This document shows, in pieces, positions 1 to 64,000 of a DNA stretch of 64,000 nucleotides. The stretch lies in contig NW_027191455.1 in NCBI RefSeq assembly GCF_011745625.1, forward strand, positions 930,001 through 994,000. Reading direction: 5' to 3'. Origin of the DNA: Cladosporium halotolerans. Lineage: Eukaryota. How positions within the stretch are numbered: the stretch's first letter is position 1; every line of letters starts with the position of its first letter. The notes beneath the pieces were generated by a model. That model was given only the letters and a program-made list of their open reading frames with translations. It ran no database searches and was not told the origin of the DNA. The position numbers and the translations under genes were made by a program.

Positions 1-1660
1 TTTCTGACCATTGCAGCAGACGGCGGAACTTAGATTCGGCATATGCCAGCGGTACATGAAGATAAAGAGGGCCTGGGCTCGAGTAATAGAATGCGCCTAT
101 CTCGTGTGCGATCTGCCAGAATTCACAGAAGTACGGAAAGGTAGCGGCTCTGGTGAGCGTGGGTGAACCTGCCAGAGAGCCATCTCGTCCCGGGATTGGG
201 AGAAGAGGTGGAAAGGTCGTAAAGGCGCCAGAGATCATATCATGGAAATGTACGAGACGGACCCTGCTTCATTAGTGGACGTAACATCGTCTCTCAGGCG
301 GGCCACTTACGTGGAACAGTTGAAGGCACCCCAGGCGACGAATGTTGCCATTGCGACCTCGTCTCGCGATAAAGACCCCATTTGCTCAACACTGTCACGA
401 TTTTCCCCGAGAAGATGCAAGCGCTCTGCCATTCTGAGACCATCGGCCATGTATTTTGTTGCGAGCCTATTTTTACCGAAGCAGATCGAGCCGAGCGAGA
501 GTATCATCAGAGATGCGGTGTTCAGAAGAGTATCGGATGATATTTCAGCCATCAAGAGCCGCTGTGATGCACTAAGGAATGCCCCTATAAAATCAGAAGC
601 CGCATGGTAGATTGGACGGAAGGTACACTGGCCATGTTAATGATTTGTGAGATTTCCTGATAACAGAAACTTGACGGACTTACACATGCCCAGAAGAGGA
701 TAGCACTCACTAAGAGAGGCGAACAAAATTGTACGTTTTGGGATAACAAGTCTTTGACAAAGAGATGCTCATCGAAGAATCCGTAGACGGGGTGTTCCAC
801 TCTGAAATACGATGAGAGAAGTTCTGCTGCGAGTGCGTCTGTGATCGGAACCTGTGTCCAGAAATGGATACTCAAGTTGGCCAAGCGACTGCCAGGGACC
901 GTCAAGGAGCTCTCGCGGTCATCAGGAGAGGTGCCATGGCTATCGCTACTTTGGAAACCTTGGAGCACCGCAGGAGACTCGCTGTTCATATGAGCACTGA
1001 GAGCCGATATGCAAAAGGTTGGGCTACGGACCTTGTTGACGTGCTTTGCTCGAACGTATACCTATCGGGCTGCGCAGGTGTTTCTTCTGATGAGGACAGG
1101 CCTTCCTTGAGCAACCAAGGAAATGCGACAGGGTGAGAAAATGTGAGTTCTACATCGAGCATACTGTGCAGTGATGGCGACATCTCCGTGTATATGTTGT
1201 TCGAGCTCATTTGGGCAGGGATAAGCTGCGCACGCTCGGCTGAGGCAATTGAACATAATTCGCTAATTGAGTCTTCAGATTGCCTCATTCTCTCCAGACA
1301 GGACAGGGCAGTATTTGCGTCTTGACATTGCAGCCAATTGAGACTGTCTCTGAACAAGCCATGCAGGGACTGGAGATCGCCGTGTTGGCGTTTAATGGCT
1401 TTCGATCTACTCTCGCTGGGAGCATCAGTGTCGTACTCGCAAGCAACATTTGCTCGACGACAATTGCCGCACTCAGGGCGCTCGCTGTCACACTGGGCTT
1501 GTCAACGCTGGTCGCAATCTCTTCGCTTTCTCTGCGAGGCACTCACCCGTCGTTTGACCCGCCTGCAGCGGTGGCATGCCGCGAGAGAAGGTTTCCCAGA
1601 GCTCTTGCGCTTCCTGCTCGTCAAGCTTTGGCCAGTCTGAAACTCACCAAACCTGTCCAT
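1..1660 (-). CDS. Zn(II)2Cys6 transcription factor with fungal-specific TF (middle homology) domain, NirA-like; 3' end runs off the window
   Basis: ATG at 1660. Removing intron 1493-1546 (GTGAGT..CAG) gives ACHRCRRVKRR|CDSERPECGNCRRANVACEY, a complete C6 cluster. A probable intron at 997-1061 restores frame into WTQVPITDALAAELLSSYFRVEHPVYGFFDEHLF...FCSPLLVSAILFWAC. Further GTAAGT donors near 683 and 310. Confidence 0.88.
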
Positions 1661-3733
1661 GTCCGTCACTCGCGCACAGGAGGCATGCGAGATGCTAGCC
1701 ACGAGTCTGAACGTCGACTGCGTGGGCCCGGCCGTCTTGACGAGAGGGCGATCTGCGGGTTGCCGAATGAAACTCACGCGAACTCAAGCCGTGCTCCAAA
1801 GGCTCCCTCCAAGCTTCCACAGCACGCCTGGCCAGCACGCTGCGGGGCTTGGCGCAACCGGAGAGCGCCAACTCTCACGGTCAGCCACTCCGAGGCCGAC
1901 GCAGCGTTGGAAGGCCAAGGCAAGCGTACTGTGAAATACCACGCAGCATCCTATACCGATGACATAACCATTTTTATCTTCCCTCGAACCACATGTTCGC
2001 TCAGTTATGGGCCCGGACGTGCGGCAAGGTACGCGAGCGAGAAGAGATTGTACAGTAGATCATCCATGGCGTCTCGTCCCCATCAGTAAAGTTCGGTGCA
2101 ACCGCCTCCCCACCCGACATGTCCTGTACGGTCATTCACAATCGAGACTCGTGGCTCGGCGAGGGCAGATGCGTTTGCTGCTTATAAGTTGCCATGCGTC
2201 TTCACGACGACGGTGTGTTCCCACTCCTGAGCGGACTCCAGTCCGCCAGGCAAGCTCGGTTGCGGCGCTGTCTCCGCCTCCACCAAATGCTTTTCATGCG
2301 AGTTGAGACATGAAGTTTTCAAGCCCTATACTTCACATGCTTGTTTGTCGCAGATGCAATTGCCTTAGTGGCGCCGTGTAACAAAACCTCCATTGTACCG
2401 TTAGGGCCTGAGTAATTCGGCCTACGACAAGACCTGATCGTGCCACCAGCCAGACCTTCGCATGGCCATGACCGAGCAAGACAGACCCCTTGCTCGTCAA
2501 AATACATGAGCGTTTTTCACGCACAGAAGCTCGTAGATGAGGCAAGAGGTGGTGGACCCGTCCCTGTTTTACTTCCAGTCAGCCAGTACTCCATGTTCGC
2601 CTTCCTTGACCCTTGGAGGTGGGATAATGTGGTTAGGTGCTCGACGATGGTAGCTATACGCGGGCCTCGAAGTGGATTTCGCTGCCTCACTCATTCCGTC
2701 TGAGGAAACGATCATGCTGAGGTGCCCTGACCCTTACATAAGTCCGTTCGACCCTCACCGCTCGCTCAACCCGACTGGAAGACCTCATGCGCCGGGCGCT
2801 CAATGCGCTTCTCACCATGCTGCGCGAAGACAAAATTCTGCACAACAGCACGCATATCGAGAATTCCGGAACCTGTACCCGCTCTAGGAGGATTCGGGAA
2901 AGCCATCTGGATTTCGAAGACGGCTCTGGAGAGAGAGGAAAGCATTTGTTACCCACGGTATGCCAGGGACAATAAGCTGAAAGGACTGTCCGCCGATACA
3001 CCCAAAATAGTGGCTTATTATTAGTGCAACAGCACGGCCTCACCCGGCCACTCACAATGGAAGCGAGATTATCCAATTGGAGCGTGGCAGCCCTCACACG
3101 GCTGGATTCAATTCGGGCGCCACCGACGCAAGACGCTGATCCCTACGCAGGTAGGCATGCGGGATTTCATTGGGCAAAAGGCCGTGAGGCTATTGCGAAG
3201 CGAATGAAAAGACAATCGCAACGAAGGCCGATATGTCAGATTGAATCGTCGCACCGCAGGGAGCAAGCTCCCTGGATGCAGCGGCCGTGCACGAGCTGAT
3301 TAGTGGGATCGGCTACGAATGCATGACGACTCTGGCAGCGAACACGTGCCGCTTCCGGGCCAGCCTGGAGTCACGTTGGATCGCTCTATTAAATCTTCGA
3401 TGTGCTGCACAGAGGAGTCAAGCTGAAGATCGAGTTGGCCCAGCGTCGACTTCATTTTCGGGCGCAGCGCTACATGTCCGGAACTGGGCGCGCCCAAAGT
3501 CTTACAAAATAATAGACGCTCGGAGGTGGCAAGGCCGTTCGCCAGGCGTGTCACATAGCAGCTCTCAAGTATCTGATAGCTTCTTGGCGCGGGGATATTA
3601 GTTGCGGCGGCGTGCCTCTCTGAGATGGTCTGGCCATCCGAAGACCACGCGGCTCTGACATCTTTATGTGCACCGCCATTGCTTCCAAGTATACTCCTCG
3701 CAGCCGCAGAGACGCTCGCGAGCACCATGAACC

Positions 3734-5962
3734 ATGGATGCCGCACCCACGCACCACAAGCGACAACGCAAGAACACGACTCTCGCCTGTAATCCATGTC
3801 GAAGTCGCAAAATCGGAGTATGATGGCTTCTCCAAAGCTTGCCGCTCGCTCACTGAGATTTGGTGTAGTGCCATGGCGACCCTCCAACATGCAGCCCCTG
3901 CCGCCAGCGCGATATCGACTGTACATGGGCTCTGAATCTGCATCATGGCGAAAGCAGGCACGAAGCAAAAAAGCGGTCGGCTATGGAGGCAGAAGAATCT
4001 GTTCGTGATGTTGCAGCTGCTTTCAACGCCCTGAATTTTGCCACCGACGATCAAATACTGCGCGTTATCCGGAACGCCTCTGCTTCATCGGATCCAGTAA
4101 GAACCTTCGCCCTAATAGCGCATGAACCGAACAAGAGCGCTTCGCAGGCGGACAACGCCACAGACGATGCCGGCCAGCTCGTTACGATGAGCGCCGAGCA
4201 GGAACTATCACTCTCTTCGCCAGATTCCTATGCAACATTAATTCCCGTGGAAGCATCAACGTTACCCTTACGAGCTCCCTCTAAGCGTTTGCCGCTGAGG
4301 AGCTTTCCATCCAATTCCTCCACACCAGCCGTGCCTCCTGCTGTCGATCAAACACAGCACCTCTGTGATGTCAGGCTTCATGACTTACGAATCAGCGAAT
4401 GGACGCAAGCAGATATTCGCAACGAAGATGCTGCCTTCTTGATCTCGCGATACCTGGAAACTGACCACCCTATACTTGGCTTTTTTGACCCAGAACTTTT
4501 CATGGCCGATCTCATAACTGCTCAGACGAGATTTTGTTCCCACCTGCTGGTGAATGCCCTGCTAGCATACACTTGCGTAAGTGAAATCAAGTCTCAAATC
4601 TTGTAGGGAATATTGCGATGGGACTGACGCACTGCCTGCAGCGAACACATAGTGCCTCTCATGCTCATCTCAGGCCACTTAGCCACCTGATTTTCGAGGA
4701 TACGAGACGACTTTGGCTGGCAGAAATGAGCAAAGACTCGATTTGCACCATCGCAGCATCGCAGGTGTTGGCTTTGTACTGCGTTTGTGACGACGAATCT
4801 CGACTTGTGGATGAATTCAACGAAGGAGGTTTTCGTATGGCGGAACGGATGGGGATCTTCGCGTCGACGCACGTGATCTACGAAACCACAGGAGACGAAA
4901 TCCTGTCTGCGAAGCTGCGACGAGCTGCTGCCCACACAGCCTGGGGGATGTACAATTGGCTCGTACTTCATTCGCAACTCTGCCACAACGATCCTCCTGA
5001 CTCATCACCTTCGCTCCCAATTCCAGGAGTGCTCCCTCGAGACAAAGCCAAAATCTATCTCCCCGATCCGAGTCTCCATCGGCTGCCTCCGTTCATGGCT
5101 CAGACGTTTCCAGAATTATGCAAGCTCCGATACATCACTCATGAGATATTCGCGGCCTACAACCCTCATCTCCGAGACTCAACGCCGATTGCCGATGCCG
5201 TATCCACGTTGTTTGTAGTCCGCAAGTACCACGAACTTCTAGATTGGGCGAGCGATCTGACGGACGTAGCGAAACGAAGCAAGGATACTCCTCACCATGT
5301 CGTGATCCTGCAGTAAGCATCAACCCTGCGTGTACGGAGTAAGACGCTGACAAGTTGCCAGCATTTGGTATCACGCTGCCCTGATGGATCTGTTTCGCCC
5401 TTTCATAGGCCACGAATTCGCTTTGATCTCTACAGAATCGAATAAACAAACGGCAGAAACAATTTACACAGCATCACTGGAGCAACTCAAGGCCATGATT
5501 GTGAGCTACCGCCACCAGCATGCCACGAACACCAACTCGATACTCCGGCACATCGGCTTGTTCTACGTAGGCAAGAGTGTGTTGCAGGAGACATACACCA
5601 AGAGCGACCGCTCTTTCTACTTTCAGCTTTGCATCGACTCGTACACCGACCTGTCTGCATCATACACCATTGCAACCGGCTTCCTGCAAGCCTTGGTCCG
5701 CCAAGCGATGGAGGAAAATGTCATCCAAGAGTCCGAGACCAACGCGATCATGCGTGATCTTCGCAAAGCATCTAGTCAAGATCGGCACGGTCCTGGGTCA
5801 GCTCGTTCTGCGGATTTTTTCCTTGCAATGACAAGTCGCAGAAGCTCGCTCGTCAAATACAGTACCGACAGGCTGAGGGAAACAGCCAGGACTGACGAGC
5901 CCATGGTAATTGATGAGAAGGATCGGATTGCGATGCAGCACATCGACTCACGAAAGAGTTAG
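3734..5962 (+). CDS. Zn(II)2Cys6 transcription factor with fungal-specific TF domain, NirA-like
   Basis: ATG at 3734. Introns 3818-3868, 4577-4641 and 5313-5361 join ACNPCRSRKIG|CHGDPPTCSPCRQRDIDC to YLETDHPILGFFDPELF...FCSHLLVNALL and PHHVVILH|IWYHAALMDLFRPF, all in frame to TAG at 5962. Confidence 0.92.
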
Positions 5963-6377
5963 GGGAAGTCTTTCCGAGATCATCTGGCCCAAATTTCGTC
6001 CTTCTGCCTGAGAAGCCTGAAACCTAGGGGCAAAATTTTGGCGACCTTCACGAACGATGAACAACTGATCGAGCCTGGATAACGTCTGCAATCTCCGTTC
6101 GTTATCTTGGTCGTCGAGCAGTGCTTTCCATATCGGTGATTTCTGGCTTAGCGTTCGAGCGAGTTCTGCACTGTCTGATTCTCTTTACGCACTCGGTCGC
6201 GCACTGGCCTCTATGTTACCTCCTAAACGCTGCTTCGGACCCCGAGCTTCACCACTTGGTCGCTAAGCTCGCTGTCTCTATCTCAAATGGTGTCGACAGA
6301 GCAGATCATTTTATTTCTAATATTTGGGAGCATTCTAATGCAGCCATTTGATGCAGCACGAAGCTGTCTTCCCTCTG

Positions 6378-6440
6378 CTATCCGAGTCGCACTCATCACT
6401 ATCCGAGTCGCACTCATCACTTTCCGAGTGGCACGACTCA
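6378..6440. repeat. 21-bp tandem repeat, two perfect copies plus one degenerate copy
   Basis: CTATCCGAGTCGCACTCATCA x2 followed by CTTTCCGAGTGGCACGACTCA. Confidence 0.9.
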
Positions 6441-6869
6441 AAACACGTTTCAGCATTATTGGGAGCGGAAGCCCGGGCCAACACAGAACGATCTGAAAAA
6501 GATCTGGGCTTGAGTTTACGCTTGATCGCCATTTGCGGTAACGGAACCTGTAGCTGTCGCGCTGATCTATGATTGGATTTGGAGGAGGAGCAAATTGATG
6601 TACGATGAATACATTCCGAGGCTTTGGTGCGCAAACGATCAGTGCCACGCAAGCAACGCGAGGCTTTGTTGAGATCGACTGGGCTTGCACACTGACGGCA
6701 GATGTTCCTTTAATACCCTAACGGTCGAAAGCCGAATCGAATTATCACATTGTTTGTCAATTTACTGCCCGTTCCCCACACCATCAGATCCGTGAAATAT
6801 CATGTGCCTCACTACACGCTGTCAGCAGTGGTGAAAGATCGCGTTCTCGCGTCGACTGCCAATGCTCTT

Positions 6870-8624
6870 TCACTCCGAAGAACCCGCCCTCTGCGAAAGC
6901 GGCGCACAAGAAAACGGCGCCCTCCCTTGACCAGCGTGCAAGATATCGCCCACCGCCGCGTACGTCCCCGCGCACATCATAAACACTCCCGCCGCGATCA
7001 AAAAAGCGTGCCACATGACTTTCAGCCAAAACTTCCGCGTCCGCTGCTCCGAGCTCCAGTGGTCTTTGAACCAGAGGCACGCCAGAGGAGGGAAGCAGAT
7101 GGCGGCGCCGAGCAGGGCGCCCACGAGGCTGACCAGCTCGCTGAAGTTCGGGATGCCGCTGGCGATTAGGAAGGCGGTCAGAGCTACGAGGCCGGAGCTG
7201 GAGTACCAGGTTAGGGTGGTTGTTCTGTGACTGAAGGTGCGCTCGGCTGCTTGTTGAGGGTCGTTCCCAGGACCGAGCTTCTGGATTAGTGCGGTTGCCA
7301 AAGAATAGGTCTGCTTCGTCGGATACTGCAAGTAAATTCGTTAGTCACATGAGTATCTAAGGAGCGGATGGCTTGGTATACGTACGTGGCAAAGAAGGCA
7401 TGCCGTGACGCATAAGCCGACAATAGCGATCCCATAGCACACTTTCTCAATGTCACCTCCAGCAGATCCAAGGGCGGGTGAGCTGACGTGTGAGCCGCAA
7501 TAGATGTAGACGATGATGCCGACCGTTGCATAGACCGTGAAGACGCCAGACAGGCTTGCGAACATCGCACGGTTGTAGTGCTTCGGTTCTCTCATCTGGG
7601 CATGTATGGTGAAGAACGCAGGGACTCCAGAGTACGCGAAGACAATACATGAGACGGCAGAGAGAGTCTCTGTGAAGGTGGGATACTTCACGAGTTTATA
7701 GTCTGACACCCACGGGCCTGCTGAGGGTGCGGTTTCGGGACGGCCTCGAACGATGAGCGCGATGGTGAGTACGGCGACTATTGTCCGGCAGTTAGCATGA
7801 TCGTTCGGACAATGCGATGTTGTGATTGACACTCACGAGAAGTTCCGATGCTGGCCGCTCCTACGATGGAGAGGGGAGCAAGCCTAGCGACGGTTTTGAT
7901 CGAAGCCAAGATCCAAGCTATGCAAGATGCAGTAACAAAATAGTCAAGAGCACATCTGCTGTTGTTGGTAAGCACGCCCAGAGCGATGCTTATTCCCAGC
8001 ACTGCCGAAGCGCCCACGAAGATGAAATCTGAACCGAACACCATCAGCATAACGCACCAAAGATCTGCTTGTTGTAAGACTCACAAAGCCAGTACACGGT
8101 TCCGAAAAGGAGTCGACCCCAACGACCAAAAAGCTTCTGCCCTACGTCGTCAAATGCGCGAACGTCTGGATGGCGGAGTCCGGCTTGTCCGATCTGATAC
8201 CCTAGCCAGAGTGCGATTTTATGGACCAGCAGAAGACATACGACGCCACCTAAAAGTCCCATTTGATTGAAAGCAGATGGAATCGAGAGGACGCCGATGC
8301 CAACTTGGGTCTTGAACATCGTGAAGGCTGCCATTATCCATCCGACCTGTGCGACGTACATTAACGCTGAAGGCTGGCTACAGATGCACTAGATTACTGA
8401 GCAAGGCATCGACTTACATTGCGTGTTGCTTCAGGAGCCTCTGTATTCACTTGTTCGGTATCATCTGTTGTACTTCTACTGATGATACGCGTTGTACTCG
8501 TTGCGACTTTGCCGATACTGCTGTCGCTATTGCTGCGGGCATTTCCATGACCATTGCCAACACGGTCGAATGGACTGATGGCATCACTTGGACTATCAGG
8601 ATATGAAGGATTTCGCTGAGACAT
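6870..8624 (-). CDS. Amino acid/auxin permease family (Aa_trans) neutral amino acid transporter, Mtr-like
   Basis: Spliced ORF pieces read VGWIMAAFTMFKTQVGIGVLSIPSAF, IVFAYSGVPAFFTIHAQMREPKHY, GSHVSSPALGSAG and IASGIPNFSELVSLVGAL, with many hydrophobic helices. Introns include 8347-8417 and 8029-8084. Confidence 0.92.
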
Positions 8625-9023
8625 TGCACTATCCGACTACAGTGGTAGATTGTTAGAAAGCGGCGAGCCGGTTTGGGTCAGGACGCCTGTCTCGCAAGAC
8701 AATAAAAGTGAGAGGCTTTGCACGCCGGCAACTCCTCACCGGTCTGCGCCTGAAGCCAATTGCGGTTCTGCGTGCCATTGCGTAAGCGATATCCATTCCG
8801 CGAAGATTGGGTCTTCGTAGTATTAGCAATATCGAACCTGCTGTAGGTCGCAGTCTGGCGCGCCCGGACCGCGTGGTCAACGTGAGGACAAAGCTTCGGC
8901 AGTGCGCTTGGCACTTCACGTGTTGAATGTCGGTCTCTCGCATTTCCCTTCCATCCCGCACAAGCTTACATTCATCTGTCTATCAACATGCATAGAAATA
9001 TATGCTCCAAACAGACCAGCACA

Positions 9024-9877
9024 CTAAGTACAAATCCTCTCTTTCTCATGGCGACTCGACATCTGATGTAGGCGGCTTTCAAAAGCGCGACCCTTTGCCT
9101 CCATGGTCAAGACGCGTCTCAGAATTGCCCGCTTCTCACGCATCAGAACACGTCTCTCAGCTCTGAACACTGGCCCTGAAGACTCTTGTTTGGCCTCCAA
9201 CGCATCAATGCGGCGGGCCACTGCTTGTAACTCTGGCCTTTTCCTCTCCTTCCTTAGCTCCAGCCACATGAGCGCAGCGATAATTGTACTGATGACGGTA
9301 CCGATGCACGAGATGACATCGAACGCTCGGAAGCCAATTTCTATCTTTCTCTGAGAATCATTACCAGTCCCAGAGGCGACAGAGGCGACAGAGGCGACAC
9401 TGCTTTGTGTTTTGGCATCGTGGATGTCTTGAATTGTTGTTGACGGTGCAGAACTGCTAGGGGCGGCTTCTACCGATCTCGCTGTCCGGCCGTCAGTGTT
9501 CTTCTTACATGCGAACAACGCAAGAATCGCTGACCCTCAATCTCCTGGCTGCGGCGAATGGAGTGTGACTGCTCAACGCGATCCCCGCCCGCACGCATTG
9601 GGCGCTTGGTTGTCGCCGATCCAATATGAGAGGACACGGCGAGCCTCAGCATGCCCGACATGTCTGAAGAAGGTCAGTCAGGAATCTTTGGACGACTAGG
9701 AAGACATAAACAACCACCTGGGTTCGTTCGATGTTCTGGCCAAGTCTTGACCGCATGGTTGTCCGCTCTTTGGTGGTTCGCACGCAATAAGGCCCTCGAA
9801 GACTCGACTGGGTATGCGCACGCAGAAAGCGTCAGAAGAAATGACACTAAACTAGCCAGGATGGCTGTTGCAAGCAT
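9024..9877 (-). CDS. Hypothetical secretory-pathway single-pass membrane protein (signal peptide, S/T-rich stalk, TM helix, basic coiled-coil tail)
   Basis: Three ORF-track fragments join in frame via introns 9664-9717 (GTGGTT..CTGAC..CAG) and 9482-9534 (GTCAGC..CTGAC..CAG). N-terminus MLATAILASLVSFLLTLSACA; TM segment VISCIGTVISTIIAALMWL. Confidence 0.72.
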
Positions 9878-10146
9878 CTTCGGTAATGGTGGCTGCAGAA
9901 GATCCAGGAAGACGACTACAGGTGGCTCATCCCATGGGAATTCTCTTTTTATCTGTTCTCTGAGCCCTCCATCCAATTCAGATAGTTGGCGGACGCTTCG
10001 CACTCACTACCTGTGCGTGGTGACTGCTCATAGCTTCGTCGGCTTGCTTAGGAGCCGGGAGACTTAGCAAAGTCGCCTGGCCATCTAGAGCATTTCTCGC
10101 CATATTGGCGGTAGCGATTTGTGCGCCGGCCAGAAGCCCGACTGTC

Positions 10147-10251
10147 AACCGCCAACCGCCAGCTGTAGCCGCCAAGTACAAACCGCCGACTGTGAACGCC
10201 AGCTATAGATCGCGACAGTCAGCCGCCAACCGCCAACCGCCATCCGCCAAC
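10147..10251. repeat. Cluster of imperfect CCGCCAA heptamer repeats in a divergent intergenic region
   Basis: AACCGCCAACCGCCAG...GCCGCCAAG...AACCGCCGA...GCCGCCAACCGCCAACCGCCATCCGCCAA. Confidence 0.75.
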
Positions 10252-10901
10252 TACCGAAGGCAACCACATCAGAACACGCCCTAAGATCTACGTGATGTTC
10301 GACACTGTCCGCTTACTTACAGTGCCTGTCAATAGGTACGAGCTGCAGTTGAAGGATTTTCGGGCTTTCTAATTAGACGGCATTCGGTTACCGGCTAAAC
10401 GACGTTCGGGTCCGTGTGAAGCGCGATCGTTATCCAAGTGGCGCTGCGAGCAGAAAGCTCCGCTCATCTCTTTTCTCGGATGATCTGTAATAAGTTGGCG
10501 GTTCCGCCAGAAGAAGCACCTCTATTTGAGTCGACCTGCATGCTCGCCAAACCCCTGCCAACATGAGCCACCGCCATGATTTGGGCCCATGTGCTTATCC
10601 ACGCACGTGAATCAAGCCGATTGGCGATCTGGTGCATAGCCGAGTTCGACGCCTCGCCAGCGCGACTAGCAGATGCAGTACCACCGTCAAGTTGGCGGGC
10701 AGCTGAGCGGCATCGCTGTAAGCCTGAACAGATCCTTCAGCCTCGTCGTGGCCTGGCCTGAGCTTTGACATTATTATATTAAGGCAGGTGCATTCTTCCC
10801 TTGTGATCCAACTACCTTCAGCCCTCAAATCGCATAGCTCACACACCGTGCTCCGGAAAACGATCAAGTGAAGGACCGTGACCACTTTCTCCCGAACCGC
10901 A

Positions 10902-13900
10902 ATGTCTGTTCGACGGTACGCCCGGTCGAATTGGCATTTGGATAGAATCATCGCACATGAAATCAGTATCCCCGTCGAAAATACAAGTGGCGTACTACCA
11001 TCAACGCGACTGGCATTAGAACTTCAAGCTTCTGGTGAGAAACACGGGCTGAATAGAACTTCAGTGGTTCCGTTTGGAATCAAATGCTTACTGAATTCAG
11101 ACCAATTCCTTGACGAAGATGAATCGCTGGCGATAGAGAGCGAAATAAATTCACAAAGCATGTTGATCGAGTACAAGCGCCACGTACAGCCATTACTAGA
11201 CTCCCTATTGCCAGCCTCCGAGACTGCCGCAGTATCGTTGCGTGGCACCGATCGGATCCAATATCTCAAGTCGCTGCAGATCAAGCTCCTGGTGTACGCC
11301 TGCATGAACGGTATATCCTCTATACAGGGGATGATCGAACCAGTCGTCATGTACGACTTCCTTCAACCGCTGCTATATCCTTATCTACAAAAGACTTCGC
11401 TCGCTATACGTGGACCGCATGATTCCACCACTGTCCAGTCACTGATCTCCACAGCTGAAAATCTTTTCTTCTGGGCTATTGAGAAGGGCAAATGTGATAC
11501 TGTCAGAAAAGTATTGTGTCTCCCAGAAGCAGGAACGACGTCAATAAATCGCGTCGCTGGAATGATCAATACTTGACACCAGTCGAACGATCCGCAGGTC
11601 TTGGTCATGTGGATCTGACCGAGCTACTCATCAAAACCTTCAAAGCGGACGTAAACACAAGTGGACACAAGTCAAATGATGGCAGATCTTTCGCTTGCCA
11701 ATGCGGTCAAGGCGGGGCGCTCAGAGCTGCGCTGTTGGATGCCAAAGTCTCTGACCTTGCCAAAAAGGATCTGCTGACGGTGATTGTCAACGCCGGCGGT
11801 ACGACCTGTGCAGAGGATATGAAAAATATGAAAACAGCGATGGAAGTGCCTAGGTACGTGAGATTACTACCTCCGCTACCCCAACTCGCTAGAACGTCAT
11901 GCATCAGCTGGATTAATGCTGGAGTATACCACGAATCACTCTGCCGAGCAGACGAGGCCGGTGTCCTGCGAATCGTCGATACAGCACTTGCCGCAGGGAT
12001 TGATCTAGGGACGACTTTGCCTTGCTCTCTCAGTGAAAGTGATCGGAAGAAATTCAATATCTGGAACCTTGATGCTTCAACCAATTCCACCGCTTCTGAG
12101 ATCCATGAGATAAACGACATGCATCGTTTCGCTGGGGGCTTGCGCGATGTTTCAAATCTTTACCAGGAATGCATCTTCATGACACCACCTTATCCTGAAA
12201 ACATTATCGACATAGCAATAGAACGTGGGCATGCGTCCGCTGTGGTACGATTAAGGCAATCTGGAATAAGCCTGACTGAGAACTCGTCCACAGCAGCCGT
12301 GCGAAGCCGCAGCCTGCCTTTGCTCAACTATGTGCTCAAAGAAGGCGCTGCGGTCAGTTCTCTATCTCGTCATTATCGCTCTACGGCTCTCGCGGAGGCC
12401 ATTAAGCTGCAAATGGTCGAAACGATTGACGTTCTTTTGCACTGCATGCAAGTTGAGAGCCACATTGTATCAGAGCACCATTACTGCGCAGTATTAGCAG
12501 CTGCCACAGAAGCTGAAGATTGGGCCTGGATCCGATATCTTCTGACCTTGGGGGAATGGAAGTCAGCCGCGGTCCTTGGATACGCACTGGTCAGGGCTAC
12601 CAAGTTGAACCGAACGGATATTGCCTTGAAGTTGCTCGAGATGGGTGCGGCGATCGATCCAATCCTGTCGAATCAAGTCCTTGGCTTTTCCAACAGATCG
12701 ATTCGCGATGGTGGCGATGTGACAGCAAATCTACCGTTGTTCTATGCGCTGTCGCACAACAACGCCTATATTGTACGACTTACTCTGGAGCATGGACCGC
12801 GGTGTTACAGCAATACCCATCACTGGTTTGAGCGTTTCGAGTCGATCATGTTTTGCGCAGTTGCCTTCCGCTGTGATATCGACGTGCTGCAAGAACTATT
12901 GGACGCGGGATTTTTTCCAAGCAGTGGTTTGGTAGCTGCTAGTTGGATGGGTAATCTTGTCCTTGTCCGATTCCTCCTGCGATCGAACCTTTTCATACAT
13001 CAAGATGCACTTCAAGAGGCACTGGGCCGCGCCATCGAGAATTCACACATCTTAGTTGCGCGAGAACTGGTAGCATACGGCGGGACTCTGTCTGCCCGTG
13101 AAAGAATTCTAATGGCGAGAGGCCTTCCGTCTTCTTGCACTGATCTTGTCTCCGATCTGGTGCACACTGGTATCAACCCGGTCCCGGATGACGCCACCCT
13201 GGTCGCTACATTCAAGCTATGCATTCGAGGACGCTTTTGCGCAGCTGCTGCACAGATCATCGAGCAAAGCCACGGAAGACCATTGTGCCAGCTTCTACTG
13301 CAGTACGCCGTGGAACAGAATGCACCTTTGGATCTCATCTCGTCACTATTCCACGCCGGTGCAGACCCGGATGGGATCTGGCGTTCGTTTCAACCTTCAC
13401 AAGACCCCGGAACTGCATTTCTACGTGCGATCCATGGCGGTGACTTGGAGATGGTCAAGATTTTCATCGCAAATCGGGCTCGTGTCAACGAGCCCACAAG
13501 ACCAGGGATGACCCGAACGCCACTCCAAAAGGCTGCTGAGCAGGGATCGAAAGCGATCGTCCAGCTCCTACTTTCCCATGGAGCTGACGTGCACGCCAGT
13601 CCCGCCGTCAGGGACGGCGGCACATCCATCCAGCTAGCTGCCCGTGGGGGCTACATCGGCATCGTTGAGCTTCTCGTAGCACACGGCGAGGATATCTGTG
13701 CACCTGGATCACGGGTTGGAGGGTACACTGCGCTTGAAGCTGCCGCTGAGAGCGGCCTATCTGACATGGTGGTCTATTTGACAAGAGATCCCATGAAACA
13801 TCCGACCAGCCAGTACAGGAATGCCATCTCCCTTGCTAAAGTACGAGGCTACAATGCTGTCGCCACTCTTCTTACCGAGACCATGGAGGAAGTGGAGCTG

Positions 13901-14674
13901 ATTTTGGGCGAAACGTTCGATCCCGGAGAAGAAGAGCGTGCTAATATCAGGGACCAAGAGATTGCTCTCGCGAACCTAATGGCTGACATAAAAGCCCGAG
14001 CCTCAACTCTCTTCGTTGGCGAGGGAGCGCATGCGCATCCTGGAGATTCGGCCCCAATGCCTTCTGATGAGCATACGGAGAACGGATATGCAAGCAGGAA
14101 CCAGACGGATGCCAGCACATGGCGTCCAAATGATGCTAGAATCCTTGAGATCGATGAGGGAATTGATGATGTTCACGCACGAGACACTGGCAACAGTCTC
14201 GCAGTCGAAGCATGGAATCTGGAAGATGTGCCAGTCACCAAGACTCTCGTCACAGAAGCTACCGGTTTCAAGACGCAAATGGCTAATCAAAGCGCCATTC
14301 TCCCGCCTACTGCATCGAGCTCCTTCAATGTTAACGACCAGCATCAGACCGAAGCATTTAGCCACCCTGCCTCCACCTCAGACGCGAATGCGGCCGAGCC
14401 ACCCGGAGACGCAGAACTGGAGCCTTCCAGCGACGACAAAGCGAAGAAGTTCGTGTGCAGCCTGCCCGAATGCTTCTTCAGCACCGATCGCAACGACACC
14501 CTGAAGCGCCATATTGCTACACATCAGACCTCGCGGCAGAAGCGCATACACAAGTGCCAGCACTGCCCAAGTGCGTTCAGCAGGTCAGACTCGCTCAAGA
14601 ACCACCTGAAAGTCTGTGCGCAGAAGCCTGCTGGAAAATCGAAGCCTTCGTCTGGACCCAGCAGCCGGCGATGA
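10902..14674 (+). CDS. Large ankyrin-repeat protein with C-terminal C2H2-type zinc fingers; apparent frameshift near 11530; true start uncertain
   Basis: Ankyrin consensus repeats GTAFLRAIHGGDLEMVKIFI, RTPLQKAAEQGSKAIVQLLLSHGADVH, GTSIQLAARGGYIGIVELLV and YTALEAAAESG. C-terminal CSLPEC..LKRHIATH and CQHC..LKNHLKVC. The upstream ORF 10878-11576 ends in an ankyrin-like unit that continues in the -1 frame. Confidence 0.85.
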
Positions 14675-15310
14675 GGTCCACGGCTGGCGCCCCATTCAGC
14701 ACCACATCTTCATCCAAAACGATCTGGTCCCCTTTCCTCCAACTGCGATCCTTCCCACCGCCTCCTCTCCTCTCTCTCCGGCGGACTAGGCGCCGGACTC
14801 CGCTCGAAAGGGCGCTCCTCCGTCTTTCGCGCTCGACATCGCGGTCTTTCCGACTCGTTCGATTCGATGGATAGCACCACACCGACCCCCTTGTACACGA
14901 CACTTCCGATTTCCGCGCGTTGGGCGGCTGGCTGCACCGTCACGGCTTTCTTATCGGGTTGCAGCGTTTGCGTGGCGTTGATTCTCTTGGGTTTATCGAG
15001 CATTTTGCACGGCGTTTTGGTTGCGTGGGGATGTGGGCATTGCGTGGTAACGACATGATGGATCGCTTTACGAACTTATGATTGATGAACGGGTTCATTG
15101 TCTACGGCGTTTCTTTGTGAGGAGCGCTATGCGCAGCAACAGCGCTGTGTTTGCGGATGCTGTCTGGGATGTTCTACTCGGGTGTGAGGAAGACGACAAA
15201 GGATGCGTGGCGTCTGTTTCTGTCCGCACGTGGCGGATGCGTGCATTCCGAGACACGCGGGTGGAATGCGGTCGTTTTGGGAACGGGGGTAGAGTGTATC
15301 GCGTAGGACG

Positions 15311-15333
15311 TGCAAGTGCAAGTGCAAGTGCAA
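15311..15333. repeat. (TGCAAG)n hexanucleotide microsatellite
   Basis: tgcaagtgcaagtgcaagtgcaa read directly. Confidence 0.8.
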
Positions 15334-17250
15334 ACAAAAGCGGTGACGGTGATTATGCAGATTTGTTTCAATAACGATATCTCCAACGCACATCCTCCTG
15401 GGTTTGGGCACGCGTGCATGAAGTAATATAATCAATGGAATCCGTCGCGGTCGAAAAAAGTCGACCGCTCGCGTGGAATGCGTTCACTCGCTTAGAGGCC
15501 TGAGGTTTCAACTTTCCCTGCCGAATCCGGCCTGGGCTTAATGACTCGACGTCGTTCGCTTGGGCTCGTCGGGCGGCTGCGTCTGGTGTAGATTATTGTC
15601 GTTTCGCACGCACATCACTGACGGACCCTGCCAGAACGCGCCGATTCCGCTTACTCAATATGTAAGACATGACAAAAAGTCACCTGCCGTGCAGTTCACA
15701 CCACTACATGGGTTTTTTGACTCAGGGTTCAGTAGAGCAACGCGGGAGATCGAAGAACGGAGGCTCAGCGATCGCTCCGGCCATGGCGTCACGACCAGAT
15801 CACGCACAGCACTAGCATGACCCCCTTCGCGCAAGTAAGTCATGCTCCGGCCGGCAGTGCTTCCTGCGCGTTTGCTTACCAGTCCATGTACGCGCGCTAA
15901 ATTCTCCGCGGTGGCACGACGCCGCCAGTGGCTGCCTGGCCGTGGCAACGCGGGAAGAGCGTCGGCGTCAGCTTGTCGTTTGCGTTGGGGCGCATTCCTG
16001 GGGCTCGTATCGGGAGGTTTCGTCTTCGGTGCGCAAATAGCAGGTCGCCACCGGGCAGGACAGGCAGCCACCGGGGCCGCCACCGCAGCAGCAGCGCAAG
16101 CGCAAGGCGAGACATGCCGTCGTGCCGACTCGCGCTCGTGACGGGCTCGGCGGGCGGGAGAGGGCGTGGGCGGCGTGGCGGTGGGCGGGCGAGGGCGATT
16201 AAGGGCGAGCGTGGCCCGGATATGGGGCGCGTGCGCGGCGCTCGGGGCAGGGTCGAAGTGGGTGCGCCGACGTTCTGGACGTCGAGAGAGCCTCTTCCCT
16301 GCGCGTGACTAGCAGGACATGCGCGTGCGGGCCCGGCCGCGGGCGGCGATCGCTGGTCAGAAGTCGCGGGCCGAGCAAGGCGGCGGAGGGCTCAGGGCCA
16401 GCAGTCGTGCGACTCGTGCTAGCGAGGCCTGCGAGGCCGCGGCAGAGATCGGTGGCGCGCTGCAGGAACCGACCGGGGGGGGGGCAAGACATATGACAGC
16501 GAGTGGGCGCCGCATGGTGCTGCATGGCGCTGGCGTCATTACTGGGTGCCGGCGGGTGCTGGAGGAGGCTTCGGCGCGTCGTTTGATTGTCATTGTGTTA
16601 TTGTGCTGCACCGCGTGCCGACGAGCACACTGCCACGCACCACACATGGCCAGCGAGCGGCCGGCGCGGCGGGAGGCGGGTGGGCGGCGAGCACGCCCGA
16701 TTGTGAAGAGTCGCGCTGCTGGCGGCTAGTCGCAGCGCGCCCGTGGTACCGAGCGTGAGCGCCGCACGTGAAGGACGGACGGGTGGCCTGTGTGTGGAAG
16801 GGTGGTGGCCCTGGTGGGTGTTGGCGGCGATACCTTAGGCAGGTGATGTAGATTGATTGTCTGTGTGTGGCAGTGAGGGTGGACACGGGTCGGGGAGCGG
16901 GAAGGCAGACTGCTGCTCTCGAGACAGAGCCTGGAATGGTGACAGCTCGACAATAATAAGAATAGCCTTCGTCGATGGCGCGCGGTAGAGGGAGCTCTCA
17001 CTGCTCGATAGGCGAGAACAGGCAGGCTTAGGGACGCCGCTGCACGCACCTCGACCTGCGCATCCACCGCAGCGCAGACTGCAGCGGGAGGCAGCGCGCG
17101 CGCGCCACTCGAACTCCTCCCCCGCGAATCGCCTGCAGCGCCTGCGCCAGCACCGGCCACCACCGCCCACACCGAGCCCGCCGGACCACGCAGTGCCGCC
17201 CGCCGCTGCACGAGAGCCCTAGTCCGCGAGCTAGAGAGGGCCTGCGACCA

Positions 17251-17289
17251 GCACCACCACGCACCACACGCACCACGCACCACGCACCT
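17251..17289. repeat. Imperfect (GCACCAC)n simple repeat upstream of HMT1
   Basis: gcaccaccacgcaccacacgcaccacgcaccacgcacc read directly. Confidence 0.75.
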
Positions 17290-17523
17290 CGCGCCTCGCA
17301 CCTTAGTACTCCTACCACCACCGCCTTGCATCGCCCTCGACCCTCGACTCCCGACTCCCGCCTCTGCGTCCGCCACCGGCTCCCACGACCTGCTGTCACC
17401 ACTCACCCTCCTCCCGCCCTGTCGCCCGCCGTCACCACCGCCTCGCCAGCACCACACTGCAATATCCGCCGCCGCGTCGCCCACCGCACCGCCCGTCCAG
17501 CTCCTGCGTCGCCGCGCGCCACA

Positions 17524-17556
17524 ATGGTGACGCCCGCCCTCACGCCTCTCTCTTAA
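17524..17556 (+). promoter_or_regulatory. Candidate upstream ORF (MVTPALTPLS*) 80 nt before the HMT1 start
   Basis: CACAATGG is a strong fungal initiation context; 10 codons then TAA. Functional only if the 5' UTR includes it. Confidence 0.4.
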
Positions 17557-17636
17557 TCTTCTCCCTCCTCCGACCTTCCGCCGCACAGTCGCTACCGAGG
17601 GTTTCTGGCGTACTGGGTCGGCACTCTGAGCCTACT

Positions 17637-20600
17637 ATGGACCCCTCCCTCCGCTCCACCACCTTCCGCCCATCAGCGCCTTCTCTGCCCTGGGTGTCCG
17701 ATCCGCGAGCACAAGGCCTGCTCAACTACCTGCAGATCGCCTACCCCATTGCTCTGATCCTGATCTTCATCACCGCTTTTACGGTCCGCAGTATAGTGAC
17801 CGCTCGTAATGATAATGATGACACGCCGCAATCCACACAACTCGGGCCCGGCGGCAAGCCCTTGCCGAAGAAGAGCCAGAAGAACAAATCCGAGGCCAAC
17901 GCAGTAGACTTCAGCAGACCTCGAAAGCTGCTCTTCATCTCCCTCCAGGCCGGCGTGCTGCTGAGCTTTGTGGGTAACATTGCACTGGTCATATTCCATG
18001 CCCTCTTGGAGAGAGAGCAGAGATGGTGGTGCGGCCAGGCGCCGACGGTAATTAGCCGATCCTCCTAGTTGATGGACATACGTGTGCTGACTATGCTAGA
18101 TCTACCTCATCGGATCGTTCATGGTCTACGCTCTCCTCCAAATAACATTGATCGACACCAAACCCTCCCCGACCCTTGCCCATCTCATAGCATGGACCTC
18201 CGCCGCCCTCATGGAAATTACCCTCCTGGGTGCCTCATTTGGCGTATACACAACCGAACATCGTGAGCCCAAGGTCGGCGACCCTCGCGGCGGTCGCCTG
18301 CAAAGAGAGATGAGCGAATGGGAAATCACAGAAGTCACACTGGATCTGGTCCGCGTGCTTTTGCTGATCGCAATGGTAGCATTCTACTCGCTGTTTGTCT
18401 ACTTGCAAGGGATCACACAAAAGCGAGCCTTGCTGGCACAAGAGTCGGAGCGACAATCTTTACTGGGGAGCTCACGCACCGAGGACGGGGACGCGGCGAC
18501 CCACGCGAACGGCTACGGCACCTCGAATGGATCACCAAACGGCAAGCCGCCAGGCTCCCGCCAGCAACAGGCTCCGGCAGGCTGGGAGAAACCCCAGCAG
18601 CCTCCTGCGCGCAGTTGGTGGGAGTACATCCGCGCATACGGCATGTTCATCCCGTACATCTGGCCGTACAAGAACAGGCGGCTCCAGGTCTTCTTTGTGA
18701 TCTCCATCTTGATTGTCCTCCTGCAGCGAGGCATCCAGGTCCTTGTTCCCTATCAGGCTGGTGAAATAACCGATATCCTGGCAGGCGAGAAAGGACCAGT
18801 GCGCATGCCGTGGAAAGCCATCACCTTATACATCGTCTTCCGCATCTTCCAAGGCTCCAACGGCCTCCTGGGTGCCGCGAGACAGATCCTTTGGATTCCC
18901 ATTGAGCAGTATTCCTACCGTGAGCTCTCCGTGGCAGCCTTTGAGCACGTCCATCAGCTAAGTCTCGAATTCCACCTCGGTAAGAAGACCGGTGAAGTGC
19001 TATCAGCACTGGGCAAGGGTGCTTCGCTCAATACTTTTCTGGAGTCTATCACATTCAACGTGCTCCCGATGCTGATCGACTTGGGCGTCGCGGTCGTTTT
19101 CTTCTTGGTCCGATTCGATGCCTACTACGCGCTCGTCATTGCCGTTGTCACCTTCTGGTACATCTATATCACTATCCGCATGGCATCTTGGCGCGCCGAC
19201 ATCCGCCGGCAGGCCACCAACGCCAGCCGTGAGGAAGACGCCGTCAAAAACGACTCGATGATGTCTTACGAGACGGTCAAGTATTTCAACGCAGAGGAGT
19301 ACGAATTTAACCGTTACCGGGAGGCGGTCAAGAAGTACCAGCGCGCCGAGTACCTGGTGACTTTCTCACTGGCCCTTATGAACACGATCCAGAATCTGGT
19401 GTTTATGGCCGGTCTGATAGTAGCTTGCTTCATCGCAGCGTACCAGGTCACTGATGGCCAGTTGAAGGTCGGCAAGTTCGTGGTTCTCCTCACTTACATG
19501 ACGCAGCTCCAGGGTCCCCTCAACTTCTTTGGCACGTTCTACCGCATGATCCAGAACAACATGATCAACTCTGAGCGCATGCTCGAGCTTTTTAAGGAGA
19601 AGCCCACAGTCGTCGACAAGCCAGGCGCTATCGAGATGCCATCTTGCGAGGGCGAGATCCGCTACAACGACGTCCACTTCACATACGACACGCGCAAGCC
19701 TGCATTGCAAGGGTTGAGCTTCCGCTGCAAGCCAGGAACTACCACTGCGCTGGTGGGAGAGTCTGGTGGCGGCAAATCGACAGTTTTCAGGCTGTTGTTC
19801 CGCTTCTACAACGCCCAATCGGGCAACATTCAGATTGATGCACACGACGCCGAGAGCGTCACGATCGACAGTCTCCGCCGTCACATCGGTGTTGTGCCCC
19901 AGGACACTGTTCTCTTCAACGAAAGCCTCATGTACAACCTCAAGTACGCCCGCCAGTCCGCCACTGACGAGGACGTGTACGCCGCTTGCAGAGCTGCCAG
20001 CATTCACGACAAGATCTTGTCTTTCCCCGACGGATACGATACCAAGGTCGGCGAGCGCGGTCTCCGCCTCTCCGGCGGCGAGAAACAGCGCGTCGCCATC
20101 GCCCGCACAATCATCAAAGACCCCCGCATCATCCTCCTCGACGAGGCCACCGCCGCCCTCGACACCGAGACCGAAGAGCACATCCAGGAGGCCCTGCAGA
20201 CCCTCGCGCGCGGCCGCACCATGCTCGTCATCGCCCACCGCCTCAGCACCATCACCATGTGCGACCAGATCCTCGTCCTGCACGAGGGCCAGGTCGCCGA
20301 GCGCGGCACCCACCTCGAGCTCCTCGCCATGCGCGGCCGCTACGCCGCCATGTGGCGCAAGCAGGTCCGCGCCCAGCGCGCCGCCGAGGAGGCCAAGGTC
20401 CTCAAGGACAAGGCCGAGCGCCTGCGCCGGGAGAGCATGGATTCCAGCGCCGCGCGCCAGCGCGCCCCGGGCAGCGACGAGACGCCCCCGAGCAGCGACG
20501 AGGACGAGCGCGCCGAGCACCGCCGCCGCCGCGCCGCCGCCCAGGCTGCTATCCGCGAGCAGCAGGCTGTCCTGTCGTCTATGAGCGGCAGCCCCTACAC

Positions 20601-20796
20601 CGCTGTGCCCGGGCTGTCGATGTCGACCGCTCTAGGCCCTAACGCTGGCAATGACCAGGGCGCTGACTCGCCTGCTACGCCTAGGCGCAGCGGGATCATC
20701 AGGTCGCCTTCGCCGGTGCAGGAAGAGGGTGGTAGCGGTGGCGGCGGCGGCGACGCCGGTGCTGGTGCTGGTGGCAAGCCGGCCGGACACCCTTGA
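17637..20796 (+). CDS. HMT1: Heavy metal tolerance ABC half-transporter (HMT1/ABCB6 family)
   Basis: Intron 18048-18099 joins the extra N-terminal TM domain to the core. Motifs FHLGKKTGEVLSAL, YETVKYFNAE, Walker A GESGGGKST, signature LSGGEKQRVAIAR, Walker B ILLDEATAALD, H-loop IAHRLST. Confidence 0.96.
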
Positions 20797-22631
20797 TCGC
20801 GCGGATTGCTCTTCGACTTCCCTCCCTGCCTTACACGGCTTGGCTTGCCCTTTGACCCTACCCTCCCTACTTTTTTTTCGGTTCGATCGTGTCATTTCTA
20901 CCGTCTGCTCGGCGGGCGGCTTTGGGTTTTTGATACAGGATTTTGCCGCTCCGCGTGTGTTTTCTCTCTCTCTAGATTATTCTTGGAGCCCACATGAGAG
21001 CTGGGACGACGTTTCGGGCGATGGAAAGAAAGAAAGAAAGACAGAAAGAGGAAAGGGGAAGGGGGGAACAACAAAAGCAAGGAGTTCGCGTTCGGGAGCT
21101 GGTGGGAGATGGGATGGGATCGAACGGAAGGGAAAGGAGAAAAGCGTGTGTACCGCTATTGCTATTACTAGTATTAGTACTACTATTACTCTTACTCTTA
21201 TCGAATGTCGTTTGAAACTTTTGCAAAATTACTACCACAGAGTAACCATAGATTGTTGTAAGTAATCACGACCGTCCTCCTCATCAAGTTCTCGCTCTCT
21301 GCGCTTGTGACAGAAAGATTCCACACCCATTGGAACTCGCTTTCTCACCACCGCCACCGCTCCTTCATCTCCCGCTGTCTCTGCTCACTCACTCCACCCA
21401 ACACCAGTCAAGCCTACCTAAGCGATTGGCCCTCCTCCCGCCTTGCTACGCCGCCGCCGACCGCGTCGCAGAACAGCGGTGAAGCGGTGACGAGAGCGGC
21501 TTGCGGTGCGATGCGATGCGATGCGTTCGTTTCGTGCTACGGCAGGGCTGGAGCTGGGCGGTGCGCTGCCACGTACGTACTGCACTGTATACCTTAGGTG
21601 ATGGGTGTCAGTGGGTGTGGGCAGGGGACGGCAGAGCCAGGGTCCGACGTCTACGGACCTCAATACTACGTGTATGCAGCACCCTCTCTCATCAGGCCTC
21701 AAGGGCCCCGAAGGCGGGACTCATTCTATCGTCTCCAAACCCGCGACAGCTCACATTTCCCCAACCCCTACACCTCGCACGCCAGATAAATAAATCGCAG
21801 CGCTCCCGATCACTAGGTACCTAGGTACATGTACGTGTCACCAGCAAAACGCCCCTCCTCCCAGCAGCAGCAGCAGTTTCCGCAGCTGCATGCATGCATG
21901 CATGGCGCCGTACCGCCCGTCGGGCAGGCATGCGACGCCCGCCCCGGCTGGGAGGGACCCGGCCGCCTGGGAACGCGAACCCATTCGGCCGGGCAGGCCG
22001 AACCGCTGCGTCGGGTGGGACTGCGCGGCTGCGAGAGGGTGAGGTGCAGGGGCGCTAATGCGTGCGTGCGTGCGTGTCTGCGGCGGTGGGTTTGGGGGAG
22101 TGAGGGAGGTGATGATTCTTATTCTTGGGGTGGAGGGGAGTTGCTGGAGGAAGGTTGGAGTGTGGTGCACGTTTGTTTGTTGGAGAGGTTGTTGTTGTTG
22201 TGGGTGATCTGATGCAGTGTTGAGGCGCGAAGGGCAGGTTCGTGTATATCCGGTTGTAGGTGAGAGTGGGCTGCGATTGATGTGTGACGGTGTGGGTTTG
22301 ATCTGTAGTAATTGAGACGAGAACGTGTAATTCTTGGGCACGAGGAGCTGATGACAATAATGACTGTTCGCTACAGTTCCGTAGTGCTTCCACGTACGGC
22401 AGCTCAAACGCAACAACGCCGGGTCACCCGACTGAATGGATCGCGTGTACGTTACCGAGTCGTGGCACTGCATATAAGCTGCATGAGCCCGCAGGGTCGG
22501 GTGTTGGAGCTGTTCTTACCGCGGAATACCCTGGTCTCTATGCTGCCGCCGCTGGAAACGGAGGGGTTCTTTTACGTCGAAGACGACTTGGGAGTTGAGT
22601 TAGACCTCAAGCTCCTATACGAACAGACAAG

Positions 22632-23855
22632 ATGCCATCCATGCCATGCCTTGCCAACAGCCCTAACGTTCACTTCCATCCAACGTCCATGAGCCTCAAG
22701 TCAGACCTCAACCGAGCCCGGCTCGATGCTACTGGAACGTGTGTGTCCGCTGACCGAAGAGCCCGGTCTGACTGACCCGAGTCCAGGTCCCTGGGACTCC
22801 TCGTCACAGAAACATGAAGAACTCGTGTAGGTTCGCTGCCGGACATGCCAGTATCATTTCCGACGGCTAAGTTCGATCAGCCACAAACTGTGTGACTTGA
22901 CCCTCCACGGCCGCTTGTACCTGGCTCCCGTATCAGAGCCCACAGCTGTCATCCACATCGGTAGGACTTCCCGCCATGCCATCGTAAGCATCCTTCGACT
23001 CACTCTCCTCAGGCCCAGGGACAGCAGTATGGACTCGGTTCGTCCGTCCCCAGCAACCCCAACAACAACCACAAAAACCTCACTGACAACCACCCCAGCG
23101 CCCTCGCCAAATCCCACCCCCAATCCCTCATCCTCTCCCCGTCCACCCTCTCCCTCCCTCCCAACCCCCTCACCCCAAAACCAACCCTAATCCACATCCG
23201 CTCCCTCGCCCCCGCCCTCGCCGCCCCCTCCCTGCGCGCCCTCTACGCCTCCGCCCTCGCGCACCTCGCCCCCGGCGGCTTCCTGGAACAGCTCGAGTGC
23301 AGCGTGCACCTCCGCAACGCGGACGGGACGCTGAGCGCCGAGCCCGCGCTGGCGCTGTGGTCGCGGCGCGCGATTGCGTTCGGGGGCTTGACGGGGCGGA
23401 CGTGGGAGGTGGCGGAGAACATGGCGGGGTTGGTGCGCGAGGCGGGGTTCGAGGGCGTGGCTGAGAGGAGGTTTCGGTGGGGTGTTGGCGGGGAGGGGGA
23501 GGTGGGGAGGGGGAATTTACTTAGGTGGTAGGTTCTTTGTTTTTTTCTGCTTCTCTGGTGGGGGGTTCGGTGGCTGACGGATTGTAGGGAGGAGGGCGTG
23601 GAGGATTGGGTTTTGGATGAGTATGAGAAGTGCTTTCCTGTGAGTTTCGTCGGTGGAGGGAGAGATTTGGGGGACGTCGCTGACGAATCTGTAGGAATCG
23701 CGGAAACAGCTGCTTTCGTGGCTGGCCGACGTTCGAGCCGCGTTGCGCTCGAGAGATTGCCAGGTGTATCAGGAAGTGTACGTGGGCGATCCATCCTTCA
23801 GGGGCCCGTGCTAACGCTGGAATGCAGACGCGTGGTTTATGCTCGCAAACCGTAG
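22632..23855 (+). CDS. Divergent LaeA/Llm-like (Methyltransf_23-type) SAM-dependent methyltransferase-fold protein, 8 exons; start at 22632 or 22689
   Basis: Introns ~22741-22786, 22827-22880, 22961-23012, 23038-23098, ~23529-23587, ~23640-23694 and ~23779-23827 give one open frame: ..QKHEELVHKLCDLTLHGRLYLAP..VIHIGPGTAVW..LIHIRSL..AHLAPGGFLEQLE..LVREAGFEGV..VVYARKP*. Confidence 0.82.
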
Positions 23856-24149
23856 AAACTTGCATACGATATCTGTGAAGTCGAAATCTTTGAGAATCCC
23901 ATTATGCGTTAAACAATCGAAACCATCACTGTGAGACGTATTAGCGTGAGAATTGCTACGCAAAATCGAAAATAATACATGCCTTCTAGGACATCCATGC
24001 AGAGTACGACATTCTAACCAAGGGTATATGCTAGTGCTCGCAGTGCCAAATAATCTTCCAAAACCCCAATCACACCGAACCCAACGCAATCAATGCAATC
24101 AAACACAAGAACACCCCACCCGCAGCACAAACTCCACCACGCAAGCACT

Positions 24150-25937
24150 CTACGCCTCACAAGCACACCTCTTCCTGTGGTCCCCATGATACCTCGCCAA
24201 ATGGTCCTGGCCGTCCAACCGCTCGCCCTCCTCCGGCACGGCGCCCAGCATCGCCACGTCCATCTTCTCCCGCAGCTCCGCCGTCACCCTCTCCACCTCG
24301 GCCTCCACGCCCAGGTACCGCCGCAGGAACTCGCCGACCTCCGTGTTCTCGCGGTTGCCCGCGAGGTCCTCCGCCCACGCGCCGTTCGACGCGAAGATGT
24401 TGACGTCCGCGCCCGAGTGCCCGTGCGTCGACCACCCGAGCTGCGCGCGCCGCGACACCATGTCCGCGAAGATGTAGGCCGCGATGTCCGGGTCGGACAG
24501 CAGGCGGGCCAGCTCCTCGTCGCTCGTGTCGTGGATGCCGAGGCCCTTGGAGGCGAGGGACGCGAGGTAGGTTTTCGTGTCCTTTTTGGCTTGGGCGTCG
24601 AGGGCGCTGGGCTCGGGCGAGCCGAGCGTGTCGAGGTGCGAGTGGTACTCGCGCGCGGCCCAGGAGGCCGAGTGCGAGGCGTTGGAGAGCACGCCCGGGT
24701 ACCAGAGGTATTGCGGGTAGGAGGCGTGGAGCTGGCGGGCGGTGGCGAGGCCGCCGGTTTCGTGGTCCGAGGTGCTGACCATGAGGGTGGGGACTTCGGA
24801 GTCCTCGATGAAGTCGAGGACGGCGGCGATGGTCTGGTCGTAGGCGAGGACTTCGTGGACTTGCGCGGCGGGGTCGTTGGCGTGGCCGGCGTGGTCGATG
24901 CGGGAGCCTTCGATCATGATGAAGAAGCCTTGCTCGCTGTCTGCGGTGGCGGCGCTGAGGGCGTCGAGGGCGGTTTTGGCCATCTCCTTGAGCGCAGGGT
25001 AGGTCTTCTCCTGGTAGCGGCGGTCGATCTCGTAGGGGAAGTCGCCTTCGGCAAAGAGGCCGAGCATGGGGAGCTCGACGCTGGTTCCAAGGTTGTCGAA
25101 TTGCTTGCGAGAGTCGATGTAGTTCCAGCCACTCTTCTCAGCGAGCTCAACAACATCCGTGTCGTCCTTTCGGCAGCTGTGGTCAGTACTGTTGGGCAAG
25201 AAATGGCACCGACCACCGCCAAACATCAGATCAACAACCCTCCCAAGCGGATGCGTCTTGCCCGTCATCTGCAGCGCAATATCATCCTCCATCTCTCTCC
25301 TCCTGACATGGCTCGCGAACACAGCAGGCGTCGCATCCGTAATCCTCGTAGTCACAACCAACCCAGTCGTGTACCCCATCCTCTTCGCAGCCTCCATAAC
25401 ACTGCCGCAGGGCTCAAACCCCGGCAGCACAGAAATAGCCCCATTGTAACTCTTCTCTCCACAGCTGAACGCCGTCGCGCCCGCCGCACTGTCCGTCACC
25501 AGCGAGCTCGTGCTGCGCGTCCGGCTCTGCCCGATCAGGTGCTGGTCGATGATCAGCGTGTCGTCCCACGGCAGCTGCTCGGTGTGCTGCCTCCAGCCGC
25601 GCGTCAGCGCCAGCGACGTCGGCCCCATGCCGTCGCTGACCATGAAGATGAGGTTGCGCTTGCCCTCGGGGATGTTCGCTCCCTTGCCATGCTTGGGCCC
25701 GGTCTCGGCGCGCGAGTGCTGGTAGACGACGGCGAGGACGACGACGACGGCCGTTGCGAGCAGCGCCCAGACGAAGAGGCCGATTTCGCGCCAGTTCCTG
25801 TGGGCGTAGGTGGTTGTCTCTTGTTTGCCGGTGCTTTCGCCTGTGAGCAGGGCGTCTTCTTCGGCGATCCGGTCTTCGTTCGATTGCTGCGAGGCCGGCC
25901 GGTTGCTGGCCAGGAGGGGTTCTTGCCCGCGAGGCAT
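24150..25937 (-). CDS. PHO8: Vacuolar repressible alkaline phosphatase
   Basis: Single-exon 595 aa. N-terminal TM anchor, NLIFMVSDGMG, active-site VTDSAAGATAF, ITDATPA, EGSRIDHAGHAND, TSDHETGG, THGHSGADV. Confidence 0.97.
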   Translation of the reverse strand: MPRGQEPLLASNRPASQQSNEDRIAEEDALLTGESTGKQETTTYAHRNWREIGLFVWALLATAVVVVLAVVYQHSRAETGPKHGKGANIPEGKRNLIFMVSDGMGPTSLALTRGWRQHTEQLPWDDTLIIDQHLIGQSRTRSTSSLVTDSAAGATAFSCGEKSYNGAISVLPGFEPCGSVMEAAKRMGYTTGLVVTTRITDATPAVFASHVRRREMEDDIALQMTGKTHPLGRVVDLMFGGGRCHFLPNSTDHSCRKDDTDVVELAEKSGWNYIDSRKQFDNLGTSVELPMLGLFAEGDFPYEIDRRYQEKTYPALKEMAKTALDALSAATADSEQGFFIMIEGSRIDHAGHANDPAAQVHEVLAYDQTIAAVLDFIEDSEVPTLMVSTSDHETGGLATARQLHASYPQYLWYPGVLSNASHSASWAAREYHSHLDTLGSPEPSALDAQAKKDTKTYLASLASKGLGIHDTSDEELARLLSDPDIAAYIFADMVSRRAQLGWSTHGHSGADVNIFASNGAWAEDLAGNRENTEVGEFLRRYLGVEAEVERVTAELREKMDVAMLGAVPEEGERLDGQDHLARYHGDHRKRCACEA

Positions 25938-26151
25938 GCTGGGCTGGTGGTTGTGTCCCTATGTGTTGGAGAATGACAGTGGTGGGGGCTGGAAGTGTGT
26001 ATACTAGGAGATCTAGTAATCTAGGCGGTGTAGTAGGGTAAAGAGGGCCACGGTCGGCCTGTGTCAGGTCGTCACAGGATCACCCACATCGACACCGCGC
26101 GCACCTGATCGCCTGGTTGGAGGTCCGTCGTCTGGAGCGCGTTGGCTGATG

Positions 26152-26157
26152 CACGTG
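26152..26157. promoter_or_regulatory. CACGTG E-box, candidate Pho4/NUC-1/PalcA site upstream of PHO8
   Basis: GCACGTGC about 215 bp upstream of the PHO8 ATG, matching the known PHO-regulon motif. A 6-mer can arise by chance. Confidence 0.45.
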
Positions 26158-27027
26158 CAACGTCACCCCCGGAATGCATCCCAGACCTCTTTGGGCACAG
26201 CCCAACTTTAGATAAGGCTTCCTTCGTCGGCATCCTATCAGCGGTCATGCTTAAATATGTTTTGTTGAGATGCACTCATAAGTGCTTTGTTTTCTCAAAC
26301 ATCTTCGTTAGAGGCCGAAGCGTGATGCAGTCCATATTCTTGAGAGGAATCACTCGTGAGCACATTGTTGGAACCCAGCTTGATTGATCGGTGTGAGCGA
26401 CTAAAGTTGTCAGTGGACAAAAGGTGGGATGACAGTAACTTGATTGGAAAACGTATTTCCAACACTATATACAACGTCCGTACCGAACTTCTCAAACCGA
26501 AAAGAACTCCATCCAAACCCGTTCTCGGTAACAAACAAGGAAATCGTCCTATCGACGGTCAATCTATCTATGAACAAGCAAGAAAGGCTGACTAGGTAGC
26601 AAGGTATGTCCCAACGGAGATAACTAAATAATAAGAAAATAAAAGTTGTAACACAAGGGTATCTGTGAGAGAAGAAGTCAATATAAAAGAGAAGATAAGC
26701 CAGTCTGACGGCGGTCGCTCGATCCTTCAGAGTAATAATAACAGTGCTCGCTCGCTTCGCTTTGCTATGCATGTAAGCATCCTCCTCCTCTTCCTCCTCC
26801 TCCTCTTTCAGCACGCAAAGAAAAACCGACTTGAAGATGTAATTGAACATTAAAAGAAATTCTTTTGTGCCCGAAGTGTGGTCGGGGCTTCCTTGATCTT
26901 CGCCTTGAGGCGAGATAGTGCCGTCTCGTATTTGTTGCAGAGAACGGCCGGCGTTTCCGCTGCGAGAGGTTGTTGCGTGGCCGTTGATGGCGATTGTAAT
27001 TGATAGTGTTTCGTGGGTGGAATTGTC

Positions 27028-28851
27028 TCACCAGTCGTCTTCGTCGTCCATACCAGCCCAGTTGGTCAGGCCGCTCCACAGCTCCCGCAGTGCTGTGCGT
27101 TTCTGCTCAGACCTAGCTGCCTTTTTATTAAACGGCAGGGGCGCCAATTTCGTAGCTTCGCCTTCCACTTCATCCTCGTCTTCGACTTCCTCATCTTCGT
27201 CGTCGTCTTCGTCATCAACCTCGCTATCATCATCCGCGTGAGAAGAGGGTGAAGTTGTGATAGCGCAGTCGTCAATGCTAGGGTTGAACGGCCCTTCAAG
27301 GCCCAGTGCTTCGCTCAAAGACACAGGCGTGAGGGTCGGCGAAGGCGGCGGAGATGTCTGGGTCGCTTGTGAAGTGTAGCTAGAAGTGGGTCGGTCGGGA
27401 ACTCTTGTACCTTCAGGCTTAGGAGTCGGATCGCGATCCGAGGTCGGCAGCTTCGTTGGCGTTGCTTGCTCGAGCTGTAGGCGACGCTCCTCATCTTCTG
27501 CTTCCCTGCTGACGCGCCTGATCGTAAGACTGTTGACACGCTTGCTGCCTTGTTTCTTCACCTCGACTCGCCAGTCTTGCGGATCATCCTCCTCTTGCTC
27601 GGGTTGCTCCACACCGTTCGGTGTTGCTTTGTCGTCCTGCGACGTGACGCCGTACCGAGCTCTACGTTTCTTAAACCTAGCCTCGACGTCACGCCAGTCG
27701 TCGCGCCAGTTCTCCATCTGTCTCTGCAGTCGTTCAAGTTTCGGGTCATATGAGACATTTTCACACTCAACCTCCAAGCTCTTCAGCTGCAGCTCCAAGA
27801 ACAGCAACTCAGAGTGGTCAAAGCCGAGGTCAGATTTCAAAGATTCGTTTTCGCTCCTCAAACGCTCCACCTCCATCTCTTTCTCTTCCATGTCCAGCGC
27901 GTACTCCTCGTTCAGATTCACGATCTCTCGGTGTCGCTGCCTCAGCTGCTCTTGAGCCTCGGTGAGTGATTGCAGCGCCGCCTGCGCTTCGTGGAGAAGG
28001 TTCTCTTGACGCTCTTGCTCCCACTCGGCGTCATCATCGACTTCTCCATCCGCCTCCTCCTCTTCTTCCTCCTCCTCCTCAGGCACCTCTTGGATACCCA
28101 ATGGGTTCGAATGCTGGCGTTTCGAGGAAGGACGAGACGAGAGGACATATTCTCTCTCCTCCTGCGTAAAGATATCCTCTTCCATTTCAATCGGGTAACG
28201 CGTCTGAGAGTGCAGCCCTTCTACCTCGCCCTCGATCTCGCTCATGCGTCGCCCGACGATGTTCAAGACCTCCACTGTGTTTTCGCCGCGCATGAGCTGC
28301 GACTGCAATTTGTTCAAGCGCACAAGTAAGCGCTGAGTCTCCGAAGTGGGCGTGAATTGCGATTCTAGAGACCGCGCATCGTCCGTGAAGTAGTCGCTGA
28401 ACGGAGAGTCCTGCAGCAGAGAGCTACCCCGGCGATGCGCCTTCGCCCTGGAAGGCGTGACGGGCCCGTTCGACGACGTACTGGCGGCCATTCTGGAGGA
28501 AGTGTCGGCCCGCAGCGAAGGGAATCGGCCCAGTGGACTTGCCGACGCGGTCGTCGAGGTCGAGACGCCGAAAAGGCTCTTACCGCCGTAGCTGGCCGCA
28601 CGTCGGTGCCGGGCGCGCTTCTCGGTGCTGAGGACCGGCGCGCGCGGCGTGTAGTTCGACTTGTGCCGGGTGTGGGCGGGTCGAGTGCGCTCGCGCTGGG
28701 TAAAGCGGCTCGAGGGACCGAACGGGAAGTGCCAGGGAGTTGCGCCCGAGGGAGACGGAGACGCTGGAGAGGCCGGCGATACAGCGTGCGCGTCGGCGAG
28801 GTGGGCGAAGAGGGAGGGCGAGGAGCATGGCGAGGGCGAGGAGGAGGCCAT
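27028..28851 (-). CDS. Hypothetical coiled-coil protein with S/P-rich N-terminus and acidic tracts
   Basis: 607-aa uninterrupted ORF with heptad-rich segments (QRLLVRLNKLQSQL; LKSDLGFDHSELLFLELQLKSLEVE) and an amphipathic C-terminus ALRELWSGLTNWAGM. Confidence 0.85.
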   Translation of the reverse strand: MASSSPSPCSSPSLFAHLADAHAVSPASPASPSPSGATPWHFPFGPSSRFTQRERTRPAHTRHKSNYTPRAPVLSTEKRARHRRAASYGGKSLFGVSTSTTASASPLGRFPSLRADTSSRMAASTSSNGPVTPSRAKAHRRGSSLLQDSPFSDYFTDDARSLESQFTPTSETQRLLVRLNKLQSQLMRGENTVEVLNIVGRRMSEIEGEVEGLHSQTRYPIEMEEDIFTQEEREYVLSSRPSSKRQHSNPLGIQEVPEEEEEEEEEADGEVDDDAEWEQERQENLLHEAQAALQSLTEAQEQLRQRHREIVNLNEEYALDMEEKEMEVERLRSENESLKSDLGFDHSELLFLELQLKSLEVECENVSYDPKLERLQRQMENWRDDWRDVEARFKKRRARYGVTSQDDKATPNGVEQPEQEEDDPQDWRVEVKKQGSKRVNSLTIRRVSREAEDEERRLQLEQATPTKLPTSDRDPTPKPEGTRVPDRPTSSYTSQATQTSPPPSPTLTPVSLSEALGLEGPFNPSIDDCAITTSPSSHADDDSEVDDEDDDEDEEVEDEDEVEGEATKLAPLPFNKKAARSEQKRTALRELWSGLTNWAGMDDEDDW

Positions 28852-29160
28852 GATGGCGGGCGGGTACAGATAGCTCAGCCCACCTCACCTGGCGCAGGTG
28901 TGGTGTGGCAGGCGCGGGAGGGTGGAACAGAGTTATGGGATGACGACGGAGAGCCGCTGGGCGACGCGGGAGGTCGCAGAAACCTGCACCCTGAGCTGGC
29001 CGGCGGATACCTCAGGTAGCGCGCGCGGAGGGGCTGCTGGGCTGCTGCGAGTGGCTGGGAGAGCTTTTCGCCGTGACTTGTGCGGCTTGTGGCAGCGGGC
29101 CGAGGCGCGCGCCTTAGCCTTCGGCAGGGCCTGAGGCTAACCGGAGCTGCGCTAGGGCTG

Positions 29161-29168
29161 ATGACTGA
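29161..29168. promoter_or_regulatory. Near-consensus Gcn4/CpcA site (ATGACTGA) upstream of TRP2
   Basis: One mismatch from ATGACTCA, ~170 bp before the ATG of an amino-acid biosynthesis gene. Confidence 0.35.
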
Positions 29169-29331
29169 CGCATCGGAATTTCTGAGGCCATTGGCGGGCA
29201 CAGCTTACGGCATACGGGAGCAATACCTCACATACACCAGACACGTCTGCGGTATACACATGCTGCAATCGGTGAGCGGATTCGTCTTCCTCACCTCCCC
29301 CCGACCCGTGCCCTAACGCCTGTCAAAGAAA

Positions 29332-31081
29332 ATGGCACCCCAAGTAAGCCGCCGACGAGCAGAGGGCGATGCGACTCATACGTCTCTGCCCACGTGAGAT
29401 AGACTATCGGCTGATCGTCGTCCGTCAGACAAACATTCAGCCTTCTTTCGAAGATGTCTCCAAGATTGTAGACTCAACCAGGAGTCTGCCCAACCCTCCC
29501 AACCTCGTTCCGCTTTGCGCGTCTATCTCGTCCGAGTTCCTCACTCCGTCGTCCATCTACCTCAAGGTTTCCAACAACTCCAAGTCCGACTACTCTTTCC
29601 TTCTGGAGTCCGCCGCGACCACTGGTACGATCGGAAGATACAGCTTCGTCGGCACCGACCCGCGCAAGATCCTCGCGTCCGGTCCTGATCATGGCCTTGA
29701 AGCCGACCCCCTCCCTCGGCTTGAGAAAGAGCTGTCACAGTCTCGCGTCGCCGAAATCCCCTCCCTGAGATTGCCCGCTATGACCGGTGGTGCTATCGGA
29801 TATGTTGGATACGATTGCGTTCGATACTTCGAACCCAAAACCAGGAGGGAGGACATGAAGGATGTGCTCAAGGTTCCCGAGAGCTGGTTCGGCCTCTTTG
29901 ACACCATCATCGCCCTCGACCACTTCTTCCAAAAGGTCATGGTCATCACATACCTCCACGTTCCTCCGTCCGATGCTCCTGCCAATGCTCTCAGCGATAT
30001 GTACGAGGCTGGCCGCTCAAACATTGCTCGCATGCTCAAGATCCTCAAATCCAAGGATCTCCCGCTCCCTCCTCAACCCCCAGTCAAGCTCGACCAAGAA
30101 TACACCTCCAACATCGGCCGCGCCGGCTACGAGTCCCACGTCACCGAGCTGAAGAAGCACATCGTCACCGGCGACATCATCCAGACCGTCCCCAGCCAGC
30201 GCATCGCCCGCCCCACAACCCTGCACCCCTTCAACATCTACCGCCACCTTCGCACCGTCAACCCCTCCCCCTACCTCTTCTACATCAACTGTACCTCCTT
30301 TCAAATCGTCGGTGCCAGCCCCGAGCTCCTCGTCCGCAAAGACCCCACCACACACCGCATCATCAACCACCCGATTGCCGGCACCATCAAGCGCGGCGCC
30401 ACGCCCGCCGAAGACCAAGCTCTCGCCGACACACTGCGCGCCTCGCTCAAGGACCGCGCCGAGCACGTCATGCTCGTCGACCTCGCGCGCAACGACGTCA
30501 ACCGCGTCTGCTCGCCCCTCAGCACCCGCGTCGACAAGCTCATGATGGTCCAGAAGTTCTCGCACGTCCAGCACCTCGTCTCCGAAGTCTCCGGCCTGCT
30601 GCGTGAGGGCAAGTCCCGCTTCGACGCCTTCCGCGCCATCTTCCCCGCCGGCACCGTCTCCGGCGCCCCCAAGGTGCGCGCCATGGAGCTCATCGCGGCG
30701 CTCGAGCGCGAGAAGCGCGGCGTGTACGCGGGCGCGGTGGGCTACTTCGGCTACCCATCCGTCAACGCCGTCGAGGGCACGCCGGAGTTCGGGCAGGAGG
30801 ACGAGGGCGCGATGGACACGTGCATTGCGCTGCGGACCATGGTCGTTAAGGACGGCGTGGCGTATCTGCAGGCTGGCGGTGGCATTGTGTTTGATAGCGA
30901 TGAGGGGGAGGAGTACGAGGAGACGATCAACAAGGCGGCGGCGAACATGAGGTGTATCGAGCAGGCGGAGAGGTTGCATTGGGAGGAGCAGCAGGAGGAG
31001 AACGGGGAGGTGAATGTTGGGAGTGTTGCTGGCGAGGGACTGGGAGAGGGGAGTGCGAAAGTGGAGGTTGGTGGTGCGTAA
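29332..31081 (+). CDS. TRP2: Anthranilate synthase component I
   Basis: MAPQ|intron 29344-29428|TNIQPSF. Motifs SFLLES, GRYSFVG, GGAIGYVGYD, NPSPYLFY, GASPE, AEHVMLVDLARND, FPAGTVSGAPKVRAM, LQAGGGIVFDS. Confidence 0.98.
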
Positions 31082-31763
31082 GGGATTTTTAGTGGGTGAT
31101 ATTTGAGCCATTTCGATGAGCTTCTTTGCGAGCTGTTCGATATTTAGGCGGTTTGCTCTGTGACGCATAGCGGTTTAGGTTGCATGGCGAATGAGTATAC
31201 GGTCACCACAAATAAATATCGAACTTGTCAGCGCATACAGATGGTATCAAAGAAAAATGGTCTTCGAATCGGCCTGAGAACTCAAGGAATAGTTTTGTCG
31301 ATTGATGAATAGGCATGGAGACTCAGCCATCAGAGGTCATGTCGTACAGAAAATGGTGCCTGATCTTCAGCGTGACAAACATCAGGCACACCTGTGCTGG
31401 AGAATGTACATACGGTCACTCCGACGAAGGATGCGCTAAGCACTATTCAAGACGCCTGGCGTGACGACCAAGGATTCTGCAGAATGCTGCTAATCCTCGG
31501 CCCTGCCAAATATGCACTCAGAGATCAATGCGTGGCCCACAGCTTGACCGGCCATGCAGCCATGTTTGCATAGACGATAGCCATCGTTGATTCTCATTCG
31601 AGGGCCTTCTTCGGCGGCTTCTGATCATGTACACATGTGAATGAGACCTAGTGTGCTCATTTGTTCCATCATCCCTATGCAGCAACTGTCATCCGAACAG
31701 CCTACTATCGAGTGAGAAGATTCTCAAGACCTGTCGCCATTTGCTCACCTATCACGTCGAACC

Positions 31764-32759
31764 ATGGAAACATCAACAAAAAATACCGTTTCTCCACCCC
31801 ATAGTACTGCAAAAGCAACCGAGGACCCTCTTCGTCTACGAGAGGTCATTACAATCGAGAGCTACCACATCCTCCAAGACAAACTGCGGATCTACATCAT
31901 TGTTACCCTATCGCTCTTGTGGCTCTCAGCTCAGCTGCGAAGATACGTCGCACGGGATCTCAACGCTGGATGCTGGTACGGTTGGGATGCACTTGCACTA
32001 CCCGCCGTGGCCTTCCTTTGCCGGCAGAAACAACTCGCAATCGCCTGCATCTTCACCTCAGCCTACTTCGTCTGGACAAGACTACCAGGCAGCCCTTTCA
32101 ACGACCTGCATCTGCCCAGCTTCACCACCTTCCTCGAAACGAGTTCCTCGCAACACTCAGACGGCACCGCAAACCACGTCGCCGCCAACACCACCGATAT
32201 CCAAGAAGACACTCCCGCCTGCCTCGTTTGCTGGTCCACAGACCCCAAACCCCTCACCCTCCCTTGCACCCACCCCATATGCCGAGAATGCCTCTACACC
32301 ATGCACGCCGCCCACCAAACCCACTGCCCCCTCTGCCGCCTCCCCCTCTTCCACGCCAACAGCAGCCTGCGCTGTCTTGCCCACAAAGCCGCCGTCACCG
32401 CTCTCGCCGCCCGCCTCACCGCCACGGCTCTCTACCACCTCCTGCAGCTCTGGCACGGGCAGTACCGCGCCGTCGCCAAAGCCGCCGTGACTTACTTCCC
32501 GCAGCTCTACTGCTTCCGGACGCTGCACATCGTCATCTTAACGCAGGGCGTCGAGTGGTGGCGGTTCGGGCTGTTCGATTACCTGCTGCCGCTGCCCGTG
32601 CCGGAGGGGAGGGTTTGGAAGTCCGTGTGGCCGGCGGTGGGGTTTGCGGTGTTGTTTTCGATGGGGGTTGTGGGGACTCTGGGCAAGATTGGGAGGTTGG
32701 ATTTGGTTGTGTGGAGGGTGGTGCGTCCGGGGGGTTTTGAGGGGTTTTTTGCTGGATGA
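31764..32759 (+). CDS. C3HC4 RING-finger protein with flanking hydrophobic segments (putative membrane E3 ligase)
   Basis: CLVC-x11-CTHPICREC-x11-CPLC; hydrophobic stretches before and after the RING. Confidence 0.85.
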   Translation: METSTKNTVSPPHSTAKATEDPLRLREVITIESYHILQDKLRIYIIVTLSLLWLSAQLRRYVARDLNAGCWYGWDALALPAVAFLCRQKQLAIACIFTSAYFVWTRLPGSPFNDLHLPSFTTFLETSSSQHSDGTANHVAANTTDIQEDTPACLVCWSTDPKPLTLPCTHPICRECLYTMHAAHQTHCPLCRLPLFHANSSLRCLAHKAAVTALAARLTATALYHLLQLWHGQYRAVAKAAVTYFPQLYCFRTLHIVILTQGVEWWRFGLFDYLLPLPVPEGRVWKSVWPAVGFAVLFSMGVVGTLGKIGRLDLVVWRVVRPGGFEGFFAG

Positions 32760-33204
32760 TTGTGTGTGGGCTTTTGGGGATAGGTGCAGGTGTGGAAGGT
32801 TCTATAGATCTTGCGTGCTGAGAAGTGCTTGGATGAATGTCTCTGTAGCCAGAAGAGTGCGATGCAATATTCAGTGAAGGGAGGGCTGAGATCTGAAGGA
32901 AATGGACCTGCTCGATGGAGGTGGCAAGATCTTTTGATCGGGTTTTTGGGTTCCATTGATGGTTCCTTATGATTAAGCTACATTTTTCCATGCAGGAGGG
33001 TCGCTTCCCTCGCGCTTTCCATCGCCGTCGGAGTCAAAAGAAGAAGAAAGGAAAGGTATGTTGAAGCCACCCGTGTTCTGAGCTCCCGCGAGCTCAAGAG
33101 TGATGCTTCCAAATTTGAGCACAACGCTCTACAACAGGCCGGGATTCCCAGTTCTTGGAGGGTGTCGACAGAGCCTCCTTGACGCTGACAGTCCGATGGA
33201 ACGC

Positions 33205-34371
33205 TTATCCGTCGAAGGGAGCATCATCATCGTCGCTGTCAACAGCGCGACGCGAAGAACGTGATTTCGAAGCACCCGGGCCATCATCGTCCGAGTCGCT
33301 AGAATCCTCAACCTGCAAGTCGTTCGCTTGCGCAGCGGCAGTGCGGCGGACGGCACGAGTCTGCTGGCGCACGCTGTCCATGTCGACCTTCTTCGGCCCG
33401 GCGCTGATCTTGGCCCACCCGGATTTGCCGGTATTGACGTTGATGCGGGACGGCGAAGGCGGACGAACGGGGGCGCTGTAGGCGTTGCGATTGAAACCGC
33501 CGCCGGTGGTGTTGGAGGTCACGCTGCGGGTGTCGGAGGCTGCGGACGCAGTGGCACTCGGGGAGATTGCGGCGGCCGGGCGACGACCTGCTGTGAGGAC
33601 GTTGAAGGGTCCGCGGGAGGAGCTGGCCGTCGACGCGGAAGTGCCTCCGTATATGGTCCCGCCGACGCTCTTGCCGGCGAGAGAGACGCCGCCGGAAGAC
33701 TCGTTGGCAGTCTTGGAAGTTCCAAGACTGACTCCGGCGTCAGACATTGTCATGTTGGACATGGAGACGACAGACTCATCCTGGATTGTGTCAGCTTGTG
33801 ATCGAGGTATCGGGACCATTGGAGATCAAAACTCACGTCGTTGAAGGTATAGGGGTTAGTTACAAAGCTGCCCTCGCTACCATCGCTATCCTGATCGCTC
33901 TCGCTGGAGCTCAGGGTGTCATTTTGCTCATCCTGGGAACACTTCCAGCAGAGCTGATGAGAATTAGTCAGTATAGCTCCTATTCTCAGGCCATATGACA
34001 AACTCACCGCCTCATCCTTCCGATTCTTCAACATGTTCTTCGAGACATAGCGGTCGGTCCTCGGGAATGTGACGTTACAGTGGTAGCACTTGAACTCAAC
34101 AGCCGGGCCACCAACGCACATCGAGCAGCGAATAAAGTGCCCGACCTTGGGATCAAAAGTGCGCCCTTTCTTCCGCGCCTGGACAACGTACTGGCGGAGG
34201 TCGTCGAGGCGAGCCGGGGAGAACGAACTTGGTGGCTTGGGAATCTTGCAGCCAGCACAGGGGATACTAGACAGGGTCAGCATGTTTTTGCGGTCATGAG
34301 GTTCAGCGTGATGCGTACGTGGCGGGAAGAGTGACGTCCTTCGCCTCAGAGAGGCTCTTGCGGATGACCAT
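33205..34371 (-). CDS. Stc1-domain (tandem zinc finger) protein with low-complexity S/G-rich C-terminus
   Basis: Spliced MVIRKSLSEAKDVTLPAT|IPCAGCKIPKPPSSFS...IRCSMCVGGPAVEFKCYHC...YVSKNM...|LCWKC gives four CxxC pairs with the FS/SK motifs recalled for Stc1. Three introns. Confidence 0.8.
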
Positions 34372-35334
34372 TGTGGGAGCTGGTCTTGGTAATGGGGTTG
34401 AGAGTTGTTGTATGGAGCTGGTGCTGCAACGAACAAGGCGCCGATGCAAAGTGGTTAGTCGAGTTGGTGGATGTTGGGGTGGTCGGGGTTGGAGGTGATG
34501 AGGAGTCGACGCGGTTGCCTAAGGAAACGACGGAGTAGAGGAAGGTGCGACCTTGGGTGAGGTTTGCACGTGTCAATGCCGTTTACTGAGGCAACGCCCA
34601 ATGAGCTGGCCTCTTGCAGTTGATCCTTTGAAGTGATGCTTTCTCCTTGTCAATTTCCAATCGCTTCACTTCAGTGATTGAGTAGAGGGTCTTGTCAGTT
34701 CACACGTGACAAGGCCTTGAACGCAATGAGCAGATAAACCATGACGACAAGCTCATCTCTTTCATGTGCAAGGTCAAAGCCACTAGGATTCCCCTGGTAA
34801 TGTTGAACCGCTTCGGCGGCGCCGAATAGCATGAATCTTTCCACGCGAGGTGCGCAGAACTGCGTTGCATTAACCCTTCGTTTGTCGCGAATGATCTCGG
34901 GGACAATTGAGGCGGGCATCAACCGCGAGTTGGGAACTCAGCAGTTCACTACTACAAGCTATCAACAGGAAGGCGGAGCACGGCGAACCAGGCACTGACA
35001 GTCAAAGTGTGGAGTGAAGAGACGTTTCATACATACAGGAGGCCGATGCGAGGCCTCACCAAAGCAAACTCCCAATGCATATATGACTAGAAGAAATTCT
35101 TGATTCGAAGGCTCAAACAGCCGCAATAAAGTACAGGAGATCGACGAAACTCCGTCGAAATGCCATGCCCAGTTGTTACCCTGGGAGACATGCCGCAGGA
35201 AGGTCTTCCCTAGCGCTTTTTTCGCCGTAGAGCGGTCTATGGTGGTATCGTAGTGTTACATGGTGTATGTCGGAAGCGTAGAGGTTTGTAGGTGGCGGGT
35301 TCGAAGGTGATGCTATCATGCGGATATGATTCGC

Positions 35335-35950
35335 TTAAGCGGTCGCCTCCTTGAGGAAGGAGATGAGGTCGTTGCGGTCCTGGAAATTGACGCGTTAGCG
35401 AGGTGGAACGAGCGATTGGTGAGATGCGGTGCAAGCTTACCTTGGCCTTCTTGAGGCCACCGAAGGCCATCTTGGTGCCAGGAATGTACTTCTTGGGGTT
35501 CTCGAGGTACTCGAAGAGAGTGTTCTCGTCCCAGTGGACAGCACGCGACTTGTTGGCGTCGGTGTAGGAGAAGCCCTCAACCTGGCCAGACTGGCGGCCG
35601 AAGACACCGTGGAGCTCAGGGCCGATCTTGTTGCCCTCACCCTCCTTCAGGGTGTGGCACTGAGCGCAGCGGGTCTTGAAGAGGTTGGCACCCTTCTTGG
35701 TGTCACCTGCGATGGATCGTCAGTTTCCGTTCGCGTATAGTATGCGCCAAGTTGGTGTAAGGCCGCGTCCAGCATGCGTGGCAATGTAGCTGGTGATGGA
35801 CGTATGCTGGCTGTGCTGGCCGATGTATCAGGCCATGTCGAGGTCCATCTCCGTCGCATCTTGCCACGCGACTCGAGCGCGAGCCTCTTACCACCTCTGA
35901 AGCCGGATGGGAACAGCATGCTTACCGGGAGAGAAGCTGTCCTTGCCCAT
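35335..35950 (-). CDS. CYC1: Cytochrome c
   Basis: Introns 35707-35925 and 35380-35440 give [27 protein letters not shown]...NKIGPELHG...[37 protein letters not shown], with the CxxCH heme motif. Confidence 0.99.
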
Positions 35951-36148
35951 TGTGAATGATGTGATGTGTTCCTGAGAACTGGTGTGTGAAGGTGTATGTG
36001 GGTAGTGTGAGGAAGTCGATGAGGGTGATGATGGGAGAGTGAGGACGGGACAGTCGAGGAGAGGCTACAAAAATGTCGTAGAGTTGCCAGGCCCGGCGAG
36101 ATTGACGAGTCCGTGCACGATCTCCTTTACCACCGAGCTTCCGCAGAG

Positions 36149-36153
36149 CCAAT
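36149..36153. promoter_or_regulatory. CCAAT box (Hap/CBC candidate) upstream of cytochrome c
   Basis: AGCCAATC about 200 bp upstream of the CYC1 ATG; cytochrome c genes are classical CCAAT-binding-complex targets. Confidence 0.45.
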
Positions 36154-39100
36154 CGCGGGCGAGACTTTTTTCCTCGCTGACACCCGTCTTTGTCCGACGC
36201 TCCCGCCACAGCCCGCAGCCCCAACGGTCTTTGACGGATACGAGCCTTTGGGGAGCGCGCTTTGGTTCATGAGATGGCATTATTCTGTACATCGTCTGTT
36301 CGTGCACGGTTGTGACCGGCTTCCCACGGTGCCGTGCGGTCAAGAGAGGCATATTGACAGTCGTCATACAAACATTTATCTGATGAAATTCGTGAGCATG
36401 CAAAATTGCAGATCGGCGGTAACGTTACGTCGTGGTCATCGTGGCGTCCAGCAAGTGTGGCTCAAGCATCTCTGAAGCCAATCTGAGCCGGTGCTCTTGC
36501 TTCTCCCTGACGTCTTTGATGTGATTCTATGGTAATTCTAGAGCCCGGTTCCTTCGCCAGGCTAGGACTGCTAGATCATTCGGGATATAGGCGGTTGCCA
36601 CCGGATCCAGGCCTCCAGCATCCGAGTACTGGCGTCATGCTTGGTGTATGCAAGAGCAAGGAAGCAGGAAAGCAAGTACATGTAGTCTGGACAGTGGAGG
36701 CGCCACGTGATGGCTCGATGGGTGCGTCCCAGGTGACCAGAACTTCAGGCGTTACCAACATACCTGCCGTCCAGAGATGCGGTAATGGGCACCTGTTCAT
36801 CGGCCAAACCAACGTCCATATGGTCGTCTAATCGCAGGTGAGCAAATTAGAGACGTACGGGCTCCATTGGATGCGACCGTTCTGCGCGTAAAGTGCTTTG
36901 TGCATGAAATAGAATGCTGTGGTCAATAATAAGACAAGCCTCGCGGATATAAAACGACGCGTTGCCAGCGCTGAATACTGTGCAACAGTCGGCGTTCGAG
37001 CCGCTTGCAGAATTAATGTACATGTACTTGTTACAATAGTAGAAGTCGCATTATTGATTGAAGAAGCAAAGTCGCATCATCGAAGGTTGTTACGGTTCAC
37101 AGCATTTGAATCCTGCCCAGACATTCAGGCAGCCGGAGTCGACTAAATCCTTGAAGTTGGGTCTACTTCTCCGCCGAGGCAGTGATTTTGGTATTCATTC
37201 AAGCTCGGGACGATTGGAATCACCTTGGCCTCTAGGGAAGTAGCAAAATTCATCCTGACGGAGATGCTCGTAAATCATTCACACTGCTGTATGCAAAAGT
37301 CGATCAACGTGTTGGGAGGACGATGTGGTATCACTGATGAGGCACGTATCCTGCCTATTCCGGAAGGCTCATTGCTCACATCTAGGGTACTATTGTACTG
37401 ATGTAGCTGTTCGGAGTGAACCAGGAAAGATACATCTGGGCGACTTGCTCTTACGAAGTCAGGAGTCATATTGCGACTCACATTCCTGCAGAAATTCAGT
37501 ATGTGGACGCCTGCAGCCGTCAAGTTCTGGACCGCTGCTTAGAGGATGTCGAAATCATCATTGGAGGAGCATTTGGTCACAGATCGACAACTGAAGGCTG
37601 CCTTCAAGCATGAGATGGCAGGTCCTTCGCGTGCTTTCAACGACATGATCGAGGTGCTCACGTCGACGGGTTGACTGCTGTAGCTGGCGCAGCTTGGTTA
37701 ATATTCACTCCGAATTCTACCCATTCGAAAGGCTTGTGCTTCATGCTGCGTCAAGCAATTTTAGGGGTTCCTCGTTGCGATGCTCCATTCTGCACCTGTC
37801 TGTTTGAAGGTGGTCGCCACCTCGTGTTCATCTGAGTCGAACTTGTTTGCCACTCGAAGATGACTGCATTGGATCACATAAGAGCACGAGGCAGCAATAC
37901 TTCGAGCGACGGCGGTGGCGTGACTGTTTACTGTGCGGCCCAAAACACGGCGCCCGGGTGGCTGTCGGGTAGAAGTGACACGGCGCCGGGGCTGAGATCT
38001 CGCGAGGCAGTGCTGCCTTGAAGTCCCGGCGTTTCGTTCGAAGATAGAGGGCAAAGCAGCGACTGCAAGACTCGGGAGCGAGTCCGGGATGTGATTGTCC
38101 CTTGCAAAATGCTGTTCGCCATCGAACGCACACAATACTCCTACAGGTGGAAATGCTCTTGGCGCTATTGCTGAAAGCTACTGTAAGGCGCCTTTGTACT
38201 TGCCCGAGGCTGCCGCAAGCCAAATGGTCCCACAAGGCGCGCGTACATATAAAGTAGCTGCGGAATGCCCTGGTGGGTAAGTCTCGATCGTTCGATGCCG
38301 TCCGGACCCAGCATGCAGAAACGCTCAGCGTTTCGGGCCGGGAAGTCTCGTCGTGCAGACAGCTCTTGTCGGCAGCATGCTCCCGAGTGTCACTGAACCG
38401 CAGCACTCGCGTGTCGTGGCCGATAGCCCACGGTTGGGACGAGGTACGGGCGGCAGCGTGCATCGAGGCGCTTGTCCGCCGCGGCGTAGGTGACGCTACT
38501 GTAGCCCGGGCGAGGGTGGCGTAATAGCCGGCCTGCAGCTCGCAGGGCTATGTGAAGATGCACAGCAGAGGACAGAGGATCGTCGCGGTGGTGGAGGGGT
38601 CGACGCAGCCGTGAGTGGTGTGCCTGGCGGGCTCGCGCGAGCACCCCGTCTTATGCTTCAGGACTGCGGGAGGAGACTAGCGGTGAGGCGGGCGCAGTCT
38701 GATGCTGGCGGTGCGCCGTGTGCTGCGCATGTCCGCGCGTGTGCGGTGCTTAGGTAGTGCTCATACTGTAGAGGCTGCGGCAGTGAGGCAGGCGACGGGC
38801 GTGCCGGCGCCTGGCGAGCAAGGGCGGGCAGTGACAGCGGCCAATCGAGCGGCCGCGCGTGATGCCACCCGCCAGGGCGCCGCCGCGCCGGCACGACACC
38901 TCACGCTCGTCTCTGCGTAGGGTTGGCAGGTTGCAGAGCAGCCGCCAGAGCAGCGCGCAGCACTTGCTCGCCGTCTCCACCCGCCGCGGTTTGGTTGACT
39001 GTGCTGCAGCGCCGTCGGTACCTCGCCGTGCCCAAGCCTGGAGCGTGCCGGACGCTCGTCGATCCAAACGCCCCTCACCTGCGCCAGCAGCGCCCCGCCG

Positions 39101-39218
39101 CCAGCCGCCCCTCAAAACGTCCTGCCCGCCCAGGAACCCCGGCATCCTTCTGAGGCACGCCTACGACCGTTGTTCTTTTTGATGCTCCGACCGTTGCGCG
39201 AGGACATGCCGCGCGGCG

Positions 39219-42215
39219 ATGGCGTCCTATAACGACTACTACGACTCCTACGACTCACGACCCCGCGCCCGCTCACGCTCACGGCCACAACCTCGCCCAG
39301 CGGATTCAGCCCGCAGTCGAGTGAAGGACGAGGCGTACCTCAGCCCTACCGTCCCGTATGCGATACCAACCCTTCCACAGATCGTTGGATCCGACGAATT
39401 CACTGACACCGGAATCAGTCGACGATCGGACAGGTACTCCTACGACGATCGCTATTCCTACCCATCGCACCACTCCCAAGACCCTGCCCGGTCCAAGAGC
39501 AAAGCCCGCTCGGTCCAGAAGCGACGATCATGGCCGCCCGCACCGATCGTCGAAAGTGAAGCCACATCGCTTGCGAAGGAGGCAAAGACGAAACAAACAA
39601 CGGGAGGCAGCAATGAGGACGAAGCACCATCTAAAGGTGTAATTGACCAGGAGCCTATTATTCAAGATGTGCCGGAGTACATCGAAGCTCAGAAGCGTCA
39701 GTCTATTCTGCAGTCTGATTCCGAGAGAGGCACCTCCGCTGCCAAAGGGATACCAACACCGCCTACCAGCGAGGATGAGAGGGCTTCAAGGGGTAGATCA
39801 AAGCGGCCGGGTAAGCTTGGTATCGACACCGACGATTTTGCTCCCGAACTGCGCAAGAGGGCGCCATCCATGTATGCTTACTCGAGATCGACACCGGTCA
39901 AAGAGGACGTTGGTCGCAGCGGCAGCGGGCAATTCCTCTCACCAGACACGTTGACTCCGCCTTCCGCGGAGTCGAAGGCCCAGAGACCAAGCAGATTCGC
40001 TAGCTCTCAGCCGTCGTCGCCCAGAAGAGACTCTGTCCGTCTGTCACCACGTTCGAGAAAGGGCAAAGATTACTTCCAATCAAGCACTTCGGACGAGGAC
40101 GCTATCACTGATGAATTAAGTGATACGCCTTCAAGCATGGGCAAGTCGTCACGCAGACGCGATCGAAGGCCTTCTGAAAGCCCGACAACTTCTGTGGTCG
40201 ACTTTGCTTCAACTGCTCCAAACGCACCGCCCATAAGGAGATCTAGGCTGGATTCTCGTCGTCAAACAGACACTGCCACATCGCTGCCTAGACCTCGAAT
40301 ATCCGACAAGTCTGTCCGCCCTTCCCCTTTGATGGTATCGTCTGCCCTGAGCGACCTGGATCAGCCTGCTTCACTTTCGAACGTCGCTTCCCGTAACACG
40401 AAATTGTCGCCATTTGATTCCTTTAATCCCAGTTCTCGGGGTTCGCGCAATGCTTCGCCAGCATCCGTCAATTCTAGGGCGTCAGGTACTTCCCCATCGC
40501 ATCAGTCTCCGAGAGAACCCGACCCTGTACGTGATACAGGCAGCGGCCTTTCTTCTGGTACCACTTCCGCTGCCGGATCCCGGCCTGCTACGCCAACATC
40601 GGCTAGTGGCTTCGGGCCTGCCTCTGGCCAAGTCAGAATGCCTCAAATGCCACAGATGCCACAGAACGAGCTGGACTGGAGCTCCTTGATTGCCGCCACC
40701 TCAGGCCGCCCTAGGACAGCTACAAGTGGCAAGCCTCCCTCGCGCCTGTCTTCGTCAATGCGCATGGACTCCGCGCCGGAGGTGCCGCGGTACACACCAA
40801 CAAACTCGCGTCCATCTGGTGGTTTGCCGTACCCTGATTACGATGAACCTGGAACACCAAGTACCAATGCTCCAATGAACCGGAATCAACAGTCGTTCGG
40901 GCCAAGGCCTACCGGCTTGGAAATACCTATGCCACAAGATTCCATGACGATCTCACGAGCAGGGTCACCTGCTATTAACAGCTTTAATTCTCCGAGCCAC
41001 GGCACTGCTAGGCCAGGTTTGCCTACGAGGCACTCCATCACGAACACCTCGCCTGTGGAAGCGCGCTCTCCTTCTTTCTCGAAGCCTGTAAAACCTGACC
41101 CGCCTCGCAAAATTTCTTTGACCGGTGTTCCTCCTACAAAACAAGAGGCCGAAGAGATGCTCGCAAGAGGCATGCCTGGATGCCCTCGGCCTGATCCTAT
41201 AGCAGGCTATGACGATTGGTACACTCTAGTTGGATGCCCCAATCTTGACTTTTGCCCTTACTGCGTTGACGATGTTTTTGAGCGAACAATGTACCGAAAC
41301 TGCTTCAGACGCGCTGTTCCTCGCTCGCTCAACACGAAAGTTCAGTGTAGCTTCTCTACTCCCTGGATACGTCTTGCTTGGATACTTACCCTGCAGCAAC
41401 GCAAACCGGACCTCGTGCTCATGCGCGACCTTGCCGACATCGAACAGACCAGTGAACCGTGCCCCGGTGGCCTGGAAGCCCTTCGCTCTTGGTACGGCCT
41501 GAGGGATCCCGACGGCCTCTTCGTCCGCGATTTCCACATATGCTACAACGACGTGCGAAAGATCGAGCGGCTCCTCCCTACCCTCAATGGCCTATTCGTC
41601 CGCTTACCGAACCGCGCCTCCTACGAAAAACGCCGCTGCGCGCTCCGTACCGAAGGCAACCGCTTCTCGCTCTACCTGGACAAAATCCTCGACATGCACG
41701 ACCGCGCCGTCAACGCGCGCAAGCTGCCCGACCCCATGTCGTTCATCAACCTGGTCGAGCGCAAGCTCCGCATCCGCGAGTGCGAGCGCGACAACATGCT
41801 GCTCGGCGGCCTGTGGCACTTCAACCCGTCGATGCCGGACTTCACCGTCTGCGAGGACTGCTACGAGGAGATCGTCGAGCCCGAGGCCAAGAAGAACTCC
41901 GACGTCGCCCTGCGCTTCAACCGCACCGTGCAGCCCGTCTACGGCGAGGGCATCGGCACCTCGTGCCAGCTGTACTCGCGCCGCATGCGCAAGATCTTCC
42001 GCACGGCGGTCAAGGAGAACGACGGCAAGTACCTCGCGCGCAAGGCGAAGGAGCGGCGCGACGCGGAGCTGAGGCTGCAGGAGCGGTATCGCGAGGTGCT
42101 GAAGAGGGCTAGGAGGTTGGAGGAGAGGCCCGGCGGGGCTACGGAGGAGGACGAGAGGAGGCTGGAAAGAGACTTGGAGAAGATTTCGAGCGAGTGGAAG
42201 GACATGTGGGAGTGA
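39219..42215 (+). CDS. Hypothetical protein: long disordered S/R/P-rich N-terminus, three Cys-rich repeats and a C-terminal coiled coil
   Basis: 998-aa uninterrupted ORF; strong GC3 bias in the C-terminal part; repeated W..(D)F..CxxC units. Confidence 0.9.
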   Translation: MASYNDYYDSYDSRPRARSRSRPQPRPADSARSRVKDEAYLSPTVPYAIPTLPQIVGSDEFTDTGISRRSDRYSYDDRYSYPSHHSQDPARSKSKARSVQKRRSWPPAPIVESEATSLAKEAKTKQTTGGSNEDEAPSKGVIDQEPIIQDVPEYIEAQKRQSILQSDSERGTSAAKGIPTPPTSEDERASRGRSKRPGKLGIDTDDFAPELRKRAPSMYAYSRSTPVKEDVGRSGSGQFLSPDTLTPPSAESKAQRPSRFASSQPSSPRRDSVRLSPRSRKGKDYFQSSTSDEDAITDELSDTPSSMGKSSRRRDRRPSESPTTSVVDFASTAPNAPPIRRSRLDSRRQTDTATSLPRPRISDKSVRPSPLMVSSALSDLDQPASLSNVASRNTKLSPFDSFNPSSRGSRNASPASVNSRASGTSPSHQSPREPDPVRDTGSGLSSGTTSAAGSRPATPTSASGFGPASGQVRMPQMPQMPQNELDWSSLIAATSGRPRTATSGKPPSRLSSSMRMDSAPEVPRYTPTNSRPSGGLPYPDYDEPGTPSTNAPMNRNQQSFGPRPTGLEIPMPQDSMTISRAGSPAINSFNSPSHGTARPGLPTRHSITNTSPVEARSPSFSKPVKPDPPRKISLTGVPPTKQEAEEMLARGMPGCPRPDPIAGYDDWYTLVGCPNLDFCPYCVDDVFERTMYRNCFRRAVPRSLNTKVQCSFSTPWIRLAWILTLQQRKPDLVLMRDLADIEQTSEPCPGGLEALRSWYGLRDPDGLFVRDFHICYNDVRKIERLLPTLNGLFVRLPNRASYEKRRCALRTEGNRFSLYLDKILDMHDRAVNARKLPDPMSFINLVERKLRIRECERDNMLLGGLWHFNPSMPDFTVCEDCYEEIVEPEAKKNSDVALRFNRTVQPVYGEGIGTSCQLYSRRMRKIFRTAVKENDGKYLARKAKERRDAELRLQERYREVLKRARRLEERPGGATEEDERRLERDLEKISSEWKDMWE

Positions 42216-43090
42216 TTGAGGAGATTGCTATAGATGTGTGGCGCATACTGTGGTGGCATATCTAGACACGAGAGTCAGGATGATCCTGATGATGATGATA
42301 CGATACTCGTCGGCCTTGGATACAGCGGGCCAGGCCGGGGAGGAAAAGATAAAAGGTTTCATGACATGAATGAAGTTTGTTCTCGTGATACTCATTCGGA
42401 TTCTTGCGGTTCCACCACTGCTTCTCACACCCTCTCAATTGAAGACATGTTGAGCTCTCGAGTAGAAACATGTAAACATGCCCTGCGCGAGTTGTCACAT
42501 GTGGCTTTGGTGCATATGGATGCCGTGAAAAATGAAATCGCGATTGTCGCGTTCCCACTTCCAATCACAATCTGACGTCGAGTCTGCTGGCTCAAATTTC
42601 TCCAACAACTGCTTGCGAAAAATCTAGATGTAGGCAAGCTATGGTTTTTCCCAGCCCTCAATGCCCGACGGGCTCAGGAACGATTAGGAATATAGCGCCC
42701 GGGCAACACGCCGAGCTCACGAAGAGCTCAAGACGTGCACCGCATTTGGTCTGAGACCTGTCGACCAGAACGTCCTCACTAGGAAGCAGAGCTCCATACT
42801 CGTCGAACTGTCGCGGCAGTCGACCGACAGCACCCGAAGGCGCGCCAGGACCGCCGGACACAGATCTGCTGTTGTAATAGTAAGAGCAGGAGCAAGTCGT
42901 CGCGACACCGCGCAAACTTTTGAGGGCCAGCCGGCCGGCGCCAAGATTTGCGGCCCGCCAAGGCGCTAACGTTGGCGCACACACGCCTAGCGCCGAAGGC
43001 CAAACTTCGCAGAAGGCACTTCTCGGACTGAAGAAGCACGACTTCACGACTTCACGACATCCGCCAACTCTCTACTAACCCGCAGCAGAG

Positions 43091-44489
43091 ATGTCGCACA
43101 GGAAGTTCGAGGCGCCCCGCCACGGTTCGCTCGCTTTCCTTCCCAGGAAGCGTTGCACCCGTCACCGCGGAAAGGTGAAGAGGTACGACTTTGCGCAGGA
43201 CCCCCCAATGGAGACGACGATGGAGGATGGCGAGAAAATTTGGCGGCGGCGAAGATACATGCAACAGGCGCTAACCACCGCTCATACAGCTTCCCCAAGG
43301 ATGACCCCAAGAAGCCCGTTCACCTTACCGCCATGATGGGCTACAAGGCCGGCATGACCACCATCGTCCGCGACCTTGACCGCCCCGGCGCGAAGCTGCA
43401 CAAGAAGGAGATCGTCGAGGCCGCCACGGTCATCGAAACTCCTCCGGTACGAGACTTGGCGCCAATACCATATATGGCATGCGCTGATCCGTACATTTTC
43501 ACAGATGGTTGCAGTTGGTCTGGTTGGCTACATCGAGACCCCCCGCGGTCTGCGCTCGTTGACCACTGTGTGGGCTGAGCACTTGTCCGACGAGGTCAAG
43601 CGCCGCTTCTACAAGAACTGGTACAAGAGCAAGAAGAAGGCCTTCACCAAGTACGCCAAGAAGCACTCCGAGGAGGGTGGCAAGAACATCACCCGCGAGC
43701 TCGAGCGCATGAAGAAGTACTGCACTGTCGTCCGCGTCCTCGCCCACACCCAGATGACCAAGACCCCGATCCGCCAGAAGAAGTCCCACCTCATGGAGAT
43801 CCAGGTCAACGGTGGCTCCGTTGCCGACAAGGTCGAGTTCGGCCAGGGTCTTTTCGAGAAGCCCATCGAGATCTCCAGCATCTTCGAGCAGAACGAGATG
43901 ATCGACTGCATCGCCATCACCAAGGGTCACGGTTTCTCTGGTGTCACCAGCCGTTGGGGCACCAAGAAGCTGCCTCGCAAGACTCACAAGGGTCTCCGCA
44001 AGGTCGCCTGTATCGGTGCCTGGCACCCTAACCACGTCCAGTGGACCGTTGCCCGTGCCGGTCAGGACGGTTACCACCACCGTACCTCCGTCAACCACAA
44101 GATCTACCGCATCGGCAAGGGTGACGACGAGGGCTCCGCCTCCACTGACTTCGACGTCAGCAAGAAGCGCATCACACCGTACGTTCTCACTCGTTCCGTG
44201 ATAAATGAAATTTCAATACTAACATTCTTTCAGTATGGGTGGCTTCGTCCGCTACGGTGAGGTCAAGAACGACTTCGTTCTCCTCAAGGGCTCCGTCCCT
44301 GGTGTCAAGAAGCGTGTCATGACCCTCCGCAAGTCCATGTTCGTTCACACCTCCCGCCGCGCGCTGGAGAAGGTCGAGCTCAAGTGGATCGACACCTCGT
44401 CCAAGTTCGGTCACGGTGCCTACCAGACCCCGACCGAGAAGAAGCAGATCGAGGGTACCCTCAAGAAGGACCTCGAGGTCGCCGCTTAA
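43091..44489 (+). CDS. RPL3: 60S ribosomal protein L3 (uL3)
   Basis: [21 protein letters not shown] start; introns 43183-43289, 43447-43504 and 44179-44233; [21 protein letters not shown] and [10 protein letters not shown]. Confidence 0.99.
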
Positions 44490-45465
44490 GCGACGTCTCC
44501 CTCTTCTTCACGGCGGCTTGGACGAGTTTGTTCGCGGCGTTTTCATGTTCGGGGGAAGCAAAGCCTGTTTATTCTGCGCGGCAGGTAGAACCCAAAAAGA
44601 ATTCAATGTTACCCTTGAATATGTATGAGATACCCTTTGCTCACGTTACTTGTTCTCTCCCCCGTGAGCTCTGTTTGTTGCCGTGTCTCGTTCTGTCAAA
44701 TGTTCATCATGTTTCGACCACTTGGTACCGTAGATCTTCCTGCGAGTGATTGCCCTATGCGATTCAGAGAACATAAGGGCTGATGCAGCAGCGACGACGG
44801 ACAGTCCATTTCGACCTGCTGGTCGCATAGGTCGCCGGTGGTCATCCCAGAGATGGGATTTGCGCAGATAGATGTCTCAGAGAGCATTTGAAGCTGCCTT
44901 GCTTCGAACTGAACGTCGCCTCAGAGGTACACTCGGGGTCTCGATGGTTTCAAGGATGAGCATGTAAGCTTTCGGTATGCACGCCCGAGAGTGAGTTGGG
45001 TAGTTTGGAGATCGACTGGAGATCTGGCTATTGCGGTGTCGTTTGGGGCAATCTTGGAATAGTGACTCTCACATCAATCTGCTTGGAGGCATCCGCTACC
45101 GGCAAGTCGTGCGCATGTTGCAAGCTTGTTAACGAAAACTATGACAGAGAGCATATTTCGCGTTAGAAGGGCTGATATATGGTTTTGGCTCGCGAACAAA
45201 TGCTGGAATACCCTTAGCAATATTCTAAATCAGTATGTCTACCTGGCACCAGCCAAAAGCCATGAAAATGCTGTTTAAATGCTGCATCGGCTCGATAACA
45301 ATAAATGTGATTTGGGTAATATGGGTGCCTCAGGCTCTCAGCCGCCGCCCGCGGTTCGCCGCCGCCGCCTTCTACAATCCCGCGCATCGCAACCCTCATA
45401 ACCCCAAGCTGCGGTCGACTCCCACACCCGCGCACACCAACACCACCCGCCACATCTCGCCCATC

Positions 45466-47493
45466 ATGGACGCCGCCTCCATCGAGCAGATGAACAAGGT
45501 GCGCGTGTCGCTCGGCATGGCACCGCTGCCCGTGCCGGGCGCCGCCGCCGCCTCTGGACCCGATTTCAAACAAAAAGACGACGCCGGCTCCAGCGACGAG
45601 GACGAAGAAGAGGACACGACCAGCACGCTCGACAAGCGCCAGGCGGCCGCGGGCGACAACTGGGCGCGGCTCGAGGCCGAGCGCGTCGAGAAGCTCGAGC
45701 GCGAGAAGCGCAAGGAGGCCGCGAAGAAGGCGCGCGACGCGGGCCAGCGCTTCGCGAAGATGGAGGGCAAAGGGCTGGGAGAGGCGGACGACGGCGAGGA
45801 GCTCGACACCCGCACCTGGCTGATGCAGCAGAAGAAGCGGCAGAAGAAGATCGAGAAGGCCCGCAAGATGGAGGCCGAGCTGGAGGAGCGCGAGCGCCAG
45901 ATGCAGGCCGAGTACACGGCCAAGGACCTCGCGGGCGTGAAAGTCGCGCACGAGGCGGAGCAGTTTGACGAGATGACGGGGGAGCAGATTCTTACGTTGA
46001 AGGATGCGGAGATTGGGGAGGAGAGCGAGGACGATGAGCTCGAGAACCAGGAGCTGAATGCGAAGGAGAAGCTGGAGGAGAAGCTCAGGTTGAAGAAAAA
46101 GAGGCCTGATTACGATCCCACGGAGCAGGGGGAGGCGAAGGGCGTGCTGTCGAAGTATGATGAGGAGATCGACGGGAAGCAGGCGAAGCGCTTCACTCTT
46201 GACGGCAAGGGTAGTACCGTTGAGGCCAAGAGCAGGGCGGCAAATGCCAGCGGCGATACGAAGGGCAAAGGGGTCAAAATCAATCTGGACATCTTCCAAG
46301 ACGACACGCCTGTATCGGATTACGTGGATCCGGCAACCGTTAAGGTCAAGAAGCCGAAGAAGAAAAAGGAGAAGAAGACCCGCCAGAAGGCTGCCGATGA
46401 AGATGACATATTCCCGGTCCCCGAGCAGACGTCCGCGGGCCAGACAAGTGGCAGTGCTATGGATATAGACGGCGAACAAAACAACTCCACAACGGCCAGC
46501 AAGAAGAGGGCGTTCGACTTTGAAGATGACGACGATCTGCAGGCCAAGCTTGCAGAGCAAAGACGGCAGGCGCTCAAGAAACGCAAAAAGATGGATGGTG
46601 CTGAGCTTGCACGACAAATGCGCGAAGAGATGCCCGTGGACGAAGAAGAACCCGAAGAGGGCGGGATGACCATTGACGAAACCACAGAATTTGTCGCAAA
46701 CCTCAAGAAGCCGGAAGAGCGGGACGAGGAGGATTCAGATCGTGAGCAGAGGATGAGATCACGCTCTGCTGGTCCTAATACTGCAGAGGCAGAAGATGAG
46801 GACGGCGATGCTGCGATGGCTGGACAGTCATACGCTGAAGTTGAAGACGAGGAGGATTTGCGAGCTCGTGCGAGCAGAGAGGTCAGCACGCCAGCCGATG
46901 AAGCTACTACTACTGGTCTCGACGACGAAGAAAACATGACAGGACAAGGAATGGCGGCATCCCTCAACCTGTTGAAGAAGCGTGGCTTGCTCGCAGACGG
47001 CCAGGGAAGCCAACTTGCGGAGAAAGATCGGCAGCGCAACAAATTCCTGGCTGAGAAGCAACAGCTAATTGACGAGTTTGATCAGCGAGCACGAGATCAG
47101 CGAGAGGCCGAGCGCCGCTCTGGTCGCTGGGAAAAGTTGTCCAATAAAGAGCGCGACAACTACGCCCGCCAGCAGAACGAGGCGCGTGAGCAATATCTCA
47201 GCAAACTGCAAGCGGAAATGTTCAACCGCGACTACCGACCGGATGTCAAATTGCAGTACCACGACGAGTTTGGCCGCAGCATGAACCAAAAAGAGGCCTT
47301 CAAGCACCTGTCGCACATGTTCCACGGCAAAGGCAGTGGCAAGCAGAAGACGGAGAAGAGGCTCAAGAAGATCGACGATGAGAAAAAGAACATGGCCAAG
47401 GGCGTGCTCAACGTCGGCGACGAAGGTGGCATGATGAATGTGCAGGGCAGAGAAGGCAAGCGCCAGAAGACGGCTGGTGTACGCCTCCAGTGA
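45466..47493 (+). CDS. SNU66: U4/U6.U5 tri-snRNP protein Snu66/SART-1
   Basis: HIND-like SIEQMNKVRVSLGMAPL, DLAGVKVAH, ILTLKD and HDEFGRSMNQKEAFKHLSHMFHGKGSGKQKTEKRLKK. Confidence 0.95.
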   Translation: MDAASIEQMNKVRVSLGMAPLPVPGAAAASGPDFKQKDDAGSSDEDEEEDTTSTLDKRQAAAGDNWARLEAERVEKLEREKRKEAAKKARDAGQRFAKMEGKGLGEADDGEELDTRTWLMQQKKRQKKIEKARKMEAELEERERQMQAEYTAKDLAGVKVAHEAEQFDEMTGEQILTLKDAEIGEESEDDELENQELNAKEKLEEKLRLKKKRPDYDPTEQGEAKGVLSKYDEEIDGKQAKRFTLDGKGSTVEAKSRAANASGDTKGKGVKINLDIFQDDTPVSDYVDPATVKVKKPKKKKEKKTRQKAADEDDIFPVPEQTSAGQTSGSAMDIDGEQNNSTTASKKRAFDFEDDDDLQAKLAEQRRQALKKRKKMDGAELARQMREEMPVDEEEPEEGGMTIDETTEFVANLKKPEERDEEDSDREQRMRSRSAGPNTAEAEDEDGDAAMAGQSYAEVEDEEDLRARASREVSTPADEATTTGLDDEENMTGQGMAASLNLLKKRGLLADGQGSQLAEKDRQRNKFLAEKQQLIDEFDQRARDQREAERRSGRWEKLSNKERDNYARQQNEAREQYLSKLQAEMFNRDYRPDVKLQYHDEFGRSMNQKEAFKHLSHMFHGKGSGKQKTEKRLKKIDDEKKNMAKGVLNVGDEGGMMNVQGREGKRQKTAGVRLQ

Positions 47494-48258
47494 GCTTGCA
47501 GGTGTGCTGAGTTGGAGTTGTCAAGGTTAGTACTCTTCACTGATAGCCCACGATAATATTATGAGATATTCATCATCGATTTTTAGACACTTTCCTCCGA
47601 AGGCTGCGATTGCAGGTGAGTGTTAGTTCCCAATGATTGATCTGATTTGCGGGAGCGTCGCAGGGTCCTTATTAAAGGTCGGTCGTGCCTCGCCCATTGC
47701 CACCTTATGTGCGTGCACCTCTTCGTCCCTTTGCAGCCTTCCACATCCTAATCGCGTCACTAACCCCGTGGTTACCGTGCTTGCCTAGTACGTGATGACT
47801 CTTGTGCTACTCTTCAATTCGTGCCTGTACGCGTCTTGGACATCGTCCGAAGCATGTAGTATCGTGTCAGGTGTCGCCCACAATGAAGGAGGTACTTCAG
47901 TCCGGTGTAAGCAAGAGATAGCGCAAGTCAATAGTATACAGATCGATATATTTGCACTTCTCATTTGTTTCCTGCTCACGATGACACTACAATCGGCCTC
48001 GAATGTTCTCACCTCCACTGCCAACGACAGACGCGAGGTCATCGACGTGCACAAACTCGGGCAGGGAAGGTGGCCCAAGCACGGAGATGGGAAGTCGCGC
48101 GAAACGCGTTCTCAAATTCCCGTGAACGCCAACGCCAACGCCCACGCCATCGCCACGACCATCTCGCGCCAGACATCTGACAATACTACATTTCAGAACA
48201 CGGAACTTCCTGTCTGCAAGAATACTGAATCGGGACATCATCAACATTAGACGCGATC

Positions 48259-49883
48259 ATGGCGCCATCAAAAGCGAATGCGCCTGAATATTCCAAGGAC
48301 GAGAAAGTGCTCTGCTTCCACCTCGAACTCCTGTACGAGGCCAAGGTGCTGGATGTCAAGCAAAAAGACCCCAACGACAAAGGCGAAGGCTACCTGTACA
48401 AGATCCACTACAAGGGCTGGAAGAACACGTATGTATCCCTTTTTCTCTTTCTTTCTGGATTCTCGCCCCGACCTGACAGCTGCCCCGGGACGCGATGGCG
48501 GCGGCCATTCCCTCACTTCTGAAGCGGCAGCGTAGTCGTGAGGCCGCAAAATGCCCTGTCGGACGCGTAATCTGGTCTGAGCAGCCTCTCGAGCTCTCCG
48601 TAGTACTTCGTCACGGGGATGGGTCGCGCGTCCTACAGTCGCACTTGCGCAGTTTTGGTGGCCATGGGCTAACAGTTCGACAGCTGGGATGACTGGGTCT
48701 CCCAAGAGCGCATCCGGAAGCTCACGGATGAGAACAAGGAGCTCGCGTCCAACTTGAGGAAAGACATGGATGCGCAGCGCCGTGCTGCCTCTGGAAAACC
48801 TTCTCTCACTTCAGCAAGCAAGAAGCGCGGCCTCGGATCTGATGCGCCTGGTTCTTCGGCAAGGGGCAGCGAAGACAGAAGCTCTGTCGCCCCACCACCG
48901 CCACCTAGAGGAACCAAGAGAGCACGCGAGATCGAAGGTATTGATAAGGTATGTGCTGTCATTGTTTTTCTTATTTGCCGCACGCTTAGGGAGTTTGCTC
49001 GATGCTTTCTCCCGACCGCGGCGGCTCTTACCATCATCTGTATTCCTGTTTTTGACGCGTTTTTGATGCCTATCAACCACTATCTGCCGTGTTTCGCCCC
49101 GGTGAATGCGCGGCGTACCGAGTCGTGGGCAGCCATCATATGGGGCGATGATGGCAGCGCGGAGGGGCGAATTCAGCGATTCCCCGCCAATCTGCCAGGA
49201 TTGCCTCCTTGTTATACCGAACAGCACCCCAATGAAAGAAGCGTCTCGAGCTAACAATAATGTGCAACAGGAAGAGGATTTTATGCGCAGGCCTGCCGTC
49301 AAGATTTTCATGCCTGATGCTCTAAAATCTATTCTTGTTGACGATTGGGAGAAGGTGACCAAGGAGAACAAAGTCGCTCCCACACCAGCTCCCATTTCTG
49401 TCACTCAGTTCTTGAATGAGTACGAGGAGGCTGAGATGGTACATCGCCGTCCCGGCTCTGCAGATGCCGACATTCTGGAAGAGGTCATCGCTGGAATCAA
49501 GGAGTACTTCAACAAAGCTCTCGGACGCATCTTGCTCTACAAATTCGAGAGAAATCAGTTCTTCGAATGGCATAGGCAGCTGGAGAAGGGCCACGGCGAT
49601 TATGCAGGGAAGACTCTGTGCGACATCTATGGATGCGAGCACCTTCTCAGACTTTTTGGTACAGTTGACCCATCGCTATCAAACCTTTTCGCTATTTCTG
49701 ACTTGCACAGTCTCCATGCCAGATCTGATCGCGCACACGAACATGGACGCCCAAGCTGTCAGCAGACTCCGTGAGGAGCTGTCCAAGATGACACAGTGGC
49801 TTGCGAAACGCATCGAGCGCTACCTGTCCGTCGACTACGAGCACGTTGGCCAGGACTACCTGGAAAGTGCCAAGCCGACATAG
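48259..49883 (+). CDS. EAF3: Chromatin modification protein Eaf3 (chromo barrel + MRG domain)
   Basis: VLCFHLELLYEAKV..YKIHYKGWKNT|WDDWV; LKSILVDDWEKVTKE; YFNKALGRILLYKFER; IYGCEHLLRLF. Introns 48429-48683, 48949-49270 and 49659-49710. Confidence 0.97.
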
Positions 49884-50139
49884 GGCACAGACTGTTCCAC
49901 ACAGCATCTAATTAAGTAACCGGCGTTTGATGGAAAACTTGGGTGGCATGGATTAGGCGCAGATTCAAGCGGCACCGACAGGACCGCTGTGGCAGGTTTA
50001 CTGAGGTTTGCTTCCTTCCAGCGATTTGATCGGGGTTTGGACACAGTACTATGGATGCTACTGCATCATCAAGCTCAATCTCATTATTCTAGCTTTAAGA
50101 ATGCTCCCGATAGCATTCACCTTATTTCATCTATCCTCA

Positions 50140-52297
50140 TTACAGCGCTTCTTTGCATATGAAGCTCATCAACAACCCATTGGTCTTCAGGAGCTCATAA
50201 TCAGCTCGCAAACCAAAAGGCCGTGTCGGTGTCTGCTCGTCGACCAGCATCTGCAGCATGGTATCCAAATACCCTCCATGCTTTTTGACATCATCAGCAC
50301 ACTGGCGGCACAGCATCAAGCCACAACCACTGCTCGCTCCGTCTCGCTCAGTGCAGCACTCCCAAGCTGCCAGGTTAGGGCAGACACTACACCAAGTCTC
50401 TCCCACAGCTTGATCGCCCTCGAATAGCTTCGCCAATGCCGACTCTAGGTCAGCCCCACGATTGCCGTGATATCGACGGAGTCTGTGATCTGTGCAGTTC
50501 AACATCGTCATCCTTGCCATGGTGCAGGTAGAGCAGATCCGTGTGCTCTGCACGCCATCGCCCCTGTGTCCTCCGCGGATTTCTTCCCAACCTCGCCCGT
50601 CCCGCCACTCGATGACTTCTACCTGTTTTTCCTCCAGGCCGAGCATGGCGAAGTGTGGATTGGTACAGAAGTGGCAGGTACCGGAGGCGTCTTCGTCCAC
50701 GTCTTGGAAGTGGAGCGGATGGCAGAATTTTGTGCGGACGGTCTTTATGGTGCCCTTGACGCCGTCTGATTGGACCTCTGGAGGGTCTGGCGACAGAGTG
50801 ATCGCTCGACTTTGATGATGGGCGTTGGGCGTTCTGGGCGGAGTGGTTGATATGACGATGACATTATCGTCACCAGGTCTGGTAACCTGAAGCGCGTAAT
50901 TGCTGTTTGTTGATGGTTCTTGGTGTACTGTATCCCCGGGTGCGTTGCTTGGTATCGCAGCGTCACTCTTCTCACAACTCTCAACAACGTCTTCAGGCGA
51001 TGGCACAACCTTGAACAACTGGTATGATCTCTGCTGGGGACTTTGCACTCCAAGAGGCTGGCACGCCGCTTCAGCCATGTCGCACGCTGTGCATCTGTCT
51101 CCGGCCCCTCGAACTTCAGAGGTAAACGAGCACATCCGACGCGATTCGACGCACCGCTTGCAGGTGCTCACATTGATGGCTTTTGGGCGGCGAGCGACGG
51201 GCTGATTTGTGTATGCTTTGCCATCTTCACCAATACGCACCCTCGAGCGAACGGTACCTGGCCGAGGGCCAGCAATGCATGGTTGGTGGCCGTCTTCCTG
51301 GCATTGCCTGCAGGGACCGCTATGATTGGCTGAGTCATTTGTGTATTCGAATGAACACACGAGCCCTTTCTGCCTTTTGGCGAGATACTGACAGTGCGTA
51401 CAAGACTGTTTCAGAAGGGGTTCCTTGGTAGCAATGTTAGAGCTGAACACCTTCGAGCTGGAGGAAGAAGACTTACAGTGATCAGATAGCAATCTTCACC
51501 GCCCTCTTTGCATGTGTCGCAAGGCCAGCGATGCTCGTTGTCGAGAAGACTGCACTTCTCACCCACGGACGCACACCCATAGCACCCTCTCGCTGCAGGT
51601 TGGTTCGAAAGATCAGCGGGCGACTCATTGGCAATGATGCGCACACCGGCTTTTTGAGCGCTCGCAGCCTCCCACGCATTACCATCCCTCGTTCTTTTCC
51701 TTGTGCGAAGGCGGTAGCCTTCAGTGAAATCGTCACGTGATAGCGTCTGTTGTTGCAAGTAAGCGGCACAAAGCTCACTAAAGGCGGCTTTACCGGACGC
51801 GGCGCTGAAAGACAGACACACAATTGGCCTTGGCTGGGTCTCCTTGTTCACGTCGGTACTGGTGGCCTCTGTGTGGCAAGAGTCTGCGTCTACGCCTTGG
51901 CGAGACGACAGCTTAATCTTTCTTTTCCGTGGCTTTGATTTCCGTCTTTCTTCGTCGGGATCGAAATCGCCGGTGTCATCTTTATCAAGCCAAGCAGAAG
52001 GCAACTTTCTCTTATGATCTCTCAACGGCCTGAGTTCTCTTCCTGGGAAAACGGCTCCGCGGAGAGCTCCGAGCTCGGTTCTGCATTGCCTGCTGTATCC
52101 AAGAGTGTGCTTTCCGAAGCGATGGCATCGTTGATGGGCGAGTCGATCATTTCGACGGGCAACTGCGCACCCAGTTTGATTGTATCTGCATTGGTGCATG
52201 ATGGGGCTGGATCCATGATGTGGTCAGGATAACTGGTAAGATCGTGGTTGGAAGTTGAGTGGAGGGCAGAGTACAAGGTGTGGTTGTGATTCGACAT
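50140..52297 (-). CDS. Cys-rich nuclear protein with three atypical Zn2Cys6-like clusters and a C-terminal Cys/His domain; apparent frameshift near 52030; start uncertain
   Basis: GCYGC..KC..WPCDTC..DC, SCTHC..VC..GPCRQC..PC and TCKRC..MC..RCTAC..AC; NLS-like KSKPRKRK; intron ~51424-51476 (GTAAGT..CTAAC..AAG). Confidence 0.8.
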
Positions 52298-52897
52298 TCA
52301 CGTGGCTCACATGCTAAAAGTGCGCTCAATATATCTTCTGACTTCGACACTGTCGCTGGTAAGCTAGTGTATGTGGGCTCAGATTCTTCGAGATTCGAAT
52401 AGAGGTTTTTGTCCGTCTGTGTCTGTTGGGGTAAGGTGATGTCGGCGAGGTGAAAGTATCGAAGCCAGGCTGGGAAATCCTGTTAGTGCTTCGCGAGAGT
52501 GCAATGGAGTCTTGTCATGTGCCCGATTGGTATCAGCCACGAAGATCGCAACAGTCGAATCGTTGGCTTGATGCGATTCTACGCTCGTGTCTGGAGTCTT
52601 GTTTGTAAGATCAAACTTCTTTGGCACAACATCCGTCAGGTCGGCTTGTGTAGCTGTGTAAGATTGCGAAGTGTTAAGGCAGTGAGTTTTGCAATTGCTG
52701 CGAGGAATCCCTCAAAGCATGTGAAATTTCGCTTCTGGCGGGACAGGCTCAGACAAGATATCAAAGGCTAACATTGGATTCGCTGGTTTCTTTACAACGA
52801 CGGCTCCATTTTTATTTTAGCTCTGACTTTGACACCCCGTGATTCGTCGTAATTTGTAGTGCTAGATCGCCAAGTAGGGGATAACGCGACTGCAAAC

Positions 52898-54005
52898 TCA
52901 ATCCAGCCGCTGCTTCTTGAAGAATCCGTCCAGCTTTTTCTGCTTCTCGTCATGTGCTGATCTTCCGATACCACCACGCTGTCGCTTCAAACCCGCGAGA
53001 TGCTGCTTGCTATCCACCATCTTGATCACAGTCGAGTATCCGGCCAACATCTTCAAGTCGCCTGCGCTTGGTATTGGTCGCTGATTGATCTCCAAGCGCT
53101 TGCTGCCAACTTCGACAGATGCTGCAACAGCTTCTATTGGAGGCGGAATAGGCGTTTCCAGGGTCTGCGTATCGCTGGTGGACCTTGACTTTCCGGCGTC
53201 GCTGGGTGTCGGCTCTGTTAGAGGCCCAGATGCCAAACCATCGGCGCGAATCAAGAGCTGCAGGTAGCCAGTGTTGCTCCATCCTCCAAGGTGTTCGAGG
53301 ACTAGGTCCCCTCTCGCCGTTGTCACTTCGGGTGCAATAGTGAGGCTTCTCCGAGGTAATCGTAAGAGTAAGCGGCGCCAAAGGTGGGATAGCAGCATCC
53401 CGTGAGAGACAACCGCCACAGAGCCCTCAGCAGAAGGCTTATCAATGGTGAGGAGTGGCAGAAGATGGTCTTCCAGAAATTGATCTGCTCGCTTGGCCAT
53501 AGACTCCTTGCTTTCGACGTCGACGAAGCCTGCGTCATCCTTGTGTTTTTCGCGATGCAGTTCACGTCCTGTCTTCTTCGAGTCGGCGGCGCGAGCTTGG
53601 AAAGGCTTGCCTTCGTAGTACCCAAAGTCCTGCATTTGTCAGCACATGAAAGACGAATGCATCTTGTGGGAGCTATAAACCTGTTCGATCAAGGCCGCGA
53701 CCTTCACGATTTCTGGCACTGCATCTGTGAAGGTATCGGTCTGAGCCTTGCGGATCGCATCTGCGGTTTTCGAGGTACGGGTCAGTGGCGAGGCAAAAAT
53801 GTGAGTGAGTCTGACACCGGTCTTTGCCAGATGATCGCCCAATTTGTCTGCTTGCTCGACGCCATGGTTGGTCAGGACGGAGTCTCGGACGCCTGCGTAA
53901 AGCCCGGCAACATTGTCAACCTGTCAAAAGGTCAGTCCTTAGCTGTTACTTAGTCGGGAGAATGAGTGTTACCGTCTCAGCATGGCGGATGAGGAAGAGC
54001 TTCAT
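52898..54005 (-). CDS. Histidine phosphatase / phosphoglycerate mutase-like family protein
   Basis: MKLFLIRHAET|VDN (RH motif), LTNHGVEQA, IFASPLTRT, EQ|DFGYYEG, VVSHG, WSNTG; two introns. Confidence 0.93.
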
Positions 54006-54356
54006 GTGATATCATTTCCTCGAGGAAAAGGTGGTTGGAGATGATGTCTGCGTCGATGGAGGTGGGGAAGTGTCTGTCCAGGATTGCGGGAAAAGCCGAC
54101 GAACCTTCGAAGTGTCAACGAAGTGGCGAAAACACCGAAACGTCTACTTTTGCGCTATCGAATGCTCTATAAGAGGCTGAAACGTAGCAAAGACAGTCGT
54201 GCAGGAAAATTATTGTTGGCCGATTCTAATAGTACATTTACTCGCGGAACGCTCATTAGCCAAGGGTATATGCATGCCATGTCCCACCGTCTTAACCACC
54301 ATCCTATTCCACCACCCAGAGCTCTGCAGCTAGTATGTCCTTTTTGCGACAGGTCA

Positions 54357-56693
54357 TCACTGGAAGTCTGCCTGCACGCTACCGTACTTAACACCGTCGA
54401 CCCTAAGCTCAAAGACCAGGTTGGCACTCTGGATCTTCATGTGCAGCTCGAAATCTGATCACGCGTCGTTAGAAAAATGACGAATAGACTCTAACTTTGC
54501 ACAGCTTACCAAGATTGTCAAACTCAACTCCTTTCGAAGTGGTGAGTCTTGTGAAGAGGCTCTTGGGAACAGCGTTGAGGTCGGTCGTGAGTTTGCTGAT
54601 GCGTAGGTTAGCTAGAGGCCTTCCGCGATTTGAGAGCGTATCATTGGCTTACCAAACATTAATCAGACCCTTGTTGTAAGCATCGGGTGCCTGGTCATCT
54701 TCGCATGCGACGAGCTCGTCCTCCACCACGCGAGACTGCCCTGGACGGAAGTTACGTGTGTAATGGAAGGATATGGGCTCTTCTGAGGAAATCGGTGTGC
54801 CCTAACGGCATTGTCAGCAACCGTCATTGCCATCTGCAGAACGCTGATACAAACCTTTTCAATGTGCCATTGCATCCGATCGGAGACCATCCATCTCTCC
54901 CAAAGAGGACTCCAGTAGCGATCGGATGCAGGATGCTTCTTCTCGTCGAAGACAGTGGCGTAGCTGGTACCGTACCAGAACCTACTCCTCCGCTTCTCGA
55001 CGACACTGCCTTCAATGCCACGTAATGCAGCACCTCGGACGACCGCGGTCCAGGCGTGCAGTGGCTGCAAGATCTCGATCCCGTTGTCTTCCAGTTTTCC
55101 GTTCGCATGCGTAGGTTGTTGTGTATAAGGTGGTGGGGGTGCATCGTTGAAATGGCGTCTGAGCTTCGTGTAGAGGTAGTTCGATTGACCAAATCCTCCC
55201 ACCAGGATAATTCCAGATACGGTTCCGCGCTTTCTCTTGACCGCGTCTACTTGACCTTGCACGAGATCGATGACTTGCTTGATTACAGGATCGAATATTG
55301 CTTTAACCTGGGCGCAATCCATCACCAAAAACCCGCTGTCGATACCAGCGGCTTCGTCGTCTGGTAGGCCAGGCATGGGGATATTGATGTCGCTGCTCTC
55401 GTCTTCGTTGAACGTTCGCTTCACGAACTCCTCAAAGTATCGCAAGCCCATCATCCAAGTCTTCGGTTTCTTCTTCTTCATCTCGTTGAATCTCTTGGCG
55501 CCGAGCCGCTCTTTGACGTGCTCTTCGAATCTGAAGTCCAGAAAGGCGGAGCCACACAGCCCACCCGTTCCAACGGCACTCTCTTCCACGAGGAGAGGAT
55601 AAAGACTGGTGACTTTGTACGCGATGAGATCGACAGTTCCGCCACCCGCATCACAGACAACGACGTTGTTGCCCTCTTGCAAGCCCTTGGGGGGAGTCAT
55701 CTTCAGGGCGTAGACGGCCGCTGCTTCGGGTTCGCTGATGATCTTGAGTTGGTGCTTCTCACCCATTCCGGCGCGTTCTGCTGCTTGGAGGGTAGAGTTC
55801 TTGGCGGCATCGCTCCTACTCAACGATTAGTCAACCGCCCCCGAGCATTCGATCTCTGCAAAAGCGCTCACCACACGGCAGGGACTGTGAGTACGAAGTC
55901 GACTTTGGTTGCTACGACATCGTCCATTAGCACGGTACCGAACAATGACAAGCTCTCAGCACTTACTGCTCATAAAAGCCTCTCCATATCGTCGATTAAG
56001 TGTTTCCATGGTGTCTGCAATCGCGAATTAGTCGGGAAATGGAATCTTGCGTTCAACCATGTGCTAGGACCCACGCTCATAGATCTTCGCGAGAAAGTCG
56101 GAAACAGCATCTTTGACAGTACGGTCCGATTTGCGAAGTATCGTGGCCTGCAACGCACTCAATCAGCGGGCGACTGTGGTAAGGGGTCCGCTGCAAGACC
56201 CACAGTTTCCAAGGGAGAGACGAAGTGCGGAAGCTTCTGATTACGATCCAGGAAGAGCTTTATGCAGCGCAGACGTGGCTCTTCAGGCTTGTGCTGGAAG
56301 CCCCATTTGATGTCGGGCTTGACCTTGGACAAGGGTGTCTGCTCAGGTGTGGCATCACTGGACGCAGTGGGTTTGTTGATGTATGAGAGCTCAGTTGGGA
56401 CCTTGTCACTTGTGATGCCGTTGCCACCAGGCCAACTCTGTAGACAACATCAATTGGAGGTTCTGCGTTGAAAGAGCGAGGCAAGTTACCTTTATGATGT
56501 CAAGATCATCCGGGTTCGCGCTGTATACAGTTGCTACACCTGAGAATGTCGTGCCAAAATCCACGGCCACCACCAGCTTGTCTTCAACTTCTGGCTCGCC
56601 GAGCATGGAAGGCGGTCGGGTCCCAGTACTTCTGATCATTGTTGGTACTCTGCTGTGCCTGGTGGCATTGCGACTTGGCGAGTTCACAGTCAT
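54357..56693 (-). CDS. Atypical Hsp70-family (HSPA12-like, actin-like ATPase) protein, multi-exon
   Basis: Phosphate-1 VVAVDFGTTFSGVA, WPG...KVPTELSY, VLTVPAVW|SDAAK, ISEPEAAAVY, phosphate-2 VCDAGGGTVDL, adenosine IILVGGFGQSNYL. Ends ..YGSVQADFQ* without EEVD. Confidence 0.93.
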
Positions 56694-57599
56694 GGCAGGG
56701 CGTGGTACTGTGAAGCAGCAGAGCGTGTGGACGTGGTCGTGGTGGCGGTCACAGGCGAAGTCGGACAGGCGTGTTAGCTAGCTACTCAGCATTGGGAAAC
56801 GCTTCAGAGACAGACGGACGGCTTTGCAATGGGCGGTTTCGCGCGTACGTAGTGCCGGTGTGTCAGGCGTCAAGCCAGGTCTCAGATTGCGGTGAGCAAC
56901 GCCCTACCTAGTGCTGCTTCGAGCCCCCGATGCGAGAAAGGTCTTCATGGCCTCCTCGGACACGGGAGCTGGCTATCGGACATTGAGGCACTTGATACAC
57001 TATGCTGTCGCCTAAGCCAAAGATGCATCCCAGCCGGATCTGCAGAGATGCCGCATCGCCCCCACATGGATGGAGCATCCAGGGGTCGTGCGTCTTCCTC
57101 AAAGGGCAGCTTCGAGATCCTCGGCGGGACGTGCGCGTCGCGAGGCTGAACTGAACGTTGTTGGCTTTGCTGTCTTGCCAACGTGGGGACTGCCCTAACG
57201 GATTGCTTTGTTCACAAACATATATTCACGTTGCCCGCGTGACAAACACATGGCTTACGATGGCTTGTGGTCAGAATGCCATGTTCAGGTCAATCGGAAT
57301 CTCTTAATATAGCAAACGCGGAACAATAGTCCGTTTGGCTTTTGTGGATCCCGGGTGCGGCTGGCGTCGCATCACCAGAGGCCGAGAGTGGCTGCCATGA
57401 CTGCGTTCGAAACAACATGGAGCGCTTGAACAATGCAACAGAGATCGTGCGGATGTTGGAGAAACACTTTAGGATTCATCGATAAGCAAATCAGTCAAAG
57501 TTATCGTTGACGGGACACTCAAAAGGTAATCAGCATGGACGTCGCGTCGTGGTGGGACAGAGACACCCTCCCGATCCTGATCCCGCAACCATAGTCCGA

Positions 57600-59105
57600 A
57601 TGCAAGCCCGTTTCCTTCCCCAACTCATCATTTCCGAGCACAGTCCTGCGAGCTCACCGGAGCCCAGTCCCATACCTGTGATCTACAATAGTGGTGGGGG
57701 ACCTGCGCCGGTCAAAGAGGGTTATGGGATAAGGAAGGCGAGGAGCATCGACCAGACACTGAACGATTCTGTTCAGCAGACCAGGATACCGAAGAAGAGC
57801 ACGATGACCGGAGCATCAAATGGTAAAGATGTCGGTGGACAACGAGACGACAGCTCTGAGAAAGCAAGGGGCATGACCCACGTGGCTTCACTCATGCAGC
57901 GCCCTCAGAGGGGATCAAATGTCAGTGGCATAAAGGCCGCGTTCGAGCGAACGAATCGCAAAGCTACACCAAGCTCCTCGAAGATCTCACAAAGCCCCCC
58001 GAAGCGAAGAGAGTTGATATCGGAGGAAGAGCTTTCCTGTTTGAAGCAAGAATTGGAGAAAGAGAGAGCACAACGCGTGGAGCTAGAGGGGCAATGCGCA
58101 AATCTGGACAACAAAGCACACTATTTGCAGGAGCAGCTAGCGCAGAAAGACGATTTCTGGCGGGAAGAAGTCGCGAGGAAGATCCAGGAAGCCAGGCAGG
58201 ACAATCGGGGACCTCCACAAGAGCTGCATAGCTACCGCACTCGAGCTCGAATCGGTGAGACGCAGTCGAATGGACTGCAGCGGCAGTTGACGGATCTTAA
58301 GCGAAGTATCTCCAAGTCAACAAGGGTGGAGACGATGGTCACGTCGGACTCGACCTTCAAGCAGGAGATGATCTCGCTCGCGCACGAAATGCAGAACTGG
58401 ACCGTCAACAACTATCGTAGGGCGAAGATCAATGCCTCCGCTCAGGAACTTTCCTCCAAGCTCTGTGGTCTTGTCAACAATCGGCAGCTCGAGCGTCTTG
58501 AGCCATTGTGGGCAGGGTGGAGACCGGAGAACAAGATATCAGTCCTTCAAGCGACCGTTGCTGCGATGGTCATGGACATTTTCGATGACCAGCTTCTGTT
58601 TGGAATGCCCCCACAGGCTGAGTGGGCGGCGTCTCTGCGAAAGACCGCATTTCAATTGTCAAAAGTACTCGAGCCCCAGCAATACAACAAGTGGCGCGCA
58701 ACGACATTTGACACAGTTCGGCAGGCGGGCGCTATGAGCGCAGCCGCAGATTCTGCAGCGAGGACTATGGCAGAGTACATCACGACGACACTCGACGCTT
58801 TGACCGTACAGCCAAACAGTGATGGGAAAATTTCTTCATTGCAACCTATCGTAAGGCGAGCTATTACCCTTGCGCACCTGTTCCGTGTGCAGAGAGCACG
58901 TTTCAACATCGAACTTCCCGTGCCTCTTCAAGCTTTTAATCCTGATATCATGGAAAACATCGCGTTCGACCGCGAGGCTGAAGATGGGAACGCCATTGAC
59001 TGTGCGACATTTCCCGCCGTGCTCAAGCTGGGTGATGAGCATGGTGAAAACGCGCAATGGCAGAATGTTATCCTCAAAGCCAATGTGGTGTGTGGCGAAA
59101 CTTGA
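57600..59105 (+). CDS. Coiled-coil protein with helical bundle and GrpE/MIEAP-like C-terminal beta head (hypothetical)
   Basis: About 500-aa open frame; heptads LKQELEKERAQRVELEGQCANLDNKAHYLQEQL; C-terminus FNPDIME...TFPAVLKLG...VILKANVVC. The fold call is inference. Confidence 0.85.
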   Translation: MQARFLPQLIISEHSPASSPEPSPIPVIYNSGGGPAPVKEGYGIRKARSIDQTLNDSVQQTRIPKKSTMTGASNGKDVGGQRDDSSEKARGMTHVASLMQRPQRGSNVSGIKAAFERTNRKATPSSSKISQSPPKRRELISEEELSCLKQELEKERAQRVELEGQCANLDNKAHYLQEQLAQKDDFWREEVARKIQEARQDNRGPPQELHSYRTRARIGETQSNGLQRQLTDLKRSISKSTRVETMVTSDSTFKQEMISLAHEMQNWTVNNYRRAKINASAQELSSKLCGLVNNRQLERLEPLWAGWRPENKISVLQATVAAMVMDIFDDQLLFGMPPQAEWAASLRKTAFQLSKVLEPQQYNKWRATTFDTVRQAGAMSAAADSAARTMAEYITTTLDALTVQPNSDGKISSLQPIVRRAITLAHLFRVQRARFNIELPVPLQAFNPDIMENIAFDREAEDGNAIDCATFPAVLKLGDEHGENAQWQNVILKANVVCGET

Positions 59106-59150
59106 GCCAGCTTTCTTATCAGCGAATACCGACCTCGCAATGGAACGAAC

Positions 59151-60481
59151 TCACATGGTGTTCTGTCTGTGGGCCGCTCTGACTCTGGCACCGCCAACCC
59201 TCTCCGCCGCCTTGTCTGGAGGGCTTTCTGCCAACCACGCCTCCAGGCCCCCGCTTCGCTCGTCGACAGTTTGAGCTCTGTTGCGGTCGTGCGGGCGACG
59301 ACTCTTCACGACTCGACCACCAATGAGGCGATGCTCCCACTGCAGTTCACGCGTGCAAAGAGCCTCGCGTCTCTCCAAAAGTGTTGCCGGGCTCGGAAGA
59401 AGGCAGGGGGTATGCACAGCGAAGTCTTTGGTTTTGACCATGGCGTTCGCATTCTCGGCATCCACCGACAATTCCGCACGATTCAGTCCTACTCCTTTCA
59501 CGGATCCTTCCAGCTGAGAAGAGGAGCCGGAGAAAACGCGAGGTACTTCGGCGCCAGCCCTTGGCTCTTTCGGACTCGCATTAGGCTCCGACGTGATGTC
59601 GTAGCTGAAGTCAGTCGGCGGTCTGCCGAAAGGGTGGTACCAGAAATCGTCATCTAGGCTCCGGAAGACATCGTCCAAGGTAGGCAGAAACCTTGTTGCG
59701 GTCCGAGGAAAAGCAGGAATCCCATTGCTATCGTAGACGATTGGGGGTAGAAGGATATCCGTATCTTCCGCGATATCGAGATCGGGGGGCGTTTCGCCGT
59801 CACGCCAGCATCCAAACTCAAATGCAGCGTCGAGGGCGTAGACTATCTCGTTGGCTTCCTCGCAGGCATTACGAAGCGAAACGAACGTGAAGCGAATATG
59901 ATCGATTCTGTTGCGCAGCGTCCAGCTGTTGTGCTCCGGCTTGAGGCGGTGCAGTCTATAGAACGGAGCGTGAACTTCGACTTCGTAGTGATTCAAGAAG
60001 TGACGGTAAAGTGTAACGTCGTTCTTGCTCGGATTATGAAGCGTGCTTGGATCTCTTGTTAGCCATCGAAATAGTTAAGAATATTCGCGAATTATGTGGT
60101 TACGCACTGAAGCACATCGCACCAGTCTTTCAGATTTGCGTAACGCTGCCGATCCGGCACAGACAGTTCAGGCAGCTCTTGCGCAGCGCGCTTGGCTTTT
60201 TCCAACTTCCCGTCGATGTGTGTGTTAATCAAATTGAGGATGTTCATGACCCTGTTGGTAAGCCACTCGATCCTCCGCATGAAGAGGCTGCTGAGGCGGC
60301 TGCTGTGAGGAAAGAGAAGTAGAGAGATTTCGTCGATCATTTGGAGGACACGCTGCAGCATGTCATGGCCGTTGGCATCGAGGCATCCGTGTTCGAGGTG
60401 CGCGTCGAGGAAGCGTAGGATGCCGGGGCGTGGGGCAACAGGAGGCATTTGGCCTGTCAGGGGTGGAGTGGGGAGCGACAT
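59151..60481 (-). CDS. Hypothetical protein, two exons
   Basis: ORFs 60092-60481 and 59151-59996 join in frame via a probable GTGCGT..AAG intron (~60055-60107); protein-like composition, no recognised domain. Confidence 0.65.
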
Positions 60482-60871
60482 TCTTTCCGCTGCTCCAGAG
60501 GGAGAAATGAGAATGAGGACTGTGCTGGTGAGAGTGGGGATGTGCGTGAATGAGATTGAAAATGCGAGGTGAAGGCAGTGAGGTCAGGTTGGCTGGGTGC
60601 GGAAGGCACGCCATGAGCAGCACTCGCGGAAGGAGCGACTCACCTAGCTTCACCCGCAGGCATCGCGGCCGCGATCCTGATTTCACTACACTTCGGTTCG
60701 CTACAATGTAGGCTTATAGCAGTAGCACGAATGGGGGCTGGACGTGATGCATCGAATGTCTGTTTACGTGAGTATGGTACATGCCGTAATCTCTAGAGGC
60801 GTCCGCCTGGACAGCGGAAACCTGGCAGTCCTCCCAACCTGCCCCTGTAATGCCGCTTGAACATTCATCAA

Positions 60872-61897
60872 TTAAAGGTTCGTCAGGTAGTCCTCGATCT
60901 CCTGAGGACTCAGCTTGCGGAAGCGCGGGCCCTGTGCGCCTTCTACGCCCTCGTAACCAAGAAGGTCATCCGCCGGAGGCCCGACAATACCTGTACATGC
61001 AATTAGTATTGTTCACGTCAAGTCCGAGGAAGGGGTCTGCGAGAGTTGTGTACTCACCAATTTCGACTGTGTCGCCATTCATCTCGCCCTCAATAGTTTC
61101 CTTCAGCGTCAGGAGCGCAATGTGAACCGCATCCTCCAGCTCGAGGCCCTCAGTGTACCTCTTCTCCAGGAAAGTCTTTGCGCTCGCCGCGCTCTTGCCG
61201 ATGGCTGTAGCTTTCCAAGGAAAGTAGCTGCCGCTAGGATCGACCTGGTAAAGACTAGGCCCACCCTTCATGATTCCGCCCGTCTTCCTTGTTTTCTTCA
61301 GCTTCTCACCGCCAATGCCAACTTCTTCCTCTGCTTCAACCTCTGCCTGCTCGGGCAGAACGCCGTCATCCCAGCCCGCCACGAGCAAGCTAACACCGTA
61401 CGGGCGCACACCACCACTCTGCGTCGCCTCCTGCATCACGCGCGCAACGTCCTGCACCAATATCCGTGTCGGGGGGTACTCATTGTATATGCGCTTGTAG
61501 CCGGTGTGCGAGACCTTGCGCGCCTTGTCGACCAGAACACGGTAGTCGGGGCCCATGCCGGAGTACACCATGCCGATGTTGGGCGTGATCAGGGAGACTT
61601 TCGAGGATGATGAGGCGTCGATGAGCGGTGTCGAGGACTTCTTCTCCGTGGCGAGGACGATGCCGTTGGCGGCTTTGATACCGAGAGAGGTTACACCTTG
61701 GTTGACTGCGTTGAGTGCATACTCTGGGATGAACGTTAGAAGCTATCGAGGATCACTCGAGAGGTTTGAGCCATACCGATCTGCACCAGCTTACCGCTGC
61801 CGACGAGTTAGCATTATCATTCATCAGACATGTCCGGGAAACTCCAAACGTACCTGGGCGAGAAGGTGGTGAGCGAGAATGAGTATCTGTCGGCCAT
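60872..61897 (-). CDS. PRE8: 20S proteasome subunit alpha-2
   Basis: [78 protein letters not shown], ..[17 protein letters not shown]; three introns. Confidence 0.98.
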
Positions 61898-64000
61898 GTT
61901 GGGCCTGCCGCTGCCGTCAAGAAGTGGAGATGATCAAATGAGGCTCGCGATTTAGTTCGTGATCTCGAATTTGGAGAATAGCTCGCTGGGGTGAGAGGGT
62001 GTAGTGCGACGGTTGGTGACGATGAGGTCGTTGTTGCGGCGTAGCTCACAGCCAGCTCCGTCAGGCAGCGCGAACGCGCGCCGCAAGCTCGGAGATTGAC
62101 AGCCTGAGGCACACAAGCAAGGCCGATGACTTCAACGAGGAACTCCAGCTCACGCTTATCATGACTGTACTTCAACTACAGGATATCCAATGTTGTGGAA
62201 TAGGCTCTGCAATTCGTCGACGCTTGAATCATCCGCACATTTTGATCGGCCAAAACAATCAGTTTGGAACACATCAGGCCTCACTTCTCAGGAGCATGAA
62301 TTTGACGCGCCGTGCTCTCCAGCACTCTGCCGACTTGTTTTCTGTTTATTTCCAGCGGACAAAATGAGATCGCGACAACACTTCGAACTAGGAAATGTGG
62401 AAAGATGCAACGCAGTACCTTACGGTCGAGAATTGACTCCTTTCCGTCAAAAATGATTCAGGACAGTACTGCCCTGGTCCTGCCTGACTACAATCACATG
62501 CCCCTCGCCCACTTTATCGTCCAGTTTAGTGCGGGCTTTGAGGCTTCCAGAGCTCATTCGTCCAGCGATCACCTGTCATCACTTGTCAACTCCGGCTCTC
62601 GCCTCCCCCTACCGCGCCAGAAGTGCAATTACTTTAGCAATGACAAGACTTCTCAAACCGCTGGTTTTGGCTCTCAGCGCTGTTTTGGTTTGGCTCTGCA
62701 AGCTCTGTATCCAATTGATAGATCCGTTCTGGCTGTGGGTGCAAAAAGGTAGACGCGAAGCATGAGTGGCAGAACTTCATATCTTGAGGATGCAGTACAA
62801 GTCGAGGAACACAGTAGAGAGTAGAGCGATGTCAGATATTCATGGTCTCTAACCATCGAGACAAGGGGAACGTCAGAGGCGCTCCAAATGCCGGGGTGCA
62901 CCGACTCAACACTCGGAGCATGCGTCTCTTGAGTCAAGTTGAGGGCCCGACTTAGGCACTATGGGATCTGTCGTGCCTGATGCTGATGATTAAATCTCTA
63001 GCCTTTCAAAAAGACCATTAGCGTGGACGCCACCTATTCGGTTGACATGTCGATTTTCCTGCACCGACCATTGTCCACCGCCTCAAGTGAACGATTCAAT
63101 ACCGAAGCGACACGTCGACACGTCGAGACGTGTTGACTGCTCACTGCACACTGCACAGTGCCCGGCCTCGTCAAAACAACAAGGACACAATGGTCTGTGC
63201 TTTTGTTGCTCATCGGCGCTCCTGGCAATGGAAAGCGACCCCACGATGTGTTGATCGAGCACTCTGGGGCTTCTGCGTATATTCCGGCGTATAGATTCAC
63301 GAAAGATGTCCTGTTTGTGTGTTTCTCATTTGCGTCATGTTTGTTCTAGACGTGCCTTTGGAACAATTTGATGGTCTGGAATCGCAAAAGCGGCTGATGA
63401 CGATACCAAGCGTGGCATCTCAGACAGTGATTTACAAGGCAGTTGAGAACTGCAGAGCCTTCACGCACCGTTGAACGAGCACTGTGCACCGCGTCATGAT
63501 GAAGCGACGTTTTTCACGCACTGTACTTGTCGCTAGTCGTGAAGTCGTAATGACACGGCCGATCGCAGGACTTGAAGATCTTCGCCCTCAAGAAATTCGA
63601 AACCACGGGTCAACGGAGAGGCTACCACCCAAGCAGTTTCAGCTCGCGTTCAAGCATCCCCAAGACTTTCCTTGTGTGACGCAGCAAATTTACCTGCGAG
63701 TGGACGCATTTGTGTCCCGCATTCCTACACCTTCATCGAAATCATTTTACAATAAAAGACACCTTTTGGAAGATGTCGTTCTGCCGAACCCTCCCGCACT
63801 CTCATCAAACCAGACCGTGGCTTGCCGCGCAATTCCCCAGGGGGCGCTAGAGTTCGGCGCGCGTCCGGCGCTCGCCGGCCAAAGCATCGTCGTGGCTAGA
63901 CAGTCTCAGGTACATCGATGGAATCGGTACGATGACTGGTAAACATGAAGGGGAAGATGGAGCTTGCGGGCGCTCAGAGGCCTACGCAAGATTCCCATTA

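Follow-up and report, generated by a model that had tools for sequence, protein, structure and literature searches.

In the window analysed here, a 64,000-nt stretch of the Cladosporium halotolerans genome (contig NW_027191455.1, positions 930,001 to 994,000), an HSPA12-type atypical Hsp70 gene (54357-56693, minus strand) and a gene for a coiled-coil protein with a GrpE-like C-terminal head (57600-59105, plus strand; hereafter the partner) are arranged head to head. Both are genuine, transcribed genes whose arrangement is seen again in relatives. The tail of the partner is confidently predicted and has GrpE as its best structural match. We propose that the two genes are a working pair, with the partner serving as a dedicated, GrpE-like cofactor that binds the nucleotide-binding domain (NBD) of the HSPA12-type Hsp70, a reading that we regard as about evenly balanced between right and wrong. 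We found no paper describing this GrpE-like cofactor of an HSPA12-type Hsp70.

The Hsp70 gene

The Hsp70 gene comprises nine exons on the minus strand (56693-56490, 56437-56204, 56147-56075, 56014-55967, 55911-55872, 55815-54855, 54801-54653, 54595-54510 and 54454-54357) and encodes a protein of 630 aa. All eight predicted introns have GT..AG borders and measure 52-60 nt. Spliced contigs from three studies (runs X2, X6 and X7) cross every one of them; these contigs come from a relative that is 95-99% alike, with two joints shifted by 2-3 letters and two other letters between. Residues 1-630 of the model align end to end with residues 1-637 of the homolog P0222 at 71.7% identity, and likewise with other annotated homologs.

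The Pfam HSP70 family (PF00012) was matched on exon 6 with an E-value of 1e-6 and on full-length homologs with E-values of 1e-12 to 3e-15, the match on the latter ending near profile position 379 of 599; PF27033 is also precomputed on the homologs. The phosphate and adenosine motifs were found (DFGTT, VPAVW, EPEAAA, DAGGGTVD and GGFG), and the phosphate-1, phosphate-2 and adenosine motif columns are invariant in alignment A4, which has a mean column identity of 57%. Conservation of the fungal Hsp70 is strong, with 69-100% identity to the L014 query among the 120 matches listed. The C-terminal part is family-specific, with RRSR at residue 475, and EEVD is missing from the 630-aa protein, whose C-terminal letters are VQADFQ.

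These sequence features support the assignment of the protein as a putative HSPA12-type ATPase that lacks EEVD and a canonical substrate-binding lid. Its kinship to animal HSPA12A/B rests on the names given to its homologs by their sources, which are "Heat shock 70 kDa protein 12A/12B" or "actin-like ATPase domain-containing". With vertebrate HSPA12A and HSPA12B (HSPA12-like / actin-like ATPases) it would share the Hsp70 nucleotide-binding domain with intact motifs and the lack of both the canonical lid and EEVD, whereas the fungal protein, likened to them via the names of fungal homologs, is very conserved and has a fixed neighbour. The earlier note on this DNA had described an HSPA12-like Hsp70 with ATPase motifs and without EEVD, in agreement with the Pfam match, the homolog names and the motif check. 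Its gene coordinates also hold: the Hsp70 ATG is at 56693 and the stop codon ends at 54357, and the open reading frame at 57600-59105 on the plus strand ends with the tail that the note had quoted.

The divergent intergenic region

The region between the two genes (56694-57599) measures 906 bp from ATG to ATG, in line with the approximately 900 bp given previously for this divergent region. A spliced Hsp70 contig (X2 record 9) extends over 54300..57055, while the unspliced partner contigs cover 57435-59200 (X2 record 10) and 57456-59200 (X7 record 20), and positions 57088-57415 are without cover in X2 and X7. Between the two X2 transcript contigs, approximately 380 bp are without cover (57056-57434), the likely shared promoter zone; contig ends are not proof of transcript ends. 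Hsp70 and partner transcripts were both present in two runs (X2 and X7), which is co-presence only and distinct from co-regulation. There was no match to a heat-shock element in the intergenic region. A conserved non-coding block lies 5′ of the Hsp70 ATG (56823..56888, minus strand), within the cover of the Hsp70 transcript contig. Its k-mers are common to 7-8 of 9 intergenic regions, two of which (L001 and L002) are near-duplicates, and it is visible in seven of the eight sequences of alignment A7, being missing in L014. A second short conserved block was found at approximately 57036-57047.

Architecture of the partner protein

The partner gene (57600..59105, plus strand) consists of a single exon encoding 501 aa, as supported by the open reading frame, the unspliced contigs and homologs. 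Its family has 658 representatives at E<=1e-3 in a 50%-identity library. The 501-aa protein has no sequence match in the PDB, and no above-cut-off Pfam match was obtained in the shared part of the family among the 86 members scanned; for 26 of these 86, the Pfam rows listed are the table of the first member and the 25 most frequent families.

The AlphaFold2 models gave the order of parts that had been suggested for this protein, namely a disordered N-terminus, a long coiled coil, a helical region and a tail. Residues 1-138 (57600..58013) have low predicted order (pLDDT <50 over 1-49 and 54-138) and correspond to gappy, variable columns in alignment A1; they are probably disordered. Residues 142-201 (58023..58202) are modelled as a single long helix with pLDDT 82-94, a probable coiled coil, and many family members give coiled-coil Pfam noise over it. 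The last 280 residues (222-501), modelled with 142 sequences, reached pLDDT 94.8 and pTM 0.88 (domain model m02b13fea3b8e). They begin with a family-specific helical domain (residues 222-376, 58263..58727) with near-invariant columns and the conserved motifs QL..LK.SIS..TR and QNW.VNN.RR, which is followed by the GrpE-like head (residues 377-498, 58728..59093). The head is predicted to consist of a helical hairpin (377-432) and a six-stranded beta domain (434-498), the latter bearing the motifs F-N-P..M-E-N and N-V-I-L-K-A-N-V-V. All of these parts are encoded on the plus strand.

Resemblance of the partner tail to GrpE

We searched 48,161 representative chains with VIA-align, which does not use Foldseek. 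GrpE had been proposed ahead of this search. GrpE chains were retrieved at ranks 2 (9bls_B, Z 6.6, rmsd 4.2, 105 aligned), 10 (4ani_A, Z 5.8), 11 (3a6m_B, Z 5.7) and 12 (1dkg_B, Z 5.6); an unrelated lyase came first with Z 6.8, and all Z-scores were below 8, within the range that VIA-align terms "middling". In a second structural look, GrpE entries took ranks 1, 2, 3, 4 and 6 of 995, still with Z <8, and Foldseek on the tail placed GrpE at ranks 24 and 29 with E-values of about 1. Among the rows listed, only those of GrpE extended to the C-terminus of the tail model (model residues 279-280).

A profile of the family tail was also compared by hhalign with 66 bacterial GrpEs from three phyla and one cyanobacterium, which gave a P-value of 0.0014, a score of 25.0 and a probability of 17% (range 9-17%); with 30 GrpEs the P-value was 0.02-0.1. 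Shuffled profiles never reached the score of 25.0, their best values being 22.3 in 150 block shuffles and 19.2 in 150 column shuffles, and the reversed profile scored 13.1. In the resulting register, F-N-P..M-E of the partner lies over F-D-P..H-x-A of GrpE and the last strand over the L-R-P-A-x-V strand, with strands pairing one to one, so that the alignment recovers the F(N/D)P..ME and VILKA.V register that had been suggested beforehand. A GrpE HMM gave at least 5 bits in 10 of 192 family proteins and in none of 192 reversed copies, a weak signal that lies partly over the long helix. The partner in the window had no Pfam GrpE (PF01025) row at E<=10, and the family was matched in one of the 86 members scanned (P0170, 15.7 bits, E 0.013), under its gathering score of 25.8 bits. 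The proposed likeness of the tail to the GrpE head thus stands in part: GrpE provides best or near-best structural matches that reach the C-terminus, but every GrpE score falls short of customary significance, with Z below 8, an hhalign probability of at most 17% and no Pfam GrpE match for the partner in the window. Common descent with GrpE may underlie this likeness.

The order of parts predicted for the partner is that of GrpE (GrpEL1, Mge1; PF01025): disorder at the start, then a long helix, helical pairs and, at the C-terminus, a small beta domain. Both are encoded next to an Hsp70, and hhalign places F-D/N-P..[H/M]-E and the final hydrophobic strand in register. However, the partner has 501 residues as compared with approximately 200 in GrpE, the helical domain at 222-376 being about 150 extra residues that lack a GrpE counterpart. 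Moreover, it has no Pfam match, its neighbour is of the HSPA12 type and not the DnaK type, and its exchange activity is putative. The bacterial grpE-dnaK(-dnaJ) operons likewise place an Hsp70 beside its own GrpE-type factor, whereas this eukaryotic pair is organised head to head around a likely shared divergent promoter region, with separate transcripts and no operon. No J-domain gene was present among the open reading frames scanned around the pair.

Conservation of the gene arrangement

We surveyed 21 related metagenome loci. In ten of them the sequence upstream of the partner gene is 2,218 nt or longer, and a divergent Hsp70 gene was found there in all ten. In the window, the partner is followed by three minus-strand genes, at 59154-60074, 60095-60583 and 60969-61742, the last encoding a proteasome alpha subunit. 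Most loci have these genes next to the partner as well, among them L014-L017 (36-46% identity). Of the ten loci with an Hsp70 match and enough downstream sequence, eight keep the window's downstream genes; L008 and L010 are too short on that side to judge. Since other neighbours are retained in most Hsp70-bearing loci as well, the conserved adjacency may for the most part be a matter of synteny by descent. Regarding the expectation of conserved pairing, then, the head-to-head arrangement does recur in related contigs, but mostly inside a larger syntenic block. In L019/L020, the partner is 27% identical and the divergent Hsp70 is kept, its first exon carrying DKLIVGVDFGTTYSG, and the window's downstream neighbour was matched nowhere in these loci. 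For all five of the most distant partner matches listed (P0039-P0043), the longest contig is equal in size to that of an Hsp70 match (7,640, 23,685, 48,146, 1,524,556 and 2,697,351 nt).

It is conceivable that nothing but descent within a slowly rearranging block keeps the two genes together. The partner would then be a coiled-coil scaffold with no relation to the Hsp70, and the likeness of its tail to GrpE would reflect only a common helix-hairpin-plus-small-sheet arrangement. The retention of 59154-60074, 60095-60583 and the proteasome alpha subunit gene in most loci is consistent with this explanation, as are the Z-scores below 8, the hhalign probability of at most 17% and the lack of a Pfam match. 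However, GrpE, hypothesised beforehand, accounts for four of the 12 top-ranked chains out of 48,161, the hhalign score exceeds those of all 300 shuffles, and L019/L020 retain the divergent Hsp70 although the window's downstream neighbour is not matched there. A cyanobacterium, too, has a weakly GrpE-like coiled-coil gene directly after an HSPA12-type Hsp70. We consider neighbourhood by descent alone unlikely.

The cyanobacterial case is a single locus (L244) in which the HSPA12-type Hsp70 matches the fungal family by hhalign at 99.7% (E 9e-27). The gene directly after it encodes a coiled-coil protein with a Pfam GrpE match of E 0.0045, which is under the cut-off, and two comparisons put its GrpE-like part in different stretches (121-248 vs 372-473). 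Comparison of the fungal and bacterial partner profiles gave a P-value of 0.0088, and the fungal tail profile had no match in 301 cyanobacterial genomes. In both systems, a coiled-coil gene of weak GrpE likeness sits next to an unusual Hsp70, but the fungal pair is head to head and its partner has the extra helical domain.

A putative exchange factor or an adaptor

The GrpE head contacts the Hsp70 nucleotide-binding domain, as in the 1DKG complex. If the fungal genes are a working pair, the partner would dimerise via its long helix, as GrpE does, and would set its C-terminal head (helical hairpin and beta domain) against the NBD of the Hsp70. Binding in this way may open the NBD cleft and so accelerate the loss of ADP, or it may at minimum keep the ATPase in one particular nucleotide state, and the extra helical domain and disordered N-terminus could tie the pair to a place or client. 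Alternatively, the partner may bind Hsp70 by its GrpE-like head and not be an exchange factor; instead it could bring the lid-less Hsp70 to a site or client, in the manner of an adaptor or anchor, or it could lock a nucleotide state as a brake. This would account for the conserved helical domain at 222-376 and the long N-terminal region, which are without GrpE counterpart, and for the strong conservation beyond the tail (QL..LK.SIS..TR and QNW.VNN.RR). HSPA12 proteins, moreover, are described in a 2026 review (PMC13580251) as having no helical lid and an unknown function. On the other hand, the data do not separate an adaptor from exchange, and the most GrpE-like part of the partner is the part that contacts the NBD in GrpE. 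Such a role, restricted to anchoring or braking, seems improbable to us.

The exchange factors known from the eukaryotic cytosol are BAG, HspBP1/Fes1 and Hsp110 and, to our knowledge, GrpE is confined to organelles in eukaryotes. The GrpE-like neighbour hints at a helper for the HSPA12 class of chaperones, whose function the 2026 review cited above (PMC13580251) gives as unknown. Being conserved as a neighbour, transcribed and equipped with a GrpE-like head, the partner provides a concrete test protein for the fungal HSPA12-type ATPase. If the partner binds, the biochemistry of an orphan Hsp70 branch would become approachable in a genetically tractable group, and a possible kinship with MIEAP and GIL1/IRKI would gain interest.

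Possible relationship to MIEAP and GIL1/IRKI

In MIEAP/SPATA18 and GIL1/IRKI proteins, as predicted for the partner, a conserved C-terminal domain comes after a coiled coil. In a protein-language-model search, the nearest named clusters were MIEAP (0.79 with the whole partner; 0.81 and 0.80 with residues 222-501) and GIL1_IRKI_C (0.80 and 0.77), and nine of the ten best named matches fell in one family or clan; by the tool's own measure, scores below 0.9 are leads only. The corresponding Pfam families (PF16026 for MIEAP/SPATA18 and PF24994 for GIL1/IRKI) were not matched by the partner at E<=10 and do not occur among the rows listed for the 85 other members at the thresholds of those scans. 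The likeness proposed earlier, drawn from language-model features (0.77-0.81) and with no Pfam match, stays a lead.

The partner might accordingly be viewed as kin of animal MIEAP/SPATA18 and the plant GIL1/IRKI C-termini, forming condensates or linked to an organelle, with no need of Hsp70. The nearest named clusters and the layout of a disordered region plus a coiled coil agree with this view, and MIEAP is reported to form condensates (PMC10845071). The scores below 0.9 and the lack of a PF16026 or PF24994 match argue against it, and even if true it would be compatible with an Hsp70 link; we judge it very unlikely as a stand-alone explanation. A broader reading joins the two ideas: the fungal partner, animal MIEAP/SPATA18 and the plant GIL1/IRKI C-termini would form a single family spread across eukaryotes, with a head derived from GrpE. 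Together with bacterial and amoebal relatives, its members would serve HSPA12-type Hsp70s, which would amount to a second, ancient pairing of Hsp70 and GrpE beyond mitochondria and plastids. We offer this as a conjecture that we think improbable; if true, HSPA12 would gain a cofactor and MIEAP a chaperone-based mechanism.

The MIEAP-like clusters in the language-model search were commonest in molluscs, and HSPA12 genes are massively expanded in bivalves according to the same review (PMC13580251). Neither observation is proof of a eukaryote-wide family, and both fit with one.

Two genes face each other head to head, 906 bp apart, in this part of the window: an HSPA12-type Hsp70 gene (54357-56693, minus strand) and a gene for a 501-aa protein (57600-59105, plus strand), here called the partner. 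The earlier note had described both, together with the tail of the partner, and this observation is borne out by the gene models, the spliced contigs and the open reading frame. We give an even chance to the reading that the partner is a dedicated, dimeric cofactor of the adjoining ATPase, with its head placed on the nucleotide-binding domain and promoting nucleotide release.

The Hsp70 gene encodes a conserved, atypical chaperone

The window is fungal, and named close relatives of both proteins found in homolog searches belong to Dothideomycetes such as Cladosporium, Baudoinia and Zymoseptoria. The Hsp70 gene was modeled with nine exons read off the sequence and checked by script; its 1,893 coding bases specify 630 aa, and its eight introns (52-60 nt) are all of the GT..AG type. 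The model aligns end to end with annotated homologs, its residues 1-630 matching 1-637 of the homolog P0222 with 71.7% identity, and is about 75% identical to the Baudoinia protein P0194. A motif scan located DFGTT at residue 45, VPAVW at 196, EPEAAA at 228, DAGGGTVD at 255 and GGFG at 406; EEVD was absent from the 630-aa model, which ends in VQADFQ. The Pfam HSP70 match is confined to the nucleotide-binding part, reaching about profile position 379 of 599. According to a recent review (FEBS J 2026, PMC13580251), HspA12 lacks the helical lid and its function is presently unknown, and bivalves carry tens of copies.

The family is strikingly conserved, with 69-100% identity to the query from metagenome contig L014 among the 120 matches listed, which by their source names come from several Pezizomycotina classes, and with a mean column identity of 57% over the 75 sequences of the family alignment (A4). 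Some members are named "Heat shock 70 kDa protein 12A/12B" by their sources. Residues 1-35 (56693-56590) are variable among homologs, and the first 32 contain five arginines and zero acidic residues; judged by composition, this is a make-up seen in mitochondrial presequences.

Both genes are transcribed, probably from a short divergent region

Contigs from three public sequencing runs of three studies (X2, X6 and X7) join across predicted Hsp70 introns, which indicates spliced RNA in these runs. The contigs are 95-99% alike to the window and thus derive from close relatives, and the RNA origin of the runs is deduced from the spliced joints, as none of the runs holding them is recorded as RNA. 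Joints 54454>54510, 54595>54653 and 54800>54854 were found in X2 and X6 contigs, 55814>55871 in an X2 contig, and 55911>55967 and 56437>56490 in X2 and X7 contigs. Joint 56014>56075 was found in an X7 contig and, shifted by two letters, in X2, while 56144>56203 occurs in X2 and X7 contigs with two other letters in between. Contigs of run X1 cover the Hsp70 introns, and this run behaves like DNA.

The partner gene, a single open frame, is covered by unspliced contigs from 57435 onward in X2 and from 57456 onward in X7. Both runs contain the spliced Hsp70 transcript as well as the partner transcript and neither covers 57088-57415, which argues for divergent transcription from a zone no longer than about 380 bp, bearing in mind that contig ends are no proof of transcript ends and that depths, given per contig, cannot rank the expression of one gene against the other. 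Two conserved non-coding blocks, at about 56823-56888 and 57036-57047, precede the Hsp70 ATG, and their k-mers recur in 7-8 of nine intergenic regions; the first block is present in 7 of the 8 sequences of the intergenic alignment (A7). Both are contained in the part that the Hsp70 transcript contig spans and are kept in relatives with partner proteins of only 55-65% identity, and no known motif was recognized in them. Scanning the window for heat-shock elements gave 10 matches versus 14.6 expected, none of them between the two genes. One X1 contig runs from 57199 to 58469 via five letters of different sequence; it lacks 1,269 bases, namely the promoter side and 870 bases from the start of the partner gene. 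A deletion in a relative or a chimeric assembly may account for this joint.

The tail of the partner probably resembles GrpE in fold

Searches with the partner protein revealed no Pfam family, and no PDB chain matched its sequence at E<=10. A word-indexed search yielded 44 close relatives, to which a further search with alignment A2, returning the same set of 45, added none; an exhaustive profile search collected 658 representatives at E<=1e-3, 283 at <=1e-10 and 108 at <=1e-30. Among 86 family members scanned (26 + 30 + 30), none showed a Pfam match above cut-off in the shared part, and one (P0170) had a sub-threshold match to Pfam GrpE (E 0.013, 15.7 bits versus a cut-off of 25.8). An N-terminal 2H phosphoesterase domain of the AKAP7 type is present in two distant members, P0110 (E 1e-18) and P0116 (E 8e-25); it is the probable origin of the name "activating signal cointegrator complex subunit 1" that one source gives to close relatives lacking the fusion.

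In an AF2 model of the full-length partner built with 26 sequences, residues 1-138 have low confidence, residues 142-201 form a long helix, the helical domain is confident and the end is poorly defined. The last 280 residues, modeled with 142 sequences, were predicted with confidence (pLDDT 94.8, pTM 0.88) as nine helices followed by six short strands, including a helical hairpin (partner residues 377-432) and a beta domain (434-498). Foldseek returned nothing at E<=1e-3 for either model, and the only GrpE entries obtained with the domain model stood at ranks 24 and 29 (E about 1). When the domain model was aligned to 48,161 representative chains, the highest score (Z 6.8) was that of an unrelated lyase, matched over one segment, followed at rank 2 by human GrpEL1 (9bls_B; Z 6.6, rmsd 4.2, 105 residues, model positions 27-280) and at ranks 10, 11 and 12 by the GrpE representatives 4ani_A (Z 5.8), 3a6m_B (Z 5.7, model positions 185-280) and 1dkg_B (Z 5.6). 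We take GrpE as the best structural match: on realignment of Foldseek's first 1,000 chains its entries ranked 1, 2, 3, 4 and 6 of 995, and among the rows listed only they extend as far as the model itself, the rest being helical-bundle matches that stop near residue 210. According to the guidance of the structure tool, Z below 8 may reflect merely a common arrangement, and no individual GrpE score is significant; we give weight to GrpE because it had been named beforehand and because all its representatives are grouped at the top. BAG, HspBP1/Fes1 and Hsp110 were found neither among the structural matches listed nor among the Pfam rows.

Profile comparison pointed in the same direction. The GrpE alignments were built from bacterial genomes, leaving out two loci from genomes flagged as unpublished. 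With 30 GrpEs, hhalign gave P values of 0.02-0.1 for the tail; with 66, P was 0.0014 for the hairpin and beta part, 0.0036 when only the last 96 residues were compared and 0.0037 with the whole domain, and the probabilities ranged from 9 to 17%. The score of 25.0 was higher than any obtained after shuffling the GrpE alignment, whether by blocks (150 shuffles, mean 16.3, maximum 22.3) or by columns (150 shuffles, mean 11.3, maximum 19.2), and the reversed profile scored 13.1. The alignment register proposed in the earlier note was reproduced by hhalign, with the strand behind the hairpin on the first strand of GrpE, F-N-P..M-E-N on F-D-P..H-Q-A, and N-V-I-L-K-A-N-V-V on V-L-R-P-A-M-V. A GrpE HMM reached at least 5 bits in 10 of 192 family proteins (maximum 10.6) versus 0 of 192 reversed copies, and its matches sit on the coiled coil or the tail, in GrpE order. 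The partner lies outside the Pfam GrpE family; we consider a GrpE-like fold of its tail probable, and common descent with GrpE a matter in even balance.

A protein-language-model search placed the partner nearest to the named clusters MIEAP (0.79-0.81) and plant GIL1_IRKI_C (0.77-0.80), the same families that the earlier note had named, and we treat these scores as leads only. They would fit a MIEAP-like scaffold working independently of the Hsp70, which we regard as very improbable. For a dedicated cofactor, the partner would dimerize via its long helix, and the GrpE-like head would dock onto the nucleotide-binding domain of the Hsp70 and promote nucleotide release. Residues 222-376 form a helical domain of about 150 residues that has no counterpart in GrpE; this added domain and the disordered N-terminus may provide location or client contacts. 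The partner could also be a binding adaptor or a brake that has no exchange activity, a version that we hold to be improbable.

The gene pair recurs in related loci

Scanning metagenome contigs with the family alignment gave 21 partner loci. In 10 (L001, L002, L003, L007, L008, L009, L010, L014, L019 and L020), tblastn with the Hsp70 model detected a homolog that lies upstream and is encoded on the opposite strand. Precisely this set has 2,218 nt or more of sequence ahead of the partner match; the remaining 11 loci have no more than 1,297 nt there and cannot display the Hsp70. As L001/L002, L014/L015 and L019/L020 are near-duplicates, about eight independent cases are left. For the five most distant partner matches, the longest contig equals in size that of an Hsp70 match (7,640, 23,685, 48,146, 1,524,556 [Baudoinia] and 2,697,351 nt), which is indirect evidence that the members of each pair share a contig.

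The surroundings are conserved as well. A histidine-phosphatase-superfamily gene (52901-53638, minus strand; PF00300, E 3e-6) and a proteasome alpha subunit gene (60969-61742, minus strand; PF00227, E 8e-51) are found in unchanged order in several related loci, and two conserved open frames without a Pfam match (59154-60074 and 60095-60583, minus strand), probably two exons of one gene, adjoin the partner gene in most. The 20-base gap between these frames holds the sole perfect heat-shock-element-like match of the window (TTCGCGAATATTC, 60079-60091).

That most loci retain these downstream genes (59154-60583 and the proteasome subunit), even where the partner is only 36-46% identical, indicates that the region is broadly syntenic and counts against a special tie between Hsp70 and partner. 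In favor of a tie, the partner of L019/L020 is just 27% identical, yet the first Hsp70 exon (DKLIVGVDFGTTYSG) still lies divergently upstream, and the downstream neighbor of the window had no match in these two loci. The conserved adjacency sought by the earlier note is thus found in all ten loci with room for it, but in most of them it comes together with the downstream genes. That Hsp70 and partner are neighbors by descent, with a fold likeness to GrpE that arose by chance, agrees with this synteny and with the low individual Z scores; the L019/L020 loci and the shuffled controls speak against it, and we deem it unlikely. The proposal of a GrpE-like partner with its own Hsp70 accordingly stands in part, being favored by the structural ranks, the profile register and the recurrent pairing, although no GrpE score is significant and Pfam GrpE gives no match.

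The available portions of the literature on HSPA12, GrpE, MIEAP/SPATA18, GIL1/IRKI and fungal Hsp70 factors yielded no description of a pair of an HSPA12-type Hsp70 and a GrpE-like protein, and a GrpE-type neighbor has not been described for this Hsp70 branch and its putative compartment.

Comparison with bacterial loci

Among 151 cyanobacterial genomes, the fungal Hsp70 profile had one strong match (4.6e-18), at locus L244 of genome G411. There, positions 5361-12262 hold, in a row, genes for a GIY-YIG nuclease, a vWA protein, an HSPA12-type Hsp70, a 657-aa coiled-coil protein, a radical-SAM/4Fe-4S protein and a 428-aa protein without a Pfam family. This Hsp70 aligns with the fungal family over 447 columns (hhalign probability 99.7%, E 9e-27), extending beyond the nucleotide-binding domain. 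The 657-aa protein directly behind it matches Pfam GrpE with E 0.0045, below the cut-off; the fungal tail aligns to its residues 372-473 (hhalign P 0.0088), whereas its GrpE HMM likeness lies at 121-248 instead. In 121 genomes of the same order this protein was matched almost only via its last ~80 residues, in unrelated, very large proteins. The fungal Hsp70 profile found nothing at E<=1e-20 in 301 Pseudomonadota, the fungal tail profile (A6) nothing at E<=0.01 in 301 cyanobacteria, and the cyanobacterial Hsp70 nothing at E<=1e-25 in 401 Pseudomonadota; wider sampling of Pseudomonadota and cyanobacteria added no further bacterial pair for a partner profile. Two short extra GrpE-like genes of genome G001 (L147 and L148), just over the Pfam cut-off with 32.5 and 28.1 bits, were dropped, as neither lies beside an Hsp70 gene. 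One of them overlaps the end of a large open reading frame with a G-protein-like motif, and the other stands alone.
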